Part shown: positions 1 to 64,000 of the stretch, in pieces
Layout: each line of letters opens with the position of its first letter
How positions within the stretch are numbered: the first letter of the stretch is position 1
Source: Salinispira sp.
Lineage (GTDB): Bacteria > Spirochaetota > Spirochaetia > DSM-27196 > Salinispiraceae
Assembly: GCA_965226555.1 (NCBI GenBank)
Contig: CBDDDG010000022.1
Span: 32,001 to 96,000, forward strand
Reading direction: 5' to 3'
Length of the DNA stretch: 64,000 nt
The notes under the pieces: generated by a model
The model's input: only the letters and a program-made list of their open reading frames with translations
Database searches by the model: none
What the model was told of the DNA's origin: nothing
Translations under genes and position numbers: made by a program

Positions 1-13
1 AAATAGTTATACT

Positions 14-424
14 ATGAAGAGTTTTAGTGAAGAACTTATAGAGAAAGGCATGGAGTATGCCCGAAACCTCCATTCTCTTGCCTATGCGCCGTACTCAAAA
101 TTCCATGTTTCAGCAGCCCTGTATCTGAGTGAGAAAAAAGAATTTATTGGGGGAGTGAACGTTGAAAATATGAGTTTTGGCGGAACCATTTGTGCGGAAC
201 GGTCAGCAATTTGTTCTGCTGTAAGTAAATATGGCAGAACCGCCTTTGGATTCATCATCATCTATACCCGCCATAAGACACTTACCCCTCCCTGCGGTAT
301 ATGTCGGCAATTTATATCGGAATTCTGTGATGGAGATTTCCCTGTTATTCTCATAAACCATATGAATGAGCGCCGGGATATGAAGTTTTCTGAACTTCTC
401 CCTCATCCATTTGAATCTTTCTGA
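14..424 (+). CDS. cdd: Cytidine deaminase
   Basis: AYAPYSKF, NVENMSFGGTICAER and PCGICRQ zinc motifs. Confidence 0.93.
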   Translation: MKSFSEELIEKGMEYARNLHSLAYAPYSKFHVSAALYLSEKKEFIGGVNVENMSFGGTICAERSAICSAVSKYGRTAFGFIIIYTRHKTLTPPCGICRQFISEFCDGDFPVILINHMNERRDMKFSELLPHPFESF

Positions 425-532
425 CATACTCCTTTTGTAATTTTCATACACATTTTTCATGAGCATTATTCCGTATACAATAATTCAATTTCTCTGTAGA
501 ATACGGAATTACCCCCATGAATGGAGACTGCC

Positions 533-973
533 ATGAATATACGATTGACAGATGTAACACAGGATATTGTTGATAAGGTTATTGCCCTGAAGGTTAAGGA
601 GGATCAAAAGGATCTCACTCAGGACATTACCTATTTTTTGAGTCAGCCCAATGTGGAACAGGATCTCCGCCCACTGGCAATTTATCATGCTGAAGAATTG
701 GTGGGCTTCTGTGTATATGGTACCGATGATGAAGACGGCAGGGTGTGGATTCAGACCCTTATAATCAGCGCTGCTCACCAGGGTAAGGGATATTCCCGCA
801 TGGCACTGGAAGAACTGATAAACATTATTCGCAGGGAACGTAATCCTGCCGCAATTTTTGCCTGTATCAGAGAGAAAAATACAGCTGCGCAGGCACTTTT
901 TCAGAAACTGAAATTTTCTTCTACTGCCGAAAAAGAGGGTAATGCCGATGTCTGGACACTCAGCTTTGAGTAG
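533..973 (+). CDS. GNAT N-acetyltransferase (diamine acetyltransferase-like)
   Basis: HQGKGY acetyl-CoA motif, N..A..LF.KL.F; GGAG RBS before ATG 533 (track start 521). Confidence 0.8.
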   Translation: MNIRLTDVTQDIVDKVIALKVKEDQKDLTQDITYFLSQPNVEQDLRPLAIYHAEELVGFCVYGTDDEDGRVWIQTLIISAAHQGKGYSRMALEELINIIRRERNPAAIFACIREKNTAAQALFQKLKFSSTAEKEGNADVWTLSFE

Positions 974-999
974 TCAGCCTGAGTGATCGGTCTGAGTAG

Positions 1000-1626
1000 T
1001 CAGATATATTTCTGGATGATGTTCCGTGCCGATTCCCGGCATTCCTGTAGCCATGAGCGGCGTTTTTTCAGGGGAGAGCCCCGAAGCGGTGAGCAGATAT
1101 GTACATTGATGTGGGGAATTCCGCAGTAGTCGGCGAGGAGATGAAAGCGCCGGTAATACTGTTCCCTGCCGATTTCCAGTTGTCTGCCGCTGCTGTCGCT
1201 GCAAATCCACAGCGTCAGCGCGCAGTTGCCGAGGAGGCCTCGGCTGCCCCCCTTTTCCCCGCCGGAGCTGTCTTCTCGGTCGTAGGCAATGCCTTGGCGG
1301 AACAGGCGGTCGAAGAAACCTTTAAGAATGGCGGGTTCAGCTCCCCACCAATCGGGGAAAAATAGTATGAGTTCCCGGCAGGAGTGCAGTTTTTCAAGAT
1401 AGCTGCTTGCCGGACTGTCAATAGGCAGGTGTCGGCGCAGTTCGGGCAGGTCCATAACGGGGTTAAAGGCCTCATGGTAAAGGTTCACTGATATCTGCTG
1501 CAGAGGAAGTTGGGCGGATCGATCCAATTCGCTTGTGAATGTCTGTTGCAAGGCGGCGCAGAAGCTTTCTTCATCGGGATGGGCAAGAACCGCCAGAACA
1601 TAGGCAGGCTGGACATAGGCAGGCAA
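1000..1626 (-). CDS. NAD(P)H-dependent oxidoreductase, flavodoxin-like fold
   Basis: VLAHPDEESFC and FPDWWGAEPAILKGFFDR motifs. Confidence 0.8.
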   Translation of the reverse strand: MPAYVQPAYVLAVLAHPDEESFCAALQQTFTSELDRSAQLPLQQISVNLYHEAFNPVMDLPELRRHLPIDSPASSYLEKLHSCRELILFFPDWWGAEPAILKGFFDRLFRQGIAYDREDSSGGEKGGSRGLLGNCALTLWICSDSSGRQLEIGREQYYRRFHLLADYCGIPHINVHICSPLRGSPLKKRRSWLQECRESARNIIQKYI

Positions 1627-2109
1627 TTATTTTTTTCCGCCCGATTTTTTGGGATTCGGCCCGAATCGGTTTTCTCCCGCCTGACTGTCCTGTGTGAGAA
1701 AGATGAGAAGAATGGTAGTGGAAATAAGAAAAACCGGACCGTATATTCTGGCTGCGCTTGTCGGTATACCTTCCGATGGAACAAAAAACAGGACACCCCC
1801 GAAGGTAGCAGAGAGCTGCGCAATGAGGGCGAGAAGCAGCCACCAACCGCTGCGTCCGGTATCGTGAAGCCTTCGGATTGTTACGGCGAGGGCTGGTACC
1901 AGTACCAGTACGGGGTACAGAACCGCAATAATAAAGGTAATGACGGGCATAACAGCGGGCGCCGATTCAATGGTACTCAAAAGCCTCGTGATCACTGCAT
2001 TAACGAACTTAAACAGAAGATCAACAAGAGTAAAATACCAATATTCCTTACGGCGCGCGCGTCCTGAAAATACCGCATATTTTTTAAGAACGGCAATGTA
2101 CCACTTCAT
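1627..2109 (-). CDS. DUF805 membrane protein
   Basis: FSGRARRKEYW, RRLHDTGRSGWW, NRFGPNP. Confidence 0.9.
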   Translation of the reverse strand: MKWYIAVLKKYAVFSGRARRKEYWYFTLVDLLFKFVNAVITRLLSTIESAPAVMPVITFIIAVLYPVLVLVPALAVTIRRLHDTGRSGWWLLLALIAQLSATFGGVLFFVPSEGIPTSAARIYGPVFLISTTILLIFLTQDSQAGENRFGPNPKKSGGKK

Positions 2110-2118
2110 AATTCTTTC

Positions 2119-2147
2119 ATTGTATTACCGGAAAGAAAAAATGCCAA
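2119..2147 (-). promoter_or_regulatory. Sigma70-like promoter of the DUF805 gene
   Basis: TTGGCA-17-TACAAT, 9 nt before ATG 2109. Confidence 0.5.
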
Positions 2148-2201
2148 GGGCAGAATGTGCGGTTGCATCCGTCTCGTACATGCGCCGCCCACAGGCACGC
2201 G

Positions 2202-2230
2202 TTGACAGAAAGCGCTTCGGGCAATATCAT
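2202..2230 (+). promoter_or_regulatory. Sigma70 promoter of metXW
   Basis: TTGACA(2202-2207)-17-TATCAT(2225-2230). Confidence 0.7.
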
Positions 2231-2254
2231 GCAAAAGTTTCTAGTGAGGGGAAT

Positions 2255-3391
2255 ATCAATATCAACAGAGAATACGTTGTGCCGCAGAATTGTTTTATCA
2301 ATTCTCCCGATGCCATTATACTTGAAAATGGGCAGACCTTTGGTCCGCTGAATATCCGCTATGAAACCTACGGCAGGCTCAACAGCGACAGGTCAAATGC
2401 CATTCTGCTCACGCATGCTTTCTCCGGCGATGCCCACGCGGCGGGGTACCACGCGGTCGATGATCGGAAGCCCGGCTGGTGGGATCGCATGATCGGCCCC
2501 GGGAGGGCTATTGATACTGAGCGCTATTTTGTTATGTGCTCCAATGTGCTGGGCGGGTGCATGGGGACGAGCGGACCGGGCAGTATCAACCCGAAAACCG
2601 GTAAGCCTTATGCTCTGGAATTTCCGGTTATTACGATTCAGGATATGGTGGGGGCACAGAAACTTCTGCTCGATTATCTTGAAATACCGCAGCTTCTGGC
2701 TGTTATTGGAGGTTCCATGGGGGGCATGCAGGTGTTGGAGTGGAGCATTGCCTGGCCGGAGCGCCTGCGCGCGGGCATTGTTATTGCTTCTGCGGGCAGG
2801 CTGAGCACCCAGGGCATCGCCTTCGATGCCGTTGGCAGGAACGCCATAATGACCGATCCGAACTGGAAGGGCGGGGAGTATTATGAGAGCGGAGACATTC
2901 CCCGTCATGGACTGTCCATTGCCCGGATGATTGGGCACATTACTTATTTATCTGATGAATCGATGATGCGGAAATTCGGGCGTAGGCTCCAGAATCGTGA
3001 ATCGGTCAATTTCGATTTCACCGATCAGTTTCAGGTTGAAAGTTATCTGGAGTATCAGGGCGACCGCTTTGTGGAGCGCTTCGATGCCAATTCTCATATT
3101 TATCTTAGCAAGGCCATGGATTATTACGATTTTGCCGCGCGCTACGGCACCATTGAGCGCGCGCTTTCCCGGGCGATCTGTTCGTATTTGGTTATTTCCT
3201 ATTCAAGCGACTGGCTTTTTCCGCCCCGGCAAATTAAGGAGCTGGTCTACGATATGATGCGGCTCGGGAAGGATGTTTCCTACACCGAATTGGACAGTCC
3301 CTATGGTCACGATGCTTTTTTGCTGGAGGGCGACAAGCAGGAAATTATTGTATCGTCATTTCTGCAATCGGTCGCGGAGGGTCGCCGATGA
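2255..3391 (+). CDS. metX: Homoserine O-acetyltransferase; start uncertain (ATC 2255/2261 or GTG 2279)
   Basis: YETYG, HAFSGDAH, GWWD, GGSMGGM nucleophile, GHDAFL; the track start 1940 lies upstream of the promoter. Confidence 0.9.
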   Translation: MNINREYVVPQNCFINSPDAIILENGQTFGPLNIRYETYGRLNSDRSNAILLTHAFSGDAHAAGYHAVDDRKPGWWDRMIGPGRAIDTERYFVMCSNVLGGCMGTSGPGSINPKTGKPYALEFPVITIQDMVGAQKLLLDYLEIPQLLAVIGGSMGGMQVLEWSIAWPERLRAGIVIASAGRLSTQGIAFDAVGRNAIMTDPNWKGGEYYESGDIPRHGLSIARMIGHITYLSDESMMRKFGRRLQNRESVNFDFTDQFQVESYLEYQGDRFVERFDANSHIYLSKAMDYYDFAARYGTIERALSRAICSYLVISYSSDWLFPPRQIKELVYDMMRLGKDVSYTELDSPYGHDAFLLEGDKQEIIVSSFLQSVAEGRR

Positions 3392-4029
3392 GCAGGGGGC
3401 AGGGCGGCGCGCCAATGGGCGCCGATCCGACACGGTTCAGTTACACCCTCATTATGGGTTTGGTTGATGAGGGCAGCAGCGTGCTCGACCTTGGCTGCGG
3501 CAGCGGTGAGCTGCTTCTGCGTCTTGAGAACGATAATAACTGCACAGGGCGGGGGGTCGACCGGAGTGAGGACATGGTACTGAGCTGCATCCGCAAGGGG
3601 CTGTCGGTGTTCCAGGGCGATCTTGATGAGGGGCTGCGGGACTATCCGAGCCGGAGCTATGACTATGTCATTCTGAATCAGACACTTCAGATGCTCCACG
3701 ATCCCATGTTCCTGCTCAGGGAGATGAGCAGGGTCGGTAAGCGCGTCATTATCAATTTCCCGAATTTCGGGCATTATCTCAACCGGTTCCAGCTCATGTT
3801 TCTCGGACAGATGCCGGTGAACAAAAACATCCCCTACAGCTGGCACAATACGCCCAACATCCATTTCTGCACCCGAAAAGACTTTATCCGCCTCTGCACA
3901 GAACTCGGATTGCGCATTATGGGCGAAATCTGCCTCAACTCCCACGGCAAAACCGTAACAATGGGCAAAAACGTGCGCGCTTCCCAGGTCTGCATGCTTT
4001 TGCAGGCGGTGGATTCAGGGGGCGCGTGA
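3388..4029 (+). CDS. metW: Methionine biosynthesis protein MetW
   Basis: VLDLGCGSG, NFPNFGH, WHNTPNIH; ATGA overlap with metX. Confidence 0.9.
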   Translation: MSRGQGGAPMGADPTRFSYTLIMGLVDEGSSVLDLGCGSGELLLRLENDNNCTGRGVDRSEDMVLSCIRKGLSVFQGDLDEGLRDYPSRSYDYVILNQTLQMLHDPMFLLREMSRVGKRVIINFPNFGHYLNRFQLMFLGQMPVNKNIPYSWHNTPNIHFCTRKDFIRLCTELGLRIMGEICLNSHGKTVTMGKNVRASQVCMLLQAVDSGGA

Positions 4030-4167
4030 TTATGGGTGATCCCCTGCCGTATGTGTTAACAGCAGCATTCGCATAACAATCCCATAATTTGCAGAAATTA
4101 CTATTTACAATGTATTATGAATCGTGATAATATGCAGCAACATGATTATTCTAAATTAGGAGGAATA

Positions 4168-5235
4168 ATGAAGAAAATTTTCTTTGCACTTGTATTCTTC
4201 ATTCTTGCCTTTTCTCTCTTCGCCGGCGGCGAACAGGAAGGAACGGCACAGATGAAGGTAGGTATGGTAACCGATGCTGGTACCATTGACGACAAATCCT
4301 TTAACCAGGGAACCTGGGAAGGAATTCAAATGGCCGCTTCAGAGTTTGAGCTCGACATCCGATATCTCAAACCGACCGGCACGACAGAGGCAGATTACAT
4401 ACTTGAAATTTCCAATTTGTACGATGGGGGCTACACCTTCATTGTTACTCCCGGTTTCAAGTTTGAAACAGCCATTTTTCAGGCTCAGGAAGAATATCCC
4501 GATGCTCAATTTGTGCTCATCGACGGCGCTCCCCACGCAGGCGATTTTACTCCGGTTGTCGGAGAAAACACGGTATCAATTTTCTTTGCCGAGCACGAAT
4601 CGGGTTTTCTGGCGGGAGCCGCGGCTGCCCTTGAGCTGAAAGAAGGTAATTTCGGTTTCATTGGCGGATTGGCAATTCCCCCTGTACAGAAATTCAACTG
4701 GGGATTTCAACAGGGTGTTTCCTATGCGAATGAAAATTTCGGCACAAATATCACTATGGATGCTGAAAATGTCATATATCAGGGATCCTTTGACAATGTA
4801 GCCGCAGGTCAGCAAATTGCTGCCCAGATGTTCGACAAGGGTGTTGACGCAATTTTCTGCGCAGCCGGCGGTGTTGGTGTTGGCGCCATTAACGAGGCAA
4901 AAAGCCGCGCGCGCTCAGGCAGCAATGCCTGGATTATTGGTGTTGATGTTGATCAGTACGCAGACGGCATTTATGAGGATAACAAATCCATTATTCTCAC
5001 TTCGGCTGTAAAAAAAGTTGGTCAGGCAGCCTACAGCATGATTGATGCTTTTATATCCGAAAGTTTTCCGGGTGGTGAAACATTGATTTTTGCTGCCGCA
5101 ACCGGCGGTATTGGTATTCCCTCGGAAAATCCAAACCTTTCGGACTCTGTTGAAAGCACTGTTGGCGAACTGCTTGACGGCATTATTTCCGGTACCATTG
5201 CCGTAAGTAGCGAACAGGGAAATCTTATTCCCTAG
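4168..5235 (+). CDS. BMP family (PnrA/TmpC-like) substrate-binding protein
   Basis: DAGTIDDKSFNQ, IIGVDVDQ; AGGAGG RBS; FAGG signal peptide. Confidence 0.88.
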   Translation: MKKIFFALVFFILAFSLFAGGEQEGTAQMKVGMVTDAGTIDDKSFNQGTWEGIQMAASEFELDIRYLKPTGTTEADYILEISNLYDGGYTFIVTPGFKFETAIFQAQEEYPDAQFVLIDGAPHAGDFTPVVGENTVSIFFAEHESGFLAGAAAALELKEGNFGFIGGLAIPPVQKFNWGFQQGVSYANENFGTNITMDAENVIYQGSFDNVAAGQQIAAQMFDKGVDAIFCAAGGVGVGAINEAKSRARSGSNAWIIGVDVDQYADGIYEDNKSIILTSAVKKVGQAAYSMIDAFISESFPGGETLIFAAATGGIGIPSENPNLSDSVESTVGELLDGIISGTIAVSSEQGNLIP

Positions 5236-5263
5236 CACAGGTTTCCATGGTATTCCTGAATGC

Positions 5264-5294
5264 GGGCTGGGTTCTTTGGAATCCAGCCTTTTTT
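5264..5294 (+). terminator. Rho-independent terminator
   Basis: GGCTGGGTTC-tttg-GAATCCAGCC followed by T6. Confidence 0.8.
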
Positions 5295-5356
5295 AATTTT
5301 TTCCGATATACGAGCCTGTAATCATTCAAAGGCGCCTGTTTGTCCGTTCCAGTAAT

Positions 5357-6775
5357 ATGGAAGCTCAATTTTCTTATTCACCTTCTTCACCTTCGGATGA
5401 TCAGAAGTTCCCTTCTTGGGAACAAACCTTGGAACGTATTCTTGCCACATGGTCGGTACCCTTTCTTTTTCCTCACCAGCAACTAAGCATACACTATGTA
5501 CTTTCTGCTGCCGGATACTTTGGACCCGATGAGGAATGCAATCCGGGGTTTTTAGTGAGCCTCCCGACAGGCAGCGGAAAAAGCCTTTGCTTTATGGCTC
5601 CCGCGACCCTGCTTGGCGGCATCACGATCATCTTTTATCCTCTCAATGCGCTTTTACGCGATCAGAAACGACGCTTTGAATCGGTCGGGGCTCAGGTTCT
5701 TCTGTATTATGGCGGACTTGAAAAGAATGAGAAAATTCAGGCTCTTCAATCGCTGAGAAACATGGAACACGGAATTATTCTTACAAACATTGAAAGCGCG
5801 GGAACGGAGAATTTTCAGAAACACCTACGCGCAAAGAATGTTCGGCTGATTATTATTGATGAGGCTCATCTCATTCTTCAATGGGGGAAGACATTTCGCT
5901 CGGGATTGCTGAAGATAGGAGATTTGAAAAAAACCTTTGGTAATCCGGTAACTGCTGCCTTTACTGCGACCATAAGTGAGGAAGACAGGAAAGAACTGGC
6001 AGAACTCCTGTGGCAGGATGAAAACTGGGAATTTTTGGAACTTTTAAGCGATAGACCCAATATTTCATACCGAATCATTCCCTGTGTTGATGAAATCTCT
6101 GCTCTTCGTTTGCTTCTGCGGCAATCCTTCGATGATACATGGGATCTTCTCGCAGCGCGACCGGAATTGAAACGGGAGCTTACATATCCCATGCTGATAT
6201 TTATTCAGCGGAGAAACGACTGTGAATATCTGGCGCGGCAGGCGGAAATATGGCTTCGCCGCTGGAAACGATCCGATGTTTGCACATGGTATTATCATGC
6301 GGGGCTTAGTTCCCGCGATCGTAAGACTATTGAACATGATTTTGCCGCAACACAAAAGGCGCTGCTCTTCACTACCAAGGCCTTCGGTACCGGAATAGAT
6401 ATTCCGGGCATACGTTCAACCATACACATTCATGAACCCGAAACCATGGTGGACTTTCTCCAAGAAAGCGGACGCGCTGGAAGAGACGGCGAACAGGCAT
6501 ATAGTTATGTGCTGCGGAAGAAGGCAGTACTTTTTACAGAAAACTCCTGCAGGCGTCGGCAGGCCCTTAAGGCACTTGGTCAGGAACCGGAAATGTGCAG
6601 CGGATGCGATTATTGTGAGCGCATTCAGTGGGATGAGCCGGTAGAGAGAAAAGCGATTGTATCTGTGAGAGATACTAACCGTTTGAGACTCACGGCCAAC
6701 GAAGAATATAGGATTCTTCGCTATGAGGATTTTGCATCTCTGAGCTGGGAGAACTATCTCAAAGTTAGAAGATAG
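5357..6775 (+). CDS. RecQ-like DEAH helicase
   Basis: LPTGSGKSLCF, DEAH, TAT, YHAG, QESGRAGRDG, C-terminal Cys cluster. Confidence 0.85.
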   Translation: MEAQFSYSPSSPSDDQKFPSWEQTLERILATWSVPFLFPHQQLSIHYVLSAAGYFGPDEECNPGFLVSLPTGSGKSLCFMAPATLLGGITIIFYPLNALLRDQKRRFESVGAQVLLYYGGLEKNEKIQALQSLRNMEHGIILTNIESAGTENFQKHLRAKNVRLIIIDEAHLILQWGKTFRSGLLKIGDLKKTFGNPVTAAFTATISEEDRKELAELLWQDENWEFLELLSDRPNISYRIIPCVDEISALRLLLRQSFDDTWDLLAARPELKRELTYPMLIFIQRRNDCEYLARQAEIWLRRWKRSDVCTWYYHAGLSSRDRKTIEHDFAATQKALLFTTKAFGTGIDIPGIRSTIHIHEPETMVDFLQESGRAGRDGEQAYSYVLRKKAVLFTENSCRRRQALKALGQEPEMCSGCDYCERIQWDEPVERKAIVSVRDTNRLRLTANEEYRILRYEDFASLSWENYLKVRR

Positions 6776-6796
6776 ACGATAAAAAGGTTCAGGATA

Positions 6797-6825
6797 TTCA
6801 CATATAGCACGTTTTCCACTATGAT
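6797..6825 (+). promoter_or_regulatory. Promoter, probably leaderless transcript
   Basis: TTCACA-17-TATGAT, 6 nt before ATG 6832, no SD. Confidence 0.6.
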
Positions 6826-6831
6826 AAAACC

Positions 6832-7245
6832 ATGTTTACTATTACTGCACGAGGTATATATGGGCTTTCTGCGCTTATCGAACTTACGCCTTCGTATAAT
6901 CAAAAATCCCGCCAAATTCGGGAAATAGCCAGCAAACACAACATTCCGCAGCACTATCTGGAACAGATTCTTCTGGTTTTACGAAAGGCAGGAATTGTCG
7001 AAAGCTACCGAGGCGCGCGCGGCGGTTACGCCCTTGCCAGACATCCGTCTCAAATTCAGGTTCTTGAAGTAATGGAACTTCTGGAAGGAAAGCTTGCAGT
7101 GCTTTCAGGGCAACAAAAAGACAATACGCTGAATTTTTTCTGGAACGCCATGGAAGAAACTATCCGAACATTTCTTAACCGCGATCTTGAAGATGTTGCT
7201 CTGGAAATGCAGGCGCAGCAACAGCAGATAAGCTATTCGATTTGA
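6832..7245 (+). CDS. Rrf2 family regulator (CymR-like, no Cys ligands)
   Basis: YLEQIL..LRKAGIVESYRGARGGY.LAR. Confidence 0.88.
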   Translation: MFTITARGIYGLSALIELTPSYNQKSRQIREIASKHNIPQHYLEQILLVLRKAGIVESYRGARGGYALARHPSQIQVLEVMELLEGKLAVLSGQQKDNTLNFFWNAMEETIRTFLNRDLEDVALEMQAQQQQISYSI

Positions 7246-7306
7246 TCGGCGCGGCGGCAATCATCGGCGCGGCGGCAATCATCGGCGCGGCGACAACCAT
7301 CGGCGC
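7245..7306. repeat. 18-bp tandem repeat, about 3.5 copies
   Basis: ATCGGCGCGGCGGCAATC units at 7245, 7263, 7281 and partial 7299, between convergent genes. Confidence 0.9.
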
Positions 7307-7331
7307 TGCGCGCCATAACGGCGCAGAAACA

Positions 7332-9077
7332 TTAATTTTCGACCAGACAGAACAAATCGCCGGCTATGAGACCGAGGTCCTGATAGATGACATCCTGTAG
7401 ATATTCAGCATCCGCCAGTAATTCTTCACTCGCCTGCGCTTTTGTCCGATTCAGAAAATTCCGTAGGCGCGGCGCCCAGCGCCCTATGCGTTCCGACATC
7501 CTGTTTTGCACAATCCAGCTCAGATCATCAACATTCTGCTGAAGCATATAGGCCTGAAACTCATTCACGAGGAGATATTCATCGGATTTATCATAATCGA
7601 AATAGGAAAAATAATAGGTAATATACTCACGTGTATTAGCGCTCATGTCTTCCCAGAGAGCGAAACTCACATTCCGAAGAGGCGGATGGTTGTAAAAAAC
7701 ACCGTGCAGGGCTTCATGATTCAGAAAAAGCTGCCGCGCCGCATCTGCCTGACCGGGCTGAACACTAACTGAGAGAATCTGCCCCTCTCCTTCTCCATAA
7801 TTTCCTGCCTCGTTTACGATAATGCCCTGCTTCAGAAGAATATCGCGAAGAAGTATTTCTTCAGGATTAAGCTCGAAATTTTCCCTGAGCGCCTGGCTAT
7901 AGAAACGGGCAAGATCGCGGGCATGATAATTGTGGGCATTCCACCCATGCCGGTCTATCAGTTCTGCATTGGACAGGAGTGTTCCCCGAATTCCTGTTTT
8001 CTCTGTGAAAAAGGCAAGGCGTTTGAGAAAACGCGCCTGAACAGCATAATCGGCAAAATCGAAAATGTGTACTTCAGGAAAAAGATTCCATGTAAAGAGT
8101 TCGAAAGTATTATGGCGCCAGAGAACTGAGGAATAATTCATGAGCATACCAAGATCTATTGGGAGCGGTTCCAGATTCTCAGGTGCATCGGCCTGAGCGT
8201 TTTTCGTTTCAAGCCTGAATGAGCGGAGCCGTCCAAATTCCGAATTGTGCGTAAAGCGAATGACAGCCGCTTCCGCGGTAAAGCTTTCCGGATAAAAATA
8301 TACCCGTTGTATTCCGGGGCGCAGGGTGAGTTTCCAGCTGCCGATGAGCTCCCGTTTTTCAGAAAGAATTTCAATTTCAGCCAGAGGCGGCGCAGGATGC
8401 GGGAGATCATCATCAAAATGAATATGATCGGCGGAATGTCCATGCTCAGATTTCAGCGGCATACCATTCTCCGGAACAGTATATTCATATTCCAGAGAAA
8501 AAACCGGCACCTCCTCTACAGGAACTACACGCTCTAAATAATTTGACAAATGCAATTCCTGATAAATGAGCGGAGATACAGCGCTGCCCGGGGCGGAACT
8601 ATAAATTTCCTGTTGGTACCGTATTGTCTCCGGTAAAACCATATGATAACTATCGAAATGAAACCCGCTGTAGTCTGTATGAAATGAAAGCCCGAAAATA
8701 TCGGGGAAATTCTGCTCATTTTTTCCCCTCATTCTGAGTTTCCGCATCTCAGGCGGATATTCAAATTGAAATTCAAGTATCCCCTGACCGGGGAATAGCC
8801 CGTGAACAGGATCAATTGTTTTCTCTCTAATGAGGATATCATCACGATCGAGAATTTCCAGTGTCAGAGGGTCTGCGGGATAGGCGAGCGATATGCCAAG
8901 GATGCCCGCTCCTTCGGATATGGGAGAAATATCCAGCTCTCTTATTCCTCTATTCTGCCTGAGTGTCATTTTTTTAATGACATTTCCATCAATATCTTCC
9001 AGAGGAATACTCTTGCCTTGACAGGCGGTAAGACTAAGGATGATACAACAGAGAAGGCATGGTATTTTCTGCTTCAT
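7332..9077 (-). CDS. Hypothetical lipoprotein with HExxH motif
   Basis: LSLTAC lipobox; HEALH near the C-terminus. Confidence 0.7.
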   Translation of the reverse strand: MKQKIPCLLCCIILSLTACQGKSIPLEDIDGNVIKKMTLRQNRGIRELDISPISEGAGILGISLAYPADPLTLEILDRDDILIREKTIDPVHGLFPGQGILEFQFEYPPEMRKLRMRGKNEQNFPDIFGLSFHTDYSGFHFDSYHMVLPETIRYQQEIYSSAPGSAVSPLIYQELHLSNYLERVVPVEEVPVFSLEYEYTVPENGMPLKSEHGHSADHIHFDDDLPHPAPPLAEIEILSEKRELIGSWKLTLRPGIQRVYFYPESFTAEAAVIRFTHNSEFGRLRSFRLETKNAQADAPENLEPLPIDLGMLMNYSSVLWRHNTFELFTWNLFPEVHIFDFADYAVQARFLKRLAFFTEKTGIRGTLLSNAELIDRHGWNAHNYHARDLARFYSQALRENFELNPEEILLRDILLKQGIIVNEAGNYGEGEGQILSVSVQPGQADAARQLFLNHEALHGVFYNHPPLRNVSFALWEDMSANTREYITYYFSYFDYDKSDEYLLVNEFQAYMLQQNVDDLSWIVQNRMSERIGRWAPRLRNFLNRTKAQASEELLADAEYLQDVIYQDLGLIAGDLFCLVEN

Positions 9078-9085
9078 AGATTTTC

Positions 9086-9841
9086 TCAGAGACTGATAAT
9101 CCTCCGAGCCATATATTCCGCAATTTCTCTTTTCCGTTCGAGGGAAGCATCCTGATGGCGGACGAAATTTTCGAGCAGACCCTGAAAGGTATCTGGTTTA
9201 TGCGTAAGCTCAAGAGTATGTTGATAAAATTGGCGCGGGGGAGGCTCAAATACATGATTAATAGCAAAGAGTGTTCTGCAGGCGCTTGTAATAAAACCGC
9301 TTGCTGAGGTGAGGAAAAAGAGTTCATCGGCAACTGCAGTAGCTGCGCTGAGATCGCCAAGGGCATGTTCCATACGCGCCTGAGCTCCCGTTCTGAGTTT
9401 ATTCCAGAAAACATCGGGCACATTTTTTAGCCGTGAACGGGATTGTTTAATCCAGTTTGAATGCGCATGGATAATTTCTGCCTCCATAATTCGGTAGAAT
9501 GTGTAGGTTCCTGAATCTCGAATGGAGACTGCTCCGCTGACAGCAGTGTCTATAATATTGTCGAAGCGCTTTATGTCTTTGTATTCCAAACGTACGGGTA
9601 TGGAATCGGCCAGAAAACGATCCTTGCGATTCTGTGTTTCAAAAGCTCCGGCAAAGGGGAAAAATTCACCCCGATTATCGGAATTGGGAATTTCTCCCTT
9701 CTTATATACATCGAGACTGAGAAAAAAATACGGGTCATAGAGATCGTATTCATTCTGCATAAGTGTGAGCGTATCTACGCCTTCCCACTGTCTGACTACT
9801 GCAACTATTTGTTCCAGCAAACTCCGGATTCGTTTATTCAC
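9086..9841 (-). CDS. DUF4037-like / nucleotidyltransferase-fold protein
   Basis: GTG start with GGGAG RBS; LFAIN..FEP motif; family recognised from memory. Confidence 0.55.
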   Translation of the reverse strand: MNKRIRSLLEQIVAVVRQWEGVDTLTLMQNEYDLYDPYFFLSLDVYKKGEIPNSDNRGEFFPFAGAFETQNRKDRFLADSIPVRLEYKDIKRFDNIIDTAVSGAVSIRDSGTYTFYRIMEAEIIHAHSNWIKQSRSRLKNVPDVFWNKLRTGAQARMEHALGDLSAATAVADELFFLTSASGFITSACRTLFAINHVFEPPPRQFYQHTLELTHKPDTFQGLLENFVRHQDASLERKREIAEYMARRIISL

Positions 9842-9938
9842 GTCGGATATTCTCCCGCAATGAGCGATAATTGAAATGAGTATATCATGGCTTCAGAAAT
9901 ATGCAAAGTTTATATCCCACAAAACTTTTAATAATTAT

Positions 9939-9968
9939 TTGACAAAGTTATTGTATACATAGTAATAT
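9939..9968 (+). promoter_or_regulatory. Possible sigma70 promoter of the M23-bactofilin operon
   Basis: TTGACA-18-TAATAT. Confidence 0.45.
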
Positions 9969-10025
9969 ATCATTTAACTGTTATGCGCAAAATGAATTGT
10001 GGAAATATCTACATTACTTTTGTGT

Positions 10026-10080
10026 TAGAAACTTTTGCATTGGAAAATTGTGCAGAGCACAATTTCCAGTAGCAAAATTT
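10026..10080. repeat. Palindromic repeat family A, full copy
   Basis: TAGAAACTTTTGCATTGGAAAATTGTGCAGAGCACAATTTCCAGTAGCAAAATTT. Confidence 0.9.
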
Positions 10081-10115
10081 TATATTATATTTCATTTTAC
10101 AGGGAACATACGGTA

Positions 10116-11132
10116 GTGAATACATATTCCGATAAAGATAAAAAAAAGCTGTTCTCAAAATTTCCGCGTCTGAATTCTGGGAAAATTCTGTCCCGTCTTT
10201 CAGCTATAATCAATCAGAAATTTACCGTTATGCTCATTCCTCATTCTGAGAGAAAAATTGTTAACTTTCAGGTTAATACGCTCCTCATAGCTTTTATCAC
10301 GGTCCTGCTTTTTGGCGTATTCATTGGATTTTTTTACATGACTACTGTATATACCGGTTCAAAGCAGGTTATCAGTGAACAGCAGAATGATCTCATAGTT
10401 ACTCAGGGAAATATCAACACCATCATTGATGAGGTGAGCGATCTGGTCAGCGTCTATAATACTTTTGAAGATACCATGACAGAAGCCCTTCAGGCTCTTG
10501 ACCTTACTCAGGATAGCGACAGCGTTATCAGCGCTCAGGGCGATCTCTCTTCAATTAGCGACCTTCATGAAGTTACAAGCAGTGAAGCTCGGGAAATTCA
10601 TGACATTCGCCGATTACGCGCGGCACTTCTTGAAGCAATTCAACCGCTCGATGACATATCATCGGTTCTTCATTCCGAAAAGCAGTTGCTTGCAGACCTT
10701 CCTACTCTCTGGCCTGTTTCTGGAGGACGTTCAGTCGTTACCATGGAATTCGGCCCGAACATTCATCCCATTGAAGGCCGCTGGTATTTACATAAGGGTA
10801 TTGATATCGCAGGCCCCTATGGTTTACCTATTCTTGCCGCAGCAAATGGACGAGTCATAGAATCGGCATATGATCAGAGTTCCGGGTATGGAAACTACAT
10901 TCTCATAGAGCATAAATACGGCTTTAAGACCCGTTATAGCCATATGGGGTCCCGTTTGGTACGAGTTGGCGACATTGTTTCTCAGGGAAACCGTATTGGC
11001 ACATTGGGGAACACCGGTATTTCTTCCGGAGCTCATCTCGATTTTCAGATTATGCTCGGCACCGAAGTTCTTGACCCAACGAGTTTTTTGAGTATTAAAA
11101 ATAATTTCAGCCGATGGACAGGTAACCGCTAA
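10116..11132 (+). CDS. M23 metallopeptidase (TM + coiled coil + M23)
   Basis: HKGID, YGNY, YSHM, GNTGISSGAHL; GTG start downstream of the repeat. Confidence 0.85.
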   Translation: MNTYSDKDKKKLFSKFPRLNSGKILSRLSAIINQKFTVMLIPHSERKIVNFQVNTLLIAFITVLLFGVFIGFFYMTTVYTGSKQVISEQQNDLIVTQGNINTIIDEVSDLVSVYNTFEDTMTEALQALDLTQDSDSVISAQGDLSSISDLHEVTSSEAREIHDIRRLRAALLEAIQPLDDISSVLHSEKQLLADLPTLWPVSGGRSVVTMEFGPNIHPIEGRWYLHKGIDIAGPYGLPILAAANGRVIESAYDQSSGYGNYILIEHKYGFKTRYSHMGSRLVRVGDIVSQGNRIGTLGNTGISSGAHLDFQIMLGTEVLDPTSFLSIKNNFSRWTGNR

Positions 11133-11133
11133 A

Positions 11134-11676
11134 ATGGAAGCCTACTCCGATGATCATTATGTTAACTCGCTTATAGGCTTCGGGAGCAATTTTCGAGGCG
11201 ACATTGAAATTAGCGGTTTCTTTCGTATTGATGGTGATTTCTCAGGATCCATAAAAACCGAGAGCAGGGTTCTCATTGGGAATAACGGCAGGGCCGATTG
11301 CACTATTACTGCTCGGGTCGTTGTTATCGGAGGTATATTCCGCGGGACAATTTATGCTCACGATAAAATAGTAGCGCTCTCATCAGCATTAATTATCGGT
11401 AATATGTATGCTCCCCGGCTTGTGGCTGAAAATGGCGTGTTACTGCACGGATCACTTATTATCAGCGGCAATTCAAAAGGTAGGCCAAAAAGCAGAACAG
11501 AGAAAGAATTGTCAATCACTCTGAAAAATCCCGGAGAAAAAAATCTCAGAGAAAAAACTCTTGGCGAAAAAAATCTCAGAGAAAAACAGGAGCGCAAACG
11601 AAAGCATCCCCGAATTCCCCGCGTTATCAGAAAGAAACAGAGCGAAATTTTTGCAAAACCTTCAGAGCATTCCTGA
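11134..11676 (+). CDS. Bactofilin (CcmA-like polymer-forming cytoskeletal protein)
   Basis: NSLIG.GS.F.GDI...G..RIDG.F.G beta-helix pattern; basic tail. Confidence 0.85.
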   Translation: MEAYSDDHYVNSLIGFGSNFRGDIEISGFFRIDGDFSGSIKTESRVLIGNNGRADCTITARVVVIGGIFRGTIYAHDKIVALSSALIIGNMYAPRLVAENGVLLHGSLIISGNSKGRPKSRTEKELSITLKNPGEKNLREKTLGEKNLREKQERKRKHPRIPRVIRKKQSEIFAKPSEHS

Positions 11677-11695
11677 GTCAGAATAGGTTCTGCGT

Positions 11696-12181
11696 ATGGA
11701 TAGAATTGACAATTCATTGAAGGGGAAACTTCGCCCGGGTTCTTTTTCATCGAAGGGCAAAAGAAAAACAGCACCTTCCCGTATCTCCGGTTCTGAACAA
11801 AGCAGAACAGGTCTTTTCAACGTTGAAGAAACTGAAGCAGTTCCAATTACCAATGATACCGAACTGCAGGAAGTCGTGAATTCCATTCACCGCCTTGGCG
11901 ACCGACTTTTGAAATATCCTCATCCAGACACTGTTGCCCACTATCGGCAGGCTGTCCGTAATTTCATTAATCATGTTACCGGAAATGCGTATACAACACG
12001 TGAGTATATTTCCCGAAGAGATATTCTTAATCAGAAAAAATATGTTCTCATTCAGACGATAGATGAAAAACTTGATACTCTGTCCCGGAATGTTCTCGGA
12101 AGTCAGAAAAATCAGTTAGATCTTCTCAGTACTATTGAAGAAATTCAGGGTCTGCTGGTAAATCTCATCCATGTGAGCTGA
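11696..12181 (+). CDS. YaaR / DUF327 family protein
   Basis: IH..GD.L..P, Y..AVR.F, EIQGLLVNL. Confidence 0.75.
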   Translation: MDRIDNSLKGKLRPGSFSSKGKRKTAPSRISGSEQSRTGLFNVEETEAVPITNDTELQEVVNSIHRLGDRLLKYPHPDTVAHYRQAVRNFINHVTGNAYTTREYISRRDILNQKKYVLIQTIDEKLDTLSRNVLGSQKNQLDLLSTIEEIQGLLVNLIHVS

Positions 12182-12290
12182 AAATGTGAAAACTCATCGA
12201 AAACTTATCGAAAACTCTGCAAAATGCAAAAAATTTCTAACCATTCTTTAATTATTATAGTATAATGTACACACTTAGGAGGACTATAAA

Positions 12291-14339
12291 ATGTATAGTG
12301 CTACAGAACATGTTGTAAAGCGGAAACTGGTGAATTCTTCACCAATTATTTTGCTTATACTGCTTGTGTTTTTTTTGCTTGTCGGATGTGCGACTCAGTT
12401 GTATGGGGAAGGTCAGGAAGCCTTCACACTTCAGCTGCTCCATTTTGCCGACATTGATGGTAATGAAGAAATTGCGCTTTCTTCTGTCGATGAATTTTCG
12501 GCATTGGTTCAGGCATTTTCAGCTGATGAACAATACGGACCGGCAACTCTTCTGGTAAGTTCAGGAGATAATATTATTCCGGGGCCGCGTTTCTATGCTG
12601 CTGAACAGAGGGCTGTTCGCTCAGTAACGGGGAGTAATGAACCCGGGCATACCGACATTGCATTTATGAACCTGCTGGGAGTAAAAGCTTCTGCCATGGG
12701 TAATCATGATCTGGATGCCGGCCCCGGAGAATTTGCCGATGCAATTAAGGCTGAATCCAGTAATGGTGTGGATTTTCCCGGCGCGGAGTTTCCGTATCTG
12801 TCTGCCAACCTCGATTGGAGTACCGATAACGATACTGCCGAAATAACAGGCAGGAATGGCGCCGATGTTTCGGAGCTTGCCGGTAAGGTAGCTGCCTATG
12901 CCACTGTTGTGGTGGGGGGTGAGAAAATAGGTCTTGTGGGAGCTTCAACTCCTCTTCTTGGTACTATTACCAGCACCGGGGGAATTACTGTTCTGCCGGA
13001 AGATCGATCTGTTACATCTCTTGCTGCAATAATACAGTCTTCGGTTGATGAACTTTCTGCCATGAGTGTAAACAAGATCATTCTTCTTTCGCACATGCAG
13101 CAGATAGCGATAGAGCAGGAGCTCGCTGGTCTTCTGGAGGATGTTGATATTATTGTCGCCGGCGGATCGAACACGCGCATGGGCAATTCTTCCAACATGC
13201 TTTATCCGGGCGATGAAGAGTTCGAGATGGACTATCCCTACAGCGCAACCGATGCCGGTGGATCGCCCACTGTTGTCGTGAATGTTGACGGCGATTACAA
13301 GTATCTGGGGCGTCTGGTTATCTCTTTTGATGAGGATGGTGTACTTCTGAAAAGCTCAATCGATCAGAACCGTTCCCTTAATGGTTCCTGGCCTGCAACT
13401 TCCGAAACTGTTGCTGAAGTCGGCGGGAGAGTGAACGCGGATGTTGTTGCTGTACGCGATGCAATACAGGGAGTAATTAATGCTCAGTATGGTAATGTTG
13501 TCGGTTATACATCGGTGTATCTTGATGGGCGCCGTTCACAGGTCCGTACTGAAGAAACAAATCTTGGTAATCTTTCGGCCGATGCGAACCTTTGGTATGC
13601 AAACCTGCTTTCCGATGAACCAGTTCATGTTTCACTCAAGAATGGCGGAGGTCTGCGCACCGAAATTGGTTCTGCCGTAGTACCGCCGGGCTCGCTGGAC
13701 TATAGTCAGGCTGTATACAATCCTCCGGGCGCAAATGCTGAAGTCGGCACCGATGAAGGAGCCGTAACTGAAGGACATCTGCGGGCAACAATGCGCTTCG
13801 ATAACGGTCTTGTTCTTCTCAGCGCGACCCCCGCGGAACTTCGCGATATCCTAGAACACGGTATAGCCGAAACTGCCGAGGGCGCAACCCCCGGACGCTT
13901 TCCCCAAATTGGCGGCATGCGGATGGTCTTTGACGCATCTCGGCCTTCCGGGCAGCGAATTGTGGAACTAGTGGTAACGGGAGCGGACGGCAGCAGTAAT
14001 GACGTGGTCGTATCCGCAGGGAACCTTGTCGGCGACTCCGAGCGTGTTTATCGTCTGGTAACTCTGAATTTCCTTGCCAACGGCGGCGATGATTATCCCT
14101 TTGTTGATCTGTCTTCACCTGATCGGCAGAATCTCTACGAAGGAACAGGCTTTGGAGAGGAAACCGATTATCCGGACGGAAACCTCGGTAATGATCCGGG
14201 TCGAAACGATTCCTTCAGCTACACGGGCGGTGAACAAGATGCCTTTGCTGAGTACCTGCTGCAGTTTCATGCAAACCCTGCGCGTGCCTTTTCAGTTGAG
14301 GAAACCCCCCGGGCTCAGGACAGGCGGATTTCGTACTAG
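12291..14339 (+). CDS. Bifunctional metallophosphatase / 5'-nucleotidase lipoprotein
   Basis: LLHFAD, SSGD, GNHD, ETNLGNL.AD, NGGGLR, FLANGGD; LVGC lipobox; AGGAGG RBS. Confidence 0.9.
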   Translation: MYSATEHVVKRKLVNSSPIILLILLVFFLLVGCATQLYGEGQEAFTLQLLHFADIDGNEEIALSSVDEFSALVQAFSADEQYGPATLLVSSGDNIIPGPRFYAAEQRAVRSVTGSNEPGHTDIAFMNLLGVKASAMGNHDLDAGPGEFADAIKAESSNGVDFPGAEFPYLSANLDWSTDNDTAEITGRNGADVSELAGKVAAYATVVVGGEKIGLVGASTPLLGTITSTGGITVLPEDRSVTSLAAIIQSSVDELSAMSVNKIILLSHMQQIAIEQELAGLLEDVDIIVAGGSNTRMGNSSNMLYPGDEEFEMDYPYSATDAGGSPTVVVNVDGDYKYLGRLVISFDEDGVLLKSSIDQNRSLNGSWPATSETVAEVGGRVNADVVAVRDAIQGVINAQYGNVVGYTSVYLDGRRSQVRTEETNLGNLSADANLWYANLLSDEPVHVSLKNGGGLRTEIGSAVVPPGSLDYSQAVYNPPGANAEVGTDEGAVTEGHLRATMRFDNGLVLLSATPAELRDILEHGIAETAEGATPGRFPQIGGMRMVFDASRPSGQRIVELVVTGADGSSNDVVVSAGNLVGDSERVYRLVTLNFLANGGDDYPFVDLSSPDRQNLYEGTGFGEETDYPDGNLGNDPGRNDSFSYTGGEQDAFAEYLLQFHANPARAFSVEETPRAQDRRISY

Positions 14340-14356
14340 AATTTCATAATACATAC

Positions 14357-14412
14357 AGAAAGTTTTGCTACTGGAAATTGTGCTTGCGCAATTTTCCACG
14401 GCAAAACTTTCT
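14357..14412. repeat. Palindromic repeat family A, full copy (reverse orientation)
   Basis: AGAAAGTTTTGCTACTGGAAATTGTGCTTGCGCAATTTTCCACGGCAAAACTTTCT, directly followed by an extended -10 (TG-T-TATAAT, TATAAT at 14415-14420). Confidence 0.9.
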
Positions 14413-14448
14413 GTTATAATACTTCCAGTTATTAAGAAGGAGGAAAAT

Positions 14449-16836
14449 ATGTGTGTTAATTTTATGCGGAGAGGAACCCTTTTTCTATTCTGCTCAATGT
14501 TTATTGTATTGATGGCGGGATGTCCAATGCCGGAACCCAATATGGGGGGGGGTAATGTAAGCCCGCCGGGCACAATGGCTGCCCCAACTCTTGAAGCGGG
14601 AGATGAGCAACTCATTGCGACATGGACTGCGCCAAATAACGGCGGCATTACCGGCTATGAGCTGCAATATAGACAATATAGCGCTGACGGCGGAACCACA
14701 TGGTCGGATCCTCCTATTGAAGTCGCCGCGCCCGCCACAAAGACCATCATCACCGGCCTGACCAACGGCAGCAGTTATGAAGTACAGGTACGCGCACGGA
14801 ACAGCGCGGGCACTGGCGGCTGGTCGGACAGCGCATTAGCAAGCCCCGTTGCCGTTCCCCATGCGCCGAACGCTCCCGGGCTTACCCCGGAAAATAGTCA
14901 ACTAACAGTTTATTGGACTGCGCCGACCAGCGATGGTGGCAGCGCCATTACCGGCTATGAGCTGCAATATAGACAATATAGCTCAGACGGCGGAACCACA
15001 TGGTCGGATCCTCCTATTGAAGTCGCCGCGCCCGCCACAAAGACCATCATCACCGGCCTGAGCAACGGCAGCAGTTATGAAGTACAGGTACGCGCCATCA
15101 ACGCGCAGGGCGCAGGCGGCTGGTCGGACAGCGCATTAGCAAGCCCTGTTGCCGTTCCCCATGCTCCCGACTTGCCAAGCCTCACCGTGGAAAATGAGCA
15201 ACTTCGCATTTCATGGGCAGCGCCGACCAACACCGGCGGCAGCGACATTACCGGCTATGACCTGCGCTACGCACTAAACAATTCACCCCTGCCGGACGAG
15301 CCGCAAATTAGCAACACAAGCAATACCTCTCATACCATTATGCAACTGGAAATTGGCAGCCGCTACACCGTACAGGTGCGCGGCATCAACGCTGAAGGCA
15401 GGGGTCCGTGGTCAGAATCCGCAGCGAAAACATTCCCGCTCATTGCGACACAGGTGCCGGAGGGTACGGAGGTCTTTGTCATTCTTTCGACTGTTGACAA
15501 CGCAATTGCCAATGCCGCAAACCCAAACATTACTGTGGTTCCGGTTACTTCCCCGGCATTAACGGTTGTCTTGCCGACAATTGATGCGGCTACCGGAATT
15601 ATTATGGTTACCGCAAGCACAAGCCCAGGAACATATACGGTATCTGGTACAGACGGAGGAAGCGAACTGTTCACCCCCGAAGAGTTCTCTGTTACCCTGA
15701 GTCCTCCTACTAACGCTGCACTGAAAACAGCGGTAGCTAATGGAATATCAAACTGGGGACAAACTGCCGACCTCAACTACATTCTTACTACGGCAATAAC
15801 GGACATGTCCGAAGTGTTCAAAGATAAAACCGCATTCAATGGAAATATCTCGGGCTGGACTGTCAGTTCGGTAACGGATATGTCGTCGATGTTCCATGGC
15901 GCAGGCGCATTCAATGGAAATATCTCGGGTTGGACTGTCAGCGCTGTAACAGATATGTCGGGGATGTTCAATAATGCACGCGCATTCAATGGAAATATCT
16001 CGGGCTGGACTGTCAGCGCGGTAACGGATATGTCGGAAATGTTCCGTGGCGCAACCGCATTCAATCGTGATCTTAATAATTGGACTGTCAGTTCGGTAAC
16101 GACTATGAGCAATATGTTCTATTTCGCAAAAGTATTCAATGGCGATATTTCCGGTTGGGATGTCAGCGCGGTAACAGATATGTCCGGTATGTTCCATAAC
16201 GCAGACGCATTCAATCGTGATCTTAATAATTGGACTGTCAGCGCGGTAACGGATATGTCAGAAATGTTCCGTGACACAAACACATTCAATGGAAATATCT
16301 CGGGATGGACTGTCAGCGCGGTAACGGATATGTCGGGGATGTTTACTAGCACCATCGCATTCAATCGTGATCTTAATAATTGGACTGTCAGCGCTGTAAC
16401 GGATATGTCGGGGATGTTTGCTAACACAACCGCATTCAATGGCGACATTTCCGGTTGGGATGTCAGTAAGGTAACGACTATGGCCAGTATGTTCCTGAGC
16501 GCAATCGCATTCAATGGCGACATCTCCGGTTGGGATGTCAGTAAGGTAACGACTATGGCCAGTATGTTCCTGAGCGCAATCGCATTCAATGGCAACATTT
16601 CCGGTTGGGATGTCAGCTCGGTAACGAGTATGAGCAATATGTTCTTTTTGGCAAGCGCATTCAATCAGAATCTTGAGGAGTGGAAGGCACATTGGACGTC
16701 CGAAACTGGCAACAAGCTCGATGCCAATGGCAAATATACCGGAACCAAAATAAATATGTTTACGGATTCCGGCTTGGATGTGGATACAGATCCTCTGACT
16801 GATGGGAAGCAACCAAATTTTCCGTCATGGTATTAG
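14449..16836 (+). CDS. Surface lipoprotein: 3 fibronectin type III domains + DUF285/BspA-like repeats
   Basis: AAGGAGG RBS, LMAGC lipobox, W..P...ITGY..Y / Y.VQVRA.N..G.G.WS Fn3 motifs, FNxDISxWxVSxVTxMxxMF repeats. Confidence 0.9.
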   Translation: MCVNFMRRGTLFLFCSMFIVLMAGCPMPEPNMGGGNVSPPGTMAAPTLEAGDEQLIATWTAPNNGGITGYELQYRQYSADGGTTWSDPPIEVAAPATKTIITGLTNGSSYEVQVRARNSAGTGGWSDSALASPVAVPHAPNAPGLTPENSQLTVYWTAPTSDGGSAITGYELQYRQYSSDGGTTWSDPPIEVAAPATKTIITGLSNGSSYEVQVRAINAQGAGGWSDSALASPVAVPHAPDLPSLTVENEQLRISWAAPTNTGGSDITGYDLRYALNNSPLPDEPQISNTSNTSHTIMQLEIGSRYTVQVRGINAEGRGPWSESAAKTFPLIATQVPEGTEVFVILSTVDNAIANAANPNITVVPVTSPALTVVLPTIDAATGIIMVTASTSPGTYTVSGTDGGSELFTPEEFSVTLSPPTNAALKTAVANGISNWGQTADLNYILTTAITDMSEVFKDKTAFNGNISGWTVSSVTDMSSMFHGAGAFNGNISGWTVSAVTDMSGMFNNARAFNGNISGWTVSAVTDMSEMFRGATAFNRDLNNWTVSSVTTMSNMFYFAKVFNGDISGWDVSAVTDMSGMFHNADAFNRDLNNWTVSAVTDMSEMFRDTNTFNGNISGWTVSAVTDMSGMFTSTIAFNRDLNNWTVSAVTDMSGMFANTTAFNGDISGWDVSKVTTMASMFLSAIAFNGDISGWDVSKVTTMASMFLSAIAFNGNISGWDVSSVTSMSNMFFLASAFNQNLEEWKAHWTSETGNKLDANGKYTGTKINMFTDSGLDVDTDPLTDGKQPNFPSWY
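14646..15163 (+). repeat. Near-identical Fn3 duplication, 300-bp period
   Basis: 14646-14863 is almost identical to 14946-15163. Confidence 0.9.
15835..16683 (+). repeat. 75-bp (25-aa) DUF285 tandem array, 11 full units + 1 partial
   Basis: TTCAAT (FN) recurs every 75 bp from 15835 to 16660. Confidence 0.92.
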
Positions 16837-16909
16837 TTTCATAGCCCATAGCCCGCAGCGGCTATTGAAAAAATGGCAATTCAACTCAGGCAGGCGCGGA
16901 TTTTCCCCC

Positions 16910-17023
16910 GGATGCTTGGGCGAGCAGGCGCGGAGCGCCGACCAGCCCCGTGCCTGCCTTTTTTCTGATAAGACGGCTGGTCGGGGAGGCTGCGCGGCTG
17001 CTCGCTCATGCGTCTGGATCAGG
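16910..17023. repeat. GC-rich long hairpin, repeat family B
   Basis: CCGACCAGCC/GGCTGGTCGG inner stem plus imperfect outer stem; arms recur at 18422-18523 and 35473-35503. Confidence 0.7.
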
Positions 17024-17307
17024 ATAATATCCCGAAAAAATCGAAACTTTTTCAAAAACTTTTTCATATTCACCGTTCATATGTATCCCGTCTATATGGT
17101 ATGAGCAAAAAGTATATCGGCACAGAGCATACCAGCCCCCGCATTCCCCAATCCCCTGAAAAAAATCACAACATTCTTTCAAATTCTCTCAAAATACATA
17201 GTTAAAAATGACTTTTTACCCGTTATAGATATAGAGGGAGAATTCACCATGGGACCATGTCGCCATGGGAGCTCCCCTATTCAGAAAAAAACGTTCAGGA
17301 GGATTGT

Positions 17308-18408
17308 ATGATCGATTTCAAAGAAAAACCCGCCCCCGTTCCCTACGACCAAGGCTACCGCTCCCTGCTGTTCCAACCCGCAATAATGCTCCAATTTCTT
17401 CAACGCTTTGTCGGAGGCGCATGGACGAAAAAACTCCGAACCGAGGACATAACCATTGAAAACGGTACCTTTTTCATCGACCATGCAAAAACACGGATGG
17501 CCGACATCGTCTGCAAAATAACGCAGAAGGATCACACGGGAGATGTTGCTATCTATGTGCTCCTTGAGCATCAGTCCGGCGTGGACAAAGACATGCCCTT
17601 CCGCATGTTGGAATACACGCACCTTCTCTGCCGGAACATTCGCAGCTCCGGCACAATTCCCGATGACTGCGAGTTGGTATTTCTGCCCATTGTGTTCTAT
17701 AATGGAGAGCAAAGGTGGAAGGTGCCCGGGAATGTCAGAAAGCAACGGAAGCGGGAATTCCCGCAGTATCTTGCTCCTTTTCCCTACGATCTGATACGCG
17801 TGACCGATTATTCTGCGGAGCAGTTGCAGCAGCGGGGAAGAATGTTTGCGGCTGTTATGTACCTTGATCTGTACTCGAAAAATCTGCTGAATACGGATTG
17901 GGACATTCAGAAGACGGAGAAAGCGATAGCAGGAATGCTGAATGAAGAATCGCTGGAGCTGATAGAGGAATTTATCGGCGTGGTAGATTCTATGTTTGGA
18001 ATTGTTATAGACTTCGATACGTTAATGAACCAATTACAAAGAACAAAAGAACCGAGAGGTAAGGAGGTAGCAAAAATGTTCAGAATGAATGCGGAAACAT
18101 TCAAAGCGCACATTGCGGAGATGGGTCGGCAGGAAGGACTACGAACAGGTCGTGAAGAAGGACTTCAGAAGGGGCTACAGACAGGTCGGCAGGAAGGACT
18201 TCAGACAGGATTGCAGACAGGCCGTGAAGAAGGACTTCAGACAGGACTGCGAACAGGTCGACAGGAAGGTCGCGCGGAGGGGCATATTGAGGAGCGGAGA
18301 AAAAACGCCCGCAGTATGTTTTTGGAAGGGTTGTCGACCGAGGCTGTTCAGAGGATTACCGGGCTGAGCGATGAGGAAATGCGGACATTGCGGAACGGAT
18401 CGCATTAA
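17308..18408 (+). CDS. Rpn/YhgA family PD-(D/E)xK protein (RpnL)
   Basis: YD..YR.L, ADIV, LLEHQS, MPFRMLEY, PIVFYNG, C-terminal EG repeats; AGGAGG RBS before ATG 17308. Confidence 0.9.
   Translation: MIDFKEKPAPVPYDQGYRSLLFQPAIMLQFLQRFVGGAWTKKLRTEDITIENGTFFIDHAKTRMADIVCKITQKDHTGDVAIYVLLEHQSGVDKDMPFRMLEYTHLLCRNIRSSGTIPDDCELVFLPIVFYNGEQRWKVPGNVRKQRKREFPQYLAPFPYDLIRVTDYSAEQLQQRGRMFAAVMYLDLYSKNLLNTDWDIQKTEKAIAGMLNEESLELIEEFIGVVDSMFGIVIDFDTLMNQLQRTKEPRGKEVAKMFRMNAETFKAHIAEMGRQEGLRTGREEGLQKGLQTGRQEGLQTGLQTGREEGLQTGLRTGRQEGRAEGHIEERRKNARSMFLEGLSTEAVQRITGLSDEEMRTLRNGSH
18076..18408 (+). CDS. Putative intragenic small protein RpnS (110 aa), in frame with RpnL
   Basis: TAAGGAGGT at 18060-18068, 7 nt before in-frame ATG 18076. 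Confidence 0.7.
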   Translation: MFRMNAETFKAHIAEMGRQEGLRTGREEGLQKGLQTGRQEGLQTGLQTGREEGLQTGLRTGRQEGRAEGHIEERRKNARSMFLEGLSTEAVQRITGLSDEEMRTLRNGSH

Positions 18409-18421
18409 TTGACGTTGCTCG

Positions 18422-18523
18422 GCCTGCTCACCCAAGTATCCTGCTCGCCATGCGACTGTTGCTGGGGCTAGGGGCTGGTCGGAGGCTTGCGCCTCCTGCT
18501 CGCCATGCGTCCGGGCTGGTCAA
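18422..18523. repeat. Repeat family B arms downstream of the Rpn gene
   Basis: GCCTGCTCACCCAAGTATCC is an 18/20 inverted match of 16910-16929; GGCTGGTCGG...CTGCTCGCCATGCGTC resembles 16975-17014. Confidence 0.7.
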
Positions 18524-18546
18524 TAAAATATCCCACAAATTTACTG

Positions 18547-18583
18547 AGAAACTTTTGCTTTTTGCAAAACTTTGTACTATAAT
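18547..18583 (+). promoter_or_regulatory. Collapsed family A repeat forming a promoter
   Basis: AGAAACTTTTGC-TTTT-TGCAAAACTTT; TTGCTT-17-TATAAT, 7 nt before ATG 18591. Confidence 0.65.
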
Positions 18584-18590
18584 AGATGAT

Positions 18591-19259
18591 ATGAAATACG
18601 AAATATTTCATCGGCCAAGTTATGCCATGTTAAAGCTTAACCTGCCCGATGCTGAAAGTGTTATTGCAGAAGCAGGCGCAATGGTCGCCATGAATACTGC
18701 AATGACCATAAAAACGCACGCGCGTGGCGGCGTTCTGAAAAGTATGTCAAGAAGTCTTCTCGGCGGAGAAAGTTTCTTTGTCAATACATTTACCAGCAAT
18801 GGAGACGGTGAACTGGTGCTTGCCCCCAGGCTTCCCGGCGACATTATCGCCCGGGAGCTGAATGGTCAGACACTGTTTGTACAATCCGGTTCCTTCATTG
18901 CTGCCACACCCGACGTTGAAGTAGATACAAAGTGGGGAGGTACCAAGGGTTTCTTCTCAACCAAGAACTTTTTTCTGCTGCGCTGCAGCGGAAATGGAAC
19001 TATTTTTCTTTCATCGTATGGGGCCATTGAGGAAGTTACCCTTGAAGCAGGGCAGCGTTATGTTGTTGATACTGCCCATACGGTGGCCTTCGATGAATCG
19101 GTGCAATACGCCATTAAAAGCAGCGGAAAAATAAAAACCCTGCTTTTCAGCGGTGAAGGACTTATATGCGAATATACCGGCCCCGGTCGGATATACTATC
19201 AATCGCGGGACATAACAGCTCTTGCCAATATCATTGGCCCCATGGTTGCGCAGAAATAA
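18591..19259 (+). CDS. TIGR00266 / AIM24 family protein
   Basis: AE.GAM, GGESFF.N.F, PGDI, YGAI, VDT.H.VAF, SGEG. Confidence 0.88.
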   Translation: MKYEIFHRPSYAMLKLNLPDAESVIAEAGAMVAMNTAMTIKTHARGGVLKSMSRSLLGGESFFVNTFTSNGDGELVLAPRLPGDIIARELNGQTLFVQSGSFIAATPDVEVDTKWGGTKGFFSTKNFFLLRCSGNGTIFLSSYGAIEEVTLEAGQRYVVDTAHTVAFDESVQYAIKSSGKIKTLLFSGEGLICEYTGPGRIYYQSRDITALANIIGPMVAQK

Positions 19260-19271
19260 ACGATAATTACA

Positions 19272-19326
19272 TAGAAACTTTTGCATTGGAAAATTGTGCT
19301 TGCACAATTTCCAGTAGCAAAAGTTT
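19272..19326. repeat. Palindromic repeat family A, full copy
   Basis: TAGAAACTTTTGCATTGGAAAATTGTGCTTGCACAATTTCCAGTAGCAAAAGTTT between convergent genes. Confidence 0.92.
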
Positions 19327-19351
19327 GACGTATGTAATTCCCAATAAAAAC

Positions 19352-21325
19352 TCAGACGATTTTCAATATTTTTTCAACGGCTGTTTCAATACTTGTCATT
19401 TCGGTATCAATTATGAGTTCTGCGGAATTATTTTCTTCATACTGTTGATGAATGCCGGTGAAATTTTCAATTTCGCCGGCGAGGGCTTTTTTGTACAGGC
19501 CCTTGGGGTCGCGTTTTTTGGCTTTCTCAATATCAACCTTTATATAAACTTCATTAAATGCGCCTGTTGGAAAAAGTGAGCGGGCAAAATCGCGCATTTT
19601 TCGGATGGGGGAGATGAACGAACAAATAACGATGAACCCTGCCTGATAAAATAGCTGCGCGCTGTGCGCCGCCCGCCGGATGTTTTCATTCCGGTCATCA
19701 ATGCTGAATGTGAGATCGCTGTTCAATCCGTGCCGAAGATTATCGCCATCGAGAATACATACCTGCTTGCCGTCTTCAAAAAGCCGACGTTCAAGTTCTC
19801 TGGCAATTGTCGTTTTTCCGCTCCCGGAAATGCCGGTGAGCCAGAGAATGAGGGGGCGGTGCTTGTTTCGGGCGATGCGGTCGCTGAGAGCAACTGCCGG
19901 CTCCTGCCAGTGAATATCAGGATATTTCGAGGTATTTTCAACCTTCAATGCAGTATCAACAGTATTCCGTGTTTCATGGCGGATAATGCCTGCTGCCACT
20001 GTCCGATTTGAGCTTGTATCGACAAGTATGAATGAGCCGGTTGAACGATTCACCGTATAGGGGTCAAAAAAGAGCGGGTATGCCGTCTCAATTTCGATCC
20101 GTCCTATGTCATTAAGTTTGAGGCTTTGTACATTTTCTCTGTGCAGGGTATTGATATTAATACGGTAATCAAGTTTTTGTATGAGTGCTGAAACTCTGCG
20201 TGTACCGTGCTGAAGAAGGTATTTTTTGCCGACAATGAGCTCGGTATTTTCATCCATCCAGCAGATAATTGCCTCAAAAATAGTGTTTTGTGCCGGGATA
20301 TTTTCTCTGCGCACCAGCATATCGCCGCGTGAAACATCAATCTCATCTTCAAGAACAATAACAACCGATTGCCCATGGAATGCTTCCCGAAGGTTCTCAT
20401 TATATTCGAGTATTTCCTTTACCCGAGACGTCTGCCCCGAGGGCAGGGCAAGAATTTCAGCGCCGACATGAATGGTTCCGCTTTCTACTCTGCCGGAGAA
20501 TCCGCGGAAGTCTTGGTTTGGCCGGATGACATACTGTACCGGCAAGCGGAAATCCTGAAGATTCCTGTCGGCTGCAATTGTGAGATTTTCCAGATATTGA
20601 AGAATGGTTCCCTGTCTGTACCAGCGCATTTTTCGGCTTTTGCGCACAACATTGTCGCCGGTAAGCGCTGAAATGGGGATGAAGTTTATGTCGAGAATGC
20701 TGAGTTTTTCGCTGAAACTGGTGTATTCATCCACAATTTTCTGATACACCTGCTGGGACCAATGAACAAGGTCCATCTTATTTATTGCAACAAGCAAATG
20801 GGGAATACCGAGCAGGGAAGCAATGAACCCATGGCGGCGGCTTTGGGTGAGGACGCCCTTGCGGGCATCTATGAGGATGATTGCGAGGTTTGCGGTTGAT
20901 GCGCCGGTGACCATGTTCCGCGTATACTGCTCATGGCCCGGAGTATCGGCAATAATGAATTTACGCTTTGGGGTTGAAAAGTAGCGGTATGCTACATCAA
21001 TGGTTATGCCCTGTTCCCGTTCTGCCCGAAGTCCATCGGTAAGAAGGGCAAAATCGATTTGATCATCACCCTTGAGTTTACTCGATTGTTCAAGTGCCTC
21101 AAGCTGATCCTGAAAAATTGCCTTTGAATCGTACAGCAGACGGCCGATAAGAGTACTCTTCCCATCATCAACGCTCCCCGCGGTGGTGAAGCGGAGCAGC
21201 TCAAGGTTCAGGTAGTTTTTAATGAGCGTGTTCTGCCGGAGCAGACGCTTTTTCCGTTTCCGTTGGGCTCGCGGGCGCATTTCTCTGAGATGGTTTTCTC
21301 TGGGGTGCTTGTCCGTGTGTTTCAT
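19352..21325 (-). CDS. cysNC: Bifunctional sulfate adenylyltransferase subunit 1 / APS kinase
   Basis: GSVDDGKSTLIGRLL, EREQGITIDVAYRYF, WLTGISGSGKTT, LDGDNLR, RDPKGLY; start uncertain. Confidence 0.92.
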   Translation of the reverse strand: MKHTDKHPRENHLREMRPRAQRKRKKRLLRQNTLIKNYLNLELLRFTTAGSVDDGKSTLIGRLLYDSKAIFQDQLEALEQSSKLKGDDQIDFALLTDGLRAEREQGITIDVAYRYFSTPKRKFIIADTPGHEQYTRNMVTGASTANLAIILIDARKGVLTQSRRHGFIASLLGIPHLLVAINKMDLVHWSQQVYQKIVDEYTSFSEKLSILDINFIPISALTGDNVVRKSRKMRWYRQGTILQYLENLTIAADRNLQDFRLPVQYVIRPNQDFRGFSGRVESGTIHVGAEILALPSGQTSRVKEILEYNENLREAFHGQSVVIVLEDEIDVSRGDMLVRRENIPAQNTIFEAIICWMDENTELIVGKKYLLQHGTRRVSALIQKLDYRININTLHRENVQSLKLNDIGRIEIETAYPLFFDPYTVNRSTGSFILVDTSSNRTVAAGIIRHETRNTVDTALKVENTSKYPDIHWQEPAVALSDRIARNKHRPLILWLTGISGSGKTTIARELERRLFEDGKQVCILDGDNLRHGLNSDLTFSIDDRNENIRRAAHSAQLFYQAGFIVICSFISPIRKMRDFARSLFPTGAFNEVYIKVDIEKAKKRDPKGLYKKALAGEIENFTGIHQQYEENNSAELIIDTEMTSIETAVEKILKIV

Positions 21326-21328
21326 CGC

Positions 21329-22666
21329 TTATCCTCTTGTGTTTCGATGAAAATCTGCGGCGGATTCCTCTCTGAGGGGTGATCGCGCTGCCTGCTGAGC
21401 GGGCGCGATGTTCGGGGCATGCTTCAAAAGATAGTCCTCAGCTTCCCCTGACCACATATCATTGTTTTGCCGGGTAATACGATGCAGTTCGGCAAAGAGG
21501 GGATCGCTCTGACCCTTTTTCTCAAAATCGATGAGGGCGGTGAGCGCCAGTTTTTTGTGAGTGTATATGAGCTTTTTTCCGCCCGGGATCTTCGGGAGGT
21601 TGAGAGTGGTTTCAACAACGGCATTAAGTCCGCCAATGTGAGTTATGAGGGCCTGGGGCTGAATGCGTCCTTCCTCCATGAGCTTAAGCGCAATGCGCAT
21701 ATCTTCGGTGTTTCCACCGCTTGTTCCGACATAATGATGAAAGGAATAATGCATATGATAGAAGTTTATGGAGGCTGAGAAATTCTTGTTGCTCGGTCCT
21801 GCGAAGAAATTCATGCAGCCGTCTTTTGCAAGGAGCATATCAGCATATTCAACGAGGCTGCTCACCGGTGCCATTACGAAGATATCATCAAAACCATCTT
21901 CACCGCTAAACTGTTTCAGGAAACTCAGTGGATCATCGGTATCTGCCGTATTAACATAATGGAGTTCAATACCGTTTTTTTGCGCGCTCTCAACGGAGTG
22001 TATGCGGGCTGCGCGAGAGAGCCGGGCGCCGTCAATGTCGCTAATGATGAGGAGGGCGGGGCGGCGGTCGCCGTTCAGGGCAAGATCAATGCAGCCGAGA
22101 CCCATTGGCCCTGCGCCTGCGATAATGAGCATCTTTCCACCCTCGCGTATTCCCATAATGTGCTCATAGCTGCCCTGGGGAACATGGTAATTTGCGCGGA
22201 AGGCGCCGACAATACAGGACATGGGTTCAGAAAGACTCCCCATGAAAAATGATTCTCCGCGGTATTCTAGGAGACAGTCCATTTCCATTACCTCGTTCGG
22301 AATGATAATGAAGGTTGCATCGCCGCCGATATACTGGTAGGAATAGCCCGGCGCATCAAGCGATCCCTTATGGTTCAGGGCGGGTTGAATGGAAAAGCGC
22401 GAACCTGCTGTGTATTTTTTATGCCATTTTTTTCCGACTTCAATAATTTCACCGCAGAATTCATGACCAATGATAATTGGTTTTTCGGCTGCGTTATCGG
22501 GAACGCGCTTATGATCGCTTCCCTGGTTCGCTGCCTTATAAGAACTCATACAGATACTGTCGGATACAACCCGCGCAAGAATCTCATTGTCTTTAAGCGG
22601 CGGTAGTTCGAATTCTTCAAGACGGATATCATTTTTTCCGTATAATCTGACAGCCATTGTTTTCAT
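21329..22666 (-). CDS. Zinc-binding dehydrogenase, L-sorbose-1-phosphate reductase-like
   Basis: DSICMS, GHEFCG, IQPAL, SEPMSC, GAGPMG. Confidence 0.8.
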   Translation of the reverse strand: MKTMAVRLYGKNDIRLEEFELPPLKDNEILARVVSDSICMSSYKAANQGSDHKRVPDNAAEKPIIIGHEFCGEIIEVGKKWHKKYTAGSRFSIQPALNHKGSLDAPGYSYQYIGGDATFIIIPNEVMEMDCLLEYRGESFFMGSLSEPMSCIVGAFRANYHVPQGSYEHIMGIREGGKMLIIAGAGPMGLGCIDLALNGDRRPALLIISDIDGARLSRAARIHSVESAQKNGIELHYVNTADTDDPLSFLKQFSGEDGFDDIFVMAPVSSLVEYADMLLAKDGCMNFFAGPSNKNFSASINFYHMHYSFHHYVGTSGGNTEDMRIALKLMEEGRIQPQALITHIGGLNAVVETTLNLPKIPGGKKLIYTHKKLALTALIDFEKKGQSDPLFAELHRITRQNNDMWSGEAEDYLLKHAPNIAPAQQAARSPLREESAADFHRNTRG

Positions 22667-22688
22667 ATGTTCTCCTAGAAATGTTGTC

Positions 22689-23819
22689 CTAATTCATCAT
22701 AAACTGGCCGCCGGTCACCGGTATGGCCTGTCCTGTCTCATATTTTTGTTCAACTGCATAATACATTGCCCGGGCGACATCAATGCCTCGGCAGCCCCTG
22801 TTCATAGGTATTTTTGCTTCATAAAATTTCCGTACATCATTGGTGTCCAGAGCCCCGGAAACCTTACCCTCTTTCAGATATTTTTTGAACAGACCCTTTT
22901 CAGGGTCAGACCACATGGGGCCATCGAAAAAATTACCCGGACAAATTGCGTTCACCTTTATATTGTCGTTTATCAGTTCCAGCGCAAAGCTTTGGGTGAG
23001 ACCGATTCCGCCGAATTTACTTCCGGCATAGGCGCCGTTTCTGTTTGAACCCGTAAGACCGCTCTTTGAGTTAATCTGGATAATATCGGTAAAGTAATCT
23101 CCCTTGGCGCGGTTCTGAAGGGCCATAATGGGAGAAAAATGCTTTACCATAAGAAAATAGGCGGTATAGTTGATATTGGTAACAAAATCAAAATCATCTC
23201 TGCTGAGTGTCGTGACACTTCCTACCCGTATAACTCCGGCATTATTTACAAGAAGGTCAAGTCCGCCGCTTTCCCGTGTAACATACTCTGCCGCTTCTCG
23301 AACAGATTCCTCATCCGCAACATCTACTTCAACGGCGCGTGACGATATACCTTCCTCATTCAGTTCCTTTTCCAGAAGCCGTGCCTTTGTAAAATTGATG
23401 TCGGCAATGTAGGTAAAGGCTCCTTCGGAATGCAGATGCCGGACAAGTTCCTCTCCGAAGCCCTGGGCGCCGCCGGTAATCAGACATACCCGCCCCTTCA
23501 TGCGGCCCGTTCCATGCCCTGCTTTATGCTCTGCTCCCTGATTCCTTTCCGGGTCTGAACCTTCCCGACTCATCCGGAGTGCCTCTTCGTAGGTTTCTGC
23601 GATATAAAAGGTACCGAGCCCGCTTATATGCAATATAGTTGGGAAAGAGAAATCTCCAGAAAAATTATCGGAAAAATCATCAGAGGAAATATCAATTGAA
23701 GAGATACGCCGCGCGCGTCTATCCTGCGCATTCAAAGAAAAGCGGACGAAGGGTCCAACATCGCTATTTTTCCTGCGAAAAAATCCTCTGAGAAGAGGTG
23801 AAATACTTGTCCAGTTCAT
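22689..23819 (-). CDS. SDR, sorbitol-6-phosphate 2-dehydrogenase (SrlD)-like, with N-terminal extension
   Basis: TGGAQGFG, QINSKSG, YAGSKFGGIGLTQSFALEL, TGQAIPVTGG. Confidence 0.8.
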   Translation of the reverse strand: MNWTSISPLLRGFFRRKNSDVGPFVRFSLNAQDRRARRISSIDISSDDFSDNFSGDFSFPTILHISGLGTFYIAETYEEALRMSREGSDPERNQGAEHKAGHGTGRMKGRVCLITGGAQGFGEELVRHLHSEGAFTYIADINFTKARLLEKELNEEGISSRAVEVDVADEESVREAAEYVTRESGGLDLLVNNAGVIRVGSVTTLSRDDFDFVTNINYTAYFLMVKHFSPIMALQNRAKGDYFTDIIQINSKSGLTGSNRNGAYAGSKFGGIGLTQSFALELINDNIKVNAICPGNFFDGPMWSDPEKGLFKKYLKEGKVSGALDTNDVRKFYEAKIPMNRGCRGIDVARAMYYAVEQKYETGQAIPVTGGQFMMN

Positions 23820-23838
23820 GTACTGACTCCTTGAAACT

Positions 23839-25203
23839 TTATCCTTGGATATATGTGTGGATAGTATGTTCTGCCTGTGAAAGATCAGGTTTCCGCCGAT
23901 CCATATCCCGTCCGATACGGGAAAAGAGATTCAGACGTTCGGTTACATCAGGTATGTTCCTCATAATGAAGGGGCAGAAAAAACCCAGTTCCGTATTATA
24001 ATTATATAGTTTTTCGTGGGCAATTAATGCCCAGGTCGTCGTATTGAGATGTTCAAATTCGGGAGACAGGAGCTCAGGGCAACGAAAGGACTGCCTGCTT
24101 GAATTAACATCGACACCGCTTATCTGCAAAAGATTATATTCCCCGCAAAGTTCCATAATTCTCATAAGCTGTTTTTTACTGTTTCTGGGAGGCATGAAGG
24201 TGAGTGCCTGAAAACCCCAGACATGAAGCTGCTCAAAAAGTTCGGTAAGAAAGGAGTCTTCAAAGCGCGCCGCCGGTTTATCGCCGGTTGGAGAATGCGT
24301 AATATCACCAAGATACGCGTAGGCGGGAATTGCCCCAATGGATCGGGCGAAGGTAACGGCGCGGGCTGCCCCTATACATTCACTTTCATCCGGTTGAATG
24401 TAGAAGAGGGGAAGAAGGGAGTGTTTCAACACCGCGATGAGATCGTAGAAACAATGCGGATTTTCTTCATTTTCCAGATATGCTCGCATTGATGCATCAA
24501 TGGAGATGGAAAATTCCTCTTCAAGTAGTGCTGTCAGGCGCTGCCGGTTGGGAAAAATTGCCATGAGCTTGCGGGCGAGGGCTGCCAGAATATGACGTTC
24601 TGTTATCGACCCGCCGCGGGCAGCCTGAGAGCAGGCATAGACATCGTTCTGGAAATTCAGAGAAAGATTGTTGCGGCGGGGAAAACGTTTTCGGATAATT
24701 GTGTTGAGCTTTTCAAGCTGTCTGCGATTGCGCGTATTTCGCGCGCGGTGAATTGGAGCAAGAAACTGCTGCACGGTATGGTAATTTCGCTCGGCAATGC
24801 CGTGCAGGGCCATGTAGAAAATTCCGGGTGAATCCGGGTTGTTTATCAGACGGTTTTCCATGAAGGTACCGCGGGCATTAACACGGAGTTCTCCCCCGCA
24901 TGTTGACGCAATACCGAGAATGCGGCATGCCTCTCTCAGTTCAGCGGCTCCGGCATAGCTGTCGTGATCCATGATGCCGACAGCCTGTAACCCGGACCTC
25001 CATGCCATTACCGCAAGCTGACTGGGACTGTAGGGACTGAAGGAGTAGGTACTGTGGACATGATTGTTCACGTCCGGTTTTTTTTCCGGAAGCTGTCCAT
25101 GTCGGCAGGCATCTTCAAAGATCTGCCGAACAGAGGCAAGCCCTTCTTCACTGTCTGGGCTCGGGGAGCAGGATGGGATGGTATCATATGTGGATGTTTT
25201 CAG
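23839..25203 (-). CDS. PHP domain protein; probable CTG start overlapping the upstream TGA
   Basis: [18 protein letters not shown]; frame is open 44 codons upstream of track GTG 25071; GGAGGGG precedes CTG. Confidence 0.75.
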
Positions 25204-27650
25204 ATGCCCCTCCGGCTTTGCCGTCGGATTTCACCTGTTGTCTGAACTGTGCGCGCATGATAACCCGGCAAAGGACGTATTTTTTCATGAATGCTGTCAA
25301 GAATCCACTCTTCCTGGGGAAAGTAATCCTCCTCCATTTCGGCTGCCGGTGTTATCCAGTTCCGGGAAGCAACAATGACCGGAGGAGCATCAAGATAGTC
25401 GAAGGCTGTCTGGGTAATGTTTGCCGCAACATTGTGCATGAAACTTCCCCTCTCAACGGCATCGGTAACCAGAAGAAGGCGGCCGGTCTTTTTGACCGAT
25501 TCAATAATGGGGTCAAGATTCAGAGGGGTTATGAAGCGGAGATCGATGAGTTCCGCTTCCATCTGGTATGTGCCGCTGAGTGTCCGGCAGACTTCCCATG
25601 CCGTGTAGAGGGAGGGGCCGAGGGTCACAATACTGATGTCGCTGCCTGTTCGGCGGATTGCCGGTTCACCCTCGGGGGTTTCATAATATCCGAGGGGCAC
25701 CCCGCTTTTTTCAAAAAATTCTCCAATACCGTATAGTTTTTGGCTTTCAAAGAAAATAACGGGATCGGTGCCGCTGAGGGCAAGGTTCAGCATGCCTTTT
25801 GCATCTGTTGGTGTTGCGGGGTAGTACACTTTGAGGCCGGGAATGTGGGCGGCAATACTCGTCCAGTCCTGGGAGTGCTGGGCTCCGTACTTATTGCCAA
25901 CCGATACCCGAACGGTGAGGGGCATTCTGAGCACCCCCGCGCTCATGGCCTGCCATTTCGCGGCCTGATTAAAAATTTCATCACCTGCCCGACCCATGAA
26001 ATCGCAGTACATGAGTTCAACAACGGCCCGTCCGCCTGAAAGAGCATAGCCCACACCTGTTCCGACAATAGCAGCTTCAGAGATGGAGCTATTGAACAAT
26101 CGGTGATAGGGGAGGCATTCGGTAAGTCCGCGATATACCGCGAAGGCTCCGCCCCAATCTCGGTTTTCTTCACCCCAGGCGGCCATGCTGGGATCCTCAT
26201 AAAAGCGGTGCAGCATTGCTTCAAAGAGCCCGTCGCGGTACGCATAGACCTTGTTTGCGCTCATCGCGCTGCCGTCCTTGTTGCGTCCGTAACGATTTTT
26301 CCGCGCTATCTGCTTGACGCGCGGGTTTTCATCCATTGGTATGAGTACTTCGCTCTTCCGTTCATCGAAGGCCTGTACCGTTTCATTGGAAAACATAACA
26401 TCTTCAATGATAGCGGCATGAACATAGGGGGAAAGCTCAGTATCCACAGCATATGTGAGAGCATTCATAATTTTTTCTTCTGCCCGCTTCCGTAACGTTT
26501 CCAGTTCCCCGTCTGAGGCTGCCCCCATTTCCCTGAGATATCTGCCGTAGGACTCTATGGCATCGGCATTCTGCCAGTCTTCAATTTCTTCCTTTGTCCG
26601 ATAGCTTGAAGCATCTGAGGGGCTGTGTCCGCTGATCCGGTAGGTGATGGTATCCATGAGAACTGGTCCATGCCCCTTTTCAAGAACAGCCCGCTTACGG
26701 GTAACGGCATCGGCGACTGCCAGAGGGTTGTACCCATCCACACGTTCCGCATGAAGGTTGTCCTCATTTACTCCTGCGCCTACACGGGCAAGCATGTCCC
26801 AGGGCATGGTTTCTCCCTCAGTCTGTCCGCCCATTCCGTAGAAATTATTGAAGAAATTAAAGATGATAGGCGGATTTCCGCCGGTATTCCAGAGCTGACG
26901 GTACTGTTTCATGGAACTTATGATGATGGCTTCCCATACCGGCCCGCATCCCATGGAAGCATCACCGATGTTGGCGATAACAATGCCCTTTCTGCGGTTT
27001 ATGCGCTTGAAGAGGGCGGAGCCGGCGGCGATATCGGCGCTGCCTCCGACAATGGCGTTGTTGGGCATGGAGCCGAGGGGTGTGAAGAAGGTGTGCATGG
27101 AACCGCCGAGTCCGCGATTAAAACCGGTGTTTCGCGCAAAAATTTCAGCATAGGTCCCGTAAATTATGAAGTTTTCAATAAGATCCTTCACCGATTCATG
27201 AGCAATTTTTTCAGCAACGGCGAGGGTGTCGCCTCCGAGAAATTCCTTCATAATTTTTTCAAGCTTTTTCTCGTCAAGTTTGTCTGCTGCCGAAAGACAT
27301 TTTGCAAGAATTTCACCATGACTTCTGTGCGATCCGAAAATAAAATCATCCGCATCCAGTACTAGGCTCTGTCCCACGGCGGCTGCTTCCTGACCAATGG
27401 AAAGGTGGGCAGGCCCCCGATGATTGTATTCAAACCCCTTATATGAACCGGTTTTTTTTATCATGTCTATGGCGGTTTCAAATTCCCTGATGATGAGCAT
27501 ATGATAATACATTTTTTGCAGACGGTCGTTTCCGTAGAGTTTTTGTTCCGATGAAAAATCGGGTTTGTAACGATTAACCGGAATGTTTGGTATTCGTATA
27601 TACCCCGATTTTCTTACCGTTTTCGGATCAATGCGCATATTTTTGGGCAT
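25200..27650 (-). CDS. Fused E1 alpha/beta ThDP-dependent 2-oxoacid/acetoin dehydrogenase
   Basis: HLSIGQE, GGSMH, GDA...NN ThDP motif, [20 protein letters not shown]. Confidence 0.9.
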
Positions 27651-27684
27651 GAAATCTCCTTTTTATAAACTTATTGAGAAAGTT

Positions 27685-29121
27685 TCATAGTCGGAACAGG
27701 GCTTCCCGCAGTGCTTCCGAAACAGTTGGATGCGGAAATACAATATCTTTCAGTTCCCTGACACGAAGTTCATTCTCAATGATGATGGATGCCGCAAAGA
27801 TGTTCTCTGTCGCATAACTGCCCATGAGGTGGATGCCGAGAATTTTTTCGGAACATTCATCAACAATAATTTTCGCCTGTCCCTCACTGCCTTCGGCAAG
27901 GGCTCTGCCGTTTGCCCGGTAATCATAGCGGGCAATACGTATCTTGCGGCCCTGCTTCAGAGCTTCCTGCTCACTGAGTCCGCAGCCTGCGGCCTCAGGC
28001 ATGGTGTAGACTGCCCAGGGAATTGCTCCGTAGCGCATCCTGTCCTTATGCCCGAGTATGCTGTTCACCGCTACTTCTGCCATACGCGATGCAGCATGAG
28101 CGAGGAGACTCCGTCCGGTAACATCGCCGATGGCATACACGCCCGGAACATTGGTTTGCATCTGCTCATTGACGATAATGCCGTTTTTGTCTGTATCAAT
28201 CCGCGCTGCCTCAAGTCCGATATTTTGGATGTTTGCTCTGCGTCCTGTAGCAAGAATGACCATATCCACATTATCGATGCTCTGTTTGGCAGTGCTGCCG
28301 GTATTTTGTCCATTTTGTTCAGATTTTTCAGATTTTTTGTTCAGATGTGAGTACCACAGACGCCCGCCTTCAATGTTTTCAACACGGGTCTGCAAATGAA
28401 ACCTCACCTGCGGCATGGCCTTCCGCAGAAGTCCTGCCATTTCCCTATCCATCACGGGCGCAATTTCATCAAGAACCTCAAAAATTTCGACATCCTTTCC
28501 CAATCCTGAAAAGAATGAAGCAAACTCCAGTCCGATAACCCCGCCGCCAATTATGGCGACGCGTTTCGGCAGCGTATCAATGGTAATGACGCCGCGGTTT
28601 GTAAGAACATGATCCTGCTCGACACCCGGAATGGGTGGAATTACGGCTGAGGAACCGCTCGCAATAATAACATTCCGCGCCTGAAAGGAGGTGTTATTCA
28701 CCTGTACCGTATGAGCATTCCTCAGAATGGCTTCTCCATACAGAACCTGTACCGTATGTTTTTTCATGAGCGAGATAATGCCCTGCTGAAGGTGCGTAAT
28801 GGTTTTTTCCTTCCACTTCATGGCAGCTGCAAGGTCGAAGCGGACATTATCGGCAATTGTTCCAAAATTCCCGCTATTGAGAGCGTGATGATAGGTTTTT
28901 GCTGCATTCAAAAGGCTCTTCGTTGGTATACAGCCCCAGTTAAGGCAGACGCCTCCAATGTTCTCCTTTTCTATGAGAAGAACACGCTGACCTGCTCCCG
29001 CAGCGCGTTCTGCGGCTACGTAGCCCCCCGGGCCTGATCCGATGATAATAAGATCGAAGGTCTGCGAAGAAGGTTCCGATACATTCTGCGAAGAAGCGTG
29101 TAATTTCATGGCGCTTTCCAT
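27685..29121 (-). CDS. lpdA: Dihydrolipoyl dehydrogenase (E3)
   Basis: GSGPGG, GGVCLNWGCIPTK, HPTVSE. Confidence 0.93.
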   Translation of the reverse strand: MESAMKLHASSQNVSEPSSQTFDLIIIGSGPGGYVAAERAAGAGQRVLLIEKENIGGVCLNWGCIPTKSLLNAAKTYHHALNSGNFGTIADNVRFDLAAAMKWKEKTITHLQQGIISLMKKHTVQVLYGEAILRNAHTVQVNNTSFQARNVIIASGSSAVIPPIPGVEQDHVLTNRGVITIDTLPKRVAIIGGGVIGLEFASFFSGLGKDVEIFEVLDEIAPVMDREMAGLLRKAMPQVRFHLQTRVENIEGGRLWYSHLNKKSEKSEQNGQNTGSTAKQSIDNVDMVILATGRRANIQNIGLEAARIDTDKNGIIVNEQMQTNVPGVYAIGDVTGRSLLAHAASRMAEVAVNSILGHKDRMRYGAIPWAVYTMPEAAGCGLSEQEALKQGRKIRIARYDYRANGRALAEGSEGQAKIIVDECSEKILGIHLMGSYATENIFAASIIIENELRVRELKDIVFPHPTVSEALREALFRL

Positions 29122-29142
29122 TTTCTCCGTTCTCCCATATTT

Positions 29143-30507
29143 CTACATGGCTGCCGGTAATTCAAAACGGGCGAGCATTTTTGAAAAATCACTGAGAAAG
29201 CGGGCTGCGGGCGCTCCATCGACTACCTGATGATCAATGGTCATTGAAATTCCCATATGAGGTTCAAAAACAGTAGTATCATTTTTCTGTATGGCCTTCA
29301 TGCCGATACTGCACAATCCGATAATAGCAACCTGCGGCGGATTAATGACCGGCGTAAAACGCTCAATGCCCCAGGCTCCAAGGTTTGAAACAGTACATGT
29401 TGCTCCGGTAAGGAGATCGGGCTGAATGCTGCCGTTTTGGCAGGCCTGCGCGAGTTCCTTGATTTCGGCAGATATCTGTTTGAGCGATTTTCTGTCGGCA
29501 TTTCTCAGTACCGGTACCATGAGCCCCCGAGGTGTATCAACAGCAAAGGCAAGATGAACATTTTGGTATTGATACATTTTTCCATCCCGAAATTCAGCGT
29601 TTAGCTGGGGGTAGTTTTTCAGCGTACGGCTCAGGGCAAAGATGGCCATATCGCCAATGTTTATTCCCCTGAGTTCCAGCGCTTCGTTACTCTCTTTGTA
29701 GATTTTCCGCCATTTCAATAGAGAAGATGCCGGAGCCGAAGTATGCAGGGTATACTGTGCCGTGCTGTGAAGGCTTTCCATCATTCTCCGGGCAATAACC
29801 TTCCGCATGCCGCGCAATTCACCTTCATCAACAGCGCCTTCCTCACCGATGGCAGTCTGCATACCTGCCCCGGAGATTACCCGGGCAGTGTCTGCCTGTT
29901 CAGCGGCGAGGCGATGTTCAGCGGCGAGGCGATCCCGCGCCGCCGGGCTGAGTGTTCCGCGCTCCTCAGCAAAGCGAAGAACATCATCTTCGAGAATCCG
30001 CCCCCCCGGCCCGCTTCCCCTCATCTGTGAAAGATCAACCGCGCCGGTCTCGGCAGATTTGCGCGCCCGCGGACTTGCCGCGTGCCGCTGCCCGGCTTCC
30101 TCCGGAGCATGCTGCCCGACTTCCGTCATGGATATTCCCGCAGATGGCTGCGCGGGCGCAGATGATTGAGCGGACGCTGATGATTGCGCGGGCGCCGGTT
30201 CTTCAGCCAGTGATTCGAGTGATTCTGCGGAACTCCCTGCCGAAGATAGCAATTCACTAATATCCTCACCTGTCTCTCCGAGAATGGCTATGGGCTGCAT
30301 AACCGGCGCATCGTCTCCCTCTTCATACAAGAGGGCGAGAACTGTTCCCGATTCCTCACTGTCAACCTCAACCGTTGCCTTGTCGGTTTCAACAGAGCAC
30401 AGCACATCGCCGCTCGCAACAGTGTCGCCGACTTTGACCCGCCATTCCAGTATGAGACAACTTTCAACTGTATTGCCCTGTTTGGGCATGAGTATTGTGG
30501 AAGCCAT
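29143..30507 (-). CDS. Dihydrolipoamide acyltransferase (E2)
   Basis: ETDKA lipoyl site, GSGPGGRI, DHQVVDG. Confidence 0.92.
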   Translation of the reverse strand: MASTILMPKQGNTVESCLILEWRVKVGDTVASGDVLCSVETDKATVEVDSEESGTVLALLYEEGDDAPVMQPIAILGETGEDISELLSSAGSSAESLESLAEEPAPAQSSASAQSSAPAQPSAGISMTEVGQHAPEEAGQRHAASPRARKSAETGAVDLSQMRGSGPGGRILEDDVLRFAEERGTLSPAARDRLAAEHRLAAEQADTARVISGAGMQTAIGEEGAVDEGELRGMRKVIARRMMESLHSTAQYTLHTSAPASSLLKWRKIYKESNEALELRGINIGDMAIFALSRTLKNYPQLNAEFRDGKMYQYQNVHLAFAVDTPRGLMVPVLRNADRKSLKQISAEIKELAQACQNGSIQPDLLTGATCTVSNLGAWGIERFTPVINPPQVAIIGLCSIGMKAIQKNDTTVFEPHMGISMTIDHQVVDGAPAARFLSDFSKMLARFELPAAM

Positions 30508-30520
30508 AATTTATTCTTAT

Positions 30521-30572
30521 TAGAAACTTTTGCATTGGAAAATTGCGCTTGCGCAATTTCCAGTAGCAAAAA
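30521..30572. repeat. Palindromic repeat family A copy
   Basis: TAGAAACTTTTGCATTGGAAAATTGCGCTTGCGCAATTTCCAGTAGCAAAA. Confidence 0.9.
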
Positions 30573-30808
30573 AATCGTAGTAAAACCATAGAAGAAACAG
30601 AGAAAAAAATCAAGTTATGGAAAAATGTTTCTGAAAAAAACAAGTTGCCCGAACATTCCGATAGAAATAAGGTTCTTCTCTGTCTTTTTACTTCTTTCAA
30701 AGCAACTCTCTCTATTATCCATAATTCCGCCAGCCCGTCAATAGCAATTCCCACAGTATTCAGAAATTTCCATTGATTATCTATGCCATTGTATGAAATA
30801 ATTATTGG

Positions 30809-30867
30809 AGAAACTTTTGCAGAGCACAATTTTCTGAGATGAGAGAATTTTCAGTAGCAAAACTTTC
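30809..30867. repeat. Family A rearranged copy
   Basis: AGAAACTTTTGCAGAGCACAATTTT...AATTTTCAGTAGCAAAACTTTC. Confidence 0.75.
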
Positions 30868-30909
30868 GTATCTGCCCGATTATCGGGCGAGGAATGTGGA
30901 GGATATTAT

Positions 30910-31311
30910 ATGGGGAAAAATATATCGGATCATATAGACCACATACGGCATTTTTTTCATGCTCCGGTAAACCAGACTGAACGGATGAGGGCAGGAGCAG
31001 TAGGGCTCGCATCCCTGTGTTTATCTGTGGTTTTCGCCTTTTTGCGGGGAGTAAGTGCTGTGCCGGTTTTTGGGTTTTTTGCGGTATTTATTCTTGGCGT
31101 TGCCAGTGGAATTATATTGTATAAATATCCCGAAAAAAAGAAGACCGGTATATTATGCGCCGCAGTTGCCGGTATGAGCTTTCTTGTGCTCATTCCCGGT
31201 CTGAGAATTGTCGGGAGTAGTTTATTCGGGATCGGCATTGCAGGTACACTGGGTATTGCCCTGTGGAAAATCGGCAGTATCATTTACTCAGTGTTCAGCC
31301 GTAAAAAATAG
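30910..31311 (+). CDS. Hypothetical membrane protein (about 4 TM)
   Basis: GGAGG RBS, hydrophobic segments. Confidence 0.7.
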   Translation: MGKNISDHIDHIRHFFHAPVNQTERMRAGAVGLASLCLSVVFAFLRGVSAVPVFGFFAVFILGVASGIILYKYPEKKKTGILCAAVAGMSFLVLIPGLRIVGSSLFGIGIAGTLGIALWKIGSIIYSVFSRKK

Positions 31312-31322
31312 AGGAGTCCGCC

Positions 31323-31649
31323 ATGCCATGGAAACTTTTGTTTATTCTGATTATTATTGCGGGTCTTATAGTACTCATTGGTTTTAACTGGACAAATACA
31401 TCCGATGTTTCCATTTTCGGTGTATATACATTTGTTAATGTTCCGATAATCATTATTATGGGAATATCCTTTCTTTTGGGGGCTGTTTTCAGTATTCCCT
31501 ATGCCATAATACATGTCCGGAAAATAAGGAAAAAACAAACCATTTCCGAAGAAAAGCACATTGATGATTCACGACCAGAGAACAAGCAGAAAAAACAGAT
31601 CAGAAAGAACATTCGGAAAAACACCGACACATCTCCGCCTGCACGGTAG
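31323..31649 (+). CDS. LapA / DUF1049-like membrane protein
   Basis: GFN...DVS.F, VP.....SFLLGA; AGGAG RBS. Confidence 0.7.
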   Translation: MPWKLLFILIIIAGLIVLIGFNWTNTSDVSIFGVYTFVNVPIIIIMGISFLLGAVFSIPYAIIHVRKIRKKQTISEEKHIDDSRPENKQKKQIRKNIRKNTDTSPPAR

Positions 31650-32514
31650 AAATACCGCTCAATTCCTCATTCTCATCTTCTGCCTTTCCACCCGGTTGCT
31701 GTTTGCCGATCTGCCCGATGTGTCATCCGTTTCATCTATCTCATCCATGCCCTTCTGGAATAACCTGTCTGAAAAACAACAGGAACTCTTGCTGGCAGCA
31801 GAATCTCCTCAGGAAACATTCACTCTTATCGGAGCATATGAGTCGGAACTTCCGATCCTCTTTACTGCTGCTGTTCTGAATGTGTTGAAAGATTCAGGGC
31901 TTGAAGATATTGTTCCGCGTTTTATGGTTTCTCTGGAAAATCGGGAACGTGTGCTTGAAATATCCGCTGAAAGAGTGAACCTCTATCTGCTGCAGAACCG
32001 CATTCAGGAAGCAGGGAAACTTGCGGACATGCTCTTTGCCTTCTTTCCTGCCTACAGCAATAGTACCGATCTTGTTGAAATATCACTTCTGCTCGGTTAT
32101 ACATCGCAGGCGCGTTCAAGTCTGAACACCTACCTGCGCAACAATATCAGGCAAGAGCCGGCAGAATATGTTAAGAGTCTTTTCCTGCTTGCCCGTATTT
32201 TTATTGCAGAAGAAAATGTCATAGCTGCGCGGACGCTCCTTCTCGACTATTTTCAGGCAGATAGGCTTCCGGCAGATAGTTCCGGGGTCGATTCTGATGT
32301 CGATCCGAGGATTGATTCTCTGTATTATGTCCAGAGTGCGCAGCTTCTTTATGATCTGCTGCAGTCAAATGGGGAGTACTCCGCCGATAATGATCTCCTG
32401 AAAAAACTTGAAAAAATACTCACAGGGGTACAATTACCGGCTCATTCTGTGTCTGCCTATCCGGACATCCGTTTATTCGATACATCGGTAAACAGCCTTC
32501 CAGACGATAATTGA
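31561..32514 (+). CDS. Hypothetical helical, probably exported protein; start uncertain
   Basis: Long ORF with a signal-like segment QFLILIFCLSTRLLFA. Confidence 0.55.
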   Translation: MMIHDQRTSRKNRSERTFGKTPTHLRLHGRNTAQFLILIFCLSTRLLFADLPDVSSVSSISSMPFWNNLSEKQQELLLAAESPQETFTLIGAYESELPILFTAAVLNVLKDSGLEDIVPRFMVSLENRERVLEISAERVNLYLLQNRIQEAGKLADMLFAFFPAYSNSTDLVEISLLLGYTSQARSSLNTYLRNNIRQEPAEYVKSLFLLARIFIAEENVIAARTLLLDYFQADRLPADSSGVDSDVDPRIDSLYYVQSAQLLYDLLQSNGEYSADNDLLKKLEKILTGVQLPAHSVSAYPDIRLFDTSVNSLPDDN

Positions 32515-32522
32515 GGGTTTTA

Positions 32523-34013
32523 TCATTGATCGTTCTCAAGCTGAAGGATCTGCTCCATAATGACTGTGTCATGAGTATGCAACACTTCAGCCCCATAGCT
32601 TGTCAGAATGGCTTCCTGCATGTGTATTCTGCGCTGGAGCTGGGTTCCTTCGGTTTCCTGCTCAAACCGTATGAGGTAGTTGCGTTTTTCAACAAGGGCA
32701 TCGTTATTGTCGAAAAAGGTAATTTCCAGAATACTTTGATCATTAAGCTGAAAAACTGCGTAGGCGCCGTTAAGTTCCTGCTCCCGGGTTCGGAGGGTGA
32801 TGTAGGGCGCCGCAAAAAACATTTCCCAATCGCTGTCGCTCACATAGAGCCCTGAAATTTCATGGGGATAAAGAATTTTCTGCTTTATGTGGTATTGGGT
32901 ATTCTGAAGGGTAGAATTGTTCTCGACACGTTGATAACTTCCCGACCAGAATGTGCTGTTTGATCTCGTGTTGAATTCTACCGCTATGGTGTTAAGATCC
33001 AGCACCGATAATTGAATGCGCTGAGTAATGTTTGAAATAATTTCATTTTGAGCGTATATCCATAGGTTATTGCCAATACCCCAGCGGGCAGAACTTGTCC
33101 AATGAAAATGCAGCTGCCGATCGGCTGTCGCCATCTGAATCGTTTCGTTATCGTGAGAGAAGAGAATAATCTGATCTCCGTCTGTATGAATCCAGAGACC
33201 GTCAAGAAATACATGAAAATCATTAACATTTCCCGCATGCAGACGGGCGAGCTGATCTTGTTCCACGATGGTGCCCGATATTTTCCGTGTTGATGTCAGA
33301 TGATACCGGCTGTCATCCGGTTGCCACGTATACGTAGATTGTATCATATCAAGATTATTTTCTGTTCCAAGATCATGATTCAGCGCATGTATTGTATGCG
33401 CGGTGGTATTCAATCCCGTTACCGGAATGTTTTCCCTGTTGACATTATGTATGTCCACCGCAATATCGGCGCGAATACTAATTATCGAGGTAAACTGGAG
33501 TCCGAAGTTTGCGGCTGAATTTTGCTGAAATATATCGAGGGTCTGTTCTCCGGGCTTATTGACTCCAATAACAACAATTTCCACATTCCCATTACCCGCA
33601 ATATCATCAATGTAGAGGTTAAGGGTTTTGAGGTCTGTTGCCTGAGTATATCCTTGCCAGCTTGCCAGATAGGAGTTCAGCACAGGATCAAGATCAATGA
33701 CCATAATGCCAATAAAATTACCCTGATCATTCTGGTCCTTGAACACGACTATTTGTTCATTCTGATTATCGGTATCAATATTCACGTTGTGTATTTGATG
33801 GACGATAAACTCATCCGGCAGAGATATGAAAAGATCCGCTATATCTTCTCCGGCAGGCGACGCGGGGTTCGGTGTCTGAGGCGAAAAAAGGGCTATGGAA
33901 TTTCCTGCCTGCGGGAAAATTGAACCGCCCGCCACCGGAAGAGGCTGGGTTTCCCCGCATGAGTTTAATGCGAAGAAAACAAGGACGGTGATGCAGTAAT
34001 AATACAAACGCAT
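32523..34013 (-). CDS. Lipoprotein, pallilysin-related adhesin-like
   Basis: ALNSC lipobox; NIDTDNQNEQIVV and DIAGNGNVEIVV acidic loops; family call from memory. Confidence 0.55.
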   Translation of the reverse strand: MRLYYYCITVLVFFALNSCGETQPLPVAGGSIFPQAGNSIALFSPQTPNPASPAGEDIADLFISLPDEFIVHQIHNVNIDTDNQNEQIVVFKDQNDQGNFIGIMVIDLDPVLNSYLASWQGYTQATDLKTLNLYIDDIAGNGNVEIVVIGVNKPGEQTLDIFQQNSAANFGLQFTSIISIRADIAVDIHNVNRENIPVTGLNTTAHTIHALNHDLGTENNLDMIQSTYTWQPDDSRYHLTSTRKISGTIVEQDQLARLHAGNVNDFHVFLDGLWIHTDGDQIILFSHDNETIQMATADRQLHFHWTSSARWGIGNNLWIYAQNEIISNITQRIQLSVLDLNTIAVEFNTRSNSTFWSGSYQRVENNSTLQNTQYHIKQKILYPHEISGLYVSDSDWEMFFAAPYITLRTREQELNGAYAVFQLNDQSILEITFFDNNDALVEKRNYLIRFEQETEGTQLQRRIHMQEAILTSYGAEVLHTHDTVIMEQILQLENDQ

Positions 34014-34075
34014 AAAACTATATACCGTATTTTTGCATTAATGGGAATACGGGAAAGGACGAGAACAAAGTTTAT

Positions 34076-34188
34076 CAATGCAAAAGTTTCTATCTGGAAT
34101 GCTTTCTTTGTGCTTAGCATTCTCCTATTTTATAGAAAGTTTTGCTACTGGAAATTGTGCTCTGCACAATTTTCCAATGCAAAACTTT
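34076..34188. repeat. Composite family A element: half copy + TCTGGAATGC..GCATTC hairpin + full copy
   Basis: 34076-34092 half, 34093-34125 hairpin module, 34133-34188 full. Confidence 0.88.
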
Positions 34189-34197
34189 GAGATAGAT

Positions 34198-34398
34198 TTA
34201 AAAATCCTGATATTTAAGCCACCACGATCCCCATGGAACTGGTATTATCGTTTCCGGCTTACTGTGTACCTGAGCAATATCTTCCATATCAATGAAAGTG
34301 TCGTTCCACCCCTTTTCAGCTATAAGATTGCCAAAATCATCAAAATCTTTTTTATATGGATTTGGCTTACCCTTAGTGAAATCATCAAAATTATTCAT
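34198..34398 (-). CDS. Small acidic protein (66 aa)
   Basis: GGAGG RBS before ATG 34398; directly downstream of the protease gene. Confidence 0.6.
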   Translation of the reverse strand: MNNFDDFTKGKPNPYKKDFDDFGNLIAEKGWNDTFIDMEDIAQVHSKPETIIPVPWGSWWLKYQDF

Positions 34399-34431
34399 TA
34401 TATATTCCTCCATTTTTGTGTCCTCTATCAA

Positions 34432-35370
34432 TTAAAAACATCTCCTGCATCCCATTTTTGAATGCATGAACCCTTTATAACCTAATTTCTTACGGTAAAA
34501 ATCATTACACAAACCATGATAATGTCTAATCAATTCATTGACAGAATCAATATTACCAAAATTATCTATTTTTAATTTTATTTTCTCGCTGGAAAGATCG
34601 TGCATTGTTATTCCTCGCCCATGAGAGTGCCATTGTTCAGCATTTCCAAGAGCTTTTGCGATTTTTTCAGCTCTTTCTTTCCGCATGGGTTTCGTTACTA
34701 TTGTTTCACTACTTTCTGTTTTTTTCCAGTTTTTGAATTTGTATTTTGGCAACCAGTTTTTAATTAAGTCTTCGCCGTGTTCAATGGCTTGTTCTATGGC
34801 AAAAAGCATAGCAGGTTCAAAATTCTGTGTCAAAAAATAAAGCTCCGCACGCACAGCATCAGATGTATCCGCCTTGTTTATACTTGCAATTAACTCCTTA
34901 TATTTTGCCAAATACCCGTACCCTGTGTTTCCAGCGATATTCAATTGTGGATCAATGGGCCCCAGCATTGAATAGTAATCCATAAATATTCTGTCACCCG
35001 ACATGACCAAAATTGTACCTGCTGAATAGGCAACGTTTGGAATCACAAATGACACCTCAGCATAATAGTTTCGCATAACTGAAACCAATCGTTCAACTGT
35101 TTCTATCGAACCGCCACTGGTCTCCAATAAAATAATTAGACATGGTCTTTTTTTTGTCTTTTGTCTGTTTTTGTTTAATGTTTCTACCAATACTCTAAAT
35201 TCATCATCTAAGGGTGGAAAAATTGGCGAATTTATAAAAAGACAGTCGACACCCGTTTTATCGTGATTTGTACTGCCAGAAAGGATATATTTCCCCAACC
35301 CTTCAGCTATTTCAACATTCAGCTTACTCAATGTTGAGTTAACAATACGCTCAGTATTTACCGATTCCAT
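34432..35370 (-). CDS. SDH-family ClpP-fold serine protease
   Basis: LETSGGS, AYSAGT.L, LGPIDPQ, HSHGR; visibly AT-rich. Confidence 0.85.
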   Translation of the reverse strand: MESVNTERIVNSTLSKLNVEIAEGLGKYILSGSTNHDKTGVDCLFINSPIFPPLDDEFRVLVETLNKNRQKTKKRPCLIILLETSGGSIETVERLVSVMRNYYAEVSFVIPNVAYSAGTILVMSGDRIFMDYYSMLGPIDPQLNIAGNTGYGYLAKYKELIASINKADTSDAVRAELYFLTQNFEPAMLFAIEQAIEHGEDLIKNWLPKYKFKNWKKTESSETIVTKPMRKERAEKIAKALGNAEQWHSHGRGITMHDLSSEKIKLKIDNFGNIDSVNELIRHYHGLCNDFYRKKLGYKGFMHSKMGCRRCF

Positions 35371-35472
35371 TTTTTGCCCGCCGCATTTTTAGCATTTCAC
35401 ACTACACTACCACATACAATATCCCATATAAAATACATTAAACAAACTAATTCAAGAAAAAAGGGAAAAATC

Positions 35473-35525
35473 CGCGCCTGCCCGCCCATGCGACTGGATC
35501 AGGTCAAAATACTAAAACTTTTTCA
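35473..35525. repeat. Repeat family B arm
   Basis: CGCGCCTGCCCGCCCATGCGACTGGATCAGG...AAACTTTTTCA resembles 16993-17054. Confidence 0.6.
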
Positions 35526-35569
35526 TTATTTTTTGACTCATTTCTGTAAAGGTATGGTATAATTAAAGA

Positions 35570-36112
35570 ATGTATAATGTACAAAAAGCAACAGCATTAG
35601 CTGCATATATTATTGATAAAGCAGGTAAGGGTGATAAGATTAATTTCCTTAAACTGTTAAAACTCATGTATCTTTGTGACAGATATATGTATGAACAACA
35701 TGAAAAATTTATTACAGGCGATGAGTATGTTTCAATGAAACTCGGTCCTGTGCTTTCTCATGTTTATTATGCTATTACTGGCAAGAAGAAGTATCCTTTC
35801 TGGAATGATCATATTACTACCAAAGGTTATGATGTAGAGATTATTGCCCCTGTTAACCATAAGAATCTTCTCAATGAAGAAGAACTGTTTATGGCAGATA
35901 ATATCTCCAATGTTTATGGAAGATATAGTGAAAAGGAACTTGTGGATATTTTACACGCTTCCTGTTCTGAATGGAAAAATCCTGAATCTGAGAAGAGTGC
36001 TGTCATGCCGCTCTCTGTAAGCGCCATTAAAAAGGCAATGCAAGCTGAAAATAGTGTCGTGGATTTTCCTGTAGAAGCCATTAAAGAGGCAATGCAAGCT
36101 GAAATACAGTAA
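35570..36112 (+). CDS. Panacea (DUF4065/SocA-like) domain protein
   Basis: LKLLKLMYL.D, ITGDEY.SMKLGPV, L....H....W; TGGTATAAT 6 nt upstream. Confidence 0.82.
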   Translation: MYNVQKATALAAYIIDKAGKGDKINFLKLLKLMYLCDRYMYEQHEKFITGDEYVSMKLGPVLSHVYYAITGKKKYPFWNDHITTKGYDVEIIAPVNHKNLLNEEELFMADNISNVYGRYSEKELVDILHASCSEWKNPESEKSAVMPLSVSAIKKAMQAENSVVDFPVEAIKEAMQAEIQ

Positions 36113-36121
36113 AAACAATAT

Positions 36122-36156
36122 GTTTTGCTACTGAAAATTGTGCTCTGCAAAACTTT
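36122..36156. repeat. Family A internally deleted copy
   Basis: GTTTTGCTACTGAAAATTGTGCTCTGCAAAACTTT. Confidence 0.8.
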
Positions 36157-36185
36157 GTTTTTATGATATTATCGAAATTGTTATT

Positions 36186-37544
36186 ATGAGAGCCGTAGAC
36201 CTAATACTAAAGAAACGTTCGGGTAATGAACTGCATGAAGATGAAATTCGTTTTCTTGTGAATTCCTACGTGAAGAATACCATACCTGAATATCAGATAG
36301 CTGCATTTCTCATGGCGGTCTATTTTCAGGGACTCAGTAACAGGGAAACCTCATTACTCACGCAGCTTATGATCGATTCCGGCGATGTCATTAATCTTGA
36401 GAAACTGGAGGGGTTTTCCCGAAATTCTCTGGTAGATAAGCATTCAACCGGCGGCGTTGGCGACAAAGTCAGTCTCATTCTCGCCCCCATTGTCGCTGCC
36501 GCAGGCGCGCAGGTTCCCATGATGTCGGGGCGCGGTCTGGGGCATACCGGTGGAACTCTGGATAAGCTTGAGAGCATACCCGGGTATTCGACTGCGCTTT
36601 CTCCGGCGGATTTTGCGCGGATAATTGATACCTGCGGTTTTGCGATGACCGGGCAGAGTAAGCGCATTGTGCCGGCCGATAAAAAACTCTATGCCTTACG
36701 GGATGTTACCGGAACAGTTGAATCGGTACCGCTCATAACCGCCAGCATTCTGAGTAAGAAATTTGCTGAGGGTACGCAGCAGCTTGTGTTCGATGTTAAA
36801 TGCGGTACGGGCGCTTTCATGAAGACTGTTGAAAAAGCGCGGGAATTAGCGGAATCATTAGTCCGTGTCGGTCAGGAGCTTGGGCGCGGCACCACTGCGG
36901 TCATAACTCGAATGGACGCCCCCCTGGGAACAAAGGTCGGTAATTTTCTTGAAGTAGAAGAAAGCATTGCCTGCCTTTCCTGTGAGGGTTGGCAGGCAGA
37001 TTTCAGCTCCGGTAATTTTGTCATTCATGGAGAAAGCGCCGATCTTATGGAAGTAACGCTTCATCTTGCTGCCCATATGCTCAGCATAAGCGGAATTGCG
37101 GAAAATTTCGATACTGGACTGCGGCGTTCCGTAGAGCTTCTCCGAAACGGAAAGGCGCTTGATCGTTTCTGGCAGAATGTTGAACTTCAGAAGGGGCAGA
37201 GGGCCGAGTGCGAAGCGCTCATTGGCAATAGGGATGGCCTGTTTCGGAAGGAAATTACTGCTCCGCGGGGCGGCTGTCTTCAGAGTCTGGATGCGCAGCG
37301 AATTGGCGAAGCATCGGTATTGCTTGGAGCGGGGCGTAGCCGCGCCTCCGATACTGTTCTTCCCGATGTCGGCATTGAAGTGCATGCAAAACCCATGGCT
37401 ATTCTCGCGAAGGGTGAAAAAGTACTCACTCTTTTTGCCCGTGATGAAACAAAGCTTGCTGCCGCTGCTACGCATGTATCTGGTATAGCTGACATCGGCG
37501 CTGAAGAAAAAATTGAGGAACCGCAGATCATTTCAGTGATCTGA
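36186..37544 (+). CDS. pdp: Pyrimidine-nucleoside / thymidine phosphorylase
   Basis: DKHSTGGVGDK, SGRGLGHTGGTLDKLESIPG, LGAGR. Confidence 0.92.
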   Translation: MRAVDLILKKRSGNELHEDEIRFLVNSYVKNTIPEYQIAAFLMAVYFQGLSNRETSLLTQLMIDSGDVINLEKLEGFSRNSLVDKHSTGGVGDKVSLILAPIVAAAGAQVPMMSGRGLGHTGGTLDKLESIPGYSTALSPADFARIIDTCGFAMTGQSKRIVPADKKLYALRDVTGTVESVPLITASILSKKFAEGTQQLVFDVKCGTGAFMKTVEKARELAESLVRVGQELGRGTTAVITRMDAPLGTKVGNFLEVEESIACLSCEGWQADFSSGNFVIHGESADLMEVTLHLAAHMLSISGIAENFDTGLRRSVELLRNGKALDRFWQNVELQKGQRAECEALIGNRDGLFRKEITAPRGGCLQSLDAQRIGEASVLLGAGRSRASDTVLPDVGIEVHAKPMAILAKGEKVLTLFARDETKLAAAATHVSGIADIGAEEKIEEPQIISVI

Positions 37545-37556
37545 ACATACATCAAT

Positions 37557-39695
37557 ATGAATGCTGCCGAACAAGGAAAAAATATGATATGGAAGGTTTC
37601 CCGGCCGGCTCCTGAAGATATAGACTTATTTACCCGAAAATATGGCACTAACCGGTTAACATCTGCCTTATTGCTGGCTCGGAACATTGTGGAACCCGAG
37701 CAATTAAAATACTTTCTGAACGATGATCTGCGCTTCCTGCATAACCCCTTTCTTTTTTCTCATATGAATACGGCAATAGGCCGAATTAAGGTTGCGATAT
37801 CGGAAAATGAATACGTTCTCGTTTACGGCGACCGCGATGCCGATGGAATTACTGCGACAGTACTCCTTGTTTCTGCCCTGCGGGATGAGGGGCTCACGGT
37901 TTTTTGGGAAGTACCGATGGGTGATGATCCCTATTCATTGCAGAATAGTATTGTTGAAAAATATGCGGAGAAGGGTGTCACGCTCATTATTACCGTAGAC
38001 TGCGGAATAACGAATGTTCAGGAAATTTCTCATGCCCGTACATCGGGAATTGACTGCATAGTGATCGATCACCACAACCAGGGAGAAGAACTTCCGGAGG
38101 CTGCGGCAATAATCGACCCGAAATGCAGTTTTGACCGATATCCCTTTGAAGGTCTCAGCGCTGTCGCCTTAGTTCTGAAATTACTTACCGCTCTTGACAT
38201 TTCGAGGAGCGATTTTTACAACCAACCCATGTGCTTCCTTAATCTTCGCCCGGGGAACGAGAGTATAATTATTGAAGCTGTGAAACTTTTCAATCTTGTT
38301 GAGGAAGCTCGCATAAGTGAAACGATAGTTCCGGGTTCAGGTAAACATCAGCTTGATCGAATTATCGACTTCATAAAGGATCAGCCAATCATCGTCTATC
38401 AACAGGATATTCAGATGAAACTCCTCTCTGAGGTATTTGGGAATTCCTTCGAATTTATGATGACGGATATTACCGAAGAAATATGGACTGCATTTCCCGC
38501 TCTCAGAGGTAAGAGCCTTCTCCGTATGCTGGAGGGCTCAAAACTCAATAAATTCAGCGCAAAACCGATGCAGGAAATTGATGCCGCCGTACAGCTTCTC
38601 ACAAGTTACTTTTATGCGAAAAATCCATTCATTCTTGAAAATATGAAGGCGCGTCTCGACATTACCGCGCTTGGTCTTATTGCAGACATGATGCCCCTCT
38701 TCGATGAGAATCGAATAATTATCCGCCACGGACTCAGATTACTTGAGAAAACACCGCGCAAGGGCCTGCGCGAACTTATGGCGCGTCTGAATGTACTTGG
38801 CTCTCCGCTAACCTCAACCACTGTTTCATGGAAACTTACTCCGGCAATTAATGCGACAGGACGTATGGGTCAGCCTGATCTCACCATTACATTGCTGCTT
38901 GAAGAAGGTAACATTGTTGAGTTGGCAGAGAACATTCATCAGCTCAACGAAAAAAGAAAACAATTGGGTAATACTGCCTGGGAATTTTCTCTCCCTGAGG
39001 CAAAAACGTCGCTTGAAAATTATGAGGGTCTGTTGATCTGTGTTTCGCATGAGTCAATAAGCAGGGGAATAACCGGTATTCTGGCAGGAAGATTGAGCAG
39101 ACAATTCAATGTGCCGGCAATTGTTCTGGCTATTGTTGACGATAGCTATGTTGCTTCTGTGCGCAGCGCGCGGAATTTTCATGTTACCGATTTTCTGGCG
39201 CAGTTCTCGCATATTTTTGATGATTTTGGCGGACATGATGCAGCAGGGGGGTTTCGCTTCCAAAAGGATCGCTATGATCAGTTTCTGAGTGAACTCAAAA
39301 GCAGGGCAGCTCTTATTGAGCTGGGGGGAGAATCGGAAATAGTGCTGAATGTGGATATGGAGCTTCGGGCTTCGGAGATTGGTGAGGAACTTGAGAAATT
39401 TCAGGAATCAATGGCTCCGGCGGGTCAGGGTTTTCGGCAAATTCAGTATGCGGTACGTAAGGCACGGATTGTAGATGCGAAAATTATCGGCAAGAATGCC
39501 GAGCATCTCAAGTTGCTTTTGGCTGTTGGAAATCAGAAATGGCCTGCCATTTACTGGTCATCGGCAGATCGATTTCAGAGGGATTTCACTGCAAATTCAG
39601 TGGTCGATTGTGTTTTTACCCTCGAACGGAATTATTTTGCCAATAATTCAGTTCTTCAGCTGACAATTCTCGACATTCAAAATCATGAAGCATAG
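37557..39695 (+). CDS. recJ: ssDNA exonuclease RecJ with an internal insertion
   Basis: GDRDADG, TVDCG, DHH, INATGR, GGHDAAGG. Confidence 0.92.
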   Translation: MNAAEQGKNMIWKVSRPAPEDIDLFTRKYGTNRLTSALLLARNIVEPEQLKYFLNDDLRFLHNPFLFSHMNTAIGRIKVAISENEYVLVYGDRDADGITATVLLVSALRDEGLTVFWEVPMGDDPYSLQNSIVEKYAEKGVTLIITVDCGITNVQEISHARTSGIDCIVIDHHNQGEELPEAAAIIDPKCSFDRYPFEGLSAVALVLKLLTALDISRSDFYNQPMCFLNLRPGNESIIIEAVKLFNLVEEARISETIVPGSGKHQLDRIIDFIKDQPIIVYQQDIQMKLLSEVFGNSFEFMMTDITEEIWTAFPALRGKSLLRMLEGSKLNKFSAKPMQEIDAAVQLLTSYFYAKNPFILENMKARLDITALGLIADMMPLFDENRIIIRHGLRLLEKTPRKGLRELMARLNVLGSPLTSTTVSWKLTPAINATGRMGQPDLTITLLLEEGNIVELAENIHQLNEKRKQLGNTAWEFSLPEAKTSLENYEGLLICVSHESISRGITGILAGRLSRQFNVPAIVLAIVDDSYVASVRSARNFHVTDFLAQFSHIFDDFGGHDAAGGFRFQKDRYDQFLSELKSRAALIELGGESEIVLNVDMELRASEIGEELEKFQESMAPAGQGFRQIQYAVRKARIVDAKIIGKNAEHLKLLLAVGNQKWPAIYWSSADRFQRDFTANSVVDCVFTLERNYFANNSVLQLTILDIQNHEA

Positions 39696-40725
39696 ATACC
39701 TGTACATTTTTTTTCTCATCGGCTTTCTTCATCTCATTCATGGCAGCCCGGCAGCGGAAAGTCTTTCTGATGCTGAAGACCAGTTCCAAGACCAGTCCCA
39801 GAATGCGCCGGACATTTCCGCCGAACACGTTCCGATTCCGGAAAACGCATTCTTTCCCGGCTTCATCATTGCTGAAGACAGGCTTTATCCGGGCTCCCTG
39901 TTTGAAGCATTTATGTCTTACCATGAAGAGGAGCCCGTGCTGTACATAATGGACGGTGAAAAAATTCTGTACGCCATCCCGCCGGTGCCCGTTGACGATA
40001 CAGAGAATTTTGAACCCTTTCTGTACTTCCTTCAGGGACTCGATAGTACAGTCAGCCCCGGAAATTATCAGCTGCGCATGAAAACTCAGGAAAGTGATCG
40101 TATACTTCACGAGTATTATATTGAAATTTATCCACGGGATTTTCACAGTGAGGAAATCGTGCTGAATACAAAACTCACCGAAATTCGGACTGATGCAAGT
40201 TCCCGCCGTATTAATGAGGGAAGGGAACTGATTGAATTATTGGAAACCGTAAAAAACTCCAGCCGATTCATGCTCGGTTCTTCAGAGCGGAGGCATCCAT
40301 TACAGAATATAGTATATACATCATTCTTTGGCGACCGCCGTGTTTATGTCTATGACAACGGTAATACGGCAACAAGTGTTCATAATGGACTGGACTATCG
40401 CGGGGCTGTAGGGGAAACAATTTTTTCCCCATTTAACGGGAGGGTGCGTATGGCGAAGGATCGAATTGTTACGGGAAATACCGTAATCCTTGAACACCTG
40501 CCGGGGACATATAGTTTGTACTACCATCTTTCTTCAATGGATGTCGCGCCGGGTGATGATGTGATAATTGGCGATGTTCTCGGAACCATTGGGGCTACCG
40601 GTCTTGCGACGGGGCCGCACCTCCACTGGGAAATTCGGGTGCGGGGAGTGGCTGTTGACCCTGAAATATTTCTTGAGGGTGTTTTACTTGACAGAGGACG
40701 TCTCAGTGATATACTGAGCAGATAG
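39685..40725 (+). CDS. M23 metallopeptidase
   Basis: HNGLD, YYHL, GATGLATGPHLHW. Confidence 0.88.
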   Translation: MKHRYLYIFFLIGFLHLIHGSPAAESLSDAEDQFQDQSQNAPDISAEHVPIPENAFFPGFIIAEDRLYPGSLFEAFMSYHEEEPVLYIMDGEKILYAIPPVPVDDTENFEPFLYFLQGLDSTVSPGNYQLRMKTQESDRILHEYYIEIYPRDFHSEEIVLNTKLTEIRTDASSRRINEGRELIELLETVKNSSRFMLGSSERRHPLQNIVYTSFFGDRRVYVYDNGNTATSVHNGLDYRGAVGETIFSPFNGRVRMAKDRIVTGNTVILEHLPGTYSLYYHLSSMDVAPGDDVIIGDVLGTIGATGLATGPHLHWEIRVRGVAVDPEIFLEGVLLDRGRLSDILSR

Positions 40726-40748
40726 TTTAATGAAGGTGGTGATATACT

Positions 40749-40958
40749 ATCGCATATATAAAAGTTGATGATGCCGAGAATCTGGAAAAGTCGATCAAGC
40801 GCTTTAAGCGGATGGTGGAAAAAGAGGGGATAATTCGTGAATGGAAAAAGCGTGAATTTTATGAAAAACCTTCTACAATCAAGAATCGAAAACGAAAAGC
40901 GGCCGAGCGTAAGGTCCAAAAGAAAATACGTAAGGCGCAAAGTATGAAAAATTACTGA
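40749..40958 (+). CDS. rpsU: 30S ribosomal protein S21 (ATC start; absent from the ORF track)
   Basis: (I/M)[58 protein letters not shown]. Confidence 0.92.
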
Positions 40959-41674
40959 TGGTTCGCAGGATCGGGAAGGGGCTTTGCAGGCTCCCATTTT
41001 GGAGAAGGTTTTGCATTTTGCAAACCATATTTTTCCTTTTATCCTGTACGCCGCAGTCCTTTGTTATAGAATCCGCAAAGTTATATCCGCTCTATGTTTA
41101 TAATCCTGAAGAAGATTCGCTAACGCTCTTTGCGGCGCTTTCCGTTCGTCTTGAGGCGGGAGCTACCGATATCCGCCGAATTCGTCTGGAAGAAGAAGGC
41201 GGACTATTCTGGGAAATTGATCTGGTTCAAAATGGGTCTTACATATCCCGTACTCCCCAGTCTTCGGAAGAGGAATATGTATCTCCATTCTTTGAGGTTG
41301 GGGAAGATGAGCAGAAAACCGATTTCCTGTACCCATGGTTTCTGAGCCCGGGCGAAAATGCTCTTCCCAATGGCGTATATTCTCTCATTCTGTGGGACTA
41401 TTCCGGTGAAAATTCACAAATTTCTGCTCGCTATACAAATATCAGTGAAAATGATTTTCAGGATCTGAAGAAACATCTCATCTCCCTGAACCCATCCCAA
41501 AAGAACATTCAAAATTCCTATGAAGTTGTCTACCATAATGATCCTCGCAACAATGCAGTGCTGAAATTGGAGCAGGAAGAGTACATATCATCCAGCGGGG
41601 ATGCCAGTGAGGGAATTTTCCTGTGGGGAGTGCCTGCCGGCATCAATTGTCTGGTACTTGCGGGACCCTACTGA
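40958..41674 (+). CDS. Hypothetical lipoprotein
   Basis: FLLSC lipobox; TGATG overlap with rpsU. Confidence 0.6.
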   Translation: MVRRIGKGLCRLPFWRRFCILQTIFFLLSCTPQSFVIESAKLYPLYVYNPEEDSLTLFAALSVRLEAGATDIRRIRLEEEGGLFWEIDLVQNGSYISRTPQSSEEEYVSPFFEVGEDEQKTDFLYPWFLSPGENALPNGVYSLILWDYSGENSQISARYTNISENDFQDLKKHLISLNPSQKNIQNSYEVVYHNDPRNNAVLKLEQEEYISSSGDASEGIFLWGVPAGINCLVLAGPY

Positions 41675-41704
41675 CGCAGGTGATGGGGTGCTATTTGATG
41701 AGGG

Positions 41705-42634
41705 CTATTCGTGGGTGTGTTTTCCGCAAAAAATTTTCCGAAGATAATATCTCATCACTTGCAGGGGCTTCATACCCTTGCTTTGAACAATATCGCTGGC
41801 TGCCTGGTGAATTTCAATGTTTTCACCGTATTTTTCCTTAAGGGTGTGCCAATGCTTGGCAATCCAGACATATAAATCTCCCTCAGTTCTGTCGGGAAAA
41901 TGAATCAGTAAATTATAATTTTTAATTACTTCAATAATAGGCATGTATACGTTGTTGAACCAGGAAATTACCGCAATATCAAGCGATAATTCATAGTCGT
42001 AATCCTCATTGAGGTAATACTTATGTTCAAGAATATGAAAAAGCACTTCATTATAGCGCCCGGTGCTTGTGAAATTCAAAGAATAATCGCTAATAAGAGA
42101 GGAAAATTTTGTTTTTTGTTCAAATCGTTCTTTTTCATACCCGATTACTGCTTCCATGAGCTCAATCTTATCCATTTTGGGAGTTATTGTTATAATTGAA
42201 TCGAGCTGTATAACCTCCGCATCAATCATGTCCATCCCTTGGCTTCGAGCCACACTTACCCGATGATTTCCATCCCTGACAAAATACACTCCGCCTATTT
42301 CATATAATTGTATGGGCGGGAGAATTATATTGCTCAAATAGAGTTTGTCAATGTTTAACCACCGGGGTCTGAGATGATTATGTTTGGGAAGAAAAATTCT
42401 GTTAAAATCCCTGTAACGTCCTTCGCTTCCAATAATTTTGTTGATGTCGACAGCCTGTATCCCGCGGTAGGCTTCAGTCCGTGGACTGAGGATACGCTTT
42501 ACCTCATCGAGTGACAGGAGATCGTACTTATGGGGTTTGAGAATACCAATTATGCTCTGAATAAAGGCCTTATGGCGGGCGCGATTAAAATCTTCCTGAG
42601 AAACGACGTTGGCATAGGTATTATCAACATTCAT
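41705..42634 (-). CDS. ParB/Srx-like + DUF4032 protein
   Basis: IIGSEGRY.DF, PPIQLY..G..YFVRDGNHRVSVA, RTEGDLYVW; GGAG RBS before ATG 42634. Confidence 0.75.
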   Translation of the reverse strand: MNVDNTYANVVSQEDFNRARHKAFIQSIIGILKPHKYDLLSLDEVKRILSPRTEAYRGIQAVDINKIIGSEGRYRDFNRIFLPKHNHLRPRWLNIDKLYLSNIILPPIQLYEIGGVYFVRDGNHRVSVARSQGMDMIDAEVIQLDSIITITPKMDKIELMEAVIGYEKERFEQKTKFSSLISDYSLNFTSTGRYNEVLFHILEHKYYLNEDYDYELSLDIAVISWFNNVYMPIIEVIKNYNLLIHFPDRTEGDLYVWIAKHWHTLKEKYGENIEIHQAASDIVQSKGMKPLQVMRYYLRKIFCGKHTHE

Positions 42635-43310
42635 ATGGAAACTCCAATACAAAATGATTATACACATTGATAATTTGCGTTTCATGAAAATGCACCACAC
42701 GATCTGAATTATGATCATAGAGATGCACATGTCCGTGAATAAGATACCGCGGTTTGAATAAGCGCATAAAGATTCGAAAGGTCTTGAATCCCCGATGAGT
42801 ATGTGTATTCTGATCGTTTAATTTATACGGCGGACTGTGGGTGAGAAGAATGTCCAGATATCTGCCGTGAAAAATACGGTTAAAAATAAGGCGCGGTATA
42901 AGAGTCAGCATTTTAAAAAACATTTGACATTCGGTATATTGATTTGTTCCCTTATTATAGCGGATACAGCCCCCAAGACCGGCAATAAGTAGCCCATGCC
43001 GCGCCTTTATTACCTTATCGCCGATATAGGTTGATCCGAAATAGTTTCGTACTTTGTTTTCCGTATTTCCATGGTCATTGAAATCGTAGATAGAGGATTG
43101 TTCCGGTTTTCGAAACATTTCAAAGCATGTGAGGTCATGGTTTCCAAAAACAAAGAAAATGTCTCTGTTCAATATGCTGGCAATAAAGCCAAGATAATTC
43201 ATGGGGATATCGCCGGCGCCCAATACAAGGTCTACATCGGCAAAGCGTTCTTTCGCGTGTATTGAATAAACAAGCGGATCAATGTGATCGGCAACACAGA
43301 GTATTTTCAC
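42624..43310 (-). CDS. Metallophosphoesterase (Icc-like)
   Basis: AD, GD, GNHD, THSPP, HGHVH. Confidence 0.85.
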   Translation of the reverse strand: MKILCVADHIDPLVYSIHAKERFADVDLVLGAGDIPMNYLGFIASILNRDIFFVFGNHDLTCFEMFRKPEQSSIYDFNDHGNTENKVRNYFGSTYIGDKVIKARHGLLIAGLGGCIRYNKGTNQYTECQMFFKMLTLIPRLIFNRIFHGRYLDILLTHSPPYKLNDQNTHTHRGFKTFRIFMRLFKPRYLIHGHVHLYDHNSDRVVHFHETQIINVYNHFVLEFPYEC

Positions 43311-43328
43311 TTGTTATGAAACGCTCTT

Positions 43329-44207
43329 TTGACGAAAATTAAGAATAATGTTACGATAAAAACTATTAGCCAAAGGGGAATTATCAAATACATGCGGTCT
43401 ATTTTAGTTGTTCATAAAAAAGGTATACATACAATACAGCAATGTATGCCTCCTTGTCAAATGCTTATTGCTGCTATATTATGCTTTTTTCTCCCCTACA
43501 TGATCTATTGCGATTCATTGTATGATGATGGGCTTGAGCAATTTTTGTATAACAATCCCCGGGAGGCAGCCGCTCTTTTTCAACTTTCTCTGCAGGAAGG
43601 GAATACAGAAGAGGATGTATTCATTTATCTCGCATATACCTATGAGCAATTAGGCTTTTATGATCAGTCAATATCAACTCTGCAGGATGGTCTGAATTAT
43701 GCGGAAAAAAAACGAGATGTTTTCTATTTTAATCTTGGCAATCTTCATGTGTATAAGAAGGAATTTCACGAGGCCATTGAATATTTTAATCTTGCCATTA
43801 AAACTCAGTCCCTGTATGCTGAGGCCTATCTGAATAGGGCGAATGCCCAACTGCAGCAACAGAATTTTCCTGCTTCACTTAGCGATTACCGGACATTTAT
43901 CAACATCGTTCCCGATCACCGGCTTGTGCCAGTTGTCAGGCGTATGATTGAAGCTATGAGCGCTGAAATGCTTGCAGCGGAAACTCGGAAAATGGAAGAA
44001 GAACGCCTTGCGGCGCTTGAAGCGGAACGCCGCCGATTAGAAGCACTTGAAGCTGAACAACGGGCGCAGGAAGAAGAGTTACGGCGCCATGAGCTGCTCA
44101 ATAGCATTTTGGGCAGCCTTAACACAGCAGGGGAAGAAGGAAACACCCTTGGGGCGGGTACTGAAGAAATATCGAATACAGAAGACGATTTTATGAGGGC
44201 AGAATAG
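43329..44207 (+). CDS. TPR protein with coiled-coil tail; true start probably downstream
   Basis: TPR motifs such as FNLGN and AYLNRANA. Confidence 0.75.
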   Translation: MTKIKNNVTIKTISQRGIIKYMRSILVVHKKGIHTIQQCMPPCQMLIAAILCFFLPYMIYCDSLYDDGLEQFLYNNPREAAALFQLSLQEGNTEEDVFIYLAYTYEQLGFYDQSISTLQDGLNYAEKKRDVFYFNLGNLHVYKKEFHEAIEYFNLAIKTQSLYAEAYLNRANAQLQQQNFPASLSDYRTFINIVPDHRLVPVVRRMIEAMSAEMLAAETRKMEEERLAALEAERRRLEALEAEQRAQEEELRRHELLNSILGSLNTAGEEGNTLGAGTEEISNTEDDFMRAE

Positions 44208-44211
44208 TAAT

Positions 44212-46011
44212 ATGAACAAAAAAATTATTCCCGGAGCCCTGCTGATTACAGCAGGAATTATAATTGGTATCGTTTTTTTTGCGATGAGCGCCAATAATGC
44301 TCCTTCGCGGGTAGAGAACATTCTTACTCTGGCAAAAGATTATATTGAGCAGGCGGAATATGACAGAGCACTGGACCTTCTGGAAGATATTCTGATTGAT
44401 GATCCGGAAAACGAAAACGCAATATATCTCAGAAATGTGGCGATTGAACAGAAAACGGGTGGGGAAGTACATAGCGAAAATGTGATTGCCGATGATAGCG
44501 CCGATGTTGATGGCGCCGATGATATTGCCGATGTTGATGGCGCCGATGATAGCGCCGAACAAAGAGAATTCTCCGATCCGGCAGATGTTGACGAAGGCCG
44601 CCGCGTAGCCGATCGGGAAGTTCAGCGGCAGATATATACTCTTCTTGAGGAAGCCCGGCAGTTACAGGAGGTACGGAATTTCATTTCTGCTAGGGATAAA
44701 ATTCAACAGGCCATCGGTCTGAATGAGGATTTTGCCCTGCCGTATTCACGTCTCGCAGAAACTTATCTGGAAGAAGACATTGAAAATTCGGAAAATCGGA
44801 GAAGGGCTGCCGAACTTGCCGAAATTGCAATTAATAAAGATTCTGAGCTCTGGGAACCATACAATGTACTTGGCAGCATTTTTCATGCCTCAAAATTATA
44901 TGAACGGGCAATTCAGTCCTTCAGCATTGCAGCCGATCTCGAAGGAGCCAGCGATGAGGTGCTCTATGCTCTTGGAAATGCGCAGTTTGATGCACGGCAG
45001 TTCAGCGCAGCCCGAAAGAGTTATGAGAGCTATATAAGCCGAAATTCAGATAATGTAAACGCATTTTTTAATCTTGGTTTGACATTTGAACGACTCAATC
45101 TCCATTCACCTGCCATCGAAAATTATCAAAGGGCACTCAGAGTCCAAAGTAATTATGCGCCGGCATATAATCGTATTGGCGAGCTTTCATTGCTTCAGGG
45201 AGACAGCGATGCGGCTCTCAGTAATCTCCGTCAGGCGCTGATCCACGATAATAATGCGCGTAATAACCGAGCTATTGCTCGGGTTTTTTATGAGCGGGGA
45301 GAATACGAACAGGCCCTGGATTTTTTTCTGACCGTACTCGCCTTTGAGCCCAATCGTGCGCAAAATCAGTATAACATTGCAACAGTACTGTTGGATCTCA
45401 ATAGATCCGATGAAGCTCTGCGCTTTGCTGAAGAGGCAGTACGCTTAGACTCTTCGGTTCCTGAGTATAACTATACACTTGGTCTTGCGCTGAAAGCAGT
45501 TGATAATCTGGAACAGTCCCAGTCCTTTTTTCTTGTTGCTATTGCCCAGCAAAACAGTTATATCAAACCACGAATTGAAGTAGCCGAAATTTTTATTATT
45601 AAAGAAAATTATGACGCTGCTCTTCAGGAACTTCTGATCGCATTTCGTCTGGATTCTTCACGATCCGATGTAAATAATAATCTTGCAACAATTTATCGAC
45701 TCAAAGGGGACTATGACAAGAGTCTGGAACACTCATCATTAGCCATCGGGGCAGAACCTGACTCTGCTCCGATCCGCTACAACTTTGCACTCACACTCAT
45801 AAAACTGCAGCGCTTCGCAGAGGCTGAGTCCAATTTGCGGCAAACAATTGGTATTGATGATATGTATTTTGATGCGTATATACGCCTTGGAGAGGTACTC
45901 ATTGCTCAGGGAAAAAATGACAAGGGGGTGAGGATCCTGAACGATCTCATTCAGCGGGCAATTGATTCCGAACAAGCTAGGGAAGCTATGAATATTATTA
46001 ATTCACTGTAG
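44212..46011 (+). CDS. Membrane-anchored multi-TPR protein
   Basis: N-terminal TM, acidic linker, many TPR units. Confidence 0.82.
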   Translation: MNKKIIPGALLITAGIIIGIVFFAMSANNAPSRVENILTLAKDYIEQAEYDRALDLLEDILIDDPENENAIYLRNVAIEQKTGGEVHSENVIADDSADVDGADDIADVDGADDSAEQREFSDPADVDEGRRVADREVQRQIYTLLEEARQLQEVRNFISARDKIQQAIGLNEDFALPYSRLAETYLEEDIENSENRRRAAELAEIAINKDSELWEPYNVLGSIFHASKLYERAIQSFSIAADLEGASDEVLYALGNAQFDARQFSAARKSYESYISRNSDNVNAFFNLGLTFERLNLHSPAIENYQRALRVQSNYAPAYNRIGELSLLQGDSDAALSNLRQALIHDNNARNNRAIARVFYERGEYEQALDFFLTVLAFEPNRAQNQYNIATVLLDLNRSDEALRFAEEAVRLDSSVPEYNYTLGLALKAVDNLEQSQSFFLVAIAQQNSYIKPRIEVAEIFIIKENYDAALQELLIAFRLDSSRSDVNNNLATIYRLKGDYDKSLEHSSLAIGAEPDSAPIRYNFALTLIKLQRFAEAESNLRQTIGIDDMYFDAYIRLGEVLIAQGKNDKGVRILNDLIQRAIDSEQAREAMNIINSL

Positions 46012-46033
46012 GCGCATTCTCTGAAGCGTCGAG

Positions 46034-47788
46034 CTATATTATTCGTCCAATGAGCTGAAATAGTTCCTTCTTGCTCAGGATAAACCAGATCGGTCTTCCA
46101 TGCGGACAGCGTTTTGTCGGAAGTTTCCAGCTCTCCTCAATTATCTGACAGGCTGTAGTAGAATCAATGAGATCACCGTCCTTAATGGCTGTGCGGCAGG
46201 CCATACTGGCATACAGTTCATTCTCCAGATCCTGAGCAGTTTTTCCGATGTCTGAAATCATTTCTTCTACCTTGTGTTCTTTTCCTCGAAAAACGCTTGG
46301 AATTTCGGAAAGGCTCAGTTCATTAGATGCCTGAAGTGTACTTTTGAATCCGATAGTGTTTAAAGCATCATTTATGCGTTTGAGGCCTTCTTTTCGTTCA
46401 TCGCTGCGGATAGTTATGGGGATGAGGAGTTTCTCGCTGGTTTTATTTTTCCGATACCGTTCATAGAGAATGCGCTCATGCGCGGCATGCATATCAATAA
46501 TGTATAGTAGATTTTCAGATTCAACGAGGAGAAACACTGAAAATATCTGCCCAAGATAACGGTAGGACGGTGGGGCTTCATAGGAAATTCTTTCTTCTTC
46601 AATAGATTCAACAGATGAGGGCAGCACCCGATCATTTTGCGTATTCTGTTTATTCTGTGCATTCCGCATAGGTGGGTATGCAATAGGCGGAGTATGCGAT
46701 ACGGTATTTTCCAGAGTTGGGAATATACTCTTCTGGTCAGTGTCTGGCGAATGGTCAGTGTCTGGCGAATGGTCAGTGTCTGGCGAATGGCGCGCATAAA
46801 ATTCAATAAAGCTCTGAACAGTTTCCCGAATGCGCCGGTGAAGTTCATCGGGGTGTTTGAATCGGACCTCTTTTTTTGCGGGATGAATGTTAAAGTCAAT
46901 TTCGGCAGGATTGATATTAATAAAAGCAAAGGCAACAGGATGTTTTCCGCCGGGAAGAACGGATGAAAAAGCATATTCAATTGCGTGCTGAAGAGAAAAT
47001 TCATTGATTCTCCTTCCGTTGCAGTATATGTGGAGAAATTTTCGATTAAGCCGATAGAGTGACGGAAGTCCAAGTACTATGGTATAGGAGAAATTATTAC
47101 CGCTTCCGGTAATTGTGTGGAGTAATTCTCTGGGGCATTGTTTTTGATATGCCTGCGCAATACGATCAAGATAGTCTGTTTTCGTCAGGGCGGGAAGAAG
47201 AGATATGGTTTTCTGATCGCTGTGCAGTTTGAAATGTATATGGGGGTGTGTGAGCGCCTTTTCAAGGAACATGCTCTTGCAGAGAGCTGTTTCTGCTTGC
47301 TGCGACTTGAGAAATTGTTTACGGGCAGGAAGGTTAAAGAAAAGATCGTGAACCTTAACTCGTGTTCCACGATTTGAAGAAGCCTTTGTAAAACGAGGTT
47401 TTTGATTTCCATCGAGGTTCAGCCTGAGCCCCTCCGCAGATCCATCGGCCGCACTGAGGATTTCCAGATGTGAAACCGCCGCAATACTGGATAATGCCTC
47501 ACCCCGAAAACCAAGGCTTCCGATATGAAGAAGATCATTCTCAGTAACAATCTTACTCGTTGCGTGGCTCCGCCAACAAAGGCGAAGATCATCGGGGCTC
47601 ATCCCGCTGCCGTTATCGACAAGCTGAATAAGAGCGATTCCGCCGCGCTCTATACGGCAATCAATTTCCGTTGCGCCGGCATCAATGGAATTATCAAGAA
47701 GTTCGCGTAAAACAGAAGCGGGCCGGTCAATTACTTCACCGGCCGCAATTTTTCTGCTTACCGTTTCGGCAAGGATATGTATATTCAA
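46034..47788 (-). CDS. mutL: Mismatch repair endonuclease MutL
   Basis: IAAGEVI, GFRGEAL, DMHAAHER, ACR, CPHGRP. Confidence 0.95.
   Translation of the reverse strand: MNIHILAETVSRKIAAGEVIDRPASVLRELLDNSIDAGATEIDCRIERGGIALIQLVDNGSGMSPDDLRLCWRSHATSKIVTENDLLHIGSLGFRGEALSSIAAVSHLEILSAADGSAEGLRLNLDGNQKPRFTKASSNRGTRVKVHDLFFNLPARKQFLKSQQAETALCKSMFLEKALTHPHIHFKLHSDQKTISLLPALTKTDYLDRIAQAYQKQCPRELLHTITGSGNNFSYTIVLGLPSLYRLNRKFLHIYCNGRRINEFSLQHAIEYAFSSVLPGGKHPVAFAFININPAEIDFNIHPAKKEVRFKHPDELHRRIRETVQSFIEFYARHSPDTDHSPDTDHSPDTDQKSIFPTLENTVSHTPPIAYPPMRNAQNKQNTQNDRVLPSSVESIEEERISYEAPPSYRYLGQIFSVFLLVESENLLYIIDMHAAHERILYERYRKNKTSEKLLIPITIRSDERKEGLKRINDALNTIGFKSTLQASNELSLSEIPSVFRGKEHKVEEMISDIGKTAQDLENELYASMACRTAIKDGDLIDSTTACQIIEESWKLPTKRCPHGRPIWFILSKKELFQLIGRII
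46734..46790. repeat. Perfect 18-bp x3 tandem repeat in the mutL linker (HSPDTD)
   Basis: TGGTCAGTGTCTGGCGAA x3. Confidence 0.95.
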
Positions 47789-47824
47789 CGTACGTATACC
47801 ATGCGGGAGCTTCCACTCAGGGCA

Positions 47825-49231
47825 TTAAAATAACGAGAAACTTGTCTCCAATCGAGTTGAAACTGTCCAGTAGCGCGGGTTGCCATCAGCATCTATTTTG
47901 TCTCCTGGTGTTGAATCATATCGAAGATCATAAATAAACCCAACAGCTACTCCACCAGTGGCATATCCTATTTTGGCAGTTATAATAGCATTCTCAGGAG
48001 AAATTAGATCAGCGATGTCTCTGATATACTGTTTCCGGTAGCTTGCTCCAATAGTGATGCCTCCGAGTAGCTCAGGATCAATGCTGAAATTTGCGGTTAG
48101 GGTTGGATTAAGGTGGTCTATATCCGAATTGTCTGTGAATGAACCTTCCAATGTGGCATCGAGCACTATCTGACTATCCAGAATATCCACACCAAGTTTC
48201 GCAAGCCACCCGATGCTATCTGGAATACTCACTGTTGCATTACCGTCCTTGTATATTTCCCATCGTTGTGCGCGATAAAGGTCGTATGATGAATTGAAGT
48301 ATTCGGGAATAAAATTATTGCCGAGAAATCGTACCTGCGCACCATAGGTCATGATATCAAAAAGCTCTCCACCCAAGCCGACCATTCCTCCAAGGTTTGA
48401 ATTCTGCACAACAAGGTCTCCAAAAATAGCAAGGCGCAGAAGGTTTTCGGAGAAAAGAGGAAACCGGATATCGCCTCCGAAAATAAACACCGCTTCCTCG
48501 CTGTCGAAGTAATTGCTATAGGCTGATTTCTCAGCTTCTCTTTCATAGTAGAAAGGATCTGTATCAATTACCCCTGTAAAGCCAAGCTGAATATCTTTGA
48601 TGGCGGGAACATCAAGCCAATACAGTGGTCGAATAAAAAAGCGTCCGCCAATGACATCGAAGGCTGCAAGATTACCGATAATGGTTTCAAGACCAATGTA
48701 GGGAAAGTCAAACAGTTTTCCATCAAGGTCAAAAGATAATCCTGTTATCCGTCGGTTAGGGAGAAAGCTGGTATTACTATAATCGGATACGATAAATCCA
48801 TTACCGAGCTTAAAATTACTGATACTGCCCGCTGCCAGATAAAATGGATCGCCCTTGTAGCCAAGGTGTATATATCGGATAATGGGAAGATAAATATCCA
48901 GAAAACTTCGTCCATTGTCTGGATCGGGCAGCCAATCTTCCTCGCGTATGCGGAATCCTGTTGTTCCATCGGCGTTTTCGATTGAGAAGTTTATTTCGAT
49001 ATCCAGACCTATTCCGAAGGTGCCAACAGAAAAGTCGGGACGTATTTTGAGATTATTCCAAGTTTCCTCTTCTCCGGTAATGGAATTGTCCAGTGACAGT
49101 ATGGAAAATCCCAAACCCAGACCAAAATCCACTCCGTCTCCGGGACTATCGCCAGCAGGTGAATTTTCCTGAGAAATAAGTACAGTTGTTGTGAATAGCA
49201 ACAAAATGATCACTACATGTTTCAAACGCAT
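47825..49231 (-). CDS. Putative outer-membrane beta-barrel protein
   Basis: Signal peptide, amphipathic strands, C-terminal ETSFSLF; AGGAG RBS before ATG 49231. Confidence 0.7.
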   Translation of the reverse strand: MRLKHVVIILLLFTTTVLISQENSPAGDSPGDGVDFGLGLGFSILSLDNSITGEEETWNNLKIRPDFSVGTFGIGLDIEINFSIENADGTTGFRIREEDWLPDPDNGRSFLDIYLPIIRYIHLGYKGDPFYLAAGSISNFKLGNGFIVSDYSNTSFLPNRRITGLSFDLDGKLFDFPYIGLETIIGNLAAFDVIGGRFFIRPLYWLDVPAIKDIQLGFTGVIDTDPFYYEREAEKSAYSNYFDSEEAVFIFGGDIRFPLFSENLLRLAIFGDLVVQNSNLGGMVGLGGELFDIMTYGAQVRFLGNNFIPEYFNSSYDLYRAQRWEIYKDGNATVSIPDSIGWLAKLGVDILDSQIVLDATLEGSFTDNSDIDHLNPTLTANFSIDPELLGGITIGASYRKQYIRDIADLISPENAIITAKIGYATGGVAVGFIYDLRYDSTPGDKIDADGNPRYWTVSTRLETSFSLF

Positions 49232-49255
49232 ATGAGCTCCTGAAAATAATTTTAA

Positions 49256-49345
49256 AGAAATTCTTGCATTGGAAAATTGCGCTTGCGCAATTTCCAGTAG
49301 CCAAAATTTCAAATCTGGAATGCTTTTTCTATGTTGAGCATTCTC
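49256..49345. repeat. Family A copy + TCTGGAATGC..GCATTC hairpin module
   Basis: 49256-49310 copy; 49314-49345 module as at 34093. Confidence 0.85.
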
Positions 49346-49438
49346 GCATTTTGTAAAACTTTATAAAAGTCAGATACTAAAAGAATACCACATAATAATC
49401 CATAATTCCACTAAAATGTCATGCAAATAGCAAATTTT

Positions 49439-52400
49439 TTAATATGATATCTCCAGTATAAGGTTGATTTCAAGGCCGATACTATGGGCATAGGCATAGT
49501 CTTCAAACTTTACCGACTCCGCTGTGTATGCAACTGCAATATCGGCATTGAATTTTCCCAGATCAGAAAAAAACAGAATGCTTCCATGCCGAAGGATGAT
49601 TGAGAAACCTGGTTTTTCGGAAAGGGACAGAGCCGTTGCGGAGGAATTTTCTCTGAGAGCAGTGAAGCGAAGCGAAATCGCTTCCTCATGTTCAAAACCT
49701 AGGCTTTCATTTTCGGTATTCAGATTTTCAAAACCGGTACTCGCAGCCATATTCGCAGCCGTGTTAAGCCGCGTCATCCACAGCAATGATGACGATATCC
49801 CCAACGAGAAGGATGCCTCACCGCGTGAGGCAAATTTCCAGTCGACAGTATTCCGCAGTTCCGAAAAGGGCTGAAGCTCGAAAAGAACGGGCATTAGTTC
49901 TCCGCCTATGCGCCAGTCTTCAATATTATCCAGATTATGCCTGTACTGAAAATTCATTGAAAATTCATCACTCTCATAGAATGAAAAAATGGGTTCTCTG
50001 CCGAATTTTCCAAAGAGATTCAGCGCCTGCCAGGTAATAAGGGCCTTGAGTGATCGCTCGTCCGATTGAATGCCCTGTATCCATTCGAGCTTTCGAATGA
50101 TATCCAGTTCTGCGCTTCGCGGAATGATGAGGTCATACATTGACGGATTCAAGTCTCGCCTGAAAACAATGCCCATTTCATATTCCTGAAATGTTCTGCG
50201 GGGATCGCGAAAGACGCTATCGTTGCCTGCCGATGCAAAGAATGAGCTGCCGGCATCATCCGAAAATACGCCAATTATGTATAGCGGCAGAAAAACATAG
50301 GGGTTTATTGCGGCATGTTCAAAGAGCAGTTCGAGTGGATCAAAAAAATTCTCGGAATATGAACTGCTTTGGTGAAAAAACTTCTGCCTGCCGTTTATTA
50401 TAACATCAATCCCTGAATCCGAATAAAACCCTGCCTGAAGGGTTTGCGTGAAATTCTCATTCAGATTGGGGAGGGAATCGAATGAGCTGAGGGCATGCGC
50501 GCCAAGTTCACCGGAGAAATTTTCTCCTCCGAATCCAATTGATATATTAATATCGGTATTTCTCCGAAAATCAGCGCTGCTCAATTGTGTCCAATCCAGC
50601 AGCGCAATGCTATTAAAATAATTTGCCATATATGACGATTCAAAAATTTCTTCGGCAGGTTCTTCTTCATTAATGCTGAAAAGCAATGCCGTATGGAGGG
50701 CGGGATTTTCGCCAAGGGTAAAATCAATATCCCAATTTCTCATCCGCTTATCTTTGATTGCGCTGATCTGATAAGAAAGATTCAGATAAAACCATGGCGC
50801 AGGGTCCAAGGTAATTCCAAAATTTTGACTGACTCCCGCAGATTGTTTTCCTTTCATCCATTGTTGGCTGTAGATGTTTGTAAATTTCAGTCCCCGAATG
50901 GCATTGAAGGTGAGTGAATGCGAGGAATCTATGTGAATTTGATCATCCAGATCCGAGTAATAGCGCAGGAAAATGGAACTGAGAAAAAACGGGAGGTAGC
51001 CCGTGAGTTGAATGCTGCCGTCAAGCCCCGCGGCAGCGCCAAAACCGGGGGAGAAGGCTGCGGCGCTAAGGTCCAGCGAAGTGATCCCCATATGAAAAAC
51101 GCTGTCGGGGAACAGAACTGCCGATTCGGGAGTCCATTGCATACGCGCCTGTCCTCCGCCGGAAAAAATCTCCCTGCTATCTGAGAATTTCGGCGGGCGG
51201 AGAAGCAGCGATCCTGTTCCCTGCGCCATGAGCGCAAAACTGAGATATTTGAGTTCTCCCTTTCCGAGGGAATGCGGGAAGGGGGCGGTATATTCAATTT
51301 CTCCAGAGTGGAGGAGGCTGATGGTTTTTTCAACAAAATTGATGCGGAGTGTTTTCCATTTGTCTTCGGAGTCAACGGATAATTGAGCCAAATGGGTTCC
51401 GTTAATTGCAACCGTAATGCTTTCCTGAGCGGCAAGTTCTTTTCCGTTAAGTTCAATTTCCAGAGATTCATACAGATCCTGCGCAATTGAGTTAAGCGGG
51501 AAGCGTAATTCCGAGGAAGAATTCCCTGCCCAGCTGAAGACATAATGATCCGCATTCTGGTCAATTCGAGCTGTTTCTCCGAGCACAATAACATTTTTTC
51601 TCCGAATTTTCTGATCTCCAAAGAAAATTCTCCCCGCAGCTCCCCCGGAATTGCCGTCAGAAACGAGAATGATCCTCAGCGACCGAAGGTCTTTCAAGCG
51701 GGCACTTTCAACAGCAGTAAGATTGTATGACAGATTCTGCCAGCTGCCGACATCTGAAGCATCCAACAAACCAAGATAATGGCTCACTATGGCTGCCGGA
51801 TTATCTCCATCGAGCCTTCCGTTTCCGTTTATGTCTTCTGTTAATCCCTGCCAACCCTCATAATATGCCTGACCCGGATATGCGGCAAGGAGTTCGCCTG
51901 ATGCGCCGGTAAAGGGTATTCCCTGCTGCTCCGGGCGCGCCTGTGAATCGAGATTCAAATCGCCATCAATATCTTCATTCAATTCACCTGCCTGCAGGAA
52001 GACATGTACCCCCCCGTTGAGCGATTCCGGAAATACCGAAATAGTGAATCCGCTTATGAAATCGGATACGGCGCTGCTGTTGCTGCTCTGATACCCGACC
52101 CACGGCTCAGCGTCCGTTATCGTGAATTCCAATGCCGCAAGAGTGCCGGAAATACTGTCGTTCTCAGCAGGGAATGCGGGGTAGGGGCCGATCGCAGTCG
52201 CAAGTCTTTCGGGTTCAGCGGTGTTTTGGAAGGTGTCACGCGGAAGAATAATACCGTTCTGTCGGAAATTTCTGAAAAATTGCTGCCCGCGATTGTTGCG
52301 GTTCAGGTTCGGGAGGATCGATATGATTGCCGCGCAGTCTCCAGCGCATGAATTTTCCAACCGGACTGTTTCAGGAGCCGCCGAAGGGAAGAGTGATGCG

Positions 52401-54334
52401 GCATTGATCGCAAGAAAACTGCTGTCGGAAGCTGCCTGAAGAGGGTGGAAAATTCCGTTGGTATCGGTAACCGTGTACTTAAGGCTTCCTTCAATGTCTG
52501 CTTTCAGAAATTGCCCGTCAAGATGATATGCCCCACTCAGTTGAATATGCGAGGGTCCGCTCGGAGAATTTTCTCCTTCTCGGGGAAGGCTCAGCGACCC
52601 GTTCAGGGCAAGTTCAAGGGTATCATTTTGAGAGAGAAAAAACCGGTTTCCGATCGCTGCGCTCAGGCTGGCAAACTGTCCCGCCTGATCGGGGGTTCGG
52701 TAGACAATGAGGATATCATCAAGAGGTCCAATGTTTTCGGGAAAGATCAAAAGACCGTCAACAATTTCAACATTGTCAACAAACCGTGAATTTTGATATA
52801 CGGAAAGGCTTCCGGGTACTATTTTGTCCTCAATTCTCAAACCTTCTCCAATTTTTGAACGAAATTGCAGAAGGGTATCGCTGAGCGTAGCTTCGGTGTT
52901 GCTCAGGAAGCCGGGAACGTAGAGTCGGGCGGTTTCAGCGTCAATATCCAAAAGCGGATAGCGGATTTTCCATGGGTCGGCGCTTCTTTGTACGGAATTT
53001 TTCGGAGAAAGCTGCACACCGCCCGCTGTATTTCGGAAGGGAATGGCCGTATATGCGCCATTTGCCTTCCTGAGTAGCGCATCTTCAATGTTGGCATCGA
53101 CAGTATAGTAGGCCTGAATTTCAAAGGGCGAGAAAAGCCCCGGCTCATAGAGTACAAGAGCCTGCACATCGCCCGCATCTACACCGCCCTGCGCCCCCGC
53201 CTGCCCACCGCTCCGGTCCTTATTGAGAACGCGGGAAAAATCATTAAGAGTAATGCCCGGAGCCGCAGATGTGAATCCGTATAGCGCATTGAGCGGAATA
53301 ACAAAGTGCTGTTCAAAGTCTCCTCCCGGCTGTAGGCTGAAATCAACAGAATTTTTGCTCATTTCATAGTCGGAATGTTGGGAATGTTCGGATGCCTGTA
53401 AGCGAACAACCGGTATCTGTCCGACATAACTGCTATCGCCAACAGAAATTCCTCCAGCGATATAGTGAACCAGCACCCGTCCCTCGGGCAATATGGAACT
53501 CAGGCTCAACTCTCCAAGCTCCGGCCTGAAACCATAATCCTGATCCGCTGTGAGCAGACGGTAGACAATGCCATCCTCATCATGTACTGTTTCCGAACCA
53601 AAACTTCCATCCGCATCTTCCAGCCAGACCCGTAAATTCTGAGGATTTATATCCGGAAGAAGGAAGTACCTGCCCTGCACATAATCTGATACACTCTGCT
53701 CATTGATGAGGTACTCGTTATTCCCGGTAAAACGGCGCCGAACTTCATGTGCGGTATCGTAGCGAAGCATGAATTCATGGAGGGTCGATTCTGTTGCAAG
53801 AACCGCAGAAACTCCCGGGCTGCCGACAGTCCCTGTACTCATTGGTAAAAGGGGATATTGCTGAATTCCAATATCGGTATTACCAATGAGCACCTCCCGG
53901 AGCAGCCCATTGCCGTAGTATCCGAGAAGAATACTGTTATCGGTAAATCCCGATTGAAAACTGGCCTCAAAAAAAAAGTTGTTGTTTAACCACAATGATG
54001 TGAGTAAATCGACAGTATTGGTGAGGGGGGTTGATTTGAAAATTGATGGTGCGAGCGGCTGCTGTTCATAGGTTCCGTCACTTCGGGGAATCCAGCGGCT
54101 GCCGGCAGCAAAACCGAGGCGGGCCTCCCAAGAACCCAAAATAAAAAATTCTATTTCCGTGTCATCGCTTGAATAATCAAATATTGCCTGAGGAGATTCT
54201 TCAGGGTATACTATTGTTCCATCCTGTTGCAATTCCGGCAGGGTTGTCTGGGAAAATACGTGCATTCCTGATATGCTGAAGAGGAAAAGTGATATTGAGT
54301 AAAGGTAGAGTTCCCGTATGCAGTTATTCCTCAT
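49439..54334 (-). CDS. Large (1631 aa) outer-membrane protein, SprA-like candidate
   Basis: Signal peptide, C-terminal aromatic strand (LEISY), motif series recalling SprA (see findings). Confidence 0.65.
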   Translation of the reverse strand: MRNNCIRELYLYSISLFLFSISGMHVFSQTTLPELQQDGTIVYPEESPQAIFDYSSDDTEIEFFILGSWEARLGFAAGSRWIPRSDGTYEQQPLAPSIFKSTPLTNTVDLLTSLWLNNNFFFEASFQSGFTDNSILLGYYGNGLLREVLIGNTDIGIQQYPLLPMSTGTVGSPGVSAVLATESTLHEFMLRYDTAHEVRRRFTGNNEYLINEQSVSDYVQGRYFLLPDINPQNLRVWLEDADGSFGSETVHDEDGIVYRLLTADQDYGFRPELGELSLSSILPEGRVLVHYIAGGISVGDSSYVGQIPVVRLQASEHSQHSDYEMSKNSVDFSLQPGGDFEQHFVIPLNALYGFTSAAPGITLNDFSRVLNKDRSGGQAGAQGGVDAGDVQALVLYEPGLFSPFEIQAYYTVDANIEDALLRKANGAYTAIPFRNTAGGVQLSPKNSVQRSADPWKIRYPLLDIDAETARLYVPGFLSNTEATLSDTLLQFRSKIGEGLRIEDKIVPGSLSVYQNSRFVDNVEIVDGLLIFPENIGPLDDILIVYRTPDQAGQFASLSAAIGNRFFLSQNDTLELALNGSLSLPREGENSPSGPSHIQLSGAYHLDGQFLKADIEGSLKYTVTDTNGIFHPLQAASDSSFLAINAASLFPSAAPETVRLENSCAGDCAAIISILPNLNRNNRGQQFFRNFRQNGIILPRDTFQNTAEPERLATAIGPYPAFPAENDSISGTLAALEFTITDAEPWVGYQSSNSSAVSDFISGFTISVFPESLNGGVHVFLQAGELNEDIDGDLNLDSQARPEQQGIPFTGASGELLAAYPGQAYYEGWQGLTEDINGNGRLDGDNPAAIVSHYLGLLDASDVGSWQNLSYNLTAVESARLKDLRSLRIILVSDGNSGGAAGRIFFGDQKIRRKNVIVLGETARIDQNADHYVFSWAGNSSSELRFPLNSIAQDLYESLEIELNGKELAAQESITVAINGTHLAQLSVDSEDKWKTLRINFVEKTISLLHSGEIEYTAPFPHSLGKGELKYLSFALMAQGTGSLLLRPPKFSDSREIFSGGGQARMQWTPESAVLFPDSVFHMGITSLDLSAAAFSPGFGAAAGLDGSIQLTGYLPFFLSSIFLRYYSDLDDQIHIDSSHSLTFNAIRGLKFTNIYSQQWMKGKQSAGVSQNFGITLDPAPWFYLNLSYQISAIKDKRMRNWDIDFTLGENPALHTALLFSINEEEPAEEIFESSYMANYFNSIALLDWTQLSSADFRRNTDINISIGFGGENFSGELGAHALSSFDSLPNLNENFTQTLQAGFYSDSGIDVIINGRQKFFHQSSSYSENFFDPLELLFEHAAINPYVFLPLYIIGVFSDDAGSSFFASAGNDSVFRDPRRTFQEYEMGIVFRRDLNPSMYDLIIPRSAELDIIRKLEWIQGIQSDERSLKALITWQALNLFGKFGREPIFSFYESDEFSMNFQYRHNLDNIEDWRIGGELMPVLFELQPFSELRNTVDWKFASRGEASFSLGISSSLLWMTRLNTAANMAASTGFENLNTENESLGFEHEEAISLRFTALRENSSATALSLSEKPGFSIILRHGSILFFSDLGKFNADIAVAYTAESVKFEDYAYAHSIGLEINLILEISY

Positions 54335-54340
54335 CTGTGT

Positions 54341-54361
54341 ATTATAGAAACTTTTGCATTG
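54341..54361 (-). promoter_or_regulatory. Family A half copy whose terminal TA starts a TATAAT -10
   Basis: Minus strand CAATGCAAAAGTTTC-TATAAT-acacag-ATG(54334). Confidence 0.55.
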
Positions 54362-54394
54362 CCTGTACTGTCATACACTCCACAGGAAGTGAAC

Positions 54395-55321
54395 ATGAGT
54401 AATTTTTCGGAAAACGCATACGCATTTGTATATCGGTTGCTGTCAAATCCTACTCTTACGGCATATACTCCTTTACAAAAGGAGGAACATGTTTCTCGTT
54501 TTTTAGAGACGAATATACAGCAATTAGAACCAACACTCACTTCCGCGGCCTTTTTTCCGGGCTACACTATTGATCAAATATCCCAAATTCTTCACAAAAC
54601 ACTTCATTCCCTGACAAATGAATCTCTGCTGCCCGCAGTCAGCGCCATTATTCAGGGAATTGATTATTCATTCCTGGGTCAAATAGTGCCGATTCAGGAA
54701 GGTTCAGAGTTTATAAAAACACTAAAAACGCAGATATTACAAATTATTGAGCATTTTCTCGCCATGCCCGGTTTCAGGCAGACATTTTCAGGCAATTATA
54801 CTGCGCTGCGCTATAACATTATCGAAGGATATATGAGTGAGATATTTAAACGAAAACGCCATATTTATTATGAACTTACAAAATTTCAGCGACTCCGCAT
54901 GAATAAAACCGAGATCAAGGCATTTGTGGAAATATGCATGCTTCTTCGAGCTCTTGTCCAGATGAAGGCCTATTCTGACTCCGGCAATAATGTATCAGAA
55001 ATAGTTAGTCCGCAGCTCCGTCAGGGCATATTCGATGAACTGAAATTGAAACTTAATACTGTGCCGGTTGAAATTATCAGCAGTATCGTCAATTCTGCCA
55101 TATCTTTTCAGGAAAATTCTCAGGTTGAGACAACAGCGCGGTTGGCGGCTATTTTTTCTACCCGCGGCAAAACCTTTGCCCGTAATACAAAAATTGACCG
55201 GGGGGCAGATACACCCGACAAAAGTTGGTTTGGAATTACGAGAAGAAATTATAAGTTTTATGGTTTTGATGGCAGGATGCTTGATGAAATGTATATTATA
55301 GCTGCCGAAAATGGCTGGTAG
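54395..55321 (+). CDS. Hypothetical protein
   Basis: Long ORF; AGGAAG RBS; no recognised family. Confidence 0.7.
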   Translation: MSNFSENAYAFVYRLLSNPTLTAYTPLQKEEHVSRFLETNIQQLEPTLTSAAFFPGYTIDQISQILHKTLHSLTNESLLPAVSAIIQGIDYSFLGQIVPIQEGSEFIKTLKTQILQIIEHFLAMPGFRQTFSGNYTALRYNIIEGYMSEIFKRKRHIYYELTKFQRLRMNKTEIKAFVEICMLLRALVQMKAYSDSGNNVSEIVSPQLRQGIFDELKLKLNTVPVEIISSIVNSAISFQENSQVETTARLAAIFSTRGKTFARNTKIDRGADTPDKSWFGITRRNYKFYGFDGRMLDEMYIIAAENGW

Positions 55322-55328
55322 GGGAACA

Positions 55329-56498
55329 ATGCAAAGCGGAAAAAACACCTTTTTTGAAAATTCGATACTTATTGTCATTGTTCTTGTACTCATTCAAACC
55401 CTTCTTGAAGATGTGGCAGTTCTTGCCTCGTGGCCGGTGGAATACCGTCGTGTACTTACCATTCTTGGATTTATTTTCGACATAATATTCACGCTTGAAT
55501 TTTTTTCCCGAAGTTTTTTTGCCATTTCACAAAATCGCTTCGGGCATTATGTGCTTGAGGGAAGGGGGTGGATTGATTTTATGGTTTCTGTGCCCTTGTT
55601 ACTCTTCAGTTCCGGCCCTGAATTTTTTGCCATAGTTACTGGCGGCTTTGCCGTTTCCTTTGGCGGAATTCTCCAGGTATTGAAGGTAGTAAAGTCAATA
55701 CGCATTGCGCGAATATTACGCTTATTGCGCGTTCTGAAAATATTCCGGCGTATCAAAAACACCGAAACCGTTATGACACAGCGCCATATTGCGCGCATTA
55801 CGACAACGGTTATTGCCACAATTGTCCTTGCTCTCCTTCTGTTCACGGTTGTTGATAATTTTCTGAACATTAACGATGTATATGCCGTGTATGAAGAAAG
55901 CATTCAGGGACTTACGCAGTATATCAGCGCTAATTCAGGTTTCCTCACTTCGGATACACAATTACAAGAGGCCTATTTTGCTTCAATTCCAATTATACTG
56001 ATGGTAAAGTATGATGGGATGACTCTTTATACCCGCTACACGAACGCCGAGTATGCCCGTCAGTGGTCTATTAACGATTATGTGTATGTTCAAAAAGATG
56101 CATTAGAATTGTATATAAATATATGGTATCTGAATGTATCGGAGGCAAAAAGTAATTTGTATTTCTTTCTTATGATTTTCAGTGTGATTCTGGTTATCAT
56201 GTTTGTCTACAGCCCCCATTTTGCGCTCACTATATCGGATCCGATACATGTAATGCGAAGAGGGTTTGATGAGACTTCGTATAATCTTCAGGTTCGTATT
56301 CCCGATCAGTTCAAAGATGATGAAGTATATATTCTCTCTGAATCATTCAACAGAGATTATCTTCCCATGAAAGACAGAGAAGGACAAAAAAACCAGGAGT
56401 CGGTACTGACACTGTCTGCTGTTAATCTTGCGGATTTCGCTGATCTCGGCGCTCCAAGTGCCAACGGAGAAAATGGAGCGGCGAATGATGACCATTAA
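55329..56498 (+). CDS. Voltage-sensor-like (Ion_trans S1-S4) membrane protein with HAMP-like tail
   Basis: FDIIFTLEF, WID, KVVKSIRIARILRLLRVLKIFRR; ISDPI...DDEV..L...FN. Confidence 0.72.
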   Translation: MQSGKNTFFENSILIVIVLVLIQTLLEDVAVLASWPVEYRRVLTILGFIFDIIFTLEFFSRSFFAISQNRFGHYVLEGRGWIDFMVSVPLLLFSSGPEFFAIVTGGFAVSFGGILQVLKVVKSIRIARILRLLRVLKIFRRIKNTETVMTQRHIARITTTVIATIVLALLLFTVVDNFLNINDVYAVYEESIQGLTQYISANSGFLTSDTQLQEAYFASIPIILMVKYDGMTLYTRYTNAEYARQWSINDYVYVQKDALELYINIWYLNVSEAKSNLYFFLMIFSVILVIMFVYSPHFALTISDPIHVMRRGFDETSYNLQVRIPDQFKDDEVYILSESFNRDYLPMKDREGQKNQESVLTLSAVNLADFADLGAPSANGENGAANDDH

Positions 56499-56941
56499 TT
56501 GTTTTCAATTTCCGTACGGACATCCAGCAGCTTTGTAAGAGTGCGTGCCGCCTTTTTGAGATCCGACAGAGAGTATTTCAGCGCATGGTAGTTGAGGCCT
56601 GCGTAGTATGTCTTTGTGAATATACTGAACAGAATCTCACTCGTGGAATGTACCAAATTGAAATATACGCCGAATTCACAGCATATCTGAAGTAATTCTT
56701 CCATTCTGTCTCGAATATAATCCTGAAAATCTGCGCTGAAACAGAAAATAAAACTAAATTCGACGAACTTGTTTTCCTTCTCGACATAATACCCCATTAC
56801 ACATTCTTCAGAATCCTGAAACGTTGCGGAATACGAATCGTTGCTGTCTTCGGTATCGAGGATCTCATATTCCAGTTCCCTCAAAAGGAGGTCTACCCGT
56901 TGTTTCCGTTCTTTGAGAATATAATTTTTGTTCCGACTCAT
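56495..56941 (-). CDS. Hypothetical protein (possibly YbjN/chaperone-like fold)
   Basis: ATGA overlap with the HD gene; fold is a guess. Confidence 0.55.
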   Translation of the reverse strand: MSRNKNYILKERKQRVDLLLRELEYEILDTEDSNDSYSATFQDSEECVMGYYVEKENKFVEFSFIFCFSADFQDYIRDRMEELLQICCEFGVYFNLVHSTSEILFSIFTKTYYAGLNYHALKYSLSDLKKAARTLTKLLDVRTEIENN

Positions 56942-58230
56942 ATATCACCACTGAGCTCGAAAAATTGTTTTCGCTGAATTGATGAAAGTGCGTGAATTTT
57001 TTCGGCAACCCCTGCGGAAACTGATATTCGAATTTTCCGAAGAGATCTGACAAACTGTTCAATGACATTTTTTGTGAATACGGATGGTGAACTGTCGTAT
57101 GTTTCAAGATCATTGTTATCACGAAGCATTATATCTATATCAAAAGAGATATGTTCAGGTATGTCAATGAGTATATCGGTATTCGATATATCTGCATCGA
57201 GAAAATCAGTGAATCGTTGTATAAGCGCAATTTCGATCTGCTGGCGATTATCAAGGTTTTCAAGAGAGCGGTGGATAGGGTTTTCCGGCTGGAACTCAAT
57301 TGTCCGGACAACAGAAAACAGTTCTCTGTTGTAGACGGCATTAATGAGGGAAAAAGCAGGGTCATTTCTCCTAGCAAAATTCAGATAAAAACTTTCATCA
57401 TCAAGTCCGTAGAGATCATCTGCCTGTATTGTATTGTTCTCAAGGGCTATATGGAGCGATTTTTTTATCATTCCGGTTGCTGTGCGGATTGTCTGATGCC
57501 AATATACAGCACGATACATAAGGTATTTTGAGAATAATAAGCCCTCAATAGCTGCTATTGAATTTCGGTCGATAACGTATCCATGGATAGCGTTTGGTTC
57601 CAGCACTGAAAGAATATAATCGACATCCTGAGAACCATACGGAATTCCGCAGAACCATGCGTCACGGTTCAAATAGTCCAGTTTATCAGGATCAATGGCG
57701 CTGCTGAGCAATTTTCTGAAAAAAATGACCTGCTCATCATTGCAATCAATATTTTCATCGATAATTGCGCAGCAAAAATCAGGATCAATGAGAAGATCAT
57801 TCCGCAGAATATCTTTTATTGGCGAGAAAAGGATAATTTCAGCGGTGAGTTCTTCGTGCTGCTTCAGAGGAAGTTCTTTTAAACTGTGGGTGAATGGAAA
57901 ATGTCCGATATCATGCAGGAGGGCAGCCGCGAGAAATGCCTTGCATCCTTCCAGAGTAATAGGCATAGTTGTGTTTTTTCGTATAAAATGCTTCATGAGG
58001 TTCGATGCAATGTGGAAAACTCCCAGACTATGATTGAATCGGGAATGTGTCGCTCCCGGATACACAAGATAGGCAGGGCCAAGTTGTTTTATTCTGCTGA
58101 GTTGCTGAAATTGACGGGTTTGAATGATCTTGCGGAATGCCGATGATAAATATATGTGACCCCAGAGCGGATCACGGATGGGAATATAATAATCGTTAAG
58201 GAGATGCTCGCGAATAATGGAACTATCCAT
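56938..58230 (-). CDS. HD-domain phosphohydrolase (SAMHD1/dNTPase-like)
   Basis: RIKQLG, YPGATHSRFNHSLG, LLHDIGH.PF.H, DKLDYLNRD. Confidence 0.9.
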   Translation of the reverse strand: MDSSIIREHLLNDYYIPIRDPLWGHIYLSSAFRKIIQTRQFQQLSRIKQLGPAYLVYPGATHSRFNHSLGVFHIASNLMKHFIRKNTTMPITLEGCKAFLAAALLHDIGHFPFTHSLKELPLKQHEELTAEIILFSPIKDILRNDLLIDPDFCCAIIDENIDCNDEQVIFFRKLLSSAIDPDKLDYLNRDAWFCGIPYGSQDVDYILSVLEPNAIHGYVIDRNSIAAIEGLLFSKYLMYRAVYWHQTIRTATGMIKKSLHIALENNTIQADDLYGLDDESFYLNFARRNDPAFSLINAVYNRELFSVVRTIEFQPENPIHRSLENLDNRQQIEIALIQRFTDFLDADISNTDILIDIPEHISFDIDIMLRDNNDLETYDSSPSVFTKNVIEQFVRSLRKIRISVSAGVAEKIHALSSIQRKQFFELSGDI

Positions 58231-58702
58231 AGTGGTAAAATATACTTTTTTTTCTCTTTTTAAGGCAATCCTCATTATTGTTTTTCTTTTTTCGATAGTA
58301 CCTTCTTATTCTCAAGAGAACAGTGAATTCCCCGAGGTAAACAGGGAACTCGAAAATTTTGCCCGGCAATTTTCATTTGAATATCGGCGGGTTAGTTTTC
58401 CGCAGCATACTGTTCTTGGCAGTCAGCTGCGTCCCGATCAATTATTCTCTTCTGAGAAAGAAATTTATCAGGAACTGACAGCGAGAACTTTCTGGAATGA
58501 TTTTGACTTTACGAATTTCGCGCTTGAGCCCCTGCCCACTGCGCCGTTTCGATCTGTGATAGTTGGAAAAATATCTTCCCTCGGAGAACAGCGCTATGAG
58601 GTCTTCCTTGAATTACGAGGTTTTGAAGATAGATACGCCCTCGGGGTAATTCTTGCGTATATTGATGGTGTATTAACTATTATTATTGTTCGCTACCTCT
58701 GA
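58217..58702 (+). CDS. Hypothetical exported protein; start uncertain (GTG 58232?)
   Basis: Signal-like segment ILIIVFLFSIVPSYS. Confidence 0.5.
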   Translation: MELSIVVKYTFFSLFKAILIIVFLFSIVPSYSQENSEFPEVNRELENFARQFSFEYRRVSFPQHTVLGSQLRPDQLFSSEKEIYQELTARTFWNDFDFTNFALEPLPTAPFRSVIVGKISSLGEQRYEVFLELRGFEDRYALGVILAYIDGVLTIIIVRYL

Positions 58703-58784
58703 ATGCGCAGAGAAAACTTGATATGCGCCGCCAGCTCCCAATGCTCCCGTCCATATCATGGCATTTTTTATGTGAATGGCCTTC

Positions 58785-60143
58785 TTATGTGAGATATGCC
58801 AACCATTCCTGCTGCTGGTCAATCATTCTGTCGAGCATATTCCGAAGAGGAAGGGCGCGGTTAATGACAGGGTTCGCAAGTAAGGCCTGCATTGCATATT
58901 CACGGCTCCCCCTGAGTACTGCTTCGGCTGTGAGATCATAGACACCGCAGTAATTACGCAGGAGTGCCAGAAAACCCTTCTGAATGTTGGGAAGGTGTTT
59001 TCCTTCAATTTCCGATTTTCGTATATATGCCGGTACCTCCACTGCAATCCATTCCGGAAGATCATCAATGTAGCCGGCGTTAGGAATGTTGACCGCTGCT
59101 TCCAGATAGTTGCTGTCTGTCAGTATACCTTCAATAATGGGAACAACGCGTTCATTGCATTCAAGGCTGACTTTCTTTTCAATCCACTGCGCGCAGCTTA
59201 TGCGGTAATAATCGAAAAAGTCCAGAATACCGCGATGGTCTGCAATATCCCAGGCCCATGCAATATATTCTCCAAAATGACTGTCAACAGTTATTGGCAG
59301 GAGTCCATAATTTTCCATAATAAATTTGAACAGACTGCGGTCTGCCCATTCAAAGTTACTCGAAACCTTTGCTCTATTTCGGGAACCTTCGGCAAAGGCA
59401 AAGGTTTTTGTTTTCAGGTAATGATTCCAAATATCGCTATAGCCGGGTTCAGTACGAAAAAATTCATAGGCCTTTTTCATGATTTCCGGATACATATCTT
59501 TATTTGTCTTTTTATCCCGGGCTTCAAGAAGGCAGCTGAAATGGTTAAGACCGCCGGCTGCGCACTCAAGCTCATCAAAATCTTTGTTAAGGATGATCGG
59601 AATATATCGTTCGAGGGAAGCAATTTCATGGCATAAACCGGTAAATTTAATGCCCGGAAATGCTCGGTGTACGGTAGTCGTTATTGCCGTCATTGGGTTT
59701 GAGTAACAAAATAAATGAGCATGTGGAGCAATATCAATTGCATCGCGGCAAATTTCAAGAATGGGAGGGATAATTCGAAGAGCATGGAATAGGCCTCCAG
59801 CTCCGCCGTTTTCTCCATATACCTGCTGTATTCCGTATTGCTGCGGAATTCGCCAGTCTTCCTCCCAAAGTTTGAAGCGGTCGCCAACCTCAATGGAAAT
59901 GATAATGAAGTCGGCATCGGAAAATGCTTCTCTGCGGTTGAGTGTCGCCGAGATGCTGAAATTCAGCGTGTATTCCTCAATAGCATCTTCGGCTTTCGCG
60001 CGCATTTTGCTCAGACGCCCCTCATGTATATCATGCAGGCATACATGTGCCCCCCGCAAAGTATTGTTGCCGAATATATCGCCAATGGTACCAGTGCCGA
60101 AGTTTGAACTTCCTGCCCCAACAAGAACAATTTTTACCGACAT
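58785..60143 (-). CDS. Family 4 glycoside hydrolase (alpha-glucosidase/galactosidase)
   Basis: GAGS, GENGGAGG, NP, GLCH, GLNHF. Confidence 0.9.
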   Translation of the reverse strand: MSVKIVLVGAGSSNFGTGTIGDIFGNNTLRGAHVCLHDIHEGRLSKMRAKAEDAIEEYTLNFSISATLNRREAFSDADFIIISIEVGDRFKLWEEDWRIPQQYGIQQVYGENGGAGGLFHALRIIPPILEICRDAIDIAPHAHLFCYSNPMTAITTTVHRAFPGIKFTGLCHEIASLERYIPIILNKDFDELECAAGGLNHFSCLLEARDKKTNKDMYPEIMKKAYEFFRTEPGYSDIWNHYLKTKTFAFAEGSRNRAKVSSNFEWADRSLFKFIMENYGLLPITVDSHFGEYIAWAWDIADHRGILDFFDYYRISCAQWIEKKVSLECNERVVPIIEGILTDSNYLEAAVNIPNAGYIDDLPEWIAVEVPAYIRKSEIEGKHLPNIQKGFLALLRNYCGVYDLTAEAVLRGSREYAMQALLANPVINRALPLRNMLDRMIDQQQEWLAYLT

Positions 60144-60155
60144 AGTTTCTCCTCG

Positions 60156-61067
60156 CTATCCCTTCACTGATCCGGCCATCATACCCCTGATAAAATACCG
60201 CTGTAAAGAGAAAAACACGACAAGAGGAAGTATCATGGACACAAAGGCGCCTGCTGTTAATGTTTGCCAGTCCTGTCCTCTCGATCCGACAAGTTCCTGA
60301 AGGCGTGTAGTAACTAGGGTGATATTTCCCCGTGTCAAAAAAACAAGCGCTACCAGCAGATCATTCCAGACCCACAGAAATTGAAAAATTGCAAACGATG
60401 CTATGGCAGGAATGGACAGCGGGAGAATGAGTATGGTGAACGTTTGCCATGGAGTTGCTCCATCAAGTTTTGCCGATTCAATTATCGATCCGGGAATTCC
60501 CGAAATGTATCCGTAGAGGATGTATGTTGCAAGGGGAAGGCCAAAGCCGGTATGAGCGAGCCATATTCCGAGAAAGGAACCATTAAGCCCGAGTGTGGTG
60601 TATATACGGAGAATGGGAATGAGACTCATCTGCAGAGGCACGACTAACAGACCAACAATGATGAACAGAGCCATTCTTCTCCCGATCCAGCTCAGCCATG
60701 CGATGGCAAAGGCAGCGAAGGCTGCAATGGTTATGGGAATAATGGTTGAGGGTATGGTTACCAGAAGACTATTGATAAATGCTCTTCCCATGCCGCCGCC
60801 GGAACCTGTTCCGGAACCCAACACTTTCTGGTAATTGTCGAGCGTCAGTCCGACCGGAGGCGGATTGCGCCAGCGAGACGAGCCATCTTCGTTCGTCCGT
60901 TCAGAAAAATCACCAAAGACTTCCCACCAGCCGTAGCTGCTTATCTGCTGCGGATATCGAAAGGAAGATACAAATAGTCCCAAAACCGGAACCATCCAGA
61001 TAACTATGAGGATAATCATACATATGTACGCCGATGTTTTTCCTGCGCGCTTTTTAAAAGAACTCAC
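60156..61067 (-). CDS. Carbohydrate ABC permease (AglG-like)
   Basis: ESAKLDGA, FLWVWNDL, LQRYFIRG. Confidence 0.9.
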   Translation of the reverse strand: MSSFKKRAGKTSAYICMIILIVIWMVPVLGLFVSSFRYPQQISSYGWWEVFGDFSERTNEDGSSRWRNPPPVGLTLDNYQKVLGSGTGSGGGMGRAFINSLLVTIPSTIIPITIAAFAAFAIAWLSWIGRRMALFIIVGLLVVPLQMSLIPILRIYTTLGLNGSFLGIWLAHTGFGLPLATYILYGYISGIPGSIIESAKLDGATPWQTFTILILPLSIPAIASFAIFQFLWVWNDLLVALVFLTRGNITLVTTRLQELVGSRGQDWQTLTAGAFVSMILPLVVFFSLQRYFIRGMMAGSVKG

Positions 61068-61069
61068 AA

Positions 61070-62158
61070 TTACCCTCCAATGTTTTTCATGTTTCGTATG
61101 TTTTGTATAACAAAGGGAAGAACAACAATAAAGAGCAGCACAGCGAGCGCGCTGCCGGTTCCAAAGTTACCCTGTTGAAAGGTCTGATCGTACATTGCAG
61201 AGGCGACAACGTCAGTATTGTAATTGCCGCTGGTCATCACAAAGACAACGTCAAAGGCCTTGAGTACCATGAATAAAATAGTAGTGAGCACCATAATGAG
61301 TGTATTGCGAATGTAGGGAATGGTAATTTGAAAAAATATGCGGAACACGTTGGCTCCGTCAATTTTTGCCGCTTCATGGAGTTCTGCCGGAACATTTTTG
61401 ATCGCAGCCGATAATATCACCATTGCAAAACCGGTTAAAAGCCATATCATAATAAACATTAGAAAAAAATTATTCCAAGGTTCCTGAATGAGCCATGCAA
61501 TAGATTCATTGCCGCCGGCTTGGCGAATAGCATTGAGGAGGCCAATTTCTTCCCCAAAGGGCGATTTATAGTATACAAATCGGAAAATTATGGAAGCGCC
61601 GACAAAACTGATCGCCATTGGTAAAAAAATACATGCCTTGAACATTTTCTCGGCAGTTGCGCGTAATTTGTCGGTAATAACCGCTACCGTCAGCCCCAGC
61701 GCAACAGTAACAATAGGAACAATTATCACCCACAGGAAGGTATTCCGAAGAACAATGTGCATTCTCGGGTTTGAAAAAATGTATATATAGTTTTGCAGTC
61801 CAAGGAAGATATCGCCTGTTTTGTCGAAAAAGCTCAAAAAAATTGTCCGAAAAGCCGGATAGACTAGGTAGATTCCCAGCATAAAGAGAGCCGGAAACAC
61901 ATAAAAATATCCGACAATTTTTTCACGCTTTTTTTCCGATATCTGCTCGGCAACACTGTTTCCTGTCCAGTAAAAAAGCCAGATTCCACCAATGCCAACA
62001 AAAAGCACAAGAATGGTATTGATAATGGTTGGTATATTTTTGTTGCCAATAATAATAAAGGCGAAAATGAGCGCAATGATCGTGGCAATGAATCTGACAA
62101 TACTCAACAGTAGCCGAGCCGGATGCCCTTGAGCTGTCGGTCTAGCGGAATCTGCCAT
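61070..62158 (-). CDS. Carbohydrate ABC permease (AglF-like)
   Basis: FLPMAIS, EAAKIDGA; GGAGG RBS before ATG 62158. Confidence 0.88.
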   Translation of the reverse strand: MADSARPTAQGHPARLLLSIVRFIATIIALIFAFIIIGNKNIPTIINTILVLFVGIGGIWLFYWTGNSVAEQISEKKREKIVGYFYVFPALFMLGIYLVYPAFRTIFLSFFDKTGDIFLGLQNYIYIFSNPRMHIVLRNTFLWVIIVPIVTVALGLTVAVITDKLRATAEKMFKACIFLPMAISFVGASIIFRFVYYKSPFGEEIGLLNAIRQAGGNESIAWLIQEPWNNFFLMFIMIWLLTGFAMVILSAAIKNVPAELHEAAKIDGANVFRIFFQITIPYIRNTLIMVLTTILFMVLKAFDVVFVMTSGNYNTDVVASAMYDQTFQQGNFGTGSALAVLLFIVVLPFVIQNIRNMKNIGG

Positions 62159-62262
62159 CGCCGCCCTCCAAATACACCATCTGCACATGTGCCATATGGC
62201 AATATACCATATGAGGAAACTTGTATGAGCTGCCCGATTGCTCAGACAGCCCACAAGAAAAA

Positions 62263-63597
62263 TTATGGATACGATGCATCAATTGCATTGAGTATTTCAA
62301 CTTCATCAAGGCCCTTACTATTAACAAAATCAACCATACCGCTCCAGAAGGTTCCCGATCCCACTGCGCCAGGCATGAGATCGGAAGCATCAAAACGGAA
62401 GGTATCGGCTGCAAGAATAATTTCGGCGTACCCCCGTTCAATAGGCGAGGGGTACCAGTCGAGAGAAGAATCGTTATGAGGACTCACAAACCCGCCGGCT
62501 TCAATCCATGATTTTGTTGATAAACCAGTTGAAATGTACTTCATAACAGCTCGTACTTCAGGCCTATCGGTAAACGCTGAATAGATATCGCCTGCGCCAA
62601 GCACAGGTTTTCCTTCTTCAGGATCAATGGGAGGCAGATAGAAATAGTCAATGAGCCCCTGTTCAACTTCACTTCCTCCTTCCGGGAAAAATCCGGTGAT
62701 GAAGTTAGCCTGCCGATGCATGAGCGCGAAGGGCGGGTCCTGGAGAAGAGGTATGGGACCGTCACCGAAGGGAACGGTGAGGATGGCATCTGTTCCGCCA
62801 AGAACATAATCTTTATTGAACCATATCTCACTGAGAATATCGAGCGCTCTTCTGATTTCCGGACTATTAAATTTTAAGTCCCCGGCAACCCATGCATCAT
62901 ATTTTTCAGCAGGTTCGGTTCTGAGGAGAATATCTTCAACCCAGTCTGTTGCAACCCAGCCGGTCGCGCCTGAACTTTCGATGGAAATAGACCATGGGGT
63001 ATATCCATCGGCAACCATCTGATCAGAAAGCGCAATGAGTTCATCCCATGTCTGGGGAATTCCATAACCTTCCGCTTCAAATACCGGCTTTGCATACCAG
63101 ACCAAACTTTTTAAGTTTGCCCGATACCACAGACCTGCAACTTTGCCGTCAACCAATGAGAGGTCAATCCAAGCATCAGAATACTGCTGACGCAGATAAT
63201 CATCGCTGAACCAATCGCTCAGGTCAACAATGAAATTCTGACGGGTAAGATCGGCCATGAGACCCGGTTGGGGAAAGGCTGCAATGTCGGGGGGATCCCC
63301 GCCTTCTGCGCGCACACGTACAAGTGTTTCAAAGTCGCCCGAACCCTCATACACAATGTTAATGCCTGTTGCTTCAGCGAATGGAATCATTGCCTCTTCA
63401 AAACGTTCGGCGTCAACATCGACAAATGCGCCGAAGATATTTACCGTTGTTCCCGATAAATCGGCGCCATTGGTGTAGGGATTGTCGGGGTAATTTCCAC
63501 CGCCTGCTCCTTCTTCACCGTTGCCTCCTGCATAAGCAAAAGTTATTACTACTGTCAGCAAAAGAACTAACAGTATATTTCGATTAATTTGTGGCAT
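62263..63597 (-). CDS. Sugar ABC substrate-binding protein (AglE-like)
   Basis: PDIAAFPQPG, KSLVWY, ATGW..TDW.ED, RFDASDLMP; AGGAGG RBS. Confidence 0.88.
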   Translation of the reverse strand: MPQINRNILLVLLLTVVITFAYAGGNGEEGAGGGNYPDNPYTNGADLSGTTVNIFGAFVDVDAERFEEAMIPFAEATGINIVYEGSGDFETLVRVRAEGGDPPDIAAFPQPGLMADLTRQNFIVDLSDWFSDDYLRQQYSDAWIDLSLVDGKVAGLWYRANLKSLVWYAKPVFEAEGYGIPQTWDELIALSDQMVADGYTPWSISIESSGATGWVATDWVEDILLRTEPAEKYDAWVAGDLKFNSPEIRRALDILSEIWFNKDYVLGGTDAILTVPFGDGPIPLLQDPPFALMHRQANFITGFFPEGGSEVEQGLIDYFYLPPIDPEEGKPVLGAGDIYSAFTDRPEVRAVMKYISTGLSTKSWIEAGGFVSPHNDSSLDWYPSPIERGYAEIILAADTFRFDASDLMPGAVGSGTFWSGMVDFVNSKGLDEVEILNAIDASYP

Positions 63598-63644
63598 AAC
63601 CACCTCCTATTTACATGCGCGAGGAGCGCATGAATTATTATTAC

Positions 63645-63673
63645 ACAGTACATGGTGTTGTGAGATGTGTCAA
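63645..63673 (-). promoter_or_regulatory. Sigma70 promoter of the sugar ABC operon
   Basis: TTGACA-17-TACTGT. Confidence 0.65.
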
Positions 63674-63720
63674 GAAGCGGGATTTTTTGATTTGGGATAT
63701 TAAGGTTTGCGGATAGAACA

Positions 63721-64000
63721 TCATTGATTTTTGCTCATCATGTCATTTCGCAGTCGGGTCATAAGGGTGAGCCCCCACAGATACATGCGGGGAATGTGAA
63801 AGGGTCCCTTGAACATGTTTCCCTTGAGGCTGGTGGACAGGCTCCCATCGCGGCGCAAATACCCGTACCATTCTCCATAGTCCCTGTCGGGAAAATGTCG
63901 GTGAGACCACAGATCAATTTTGTGGAACCATTGCCAATACTTTTCTTCTCCGGTCAGCAGTCCGGCGTAGAGGGTTGCAATGATCGCCTCATTATGCGGC
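63721..64000 (-). CDS. N-acylglucosamine 2-epimerase (AGE family), 3' part only
   Basis: PHNEAIIA...GEWYGYLRRDG...KG.MFKGPFHIPR; truncated by the window edge. Confidence 0.82.
   Translation of the reverse strand, partial: PHNEAIIATLYAGLLTGEEKYWQWFHKIDLWSHRHFPDRDYGEWYGYLRRDGSLSTSLKGNMFKGPFHIPRMYLWGLTLMTRLRNDMMSKNQ

Follow-up and report, generated by a model that had tools for sequence, protein, structure and literature searches.

Locus and protein features

The window, i.e., the whole stretch of 64,000 nucleotides analysed, belongs to contig C22 of a Salinispira sp. genome (2.98 Mb, 93.5% complete, 6.7% contaminated). On its minus strand, at 49439–54334, lies an open reading frame of 1631 aa with an ATG start and the C-terminus LEISY directly before the stop. 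The frame and its C-terminus, proposed in an earlier note on this DNA, are real, as confirmed by translation. The gene is single-copy in the genome. The closest relative of the protein is 95% identical and is named Salinispira sp. The gene order is pore, 495-aa barrel, mutL. Features of the pore gene and its downstream neighbour are as follows.

49439–54334, minus strand: putative SprA/Sov-like outer-membrane translocon gene, 1631 aa (profile comparison and models)
54251–54334, minus strand: likely Sec signal peptide, about aa 1–28 (judged by eye from the sequence)
53756–54154, minus strand: predicted barrel strands 1–7, aa 61–193, with NSILLGY and LREVLIGN (DSSP of the model)
53918–53938, minus strand: motif NSILLGY
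53879–53908, minus strand: motif GLLREVLIGN
52673–53755, minus strand: folded insert 1, aa 194–554, with GRYFLLPD, YRLL..DYG and IVPGSL (profiles and model)
53657–53686, minus strand: motif DYVQGRYFLL
53462–53563, minus strand: motif YRLL to VLVHY
52796–52822, minus strand: motif IVPGSLSVY
52469–52672, minus strand: predicted barrel strands 8–11, aa 555–622 (present in both models)
51173–52468, minus strand: folded insert 2, aa 623–1054, with two acidic loops (EDIDGD, EDINGNGRLD) and a jelly-roll at its C-terminus (models)
51959–51991, minus strand: motif AGELNEDIDGD
51809–51841, minus strand: motif TEDINGNGRLD
51671–51688, minus strand: motif LRSLRI
49448–51172, minus strand: predicted barrel strands 12–36, aa 1055–1629, with the beta-signal at the end (model)
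47825–49312, minus strand: predicted beta-barrel of 495 aa, weakly ImpL63-like, downstream of the pore

All motifs claimed earlier were found, in the order and at the positions given for them, and their columns rank among the most conserved in an alignment of 120 rows (the 1631-aa protein and 119 orthologues). An aromatic last residue is also present in most full-length orthologues examined. Insert 1 (aa 194–554) is homologous to the first insert region of SprA. The C-terminal jelly-roll of insert 2 weakly resembles a carbohydrate-binding module (1V0A, E 0.004; 3ACF, E 0.054).

Relationship to SprA

Searched alone, the 1631-aa protein had no meaningful match in Pfam, NCBIfam or among PDB sequences, TIGR04189 and PF14349 included, and scored −3.7 bits on profile A5, built from six bona fide SprA proteins that all exceed the TIGR04189 cut-off. 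Since the single sequence matches no SprA profile, its link to SprA is transitive, through orthologues and structure. The profiles used were A1 (the protein and nine close relatives), A4 (nine distant spirochaete orthologues) and A7 (125 rows of orthologues). On A4 the protein scored 119 bits (reversed sequence −3.3; 200 shuffles at most 2.0), and A1 aligned to A4 with hhalign at 100% (E 3.7e-58, 758 columns). In the PDB, A4 matched SprA of Flavobacterium johnsoniae (6H3I/6H3J, E 5e-31), colinear over SprA 141–553 and 609–886; SprA was not among the PDB matches of profiles A1, A2, A3 and A7. Aligned with each other by hhalign, A7 and A5 matched at 100% (E 1.7e-42, 966 columns). The profile check suggested in the earlier note was thus positive by way of orthologue profiles and negative for the single sequence.

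TIGR04189 (Sov/SprA) was matched by five of 24 orthologues (E 4e-13 to 3e-40) and weakly by two more, all below the cut-off (137.5 bits for the best spirochaete orthologue vs a cut-off of 200). Among the Atlas neighbours are clusters in which 12% of the members carry PF14349 SprA_N. The UniRef name of a 35% identical relative is 'Gliding motility protein SprA N-terminal domain-containing protein'. The 1631-aa protein is almost certainly a SprA homologue.

With SprA/Sov of F. johnsoniae (6H3I, 6H3J, 8GL6, 8GL8; TIGR04189, PF14349) the protein shares colinear homology in the N-terminal part, two folded inserts that interrupt 36 long strands (here predicted), a beta-signal at the C-terminus and presence as a single copy. 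It differs in length (1631 vs 2403 aa), in scoring below all curated cut-offs, and in the much reduced size of the barrel part at its C-terminus (about 580 aa).

Predicted structure

AlphaFold2 was applied to two overlapping pieces, with alignments thinned from 125 and 115 rows to 72 and 69. The models cover aa 30–1062 (pLDDT 86.4, pTM 0.78) and aa 545–1631 (pLDDT 88.9, pTM 0.62). The layout is 7 strands, an insert of 360 aa, 4 strands, an insert of 430 aa and 25 strands, in all 36 long strands (strand 30 consists of two DSSP pieces merged by hand). Hydropathy alternates in 28 of the 36. SprA itself is described as a barrel of 36 strands, capped outside and with a lateral opening for PorV (PMC10994853), and as too long for the AlphaFold DB (bioRxiv 10.64898/2026.03.07.710327).

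In Foldseek searches SprA was the top match for both halves. Ranks 1–4 of the N-terminal half are SprA chains (E 5e-27 to 3e-16, best TM 0.52), the next match having E 7e-9. Ranks 1–4 of the C-terminal half are SprA chains as well (E 5e-20 to 6e-17; next fold 1e-8), at a TM of only 0.28–0.30 and an rmsd of 18 Å; LptD appears at E 3e-6 or worse vs 5e-20 for SprA. An unrelated large beta-barrel, LptD- or TamB-like, with a likeness to SprA due to chance or to a short shared domain, would agree with the lack of any SprA-profile match when the sequence is used alone. It is nevertheless highly improbable, given the colinear profile–profile match over 966 columns, the lead of SprA over the next fold by 8 to 18 orders of magnitude in both halves, and the 36 predicted strands. 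Neither a lack of similarity to SprA nor an LptD- or TamB-like fold, either of which would have spoken against the earlier proposal of a shortened SprA homologue, was found; that proposal is supported by the orthologue-bridged profiles and by Foldseek. A capped, 36-stranded outer-membrane barrel is predicted. It would be closed and laterally gated, the modelled halves themselves being open sheets.

Distribution of the putative pore

One large open reading frame was found with profile A1 in 139 of 301 Spirochaetota genomes, and with profile A2 in 117 of 201 genomes of the same class. The pore was not detected in families f6 (0/7), f18 (0/53) and f31 (0/6), and was found in one of 37 genomes of f23. 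Family f3 presumably represents the treponemes, f18 the leptospires. Among 80 of the 123 loci confirmed in a GTDB pattern scan, the sources were Spirochaetota, Elusimicrobia/Endomicrobia, Poribacteria, Zixibacteria, Cloacimonadota, Gemmatimonadota and other groups. Of 68 sequences, 61 entered an unrooted FastTree, seven divergent rows of Spirochaetia having been removed because of gaps. In the tree the Spirochaetia group together on a long branch, apart from a group of the non-spirochaete sequences (0.956). The two separate groups fit an old residence in Spirochaetota, the direction not being shown by the tree.

Several loci were of unusual form. In genus g3 the pore is much shorter, 1137–1175 aa (L048:8319–11741, minus strand; L179, L180, L181), with the beta-signal kept and the cargo described below co-occurring. 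Thirteen treponeme-type loci (L036:8100–14351 and L037:7937–13882, both minus strand; L166, L167, L169, L171–L178) carry a long SprA-like frame with an extra N-terminal region that ends like DinB. After the DinB-like part come a basic patch, a hydrophobic stretch resembling a signal, and the SprA-like part. Pfam and NCBIfam identified DNA polymerase IV in two of the fused loci; a separate, abutting dinB gene is present in six other loci. Were the fused product cleaved, the polymerase would stay attached to the inner membrane. In two genomes from outside the spirochaetes (L073:11016–13453 and L129:6311–9016, both plus strand), the pore is followed by a protein whose tail is like the C-terminal domain (CTD) of type IX secretion system (T9SS) substrates. 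In L073, an unclassified genome, this protein comes directly after the pore together with a PorV-family barrel; in L129 it is PorZ-like. At a loose threshold (E up to 1) a TIGR04189 signal below the cut-off was seen in Thermus thermophilus.

Giant protein with a terminal FlgD-Ig domain

The candidate cargo was traced from FlgD_ig searches in five genomes. Giant proteins of 2309, 3703 and 1329 aa in three relatives have an N-terminal hydrophobic leader and a terminal FlgD-Ig domain. The gene in Salinispira sp. is located as follows.

C12, ending at 4685, plus strand: candidate cargo gene (FlgD_ig search and tail profile)

This gene is broken across frames at the contig start. At five listed sites, contigs from public runs differ from it by a single-base indel; three of these differences were also seen in a second study, and the frame breaks point to assembly error. 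Among relatives the open frames of the cargo are 1,100 to 7,462 aa long. TIGR04183 weakly matches two of four tails at the extreme C-terminus (E 5e-4 and 5e-3), below the cut-off, and gave no match in the Salinispira sp. genome; unlike that of T9SS substrates, the spirochaete CTD is of the FlgD-Ig type and below the TIGR04183 cut-off.

A tail profile, A11, was made from four cargo proteins (three of the 55 class genomes below contributed) and gave 112 hits over the 301 Spirochaetota genomes. Pore and CTD cargo are both present in the same 37 of 55 Spirochaetia genomes and both missing in the same 18, these 55 genomes being related and the 18 negatives amounting to about seven lineages. Within genus g9 alone, 11 genomes have both and 5 have neither. 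The 18 pore-negative genomes stayed negative with a Treponema-tuned pore profile (controls positive, 2/2). In the 30 best loci the CTD ends, without exception, 0–2 residues before the stop, after a shared region of about 500 aa. The six-frame translation of Salinispira sp. contains one terminal CTD, and 36 of the 37 pore-positive Spirochaetia genomes have a single match each. Outside this class the correspondence is looser. Several families of Spirochaetota carry 6–14 or more CTD proteins in each genome, all three f25 genomes have the pore and no CTD match at E 1e-5, and genome G034 has a weak CTD match and no pore match. The shared C-terminal sorting domain that the earlier note proposed to look for is represented by a terminal FlgD-Ig/T9SS-like domain, which tracks the pore in 55/55 class genomes.

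Candidate carrier of the UPF0164 family

A single gene of the UPF0164 family, the search for which had also been proposed, was found in Salinispira sp.

C14:130266–131549, minus strand: UPF0164 gene, sole copy in the genome

The protein matches NF033709 PorV_fam below the cut-off (E 8.7e-16, 58 bits; cut-off 90). PF19572 PorV has no match in the genome (control positive). UPF0164 is single-copy in all 37 pore-positive Spirochaetia genomes vs present in three of the 18 negatives. One of the pore-negative genomes, G094, has five copies. A control barrel, located in the N-terminal part of C21:192896–196777 (minus strand; L231:4897–8778), is present in 45 of the 55 genomes, including 8 of the 18 pore-negatives and 16/16 of g9. 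Since the control barrel is kept in pore-negatives, the pattern of pore and carrier is not just a matter of assembly quality. The control region is often a stand-alone frame of 345–416 aa. Both C21:192896–196777 and C10:575541–578183 (minus strand) encode tandem FlgD-Ig/CHU_C (type B CTD-like) repeats with an OmpA domain last.

The predicted complex of UPF0164 with the cargo tail of Salinispira sp. scored 0.83 (best control 0.16); of the reference pairs, 116/157 solved and 2/215 mismatched ones reached the mark. The runs agree in at least 76% of their contacts, with a partner pLDDT of 81 or more. Since PorV–CTD complexes have already been solved, this pass shows likeness and not binding in the cell; binding of the cargo CTD by the UPF0164 barrel is a prediction of the model. 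The candidate carrier resembles PorV/PorQ proteins (E 8.7e-16), and in the predicted complex it grips the terminal Ig-like domain as PorV does its CTD substrate (PMC10994853). Unlike PorV, it lacks a PF19572 match and has a C-terminal helical tail. One carrier with one giant cargo recalls SprB–SprF, i.e., Type B substrates with dedicated carriers (PMC12635249).

In Salinispira sp. the genes for pore, carrier and cargo are each on a separate contig. Divergent from UPF0164 (L233, C14:131606–139879, plus strand) are genes for a protein of 1139 aa that Pfam does not match and for a BNR/Ig/HAMP/SpoIIE protein of 1617 aa; in many relatives, too, a large secreted-looking gene is divergent from UPF0164.

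In Treponema pallidum the UPF0164 proteins TP0548, TP0856, TP0858, TP0859 and TP0865, of the same Pfam family as the proposed carrier, are termed 'PorV/FadL-like' (PMC13749626). The number listed there equals the five copies of G094, a 1.14-Mb genome in which neither pore nor CTD cargo was detected; genomes with the pore have one copy. A barrel of the PorV/PorQ family in Brachyspira was read as FadL-like (bioRxiv 2025.01.03.631275).

Neighbouring genes

Relatives of the downstream barrel lie at most three genes from the pore in 62 of the loci examined, usually paired with a FecR-fused paralogue. In most relatives this paralogue is placed between the barrel and mutL; it is not found at the Salinispira sp. 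locus. ImpL63 is annotated as a cytoplasmic-membrane protein, and the downstream family looks like an outer-membrane barrel. Divergent from the pore gene, at 54359–56498 of the window (plus strand), are genes for a 320-aa protein and an Ion_trans/HAMP-like membrane protein, found upstream in 56 and 54 loci, respectively. Near mutL are two TPR proteins and an M23 peptidase (43329–46011 and 39685–40725 of the window, plus strand). In 17 loci of other Spirochaetota an M23 gene is directly upstream of the pore.

The proximity of the downstream family in these 62 loci, together with the CBM-like domain in the lid and the long, divergent Spirochaetia branch, would suit a SprA-derived barrel that no longer exports and acts as a static receptor, a scaffold or a large-solute pore with ImpL63-like barrels. 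The downstream family is present in 128 of 301 genomes. In f3, however, it occurs in one of 34 genomes (27 with the pore), and in the pore-less families f31 and f18 in 6/6 and 22/53. As this distribution does not track the pore, the barrel is a conserved neighbour only and not a strict partner, whereas the CTD cargo does track the pore. A non-exporting function is accordingly improbable.

Energy chain and proposed export

GldK and GldM were not found above cut-off in 4/4 Spirochaetia genomes, the Bacteroidota-labelled control G475 being positive. GldN was not found in five genomes, a result with no positive control. Among motor, hub and accessory components, the search covered these three proteins. 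The PorK–N/GldL/M components sought on the earlier suggestion are thus not found as far as GldK and GldM are concerned, and the spirochaete system is not a canonical T9SS. From SprA/Sov systems it differs in its Spirochaetia host and in GldK and GldM not being found. In F. johnsoniae, energy is reported to be needed for the release of carrier and substrate (PMC10994853; PMC12635249).

The protein is probably the pore of a minimal, T9SS-like exporter, a SprA/Sov-like translocon serving one giant surface protein; export is proposed from genes and models. Observed homology, strand pattern and gene co-occurrence are combined here with a predicted barrel fold and a predicted carrier–cargo contact. 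The core of an undescribed spirochaetal export system, as envisaged in the earlier note, is supported by the co-occurrence of cargo and carrier and by the predicted carrier–CTD complex. By analogy with F. johnsoniae, the cargo would cross the inner membrane by Sec, and its C-terminal FlgD-Ig/T9SS-like domain would enter the pore from the periplasm. The CTD would then bind to loops of the one UPF0164 (PorV-like) barrel, which would be docked laterally on the pore. Cargo and carrier would leave together, and the cargo would probably remain attached to its carrier in the manner of Type B substrates. A GldLM/GldKN chain is probably not what drives release. The driver may instead be carrier binding, or an unrecognised partner on the C-terminal helical (TPR-like) tail of the carrier.

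A true SprA homologue could also be part of a broader exporter with further substrates (surface lipoproteins, or proteins whose tails escape A11) and an unrecognised hub or motor, the giant CTD protein being one client or a structural part. The families of Spirochaetota with 6–14 or more CTD proteins per genome are in line with this, as are a motor and accessory search of three proteins and the energy chain needed for release in Bacteroidota (PMC10994853; PMC12635249). Against it stand the one terminal CTD of Salinispira sp., the single match in 36 of 37 positive genomes, the lack of any TIGR04183 match, and the absence of GldK and GldM in 4/4 Spirochaetia genomes with the control above cut-off. 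A broader exporter is therefore unlikely, though less so than a barrel that has ceased to export.

Significance

The T9SS has been reported as restricted either to Bacteroidetes or to the FCB group. A survey found it in 60 of 97 Bacteroidetes genomes and in none of the other clades (PMC4793230), and a 2025 account infers that it first evolved within the gliding machinery (PMC12635249). Related literature includes PMC11358297 and PMC12483993. No description of a spirochaetal SprA homologue or of a pore–carrier–cargo system was found in full-text searches of largely open literature.

It is quite conceivable, if on balance slightly doubtful, that SprA pore, PorV-like carrier and CTD cargo constitute an ancient, motor-independent core that is widespread outside Bacteroidota (in Spirochaetota and, by pore alone, in Elusimicrobiota, Poribacteria, Zixibacteria, Cloacimonadota and Gemmatimonadota). 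In Spirochaetia, among them treponemes of the mouth and the rumen, it would have been pared to one surface protein of 1,100–7,500 residues. The Gld energy chain would be a later addition in Bacteroidota, and the five UPF0164 barrels of T. pallidum would be orphaned carriers.

With a pore–carrier–cargo core without GldKM in about half of the sampled spirochaete genomes, the need for an energy chain and the origin of the T9SS become testable. UPF0164, usually discussed as a family of FadL-like transporters, would gain a concrete alternative role. The pore of about 1140 aa in one treponeme genus would be a tractable minimal translocon. For treponemes, the system offers a candidate route and a candidate substrate for surface display.
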